NCBI RefSeq assembly: GCF_033153115.1
Contig: NW_026889778.1
Location: 43,524,001 to 43,588,000 of the forward strand
Reading direction: 5' to 3'
Source: Saccostrea echinata
Lineage: Eukaryota
DNA: 64,000 nucleotides
In this document: positions 1 through 64,000 of the stretch, in pieces
How the letters are laid out: each line of letters starts with the position of its first letter
Position numbering within the stretch: the stretch's first letter is position 1
Made by a program: the position numbers and the translations under genes
The notes under the pieces: generated by a model
The model's database searches: none
Seen by the model: only the letters and a program-made list of their open reading frames with translations
Told to the model about the DNA's origin: nothing

Positions 1-23204: not shown

Positions 23205-25523
23205 AGTCCGTGTTCTGTCTGCACCATTCATCTTGCGCGAGAATTTGTCTGGGACGTGTCTCGAACAGGTCAATGGAGCGCGACCTTAGTTAAAACTGTT
23301 CGCAATTTGTCGTACAGAACGATGGAGAATACACCAATCTATAAATAAAGGCCGTCTCATCAATCTGTCACTGACCAGAGAGTGTGCATGAAGAAGCGAC
23401 CCCTCTGATAAGAGAGTATGACTTTCTTTAGAACGACTCGTTCTAACTATTTTTCCCAGAATTCCAATCTACGCAAGCGAACTTGCAGTTTCCTCCCAAC
23501 TAACTAGTCAGCCCGTGGGCTAACTAATAAATGACCTAACAGTGGCACGTCTTAGAATTCGTTAATTTGTAATATTTGGTTATGACAAGAGAAAGTCAAT
23601 TGTACATTTTGTATAATGAAGTATTGCAACTTTGTCGCTCCTTGATGACGGAAACGTTTAGCACTTCTCTTGCTTATACGTTCCATAGATATTGATTGAT
23701 TTAGTCAGGCAAGCTTTTTGAAAAGCTATTACCTATAATGCTTTTAAATATGCATTTGTATCACATCACACAACTATCTCGTCCCTGGTTTATGCCCTCG
23801 GATTGTGTCGGCACGCGCCATAGCCGATATCAACCTCACGGCCTGATACCAGGACGGAGATCAAAACAGCTGTATGATATTCTAAAATTTTTTCTTAAGA
23901 GTCATACTATATATCCACTAGGACAAATGTTTCATATCTTATATACAATCAGAAAGTGGTTTTTTACCAGAGGTTCATCTTTAATGAAAAATTGACGAGA
24001 AAATATGCATGTTAAAGTAAACACACCGTCTTTTGAGTTACATATTACATATTTAAGTTATATATATATACCTGAGGTATATAGTATATATTTAACACAT
24101 CATCAAAGTTAGGTGATGTCAAAAGACGTAACATTGTTGGTGTGAAAAATAGAAATTATGTGATCTGAGAGAAAGATAAACTCACGTCAAATGAATCTTT
24201 TTTCTTACAAAGATATTCTATGTGGAAATAATTGGTTATTATGTAATTGATCAAAGAAGAACCTTACGTACAATGTATAAAAATATACTGAAGACTTTTC
24301 TAGAGCTGTAATAAAAGAAACAACATGACCTAGAAGCGGGGGGCAGGGGGACGTCCATCCCCCCACCCCGCCAATAATCTAGCCGATATACACTATTCTA
24401 TAGTTAACAGAGCTACTTTATGCTCGTGGACTCTCAATAATAGCATCCATTGAGCATTTTCTTTCTACGGGCCTGAACAAAGAGAATTCATTAATATCAC
24501 CCGCATACGGTGTTTACTTCTCCCAACTTATTAGATACTCAAGAGCATGCTCTGACTACGATAATTTTTTTTTAACCGAGGGTGGCAACTGGCAGATAAG
24601 TTGATATTGCAAGGATTTAAACAACCTCGTTTAAAGACAGCATTTCATATACATGACAAATTCAATGGTCATTATAATATCCTTGTAAGTATAGTTAATC
24701 TAGCCCTCTGGACGTAGAAATAAAACATGTTACTGAAAACTATAATAAAGCAATCTTTATACGGTGTTTTAACCATTGTGAATTTGTTACACCGTTTTTG
24801 TAGTTCTACTCATTGGCTTTAAGAATAGCTAGTCTTTCTCGAAGACACCAAACATTTCAAAACACCCGTACAAAGCATGAGACTGAAATATTAAAAATGA
24901 TAAAATATCTAATTTTTCAACATACATGGGGAACTATTTTCTGTTTTAGATTTAAATGTCATAACAACATGTGCCATCATTGAATGTGTGTTAATGATTG
25001 AGTGTCAAAAAAATGCGTTAATGACTGAGTGTAAACAAATGCTGCATTTGTGTATAAAAAGTAGGTGATTAAAAGCAAACAAGGAAAGTTCTTTAATATT
25101 TGAAAATCTTTTGAAATGATTTCAATATTTTCTACGGGAGAAAGGTATAATTATATTATACACATTTATTAATAGTATCTGTGTGATTAACAAAGTAAAT
25201 GTAGAGAGAAATAATCTATTCTTTTCTGTTTTGAAGAAGAATTATTTACTTTTACTTTTTATTTCATGTATTTGCTTGTTGTTTGTACCTAAATTAAGAA
25301 ATCACAAGTTAAGAAATCTATTTACAATTGTAAAGACTGTTTTTTTTTTAACTATTTCGCAACTGATAGGTATATTAACTTCGTAATAATGTATTTGTAA
25401 CGTTTTGATAAACTCTTTTCAGAGGCGTTCAAAAAATATATATGCAAAAATATAAAACATATGCTCTTGAAATTTCTAACACAGAATTTATAAAATTTCA
25501 CAGATATTTTCTGGTATTATTGT

Positions 25524-26541
25524 TAGGAATGTCAAAACATTTATTTTCTTTAGTCGAATAGTCGATTGCATTATTCGAACACTACTGGACGAAAAAAGTG
25601 CTGAGAATCCCAAATTTTACTGATAATGTTTGATAATTACTGATACGGTGCTGTTCTTGCTGATAAATACTGATATTTACTGTTATTATTACTGTCGTTG
25701 CTGATAATTTTAGTTGTTTCGGATAAATACTGATAATTACTGTCGTCTTTACTGTTGAGTCTGATAAATACTGATAAATACTGTTGATGTGCTGTCGATG
25801 CTGAGATTTACTGATAATTACTGTGGTCTGTTCTTAAGCTGGGAAGGGCTAAAGAAGAACTGAGGGCTGTAAAAACCTTCAATTATTTCTTTCTTTTAAT
25901 TATAAATTATCATACGACATTTTCATATTTCTTTAAATGTTCTGCTAGTGACAAAAATTACGCTGATCTCATTTACTACAATACGGTTGTGAAAATGTTG
26001 ACAATAAACAAATGAGACCGCGTATATTAAGCAAATGTTTTCTACCAATCTATGAAAATAGTATAATTTATCTGTAAGCAAGATAAATGGAATTCTATTA
26101 ATGTACTGTAAATAAAAAGAAAATAAGGCTATCTTTTAAAAAGATTCATCGCCGCCCTCTCCCGACTCCAAGATATTTGGGTAAGGAGGTCGGTGATGTT
26201 TTTTTTTTTGTTTTTTTTCAATAATAAGAAATAGTTCTTAATGGGTGGGGAAAAAATCGGAATAAAAAATATTTCCTGCAGGTTAGAAAAGTTTGATTCG
26301 CACGGTTTAACTCCGTCAACTGGTCAAGAGAGGACGACATTTTCTTTTAAAGATGACCTTTCATATACCTATTTTTGTTTTTTCTTTCTCAAAGACATTT
26401 TTTTTTTCATTTTTAAATGTTCGGTTTTCTGGTCTCTGTCAAGATATTTGAAAATTTGCTCGAAAATGAGAAATTTTATGCATTTTTAAATTTAATAAAG
26501 AGATGAAAACAGAGGTGAATATGTTCAATCTGGAGGCACAG

Positions 26542-26589
<48 letters not shown>

Positions 26590-29500
26590 TTTGAACGTAA
26601 AATAGGCATTTTAGATTCTTCCAGAATATCTCTTCTACATCTACATGTACACGATACATACATGTGCAACCGGCAGATTGGGGGCTGATTAAAAATTAGT
26701 GCATGGTCAGAATCCCCAGTGTCAGAGCGAGGGCACATGTGTTTATGTTATTTTGATGTTGGTCTCTTAAAATTTCATGACACGAAAAATTTTTATTCAA
26801 CAAGTTTTAAAATCTCTTTAATTTAATTTTATGGAATGTGAAATAAGAAATGAGACCTAATATGTTTACTTAGTAAAGTACATGTATATGATCAAATTGA
26901 TCGATTTTAATCTTGTGTGGTCAAAAATTGCATGGAATAAATTGATCTTCATTGATCAAAAATCAAAGATCAGTCTCTGATTTGGCTGTATTGTGTACAA
27001 GTCTTCCGCCCCGGGGTAGAACGGGGTACAACTTGTATATTACATGTAAATTGTAGTGGTAAGCGTAACAATGGGCACTAATTACCTATTGTTCCTCGTC
27101 TGCGGCCACCGGTGTACATAATAAACAAACTACCTACACTGTACATGTACTTTCTTCTTTGAGCAGGAAAATCTTTACGGTCGCACGGAAAAAAAAAATT
27201 ATCCTGTAATATTCAATTTGTTGACGAATAAAATTGAAAATTGAAAAAAAAACTATTTAGCAAAATAGGACATTGCAGTACTAAGATAAAAAAAAAAAAA
27301 GAAAGAAAGAAATGAAGTTATATGCATATACATTGTACAGATTTAATATTCAATAATTATTTTAATTCACATAAATCTATCTTTGCTCAGTATTTAATTT
27401 TATTTGTTAGTTTAATGCACATTTCCTGACATGCTTGAGATAAATTTAAAAGAAAATCCCGGGGAGGGGGCTACATGTATTTTCAATTCTGAATCTCGGT
27501 TAACGATGGTTTGGGGCCCGTGAAACGGAGACGAGAAATTGATACCGAACATTTGACTTCATCTTATAATTAAAACATTATGCAAAATGTACATATAAAT
27601 TTAAAAAAAATAGATGGTTTGGTGAAAGCAATTATTGAAATTATATTAGCATTAACTGTCCACAATTCAGAAACAGGGAATTAAACTCCACATCGCTCAG
27701 AATCCGTGAAAAAATCTTTTATGAATTTTGAATGACAGTTACATGACGTTGTTTATCGCACTCAGGAATAAATGTTATAGTTCTGAATTTGGGATCGTTC
27801 ATTGATTCTCTAAAATAATTTTATTCATGTATATAAAAATATGTAATGAGTTATTATAACATGTATGACATATTAAACATATAACTAAAGAATCAACCTT
27901 GCGCGTATCAGTTTTAAGTTAACAGTATTTCACCCCACCCCTCTTTTTGTGCTACAATAAAGCATAATCAAGTCGGTAAGCACCCAGCCTATACTGTTCG
28001 TTTATACAAAGGTCTCCGACAAGGAGAAAATGGAATTAAAAAACATTATACTATTTCTAATTTTACAAAATTCATGTCGCTCGTACGATACACAGAATGT
28101 ACTAATAATTGACCCGATTCTCAAAACGAAAGTAGAACTTTTACACGTGGTTGACATGTGTGGTCTAGAAAAGCAATTTAGCTAGGCGGCATTAATGGAC
28201 GAAAGTAACTTCAAGTTTTGTTTTATTTTATTTTGTTTTGTTTTTTTTTAACTGATTGACCGCGTATAACATGTATGAGCAGTTATTTATTGATCTCCGC
28301 GTACGTCTATAGACCTAACGCAGATTTATGTACTATTAACAAAGAATTAAAGAAAGACGTGTATTTCATTGATTGAAAATCACACTGCATAAGATTTATA
28401 GTGTACTGATGGCTTAACAATTAAAAAAAAAAAAAAAAAAAAAAACGAAAGAAAGAAAGCGTCGATACTACACAATGATATCAAATTCTCATCGAGGACA
28501 TAATCAGAGAACTAGAGCGCACTGGCTATATGTATAAAAAAGAGATTATTCTACAAATTAAAGATGTTTTATTTTTATTATTTAAACCTGTCACATTCTT
28601 CAATAAAAGGACATAGTGTACACAACATAAAATCAGAATAGATTTTTTTGTGAGATATATTTAATACTGGCTAAAGTGTCTTCTTAAAATGAGAGTTGTA
28701 TGTAAATAGAGGGGGGGGGGGGGTCTCAACTTATAGAGCTCATACATGTTCAGTTCTCTACACGAAAAAATAAATTGACAATAACAACCATTGACTATAT
28801 TGAAGATGCCCTCTAAAAGCTTTTGATGACAATACAAATACACGTGGAAAAAATATGAGATGGGATTTTTTTTTAACCTTTAAAAATAAAAACTTGTTTT
28901 AAAAAGCACTTGGGGAGAAAAACCACCGCAATAACAACACAATTATTATTTTCCGCAGATACTGAAAACTTTGTGAAAGGAGAAATATAAAGGTAAAGAA
29001 AAACACAAACATTTATGATCTGATTTTAACATTATGATGTAAAAATGATTATAATAAAATCAATACATGAAATATGAAAACAAATAAAATGTGACTTTTT
29101 TCTAGAATAATTTTTTTGTTAGAATACTGTAATGAATTTGTTGATAGAATACTTTCTTTAAAACAAATAATCATTTCTTAGGCAATTTTAGTCCTTTCCC
29201 AGATTAAAAACAATGACCACAGTAATTATCAGTAAATCTCAGCATCGACAGCACATCAACAGTATTTATCAGTATTTATCAGACTCAACAGTAAAGACGA
29301 CAGTAATTATCAGTATTTATCCGAAACAACTAAAATTATCAGCAACGACAGTAATAATAACAGTAAATATCAGTATTTATCAGCAAGAACAGCACCGTAT
29401 CAGTAATTATCAAACATTATCAGTAAAATTTGGGATTCTCAGCACTTTTTTCGTCCAGTAGTGGAACGATAGTCGAATATATTCGAAACTAAAATTTTAT

Positions 29501-30286
29501 TTCAAATTTCACTGGTGCATCACATATTTAACCCCAAATCCCTCTTTTTTAAAATTTATTAAAAAGTTACTTCAAATGTTACACACAGATGTTCACATGG
29601 ACCTAAAATGTGATAGCGTGTTTTTATTTACTTAATATAGACCGCTAATTTCTCCAAAATGCATTATTTCTCCGTCAATCATGTTCATAAATCGGTCTGT
29701 AAAGTCGGTTTTTTAGGAAGCATAAAAAAATGACTGTGCGATATATCTTTTTAAAGCTTATTAAAATGATGAGGGGGGGGGGGGGGGCACACGGTGTCTG
29801 TGATAATGTTAAATATTTGAATATACTTTTTGTACCAACTATCAAAATGTCTTTAAAAATATGTAAAAGAATATTAATTTTATAATAATTACCGTAGTGT
29901 CCAACATGACACGGCTATAATGGGTACATGGTATGGTTTGTTCCCATGATATGAGATCAAGTCCAATTAATAATTTTACAAAGAAAGCGCAGTATAGCGA
30001 GATAATTTTATTACAAAAACAACACATAATTAATTGACAAATAATTCTCGCGGAAGTGAAGCATTTCTAATCACTGTACTTTCTACATGTAAAGTCAGCA
30101 GTTTTTAATGAGGAAAATTATCTTATCGACTGTGTCTGAGGAAAGACGGTTTCTCACTTTTAGAATGAGAATTCCATCCCTTTATCACTCTTTTAATGAA
30201 TTTAATTATTCGAATGTCGTTTTGTTATTCGATCGTCGGTCCTTTCGACTGATGGTCGAATAGTCGACTGTTCGTTGACATCCCTA
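25524..30286. mobile_element. Non-autonomous hAT element (interrupted by the CACTA element)
   Basis: Ends TAGGAATGTCAA / TTGACATCCCTA, perfect 8-bp TSD ATTATTGT (25516-25523, 30287-30294), subterminal TCGAATAGTCGA motifs. Confidence 0.88.
25580..29463. mobile_element. Non-autonomous CACTA/EnSpm element with 249-bp TIRs
   Basis: CACTAC...GTAGTG termini and a 3-bp TSD GAA. TIRs 25580-25828 and 29215-29463 look identical and are built of TACTGATAA subrepeats. No transposase is seen. Confidence 0.95.
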
Positions 30287-31059
30287 ATTATTGTATATAT
30301 TCTTAATATCTGTCTAATTTTGTAGTACTCTGTAAAATCAGGAAAATTTCATTTCTTTTTTACATTTTTAGATACCCCCTAAGGAAATAGATGATAGAAT
30401 TTTGTGTTTCTTATAAATTTAATGTACAATATAGCATTACTTATAATATATTATAATTTGAGCGAAAATTCTATCGTAGTATTTAAAATTTTGCTTAGAA
30501 ATGCGAAAAATTAGTATTTTCACATATAATCCTAATAGTATAATAAATGTACAGTACATTATCTTTGTTTTAAGACGGTCCCTAAAAATACCTTGACGGT
30601 AGATTTTAAATTTGGCATGCGCACTTAAGTCAATGCAAGTTATTTTTATCGGTCAAGTGAAAGGATCTACCGGACTAATCCGTGGTCAAAATGTGTTTGT
30701 GTGTGAGGAAGGAAAGGATATATATACATTTTTTTATCAAGATATTTTATAGAAAAGAAAAATCTATAAAAATAAAGATTTAGTAAAATAATTCTACAAA
30801 CGAAATATTTCTGATGATGAAATTTACATTTAAAAAAATTGATGAAACTTAAATGTAGACACCCTGATGCAATTTTGAATTAACCATCTCCTTGTATACA
30901 TGTAATGAAGCAATCTAAAGAGTTGTTCAAAGGGTTAAAGAAAAAATACCTTCAGGTTTTTGTGACCAAAACTCTCCCGCTTAAAGAGAAAAGTGTACGT
31001 ACTGTGAACTAGCACAATTGTATGACTGGTTCATTTTCTTGAAAACAAAACGCATGTGT

Positions 31060-31345
31060 TTAATTAAGAAAAAAGATATCATTTTTAGACTTCCATTGGA
31101 ATATGACATGAAGTCGGTCACGTGATCAAATTTTATAACGCCCGAAGGGCGTTATAGTAGATTTGATCACGTACTGACTTCATTTTATATCCCAATGAAA
31201 CTCAAAAAAATGATATTCTATTCCTTATATTTATATTTTACTTTTATTCGTGTTACAAGGAAAATAGGCACTGTTTAGACTTTGTTATTGAAAGTCATTT
31301 AATTAGTATTGTTATATAAGGAAAGACATCAGCAAATGTAAATAT
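31060..31345. mobile_element. Palindrome-headed non-autonomous element (Crypton-like)
   Basis: ~170-bp imperfect palindrome centred on GCCCGAAGGGC, followed by a TATTTATAT...AAATGTAAATA segment. Same architecture as 38793, 56642 and 58876. Confidence 0.6.
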
Positions 31346-31420
31346 CACAATTTGTTAAATAAGAAAGTCTTTATAAAGGAACAAAACATTTGTTTCTTTC
31401 TTTTAGTTTGACGAAAGACA

Positions 31421-32462
31421 ATGAAGTTTACTTGGTAAGTTTGATACATTATCAAAAGATTATACTTTTTACTCATCCAATCTACATGTATGTACTTCAA
31501 TCCTGTTTTGTTTTTAATTAAAAAGTAGATAAACAAATAAAATAAACGGATATAGAAAAAATACTGCTATTGCTGTGCCTTATCCTAACAATCATTTCAG
31601 AAATAAGTTACCATTTTAAAACTTTCATCATGATGTAAATACTCGTACTATATGGGTTGATAATGTGATCAATTTCAATACAACCCGCAGGTTTCTTTTT
31701 TCATAGTAAATTGACATAATTACATGTAAAAGAAATCACCTTCTTATTTATTACCTGATTAAGGAATGATATAAATAGGGATTGCTTTTGTATTTCTTTA
31801 GTTTTACTTAAAAAAATTATCAATTACAGGTATTTTTCTGCTATTCTTGTTTTTGGAATCTGTGCCAGTTTGCAAGATTCTACTTTACAAGACAGCTCTG
31901 CCGTAGGAAATTCCGAAAGCGTTTTTAAAAGGTTATAAATATAACATTAAATGGTAAAATACTTAATTGTCTAATTTTCTTTTATTGTAAAATCATATTG
32001 TTCTACAATGTTTAAAATATTTCATTCTGATACATCCTAACCAAGAGCTAATATTAAAAAAACATGTTCTACTACCCTTAATATGTAAGCATTATTTCTT
32101 TTATTCATATTCAATCAGCATCATATCACTTCGTAAATTCTGATCCGTAACTGTTTCTTTTTTACTGACAGAGCTGGGAAAATAAAGTTGACAAAAATTG
32201 CATTAAAAGGTTAGCAAGGGATTTAAAAAGGAACGGGTCACTAGCAAGGAAGGCTGTAGATCGGTTGGAATATTGGTCTGGTGGACGTATCAGTGCAGAT
32301 AAAATAGTACAAGTCATAGATGGCGTAGCAGACAGACTGAATAGGTATCAAGTTGCAACCTGTGGATATTTCGCAGATGTAGGAGTCTCCCTTGGTATTA
32401 ATCGTAGTATTGCATATCAAATCTGCAACGTTGCTCTCGATTTACTCAGTATAATTTTGTAA
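31421..32462 (+). CDS. Small secreted protein precursor (signal peptide, acidic/Ser spacer, ~95-aa amphipathic helical domain)
   Basis: Exons 31421-31434, 31830-31931 (or -31902) and ~32172/32174-32462 give MKFTWYFSAILVFGICASLQDSTLQDSSAVGNSESVFKSWENKVDKNCIKRLARDLKRNGSLARKAVDRLEYWSGGRISADKIVQVIDGVADRLNRYQVATCGYFADVGVSLGINRSIAYQICNVALDLLSIIL. The first intron is canonical; the exon 2/3 junction is ambiguous. Confidence 0.8.
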
Positions 32463-33039
32463 AAGGCAATTATGACTATAAACAACCAAGCATCTTGAAA
32501 ATATATCGTTGTTCTTTTCTTCCGGAAAACGCTTCGAGAACATGAATTTCGTTTGGATGGAATGATGTATGACTGATGATAAAATGGATATTTAGGTGAA
32601 TTTTTTTTTTTTGCACTTGCTAATCAATTTTAATCAACTCCATGCGTAAGACGTAACATTATAAGTTGAAAAACTAATTTTTAAGTTCTTTCTACTTTTA
32701 TATAAAACAAAAGTAAATTTTTCACGGTATGTTAAGTGTATCTTATTCCTTTTCATAATTTAGTTTACAGGAGAACAAGATGTCCCCGTATATCAACTTA
32801 AAGCGAAGGTTAAACTTTCTCAAATGTCTGATAACTTTTTTGCGTGACAAGGAATTTTTGCCCCGAAATAATATTTCTTTGATCTGCCCTCAAACTGAAA
32901 TTGCTTCCTACAGGCTTGCATTGAATAAACTCTTTGTCATTAATCAATTGCATATACAAAAATATTTTAAAACCAATTACATCACCCTAATTTAGTTTTT
33001 AGAATAAAGAAAGAAAAATTAAACGTTACTATATTCTGT

Positions 33040-33930
33040 TTTCTGGTGCTCTTGTGGTAATTGTGTTACGATGCCGACACCAGTGGAAGATAAATGTGCA
33101 GAAAAAAAAAAATATTATGGACAGTAAAATTGAGGAACAATCACTTGCGTGTATAATTGAACACGAAGGTTTTATTGTAAACTGTTTAAATACATATATT
33201 CTGGGAAAAATTTCCTATGAATATATTCTAGAAAAAGTACAATTGGAGGTAAATGAACGCATTCATGAGTAAGTCATTTCTGAGATTTCTAAGGCGGATA
33301 TTTTAATATATATTCTAAGTCTGTATAATATCGGAGGAAAATGACACGAAGTATCGAGTGGGGAGGGGTGTGTGCTCCCCTGACTTTTTTTTTTTTTTTT
33401 TAGAATTAATTACTTGCTTTTAACGCTTACTTTTTTCTAGTAGTAATTTCTGACTTTTAATTTAAAATGGAAATTTTCATGAAAGGCTGGTAACAAACCC
33501 CTCCTCGTTTTGTTACAGCTAGTACATTGAATCTCCCACACCTCAATATATCGAATTGTTTGGGACAGAAAGGCTATTTCCACCCACCCCCTTTTAGGTC
33601 TTCAGACTTTGGATTTTTTGGCTTTCCAAAATGTTATCAAGCATATTTTTGGCTCGTTAATTATCTCGCCCTCCCCCATAATCAGCCCCCCCCCCCCCGA
33701 TATTAATTCTTTCACCATGCCAAACAATTATTTTTATTTCTTTGAAAGAAAAACATTTATGTTGATTATGAAAAAAAACCCCCAAAAAACCCCCATGCAA
33801 ATGATATTTTTTTCCTACTCTAAAGACATCTCAGTCACATGTATCACCAATTTGTCGGATGGATATATTAGCGCCTCGGGTAGGAGAACAGATGAATTCT
33901 TCCATCTTGTCTAGTAACGGAAATCCAAAA
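33040..33930 (+). pseudogene. P2X7-C-terminal-like Cys-rich domain remnant, probably a Kolobok-type transposon accessory gene
   Basis: WCSCGNCVTMPTPVEDKC, ACIIEHEGFIVNCLNTYIL, intron donor GTAAGT at ~33269, then YHQFVGWIY*RLG*ENR*ILPSCLVTEI, with stops and frameshifts. Confidence 0.75.
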
Positions 33931-34504
33931 AAAAAAAAAAAAAACCAAATACTGCAGCTATTATTACCAAAACTGACAAATTAATGTACAATATAAATTT
34001 AGAAACTAAACCAAGAACTTCGTTAGTCATTTTATATTCAATTAAACTGTAAACTTGTTCACGTAAAAATGTCGCTCAGAAAGCTTCGCATGTTGATTGG
34101 GTTCAAAACCATCTCTTTTCAATTTTAATGTCCTTATTTTTCCTCAATTTTGGGTTCCTCAGATATAAATACATACTCAGGCCCTGTCCCCATTTATTGG
34201 TACCTTAAAAGCGCACATAGCATCATCTCGCTAACGATAATGTTCCAAAACCGGTAATAATTATAGTTTTTACTTTCTTATTTCTCGTTGTCTCTTATGA
34301 CGTCACGCAACAAGGGAGAGAAGCGATTTACAATAAACGCTCCACTTGTCACACGGTCAAATTTAAACGACGATTAATGATGGCATTGGTGACAGAAAAA
34401 TTAAACAGACCATATAATGTCATCCGCATTGCTCCAAAGGCTGATAATCACGAGTAATTATGTATTTTCAAACAAATATTATATTTGGCCTTTAGGAGAT
34501 TCCA

Positions 34505-35767
34505 TTAACTTTTCACTATTTCTCAATTATCCCTCCTTGAAAGCAGGCATGGGGTAATCGTAATCGAGTGTAATGATTTCTTACTTTCAAGTAATCGACT
34601 TTTTCATTTCTGAAAATGTTTAAACAACTTCAAACTTTTTGAATTTGCAAAATCATTCTCATGTTTTCATTCAAATTGTAAGGTTGCTTTTTTGTCAGGG
34701 AGAGGTTATAAGTGTCTGTATTTTTAAGAGAGGGGGTAAGTGTGGCTGTGTTTGCTTATCTTGATTATTTAATTGACTGAGACATCCTGACTTGCAGATT
34801 ATGAGGTGTAAACTGTGAACTACCTAGTGTTTAACTTTTATAACTCAAAGTTCCATTGAAGACAAACAATATTTAATAATTGATAGTTCTATAAGAGAAA
34901 AACAATATCATTAAAACAATTAATAACTCTCAAAACACTTATTTCAATACAGAATGAAATTGTGCTATTAGTTTTACTTAAAGGCAAATTTAATTTACAT
35001 GTTTATTACTAAGAGTCTAATTAACTATTTTTTTGAAAGAAGACACAGTAATGTTTTTGTGTACTGCCAACATGCGGGTAGTCCAAATACTTCTGATTCA
35101 CAATAAAATATTAAATAATTTCTGCAACAAAAATCAATAAATATGGAGGTTCAGATCCAAGGTTGAAAGGAATAATTAATTCCTTGGCATATTCTATTAT
35201 AGGAACCATGTCTCCACTTCCATTGCAGAGAATCCCTCCTTTGGGTATTTAATGAGACTTCTAGGTCTATGAAATTAAACCAGAATAAAAGCTTAAATGA
35301 ATCTAAACGAAACTGCAGGAACACATTCAAACTTCAGCTAGTGGATATCATCAACTCACTATTTAACATTTAATTTGAAATATTGCTTGAACATTTGAGG
35401 GGATAAAAACTTGGAAGTAATCGATTTTTAATCGATTACATTTTCCAAAGTAGTCAATTACAATCGATTACAGGACAAAAATGAGTGTAATCGATTAAAT
35501 ATCGATTTCACAAAATTTCTCTTTGTAATCGATTATTAATCGATTACATTTTTCAGTAATCGTGCCCATGCCTGCTTGAAAGAGGGTGTGACCCTTCATT
35601 ATAACAAACTTGAATCCCCTTCACCCATGGATGTTTTGTGGTAAGTTTGGTTGAAACTGGCCCAATGGTTCTCAAAGTCAAAAATGTGAAAGGTTTGCAG
35701 ACGACAGTCAAACACCAGACACTCATCAGAAAACTCACTTGAGCCTGTGGCTCTGGTGAGTTAAAAA
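34505..35767 (+). repeat. Cg170-like satellite unit and Helentron-type 3' end, split by the hAT
   Basis: TTTTCACTATTTCTCAATTATCCCTCCTTGAAAG|AGGGTGTGACCCTTCAT...AACAAACTTGAATCCCCTTCACCC...CTCACTTGAGCC...GGTGAGTTAAAAA. Confidence 0.7.
34544..35574. mobile_element. Non-autonomous hAT element
   Basis: TIR CAGGCATGGG / CCCATGCCTG, perfect 8-bp TSD CTTGAAAG, subterminal GTAATCGATTAC motifs. Confidence 0.92.
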
Positions 35768-50321: not shown

Positions 50322-51349
50322 CTCTAAGTTATTTTTCACAGCTTTCCAGTGCAGAAAATGTCTAAGTTTCTCATTTTATCAGCTTTTCCACAGAATTCCA
50401 CGACTTTCCAAGCCTCAAAATGTCTAAATCCAAATTTGTTTTAAAATTCAAAATGATTCTTAATACGTTTAGAAACATTTTTTAACTCCTGTATGAAAAT
50501 GAATGGAATTCCATGGAATTCCAAAACCTTTCAAAACCTTTATAAAATCTACTTTAAGAAGTTGTACCTTGTGTATTTATATAGTAGAAATTCCCTTGAT
50601 CCAATTAATAATATGTAAATTAGTTATCAATCAGATGCTTCCTATTGTGTTAGCTATGGTAGTAACCAAAAGAAAAATAACTCAGCGTCTTTGGGTAAGG
50701 CTATAAATATATGCTGTGCTGATGCTCTAGTAAGTTAGTCTGCCAGCCGTTGAAGAGTGCAAATCGTTATGATGGTAATGAATTTATTGTGCCTCATTTG
50801 TGGGTCACTGCAGACATATCATTTATGGTACATTAGGCTGCAATCCTACTTTAAAATAAACGTTGATTAGAGAGTGTTTGGAAACACTGCTCTGAGACAT
50901 AAGGTCTGGGAGCCTTGGAAGCTATAACAACGGGTTTCAGACCTTGAATAGCTAATGCACAGGATAGCTTAGGAACTTTGATTTAAGAATTATTAGAGAT
51001 TCATTGTTTTGTACATATTTAGTAATCTAATATTCTCGATTAGTTCATTTTGACCAATCAATTATAGGCGTAGGTAACGTAAGGAAAATTATATACCTCT
51101 TTCCCCATGACTGGGGAACTCGCAGAACATATTACGTTTAATTGTTTTAGAAATCAAATTCATCCAGTTAATTGACTTAAAGTGGTAAGGACACAGAATT
51201 AATATTTAATCACTAAAAAACTCACACTGTAACCAATTCGTCGATAGTTTATAATTTCAGCAGACATTGACATGCGTAAATGTTTATTTACGTCACAACG
51301 AAGAGTAAACCAGGATAACTGAATGTTTCACATTTGAGCAGTTTATGTA

Positions 51350-52610
51350 ACGGATAAATAATGAGATGGTGTTGAATAGTTTAGAAAAACATTCCCTCCG
51401 AGGGCCGAAGGACCGAGGATGGGATGTTTTCTCTAAACTTTTCAACACTATCGAGTTATTTATCTAACTTAAAAAAAAATTCCCAATTTTGGACCCCAAG
51501 GAAACATTTATCCATTCATATATCCAACTTTGCTGTAATACAATAGGATCTAGTCCATTTAGATATCCAGCAGTGACACAATACAATGGACTAATCGAAC
51601 ACCCCTTTTATTCATAGACTAATATAATGAGCATGAAACTGGTGCTAATGTCATTTCAAACCTCTCCATTGTACAGAACAGTCATGAATCGGACGAAGAA
51701 TTTGTTTTAACCCAAAGTAAATTTAGAGAGAATCAGATAGTGTTTTGAAAAGTTTTGACCTGGAAGCAGTCAATCTTTATGAAAAGTTGGACATTTATCA
51801 TTACATATAAGATGAGGATTTGTTGAGGAAAAGTGTTGGAATCTGGTGGAGTTCCAGTCGGACATTACTAAAACAAATGAAAAGATTGTAGGCGTTATGC
51901 AGAACCTGATTTAAAATAATCCATACCAAGATCTGCAAGAAAAACTGTGTCAAAAATTAATGGGCTGTTGATTTATTAAATTGATTTGGGAAGTACGCTG
52001 GAAAAGTATGAGAACAGAGATAAACCTCAAATAATCTGAGGGGATTTACTTATAACGGACCCCTGAAATAATATTTAGCAACAAAAAGTGATGTGGTTTA
52101 AGGTTCAAAGTGAAAATATAATTATATTATTTACAAACTTTTCAAAAAGTGTTGCTTTCAAAATTTAAGACCGGAAACATTTCTATAAAAATATCATCGG
52201 ATAAGTATTGAATATTTTATTGAAGTCAAGTGCAAAATGCGGAGGAATTGTTTCTTCGTGTGCATTGGAAATGCACTTTTAACAAGATTCTAATGGTGTG
52301 AAAAATGCGAAGGGATTCCGTGATCATCGGAAATACCTCTTTTAACAAAATAAATTCTAATAGTGTGGCAATTAAGGTCGACGTAATTATTAATTTTCAA
52401 TTGTATTGGAAATACAATTTAAAACCCTTTTATCTCTTTTGTTCATTGCTTAATTATGTTTTTATGCACAGTTGGATATTTAAGTATCCAACCGATAGGC
52501 AGTTGGATATTTGAATATCCAACTGATGGACTGTTAACGTTGGATCTTTCAATATCCAGCTAGTGATGGTTGAATCGGTAAAATATACGTAGACTAACAA
52601 CAATGGGTGA
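51350..52610 (+). mobile_element. Degenerate Crypton-like element
   Basis: Terminal palindrome at 51350-51470, an internal remnant RYAEP...KTVSKI/WAVDLL (~51890-51990) resembling the Crypton/DUF3504-associated N-terminus, and a GGATAT...ATATCC palindrome near 52470-52560. Confidence 0.45.
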
Positions 52611-52771
52611 CGTATGTGAATTTTATAATTTGACCTAGGTTTCATCGATACATTCAAAGTGTTTCACAATCGAGATATTAGGCTGAGGTCATTTTCTTGT
52701 TTCTCAGCAGTTCTCGACTGTCGGTAAAAGTGCCTTATACATCGTATCATAGTTCCTTCTATCAATTACAG

Positions 52772-53108
52772 GTCCGCGTAGCCTATGAAGAGGGCGTTTG
52801 CTTTGTGCTCGGGAGACCATGGTTATGTTCGAGTTCGAAGCGCCACGTCAAACCTACATCATAAACATAAAGATAGGTAGCAACTGTTGCTTCTCCAATT
52901 ACCCGGCTTTAGAAATGAAAGCCACATGACTCTCGGATGAGACCTGTAAAACCGAGGTAGGCGTTGGCGGAATAAAGAACCCTCATTAATCAGTGGCGTC
53001 GAGCGCCGAGTAAGGGTCTAAAATTTGAAGTCCTTCACCGGCATATGTCTCGTTATGAGTGAAAAATTCTTGAATGGGACATTTAACAATATATGATATA
53101 TCAATCAA
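52772..53108 (+). mobile_element. tRNA-derived SINE (same family as 2587)
   Basis: GGTAGCAACTGTT, TCGGATGAGACCTGTAAAACCGAGGT, TAAAGAACCCTCA, GGTCTAAAATTT...CCTTCACC and a CAAT-like tail. Confidence 0.75.
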
Positions 53109-54752
53109 AACTTACTATCATTCCAGTATATGTTGTTTCCTAAATTGCGGGGTGTCTAAAACCTCTACTATATTTGCATACACTTACGTACTGTTTTTAA
53201 ATGTCTTATAAAAAAAAAAAAACATCCGTTCAGTAATACACAAAGTTGAAAAAAAATGATGTGTTATGATCCACCTATACCTTCATACCTATGACTAAAG
53301 GGAAAAACTAGCAAATCATGCCTCAGTTGAGTTTGTGAACATCTGATTTCATGCTTTTTGATCCACGATTGCGAACCAACTATATTCATTTTCGACTTCC
53401 TTACCTTCAAGTTAATTGTTTATATATCAAACTATTAATTTAGAACTCTCAAATTATAGTAAACGCATGTAATCAATTTTAATGAAAACATTTCCTTCGT
53501 CTCCATACAAGCACTTATTTGCAAACAATCCAGTTAATATGATCAATGTAGCTGTTGTGTATTCATAAACATATGTGTTTGATATGACATAAAATTCCTT
53601 GTTGCTTTGCAAATAAAGTTGTAAATATAATCAATATGCTCTTAAATTCGATTTTTGACTTAAAAATCTTTCTGATTAATTATAGCTATGTACATGGAAA
53701 TTAAACTGAGTGTAGAGAACCAATACTTACAGCATGTTAAAATAAGATGACACAAAATTTACCTCTGCATTTTAGAACGAAAATAAAAACGTGACTTCCT
53801 CCTTATTACATACTTCTGATCATAAAGCTGTAAGAGATCGTTTCTAATAGTTAACATTTTAAATTACATGAGGTTAATTTCTTTTCATATTAGAAAATGC
53901 AGACAGATAAAGCATAGGAGGTACATGTAGGGGTTTGACTTTTTTCTGAAAATATTTAGCTTTGACTTTATAAATATATGGATTTATTTATCATTCTAAA
54001 GCCCCTCTTATTCTGCAATAGGAAGGGGGGGGGCTAAATACGAATAGTCTTTGTGTGTGTGTTTTTAAGCATTGATATTCTCTTTAATATCACTTACTTA
54101 TAAGTATTTTGTAATTAAACGTATAATTTCCATGCTCCAGCCCGTTCAAAAACAGACTGTTATAATTGTACGAAATACTAAAAAATACATGTAAGATATT
54201 TTTTAATACATAAGGACTATCTATAATGATTTGTTTAATCCTACATTTCACGATTTAGGTTACGAGAATGTCTATTTTTTACACGTACTGTTTCGAGCAG
54301 TTTTATTGTGTTAATACACTGTATATCATCAATTATCCATACTTTATGTGCCAATTGCTTAGAACTCATAATTATGACTATTCTTATGTTATTGAAGTTT
54401 TTTTTTCTCATTTAAAATTGCTAATTGTTAAATTGTATTCTGCTTTGAAAATAGGCAAATCTCCGATTTGTAATGCATGATAGGTATCTAGTTATTAATA
54501 TGTGGACCTTGGTTTATCATATCACAATTTCATGGATACTCATTAGTGCAAAATTTAACTGCAAAGTTAACTCCTTATGAAGGAGTATAAAAAAGCACGT
54601 GCTACTTCAACGTCAAACACCGCAGCTCTCACGTCGAACGATACAACCACATTTAAGATTAAGCTGCTCATTGTTATCATATCCAAAATGTTTTTGCCGG
54701 GAAAAACCTTTCCGCCGAGTAAGAAAATTGAATACTTGAAATAAATAAATAA

Positions 54753-54797
<45 letters not shown>

Positions 54798-56641
54798 ATG
54801 ATATTTACGTTGACGTCAAATATCACTCGTACACCGTAGTTGGCGTACAAGTTGTTTGTCAATTATTATTAAATGTCTAATTTTTTTTCTCGCAAAGTAT
54901 TACAGTGGCAATGTAGGATATGTCTACACTTGTTAAATCTCATATGCGGAATACATTGAAGCGTCTACAAGAAAAAGGGATACTTGTACTCAGAGGGACC
55001 AGAAAAAAAAAGACGAATGTAAATTGGTATTTCAGAGTCAATGAGAGATATAGTAGGCGAAAATTTACGAGCCATGCCGTGTTCAAATTTAATCAAGCTC
55101 TAAACACTGGATACCTTTATTCATTGTAGTTTTATGAAGTTAGAGTCGAGTAATCCGCCCTTTGACATCGTTGGGTTTACTTTGAAAAAGCATAGGCCCT
55201 GTCATCATTTTTCTGCTCCCTGAACATGCTGAAACAATGAAAAACGGGGTGAAAATGATGCCACAAATATTACTTTCAACATTCACAATAACTATTTTCA
55301 TGTGTAATCAGAAATAAGTATAATAATCTTAAGTGTCTTTAAAAATATGTATGCTAAACAATGGAAGCTCAACAAATGTTTTCATGAGAGTTCATAATTT
55401 CCCAGGGAGTCTATAATTTTCACTGACTAGTAAGCCCTATGGAACAGTCGTGCAAAAAAGGGCTTATGGCAATGTGTACACACCATTCAAAGAATGAATA
55501 CATTTGAGAAGAACTAATTAAGAGATTCTGAAATTCAAAACACATCAAGAATCATGATGGAAGTAAATAGTTTGGAAGAATTTTTCTTTTTATTGCTTCA
55601 TTTAATGTGTGGAATTTACAGAATGTTTATACTTAAGGAATAACTTTCTATGATGTTAATTGTGTTTACTGCTAATTGTGGTCAAAATATTTTTTATATC
55701 TGATTCAATACATTAAAAATGTATATCTTTACGAAAAAAAAAAATCCGAAAGCTTAGTTAATACATAAATATTTAGTCGGCGAATGGTCGGTATTAATCC
55801 CTGATATATACTTTATTTTTAAAATTTTTGCAAATATATGAATTGTTTCAAAAATATCCATTTTTTTCAGTTTTCCAAAATCGAATTGCTTCAGTAAATA
55901 TTTGTAATCTAAAATAATTATATTAAGCCTTTTATCCTTTTGAAAATGTCCACTCCTAAATATTTTTAACTATTTTGCGTGAATAATCGTTTTATATATA
56001 GAAAAAGGTAATCTATATTTAGTCTATTCGTATGCAATTAATTTACACATTGATTGATATTTCAATTGAGAAATATACATTTCTTCGGAATTATCAAGAA
56101 ATCAGCAAACTGGACTTTCAATGTGTTTTTCATATAGAGAATAGTTGGGGTTGTAAATAGTAGTACATAGGTCCTGGAAGATACTTATTATATATAATTA
56201 TATTCCCTTTACTTCAGACACAGGTAAAGCTCTTAGATCAATTGGTGTTATTTCAAATGATTTTCTACATTGTCACTTATCATTACCTTGATAAAGTCTG
56301 CTGACGTTTCAGTATATCAGTATAGAGCTTACAACTTGTCTCGAAAATTCCAAAGAAGCCTTTCTTGATGACTGTGACCCATCTGAGGGAACTGGACCTT
56401 GCTGTATACAGTCAGTATTTCATGGCCCATAAATGCTACAATTAATTTAGATTCATAAAGCTATATACAATCACAAAATGTTTCAAAGATAAAGCATTGT
56501 AAAATTACCCACAATTTTTTTTTTTGCAGCATTCTCATTTAATATCGAGAATTATATTCAGTTCACCGAGATTTATAGCTTTGAACGGTCGAGTCATAGT
56601 CTGAGCACGTTTGTAAATCACTATTGTACGTGATATAACAT

Positions 56642-57057
56642 AATATTTACATTTGCAAATGTTTTCTTTTATATAACACTATTAAAAGCAACGCGTATCT
56701 ATATCCGTATAAACACGGGTTCCTCGCGTCATAAACGTTCGACGTAATTTCTCAGTGACGTCATAAAGGGTCGTCGCGCAATCAATGGATCAAATACGTG
56801 CCGTTGAGTTTGAAAAATAAAACATTTCTTGCGTTAAAAATTATAATCAGGAAAACATAAAATATGAATAAGTCATAAATGTAAACAAATTAAGTAATAA
56901 TGTATCATTTTTAAACATCTATCTGGATATAAATACGGATTGGTACGAGATCAAATTTACCATAAAGCCCTTCGGGCTTTATGGAATTTGATCTCGTGAC
57001 CAACCCGTATTTATATTCCAATAGATGTTTAAAAATGATCCATTATTTCTTAAATAA
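56642..57057 (-). mobile_element. Palindrome-headed element (Crypton-like), copy 1
   Basis: ~170-bp palindrome centred on AAAGCCCTTCGGGCTTT plus a ~240-bp arm. Near-identical to the reverse complement of 58876-59289. Confidence 0.8.
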
Positions 57058-57645
57058 TATTATGTTATATCACATAATCTAAACATTGCTCTCTTTAATT
57101 GCCAATTATATTATCACTAACTTTGACATTAATATACCCGAATAACTTATTTTTCAACAGACAGTTGTGTTTTGGTCTTCCACATGACATGCCTTTATCA
57201 GCTGTTTATGCAATATAAACACTTGCTTTTCCGTGTTTGGGACTTAGGAAATGAATAAATCTCACCTTGTGTATTCTTTCCGGGTACCTCGTATCATTAT
57301 TACATCTATCCCATGCATAGGACCTCACAATTTTTCGTTATACAGCGGATATGTTGCATTAAACGATGTCATCTCGCACCTCCGACATCTGTGTGTTTTG
57401 TCGGAGGTAATGGCGGACAAAGTTTCCGCGATTCTGATTGGCTGTGCGGAGATGGCAACTGCGTCACCCGTGACGACGTGGAAGCGTGAATTAGGTAAAA
57501 TATTAAACGTATTACTACAATATCCATTTTAATTGAATATGTTTCAATTAGTAAGTAAGTACCACTGATTACGTATGCAGAATTTGCATCATATATTTAA
57601 TTCCCTTTTATTTTATCCTTTTATTCCATCTTATTTCCATTACAG

Positions 57646-58399
57646 GGTGGGTTTTAATTTTGGTAGCTTCTGCTAGTTTTGGTATTGGTTTTATATGCTG
57701 CACCATCGCATTCATCGTCATTTGCAAATTAAAAAAACGCAAAAATTTTACATATAAGAAATGCTTTTTAAATATCTTATTAATAGCTTTCATGCCGTTA
57801 GTATGAACGACATAAGATGGTTAATATACATGAAATATACACTAAATTACAAATATTCAGTTAGATGCTGAGATACATATTGAATAGATAGTCTATTCTT
57901 CCTATGTTACTTTGGTTCTTTAGCGCTCAAACTTATGCTGATGCAACTGCAACTGATACTACAGCACAGATTTATCACACCTTTCGCAAATGCACTAATT
58001 TGAGCGGAAAGCTAGCGGTGAATTTCAAGACTGCGCATCTTTTTAACCATATCAGCATTTTCTTATTTCAGTTTGGAAGATAATGCATTTAAATTACATT
58101 AAATTGTGCTCTTATTTCAGACTGCAGAGCCAGGTCAGGAGACATATCGTTATAGCCAAGCGGGACAGATTTCTGCAGAAGAGGGAGTTTACAATCATTT
58201 AAGAGAAAACACAGAAACATGCTTAATCCATGGTATTTATGATGTTTCTCAACCTTCCACTAATAATGTGAATGTGGAGTCTACGATCTTACTAAAAATG
58301 TGTACCAGACGTCAAGACACTGTTTCTTTGTGCTGCAACCGCACTATAGATAATGTAGACAGAGCACTACACTCGAATTATAGGATATTAAGAATTTAA
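57646..58399 (+). CDS. 3' exons of a paralogous membrane protein (TM + Tyr-motif tail); possibly partial or pseudogenised
   Basis: TM exon from 57646 reads WVLILVASASFGIGFICCTIAFIVICKLKKRK (donor unclear). Exons 57924-58017 and 58121-58399 follow; EEGVYNHLREN matches EESYNHLREN of the 4120 gene. Confidence 0.65.
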
Positions 58400-58875
58400 A
58401 ACGTAACTTTTATTATGGATCTATGCTTAAGAATCTTGATTTATAGAATTATAATTCTGAAAAAAAAAATCAGGTAAACAAGCCAAGTCTGCAATGCATT
58501 ACCATATCTTATTAGATTCTATAAATGAGTTAAAGGCTTTTTGTTCACTCGTGCATATCTCATTAAAGTTTAAGTTATTTGCAATGAATCAAATAACATC
58601 TTATAAATAAGATTTAGATATGTAAGTGAATTCGGTTTCAATGCAAAAGAAAATTCCCTCACACAAATGAATTATCGTTTTACATTCCAAGAGTAAATAA
58701 TTTATCATGTTTCATTTTGTAATTTTCAGGACCACCTTCCATTAAACATTTCAATAGTATTGCTGTAATAAAAAGTTTCTTTGAAAATAAAATTAATTTT
58801 GTGAATTAAATTTGAATGATAAACTTTGCATCTCTCAATGCAGAGAGTGATTGTTTTCTATAATTAATGTAAATT

Positions 58876-59289
58876 TTATTTAAGAAATAAGGTATCATTT
58901 TTAAACATCTATCGGGATATAAATACGGGTTGGTCACGAGATCAAATTCTATAAAGCCTGAGGGGCTTTATGGTAAATGTGATCTCGTACCAACCCGTAT
59001 TTATATCCCGATAGATGTTTTAAAATGAAACCTTATTACTTATATTTACATTTGTGACTTATTCATAATATATATTAGCCTGATTATAACCTTTAACACG
59101 TGAAATGTTTTATTTTTTCAAACTCAACGGCACCAGTTTGATCTATTGATTGCGCGTCGATCCTCTATGACGTCACTGAGAAATTACGTCAAACGTTTAT
59201 GACGCGAGGAACCCGTGTTTATACGGATATAGATACGCGTTGCTTTTAATAGTGTTATATAAAAGAAAACATTTGCAAATGTAAATATT
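58876..59289 (+). mobile_element. Palindrome-headed element (Crypton-like), copy 2, inverted relative to copy 1
   Basis: Reverse complement of 56642-57057. Confidence 0.8.
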
Positions 59290-60459
59290 CGGCCTTATAA
59301 CGTCACATTAGGGAAAATATCTGTTTATTACTGCAGCGGGTTTCCGTTATATATGATGATGTTTGGATGCTTGAAGTTATATCACTGAAGGCTATAAAAT
59401 TGTATATTTTTACACTAAAATGTTTAGGGTATATAGGGATCTTTCGTATTTTCTTGAATATGTGTATTGACCTGCTTAAAGTTATACTTAAAGATGCACT
59501 TCAAATTTTCATTCAAGCAATTTACTCTAGTTTTTGCAAGATAGATTCAAATAGTTTCCCCTCCTAGAATCAAAAGTCATGCCGAGATTCTTTTGAAGAA
59601 CTGCAGAAACAAAATAGGAAATCTGTGATCAAATAATAATAAATCCATATAAAGGTATCTTTCTCACAATAGTCGAAACAAAAGATGATGCTTCACTCTT
59701 TTGTGTACTATTCAACCCATTTGAACGATTTGTCTTGTGTATTTGTAAAAAGTATTTAAAAAAAAAATAATTAATTCCTTTTTTTGTCTTGATGTTGTAA
59801 AAGAACATAGTTCAATCCTTGATCACTTTATAACTCACACATGTACAAGCAATTTTTAAAAAAAATAAACCTTCAGCAGGCGTTGACATGCCTACATGAA
59901 TGTTTACGTTACAAAAAACAGGCAAACAGGAATACTGAATGCTTCGCATTTGAGCAGCTTATTCTAAGTCTCATAGATTTATTTAAAGTTTTTTTTTTTA
60001 TTATTGGCTAAGGGGATTTTGTTGTTTCTCGGCAAATCTAGACTTTCAATGAGAGTGTCCTATTTCATGATGTTCCCACTATCAATTATTGGTAATGATA
60101 GACTTCTGATAGGGCGTTTCTTTTGTGATCGGGACGCCCGGGTTCAATTCTCCTTCGACGCGCCGCGGCAAACACAAGACGTAAATGGCTCTAAACTCTC
60201 TCTTGAGTGCATGTATATCTTGTACAAGTAGTATATGGTAAAACATTATTTGAAAAATATAAAAAATAAGTCCGAAGGCCGTCAGATTTCAATAAGTTAG
60301 TAAGCAGAAGTAAGCATTACCAGCAAGGAAATGATTGTTATTAAATGAATAGAAAAAAAACCCTTTCACCTTCGAAAAAGTTTAGTATTAATATAATTTT
60401 TGCGAACAGAATGTTTGTTTGATGAATTGAATAACGTTCTTCACTAATGAATGAAATAG

Positions 60460-60960
60460 GTGAAGATAACAAACATTAATCGATCTCAACAAACAATTAT
60501 TATACTAATCTGTGAATAGGACAAAAAACTCAGAGTCCTGGAAATTCCAGGATCAGGTGCCTAGGAGGAGTGAACATCCCATGTCGACTTGTCACACCCG
60601 CCTTGAGCCTTATGTATACATCTGATAGACGTTATGATCCATTTTCAAATTTAATATAAAACAAAGGCCTAATAATTGATATGAAAAATGCCAGTTAAAA
60701 AGACCTAATAAAAGGTTATATTTGCTAACAAGGTCATTAAACGATCATATAATTTACAAAATGCTGAGGTTCTTAAAAATCCTGTAACATCGATGCACAT
60801 GTATTTGTAAGTAGTCTGCGTCGGCTAAAAATTTTTAAAACTTTTTTTTGAAAGGATGCTTGCCCTTGAATACCGAATGAGTGGAAAACACTATATGCAG
60901 ATGATATTGGAATATCGCAGACTCTGTAGTGTCTTTTATTTCGAGTTTAGTGTGTTACAT
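60460..60960 (-). mobile_element. Penelope-like element 3' fragment
   Basis: GGTGAAGATAAC...GGATCAGGTGCCTAGGAGGAGTGAACATCCCATGTCGACTTGTCACACCCGCC. Confidence 0.6.
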
Positions 60961-61380
60961 CGGGCCAACATATAAATAGAAGTAACTACCACAAAGGAGT
61001 TTAATTTAACTTATTTGATATTTTACTAAGCTTGTACATTTCATGGTGGTTTTAATTTCACGGTCACTGAATTTCGTTTTACTACATACTTGCAATTTAT
61101 AAATTATGTTTTACAAACGAAGAAAGTTATGAAAAATTATTCAAAATAGGCGTATCTAATGACGAACTTTAACCAGCCATTGTTATTGTACTCAGGTTTC
61201 CTAATGATTTTTATTTACTAACATTATGTACTTCTTTACAGTTACAAAATAAAGGAAAAACAGGAACAATTAAACGCTAAATAGAAATGTTAAAAATATT
61301 CACGAAGCATTAATTTTCTCTGAAATGTCTTATCGTGAACATAGTGAAAAAAAAAAAACACATCGCAATGTATTACACTT

Positions 61381-61640
61381 TTACAGCATTGTCGTCCATA
61401 CATTTGATTGCTGATTTGAGTGCCACAGCAAGTTTTTCTTCCTCTCATTTAGAAGGTTTTTAATTCTGCTTAATAGGGATAGAAAAACAGATCGGCTTAT
61501 TCCAAAAGATTTTTGGGAGATCTGGCCTCCAAAGACTACATATATGTTGTTGAGGAACTCCAGCATCCGTTTAATATCAACCTCAGATGACATATTTAGA
61601 ATCAGAGAGATATTGAACACACGAAGGAACAAAATGAGTT
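61381..61640 (-). pseudogene. Penelope-like reverse transcriptase fragment
   Basis: SEVDIKRMLEFLNNIYVVFGGQISQKSFGI resembles the PLE RT motif MLEFLIDNIFV.FGG.VFQQ..GIPMG. Confidence 0.75.
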
Positions 61641-64000
61641 TCTTATATTTACTTCTGGAAGCAAAATTCTTTATTTATATATTTATTATACATTGTGAAT
61701 GCAGGAAACGCAGGAGTTTAATCAGCAATATCTAGGGTTCATGAAATCAACTAATTAAAATCTTACATATATTTTTCTTTCAATATGATGCGTCGAAATT
61801 TCAATAAATGAATCATGTCAACTGAATGATTATTGCAAAGGAACCAACTATTCTGGAATGTGCAAAAACGAGTTTATTTGCCCCTGAAATGAAGGGTTTG
61901 ATTAGGAAAATGGACACATCTCATGCAAATTAGGAGTATTTCTTTTTGCCTAAAAATTTTCAAAACCGCTTTTATCAGTTGTTAGGCTTCTTTATCTTGC
62001 TTTAATTTTTTTAAAAATGTATATACATTCCTCCATTTGGAGCAAATGTCATAGCTTTATGTACATTATCTATTTAAATTTGAAGTACTGTTTGATGACC
62101 ACATTCTCGGGTGAACGCTATTTTTTTAGTCTTGCGAAGCTAAAACATGTACCTATCGCATAGAAAATCTGACTCGTAAACACATCGACAAAGAACATAT
62201 TATTCTTATAAATTCTTCAATGATAGATGTTTTAGAGGTTTGTTTTTGAATTAATACTAAACAAACAGTTTTTAATGTATCAGTGTCATATTATTAAATT
62301 ACTTTGTCTTTAATATAATGTGGAATATGCTTGAATTGATGACAAACTTGTATTGCAATGTATATTTTTGTTCATCCAATTTCAAATCAACGGGTAAATC
62401 ACTCTAACTGTACAAAGTAACATTGAATTTGAACTCTTCTGTGTGCAGGGTATAGTGTCCTTAATCTTTGTCTTCTTGAAAATCAGGACTTCCTTAATTA
62501 GTCCTGTACACATTGACAATAGACAGTATTTAATTATTGTAAGATACGTTCATAAATGCATTTACTATGAGACAGAAAGTCGTAGTTTCAATTGACCGAG
62601 AGTGAATCTTTTTGTCGTGCAATTAAAATAGAGAAGATACAGATAAGTTATCATTTTCATAAATCATTAACATTAAAACTATAGAACAGCGCAAAACTCG
62701 TAAAAATGTTAACACTTCTGTTGCCTAGGAGAAGTAAATATTTCCATAATGACCGATCACATCATATGGACATTGCGATTTGCAAAAATCCACCTTTAAA
62801 CGAGACTGCTTAAAGCCTTGTAATATCAACATATTCATCTGTTGCTTTCCTCTATCTAGAAATTGATCGTACACGGAACATACCCTTGTGATGTGAAACA
62901 CAACATCTAAACGTTTGAAAATGTTCTATGGTTTAAAATATGAACTTTAGTAGAATGCTTTAGAGTGAGTACTTGCATACTAATGTTATACACCAGGAAA
63001 AGCATAGTGTGGAGTGTTACTACTCAAGACATGTTGCAATCGATGACCTTAAAGGGAACTTATAAACGATTTGTAGAAATACAGTTTGAGTCTCTTTTAA
63101 AATTTATTTACCACAAAGTATGAAAAATAATTAAAATGAGGAAACTCAGCTGTGAATTTTATCAAAATGAGACTGAAATAAACCATTGAGAGTGAGAGGA
63201 CGAAACACTAAATTCATTATCCTAATATGTAAGCTATTTTTTTTTAATCTTAAGTTTAACTACATTATTGTAGTATTTATAATTTCTTTAAAAGATGTAC
63301 AAACAATACCATATTGATTTTTTTTTTCTTTTAGCAATAGAATCATTCATTTAAAAATATAGAAAAAATATATCTGCGTTCAAAAAAGATCATTTTAATA
63401 ACTTTTAAATATATTAAGTGCATTTGTTTTCAGACTAACTGCAAATTTACATTGTCATAACCAACGAAATTCACAAGGAATAGAAAAACAACGAAAATTT
63501 CACTGAAGCATTTAAAGGGTAAATATTGGTTTAAAAAATACCAACATGATTAATTATATACCAGTGTTTTATCGCTATGTCACTATTTTCAGCAAATATG
63601 CCGTGCGGATGTTTAAATGCTTAAATTATTCTTATTAATAAATGTTTTCATATATTTTAACATCGGTTCTTTCCAGTGATTTATTGGTAAAGCTGGTTTA
63701 AGTAAATTTCACAACGAACTATTTTGTTAAAGCGTCTGAAAGGTTTATTTTAAATAAGATATTAAGCAATTCAGATTTAAGTAAAAAAAAATAGTTACTG
63801 ACAAACACTGCCATTGTGGAACCCTGTGTTGTGGAGATTTCATTAATATTGTCAATGAGGAGGGAAATTGTGAATTTTGACCAAATCAAACTCTTACAGA
63901 GGAGATAAGGTAAGCAATTAATTTTAAGAGAAGAGAGTCAAAGAGCCCGTCCATGTTATATCCATGCCGGGAATACACCTCCCCCGAATCCGTCATACGC

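What the first reader, a model, noticed from the sequence alone, without database searches (positions are those of the whole stretch)
31421..32462. Orphan secreted helical protein resembling a bacteriocin/saposin-like antimicrobial precursor
Seen: a clean signal peptide, an acidic Ser-rich spacer, a cationic amphipathic segment (CIKRLARDLKRNGSLARKAVDRL) and a hydrophobic C-terminal helical hairpin (GYFADVGVSLGINRSIAYQICNVALDLLSIIL), with three Cys in the mature region, all on one exon. Known: signal/anionic propiece/cationic mature region is the usual layout of invertebrate AMP precursors. Inference, from recollection only: the ending resembles small secreted Firmicutes bacteriocin-like proteins (ADxLx...LGxxxSxAxxI), raising a possible novel AMP family or horizontal origin.
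Basis: partly seen in the sequence, partly recalled or inferred. Interest (0 to 1): 0.75.

Follow-up and report, generated by a model that had tools for sequence, protein, structure and literature searches.

The report
Frame-broken oyster gene, orphan five-helix protein
This is a three-exon oyster gene from a tiny, undescribed bivalve family of secreted five-helix proteins, but as assembled its reading frame is broken, and nothing links it to bacteriocins, saposins or bacteria.

Summary
It belongs to a very small family. There is one paralog 105 kb away, one named homolog (Mytilus edulis "uncharacterized protein", 76% identical) and about seven unnamed clusters among 1.84 billion representatives.

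Members share a signal peptide, a variable pro-piece and a conserved Lys-Arg at the exon 2/3 junction. The roughly 93-residue domain after it is predicted (pLDDT 92) to be one compact five-helix bundle.

No Pfam, PDB-sequence or fold match was found, including to saposins or AS-48.

The mature domain is conserved and the pro-piece is not, the reverse of known mussel antimicrobial peptide families.

In the family frame, exon 3 of the window copy stops after 13 codons, because of a one-base register change at 32205-32208. "SWENKVDKNC" and the first Cys are off-frame text. The paralog is out of register in exon 2. No reads could be listed, so a real frameshift and an assembly error remain undecided.

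The parts
31370..31379 (+). TATA-like box (tttataaagg) about 45 nt before the ATG, inside a block (31361-31420) that is 83% identical to the paralog
   Evidence: its function as a promoter is inferred
31421..31434 (+). Coding exon 1 (ATG AAG TTT ACT TG), followed by the donor gtaag
   Evidence: same exon and donor in the paralog (12 of 14 bases identical)
31830..31931 (+). Exon 2: the rest of the signal peptide plus the Ser-rich pro-piece. It ends ...FK + AG, the first two bases of the junction Arg codon. Donor is gttat
   Evidence: its peptide occurs at only two places in the genome, here and in the paralog
32170..32171 (+). Family acceptor AG (cag|A). A second AG at 32172-32173 would restore the long frame but is a GAG directly behind a CAG
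   Evidence: Four of four genomic read-through ORFs of relatives place the junction Arg here. The weakness of GAG acceptors is general knowledge
32172..32214 (+). Start of exon 3 in the family frame: (R)AGKIKLTKIALKG, then TAG at 32212-32214
   Evidence: homologous to AGGVKLTKYALRK of the paralog and GKLRLSKYALKK of the mussel
32205..32208 (+). A4 run where the register changes by one base relative to the paralog. This is the only gap column in the 292 columns of exon 3
32205..32462 (+). The remaining 85 codons of the conserved domain (helices 1-5, both family Cys, NGS sequon) plus the stop. The frame is open but one base off the family frame of the exon's start
32463..32620 (+). 3' untranslated stretch, 76% identical to the paralog. 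No canonical AATAAA was seen

Best explanation
The locus is a three-exon gene of a very small, bivalve-only, undescribed family of secretory pre-pro-proteins. Members have a signal peptide and a short, poorly conserved pro-piece that ends in a conserved Lys-Arg exactly at the exon 2/3 junction. A domain of about 93 residues follows.

That domain is predicted to fold as a single compact five-helix bundle. Helix 1 is strongly basic and amphipathic, helix 3 is acidic, and helices 4-5 are apolar. In six of ten members one Cys pair links helices 4 and 5. An N-x-S/T sequon sits in the loop between helices 1 and 2.

Inferred mechanism for intact members such as the mussel protein: cleavage after Lys-Arg by a convertase in the secretory pathway, then release of a folded, basic, probably glycosylated extracellular protein. 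It would act by binding a specific partner (a receptor or a polyanionic surface). It would not act as a linear membrane-disrupting peptide.

In this oyster genome the window copy changes register by one base 34 nt into exon 3, so the family frame stops after 13 codons. The paralog 105 kb away is out of register in exon 2. As assembled, neither copy encodes the full protein. My odds for the window copy: recent real frameshift (young pseudogene) about 0.55, uncorrected one-base assembly error about 0.3, rescue by the downstream AG about 0.07.
For: Gene structure and its duplicate.

Family size. The genome holds two copies. Seven proteins reached E<=0.001 among 1.84e9 representatives, six of them real. 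A second profile round added one more. The only named member is a Mytilus edulis uncharacterized protein.

Lys-Arg site. It is present in four of four sequences that include exon 2. The junction Arg is present in four of four genomic read-through ORFs.

Fold. pLDDT 86.4 / pTM 0.80 and pLDDT 92.3 / pTM 0.85, with the same five helices in both models.

Other features. Helix 1 has a hydrophobic moment of 0.6-1.1 and a charge of +3 to +6. The two Cys are both present in six of ten members and both absent in four of ten, never mixed. The sequon is present in seven of ten members (sequences printed).

Constraint. The window copy is 76% identical to both mussel-type proteins over 82 columns, while the pro-pieces are unalike. 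dN/dS against the paralog is 0.39 (16 synonymous and 23 non-synonymous differences; Fisher p 0.008). Exons are 82-86% identical, with one gap column each in exons 2 and 3. Introns are 70-71% identical, with 60 of 428 and 176 of 413 gap columns.

Frame breaks.

No extra decay. There are five window-derived against four paralog-derived residue changes.
Against: No RNA or DNA reads could be examined: no run was listed. Expression, splice junctions and the true lengths of the A4 and T9 runs are therefore unverified.

Both breaks lie in or beside homopolymer runs, where assembly errors concentrate. Both copies otherwise look well kept: splice sites are intact, the promoter block is conserved and the frames stay open. 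All of this also fits intact genes with two consensus errors.

The 'binding protein, not a membrane-active peptide' reading rests only on conservation pattern, predicted fold and the sequon. A basic amphipathic helix 1, a Lys-Arg site and (in the mussel) a strongly acidic pro-piece are also what a host-defence protein would show.

The species assignment (rock oyster) rests on a genome-size match and on other agents' unchecked notes. My own COX1 test gave no named close hit.
Confidence: 0.6

Rival explanations
1. The family is a new host-defence (antimicrobial or cytolytic) protein family. The pro-piece masks a cationic product that is released at Lys-Arg and attacks microbial membranes through the basic amphipathic helix 1-2 and the apolar helices 4-5.
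For: Signal peptide, pro-piece and Lys-Arg layout. The mussel pro-piece is strongly acidic. The N-terminal 36 residues carry +3 to +11 in all ten members, and the pI is 9-11.5 in nine of ten. Helix 1 is amphipathic beyond shuffles in eight of ten members at p<0.05. Colicin pore domains appear among the weak fold rows, at Z 4.3-4.9.
Against: The mature domain is conserved at 76% between oyster and mussel while the pro-piece is not. The abstract of PMC4558851, seen in the listing, describes the opposite for a mussel peptide family. There are only two copies. An N-glycosylation sequon is conserved. The domain is predicted to be one globular bundle, with helix 4-5 hydrophobicity too low for membrane insertion. 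One member has net charge 0. The colicin Z values are within noise.
Confidence: 0.2
2. Both oyster copies are intact and functional, and the two one-base register changes are consensus errors of the assembly at homopolymer runs.
For: The breaks lie at an A4 run (window) and a T9 run (paralog). They are the only indels in 409 coding columns, whereas introns are full of gaps. dN/dS is 0.39 and residue change is symmetric. Splice sites and the promoter block are conserved.
Against: Eight of nine near-full-length intronless HSP70 copies have uninterrupted frames of 631-649 aa. That is roughly 15 kb of coding sequence without a break, so the assembly is not riddled with indels. An A4 run is an unlikely error site. 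Two errors within about 0.8 kb of coding sequence would be a coincidence. Neither copy's protein appeared in the protein collection, although a 76% identical hit would have been listed.
Confidence: 0.3
3. The window copy escapes the break by splicing exon 2 to the second AG (32172-32173). This yields the long frame the reader read (..FK-S-WENKVDKNCIKRLARDL..) without a Lys-Arg site.
For: The phases fit: exon 2 ends with AG and C at 32174 completes a Ser codon, after which the frame stays open to 32462. AlphaFold still folds this version at pLDDT 86.
Against: The site is a GAG acceptor directly behind a CAG, and the first AG is normally used (general knowledge of the YAG consensus; not computed here). 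The paralog has the same cagag and uses the first AG for its conserved frame. The resulting N-terminus is unrelated to the family and loses the conserved Lys-Arg. Its first ten residues average pLDDT 66, against 80 for the paralog.
Confidence: 0.07
4. The gene was acquired from Firmicutes, or is a distant relative of small Bacillota bacteriocin-like proteins.
For: In protein-language-model space the mature domain's nearest Atlas clusters are Bacillota hypothetical proteins of 73-100 aa, scoring 0.91 (196 of 256 features), 0.88 and 0.87. The full mussel precursor scored 0.80 to Bacillota clusters, and its best structural row (TM 0.41) covered residues 47-139.
Against: By the tool's own figures, scores of 0.8-0.9 occur with shuffled proteins (0.9 or more in 4-10 of 100). 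No ids are returned, so no alignment could be made. HMMER read 1.84e9 proteins and found no bacterial relative except a spurious HTH-repeat protein at E 5.7e-4. None of 28 pattern matches in prokaryote genomes was confirmed, nor any of 262 in metagenomes or 26 in viral contigs. In 401 Bacillota genomes, 18 scored E<=0.05 where about 20 are expected by chance. The best score was 18.9 bits, and 15 of 19 matches lay inside frames of 256 aa or more. NCBIfam and PHROGs gave no shared family. The gene has introns at a conserved position, a signal peptide and a eukaryote-type promoter.
Confidence: 0.03

Closest known systems
Mytilus edulis uncharacterized protein XP_071126814.1 (P0002, 140 aa) and its unnamed relatives P0001, P0003-P0007, P0011
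   Same: True homologs. They share the same domain (72-77% identity; E 3e-50 to the family profile), the same Lys-Arg before the domain and the same intron position. The closer half of the family also shares the two Cys.
   Different: The mussel protein is an uninterrupted precursor with a long, strongly acidic pro-piece. The oyster copies have a short, weakly acidic, Ser-rich pro-piece, and each carries a one-base register change.
Mussel antimicrobial peptide precursor families (myticalins, PMC5577615; MgCRP-I, PMC4558851). Only the search listing and the start of each abstract were seen
   Same: A secreted pre-pro-protein with dibasic processing and a cationic product, in a lineage-restricted bivalve family.
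   Different: [quoted passage not shown] Myticalins are short linear peptides in a multigene family. Here the mature part is a conserved folded domain of 93 residues, the pro-piece varies, and the genome holds only two copies.
Saposin-like proteins (NK-lysin, amoebapores) and saposin-fold bacteriocins (AS-48, aureocin A53). Their features are recalled, not fetched
   Same: Small, basic, secreted all-helical bundles of four to five helices that could in principle act on membranes.
   Different: There is no sequence, Pfam or fold match. The family has two or zero Cys where saposin-like proteins have six. It has eukaryotic introns and a signal peptide, and no bacterial relatives.
Pore-forming helical domains (colicin S4 and N; Bcl-2 family)
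   Same: Apolar helices wrapped by amphipathic ones. These proteins appear among the weak structural rows.
   Different: Z is only 4.3-4.9 and the Foldseek E-values are above 1, which the tool itself rates as noise for helical bundles. This domain is about half the size, and its helices 4-5 are not hydrophobic enough.

Membership tests
Unnamed bivalve five-helix secreted protein family (type: Mytilus edulis XP_071126814.1) | Significant sequence match across the whole ~93-residue domain | tested here: met
   E 8e-36 and 8e-35 to P0001 and P0002. The profile returns the window copy at E 6e-42. Identity is 76% over 82 columns.
Unnamed bivalve five-helix secreted protein family (type: Mytilus edulis XP_071126814.1) | Signal peptide, pro-piece and Lys-Arg at the exon 2/3 junction, joined in frame to the domain | tested here: not met
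   The signal peptide, pro-piece and Lys-Arg are present. However, the family frame stops after 13 codons of exon 3, and the rest of the domain lies one base out of register.
Saposin-like proteins (SAPLIP) | Six conserved Cys forming three disulfides | tested here: not met
   Six of ten members have two family Cys and four of ten have none. The six-Cys rule is recalled.
Saposin-like proteins (SAPLIP) | Match to the saposin Pfam models or to the saposin fold | tested here: not met
   Pfam found 0 families for the window ORF. No saposin family matched any of the ten members at E<=10. No saposin-like chain appears in the top 50 rows of four fold searches. The tools warn that a missing row does not exclude a fold.
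Circular or leaderless class II bacteriocins (AS-48, aureocin A53 type) | Bacterial homologs, or a structural match to a solved bacteriocin | tested here: not met
   for sequence, and for fold. The only hint is a language-model similarity of 0.91 to unnamed Bacillota clusters, which could not be aligned.
Invertebrate antimicrobial peptide precursor layout (signal / anionic pro-piece / cationic mature part) | The three-part layout | tested here: inconclusive
   The layout is clear in the mussel protein. In the window the pro-piece carries only about -2, and the cationic part is one face of a folded domain.
Invertebrate antimicrobial peptide precursor layout (signal / anionic pro-piece / cationic mature part) | Antimicrobial activity and induction by infection | not testable with these tools
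   No run was listed. This needs a bench assay.

The most novel reading that the evidence does not exclude
The family is an ancient, so far undescribed class of bivalve extracellular proteins, shared by oysters and mussels. Its five-helix fold has no analogue among solved structures (best Z 5.5 for a pLDDT-92 model). It would be released by Lys-Arg processing and act as a signalling ligand or a folded host-defence factor. It may be distantly related to roughly 100-residue Bacillota proteins that only a protein language model currently links to it.
Probability: 0.2. Interest if true: 0.6.

Novelty: new variant of a known kind. Interest (0 to 1): 0.35.

Why it matters
If the family is functional, which the intact and strongly conserved mussel gene suggests, it adds an unstudied secreted protein with no recognisable fold to bivalve extracellular biology. 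It would be a candidate ligand or defence factor in commercially important oysters and mussels.

For this window the practical message is cautionary. Both oyster copies are out of frame as assembled. Any claim about an antimicrobial function or horizontal transfer from this locus would be premature.

The locus is also a compact test case for telling very young pseudogenes from homopolymer errors in this assembly.

Tried and rejected
Reads. The look-up of sequencing runs listed no run for 31300-32600, so read laying could not be called. Expression, junctions and run lengths stay unchecked.

Species check. One stop-free 131-residue piece of the mitochondrial COX1 gene was searched. The best hits were unnamed (75% identity), so this was uninformative. 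The oyster assignment rests on the genome-size match (923,105,932 bases against the 923.09 Mb printed for Saccostrea echinata in Table 2 of PMC12310953, a passage seen) and on other agents' notes.

Known families. Pfam, NCBIfam and PHROGs were run on all ten members at E<=10. No family was matched by more than two members. The PDB sequence profile gave a best E of 0.007, to a leucine-rich-repeat protein, which is not credible.

Fold. Two models were searched with Foldseek against the PDB and with VIA-align wide, and one with Foldseek against BFVD. None gave a hit at E<=0.001, and the best Z was 5.5-5.7.

Bacterial, viral or metagenomic origin: rejected. GTDB's Bacillota phylum was sampled (401 genomes). 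Clostridia-type phyla were not sampled. The short frames hit in G001 and G107 were inspected and are unrelated.

Truncated product as a short amidated peptide. The 13-mer after Lys-Arg ends in Gly, but its helical moment is 0.20 (shuffle p 0.70), so I dropped the idea.

Membrane hairpin or membrane anchor at the C-terminus: rejected on hydrophobicity.

Paralogs or shared signal exons elsewhere: none in the window or the genome. No coding neighbour was recognisable within about 8 kb.

Literature. Three sequence motifs and the mussel accession were found in 0 papers. Two keyword searches turned up nothing on this family. In PMC12564202 I saw passages only. It mentions secreted uncharacterised proteins of this oyster by contig number.

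Exon handling. Exons were never joined for any search. Exon 1 (14 nt) is too short to search. Exon 2 was searched only in the window and in the own genome. Exon 3 was used for everything else.

Full report
WHAT IS THERE. The window has 26-36% G+C. It lies at G000:C29:43524001-43588000 of a 923,105,932-base eukaryotic assembly. That size matches the 923.09 Mb printed for the rock oyster Saccostrea echinata in Table 2 of PMC12310953 (passage seen). Other agents' unchecked notes name the same species. My own COX1 test gave no named close hit, so the species is probable, not proven.

They lie on three exons, not one:
- Exon 1, 31421-31434 (ATGAAGTTTACTTG|gtaag).
- Exon 2, 31830-31931. It carries the rest of the signal peptide and the pro-piece DSTLQDSSAVGNSESVFK, and ends with the first two bases of an Arg codon.
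- A terminal exon starting behind the acceptor cag at 32169-32171.

A TATA-like box lies at 31370-31379. It sits in a block that is 83% identical to the paralog.

THE FAMILY. Only one other copy exists in the genome, 105 kb downstream. It is 76% identical at E 2e-40. A family profile found nothing more. The exon 2 peptide occurs only at these two loci, and the window holds no paralog.

The word-indexed search (candidates of 53-168 aa only) gave two proteins out of three candidates. One is an unnamed Logan ORF (P0001) and the other is Mytilus edulis 'uncharacterized protein' XP_071126814.1 (P0002, 140 aa).

HMMER read all 1.84 billion representatives with a four-sequence profile. It found seven proteins at E<=0.001. 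Six are real relatives (P0002-P0007). The seventh, P0008, is a bacterial protein with four HTH repeats that matches only profile positions 3-36 at E 5.7e-4, and I regard it as spurious. A second round with a ten-sequence profile added only P0011. The taxa of the unnamed records are unknown and were not traced.

Four genomic read-through ORFs (P0001, the P0003 cluster, P0004, P0006) show intron-like text ending in Arg directly before the domain. So the intron position and phase are shared across the family. P0002 and P0005 are uninterrupted precursors with signal peptide, pro-piece, Lys-Arg and domain. This suggests that spliced transcripts exist in other species (inference).

ANATOMY OF THE PROTEIN. 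Lys-Arg precedes the domain in four of four sequences that include exon 2. Two AlphaFold models agree on five helices at residues 8-20, 22-36, 42-55, 64-73 and 78-95:
- Window ORF with 4 sequences: pLDDT 86.4, pTM 0.80.
- Paralog exon 3 with 10 sequences: pLDDT 92.3, pTM 0.85.

Helix 1 is basic (+3 to +6) and amphipathic, with a moment of 0.6-1.1 that beats shuffles at p<0.05 in eight of ten members. Helix 3 is mostly acidic. Helices 4-5 have a mean hydrophobicity of only 0.3-0.5. The N-terminal 36 residues carry +3 to +11 and the rest is near neutral. One member has net charge 0.

The two family Cys are both present in six of ten members and both replaced (by Ala/Ser and Tyr) in four of ten. 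They are never mixed, as expected for a disulfide pair. An N-x-S/T sequon sits in the helix 1-2 loop in seven of ten members (sequences).

THE FRAME PROBLEM. In the family frame (junction Arg, then the domain) the window's exon 3 reads AGKIKLTKIALKG and stops at 32212-32214. These residues are clearly homologous to AGGVKLTKYALRK of the paralog and GKLRLSKYALKK of the mussel.

It becomes homologous only from codon 32205 onward. The DNA alignment shows one gap column, at the A4 run 32205-32208. It is the only gap in the 292 columns of exon 3. 'SWENKVDKNC' is therefore off-frame text.

A second AG at 32172-32173 would restore the phase. It is a GAG directly behind a CAG, which is a poor acceptor by general knowledge, and using it would delete the conserved Lys-Arg.

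The paralog has an intact exon 3. Its exon 2, read from its exon 1, gives FFFRSNRVW...RS*. The conserved frame FFFALIVFGICASLQ...FKR is one base off, and the change lies in a T9 run. So neither copy encodes the full precursor as assembled.

Most other evidence points to long-maintained genes:
- dN/dS is 0.39, from 16 synonymous differences on 60.3 sites and 23 non-synonymous on 194.7 (dS 0.33; Fisher p 0.008).
- Exons are 82-86% identical with one gap column each in exons 2 and 3. Introns are 70-71% identical with 60 of 428 and 176 of 413 gap columns.
- There are five window-derived against four paralog-derived residue changes, and the window's are conservative.

The breaks are therefore either very recent or artefacts. 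As a rough check of the assembly, eight of nine near-full-length intronless HSP70 copies have unbroken frames of 631-649 aa, so indel errors are not rampant. No run could be listed, and this remains undecided.

WHAT IT IS NOT. Pfam found nothing for the window ORF. No Pfam, NCBIfam or PHROGs family is shared by more than two of the ten members at E<=10. The PDB sequence profile found nothing credible. Foldseek against the PDB and BFVD gave no hit at E<=0.001. VIA-align against 48,161 chains gave a best Z of 5.7 and 5.5, to a polyamine synthase and IHF. The tool itself rates such values as noise for helical bundles. No saposin, NK-lysin, AS-48 or aureocin chain is among the listed rows.

Bacterial origin also found no support:
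- None of 28 pattern matches in 185,579 prokaryote species genomes was confirmed.
- None of 262 matches in metagenome contigs was confirmed.
- None of 26 matches in viral contigs was confirmed.

One lead remains. In the ESM Atlas the mature domain's nearest clusters are Bacillota hypothetical proteins of 73-100 aa, scoring 0.91, 0.88 and 0.87. The whole mussel precursor scored 0.80 to Bacillota clusters. Such scores occur with shuffled proteins, and no ids are given.

I tested the lead by running the profile on 401 Bacillota genomes. I reached them through a 16S primer match and the handles it gave. Eighteen genomes scored E<=0.05 where about 20 are expected by chance. The best score was 18.9 bits, and 15 of 19 matches lay inside frames of 256 aa or more. 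That is noise. Clostridia-type phyla were not sampled.

HOW IT PROBABLY WORKS. Shown: the gene structure, family membership, the Lys-Arg site, and a confident five-helix prediction.

Inferred: intact members enter the secretory pathway, are cut after Lys-Arg, and are released as a folded, basic, probably glycosylated 93-residue protein.

The mature domain is 76% identical between an oyster and a mussel. By general knowledge these orders separated in the early Palaeozoic. The pro-piece is unalike, there are only two copies, and a glycosylation sequon is kept. This is the pattern of a specific binding protein (ligand-like). It is the reverse of the conserved pre-pro region and hypervariable mature peptide that the MgCRP-I abstract reports (PMC4558851; listing only).

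A folded host-defence protein that binds polyanionic surfaces through helix 1 remains a real alternative (about 0.2). A linear antimicrobial peptide does not fit.

NOVELTY AND PRINT. Three sequence motifs, the mussel accession and two keyword searches found no paper on this family. Supplements were closed. Those of PMC12564202 might list the transcript.

I confirm the Lys-Arg site and the helices there, and add that its exon 2 is out of register.

VERDICT. This is a real, orphan, bivalve-restricted gene family with an unrecognised fold. The bacteriocin, saposin and horizontal-transfer readings are not supported, and antimicrobial function is untested and somewhat disfavoured. Interest is moderate to low at 0.35. 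Exons were never joined for any search.

Noticed in passing
window 31065-31227: An imperfect palindrome about 200-350 nt upstream of the ATG. The outer arms are 22 nt at 82% complementarity, and by eye longer inner arms surround gcccgaagggc. It looks like a MITE-type insertion. No equivalent stretch aligned in the part of the paralog's upstream region that I compared (L002 from base 421).
   Followed up: partly
L002 about 1178-1304 (G000:C29, paralog intron 2): A (TA)n microsatellite of about 125 nt in the paralog's second intron, absent from the window copy.
   Followed up: no
G000:C294 (two identical copies), C425 and C123: The assembly holds two COX1 types. The copy on C425 is only 84.6% identical to that on C294 over 1658 bases, and C123 scores like C425. 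Possible causes are a nuclear mitochondrial insert, a second mitochondrial lineage or a contaminant. This was not resolved.
   Followed up: partly
G000:C37:936433-1006954: A cluster of five full-length intronless HSP70 genes plus one shorter copy (528-aa frame) within about 70 kb. A sixth full-length copy lies at C37:281655.
   Followed up: no
window 20184-22316: Harbinger-type transposase and Myb-like ORFs (ORFs of 119-228 aa), already reported by this scan as s1-808020.
   Followed up: no
window 8175-8531 and 14659-15075: Two isolated open frames. One is Cys-rich and EGF-like (..CHPREKVCVCDTGYQWKEGQC..). The other is 138 aa with a hydrophobic N-terminus and an acidic tail. They may be exons of neighbouring genes.
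   Followed up: no
window (whole): The window contains 319 N. Their positions were not examined and nothing was filled in.
   Followed up: no
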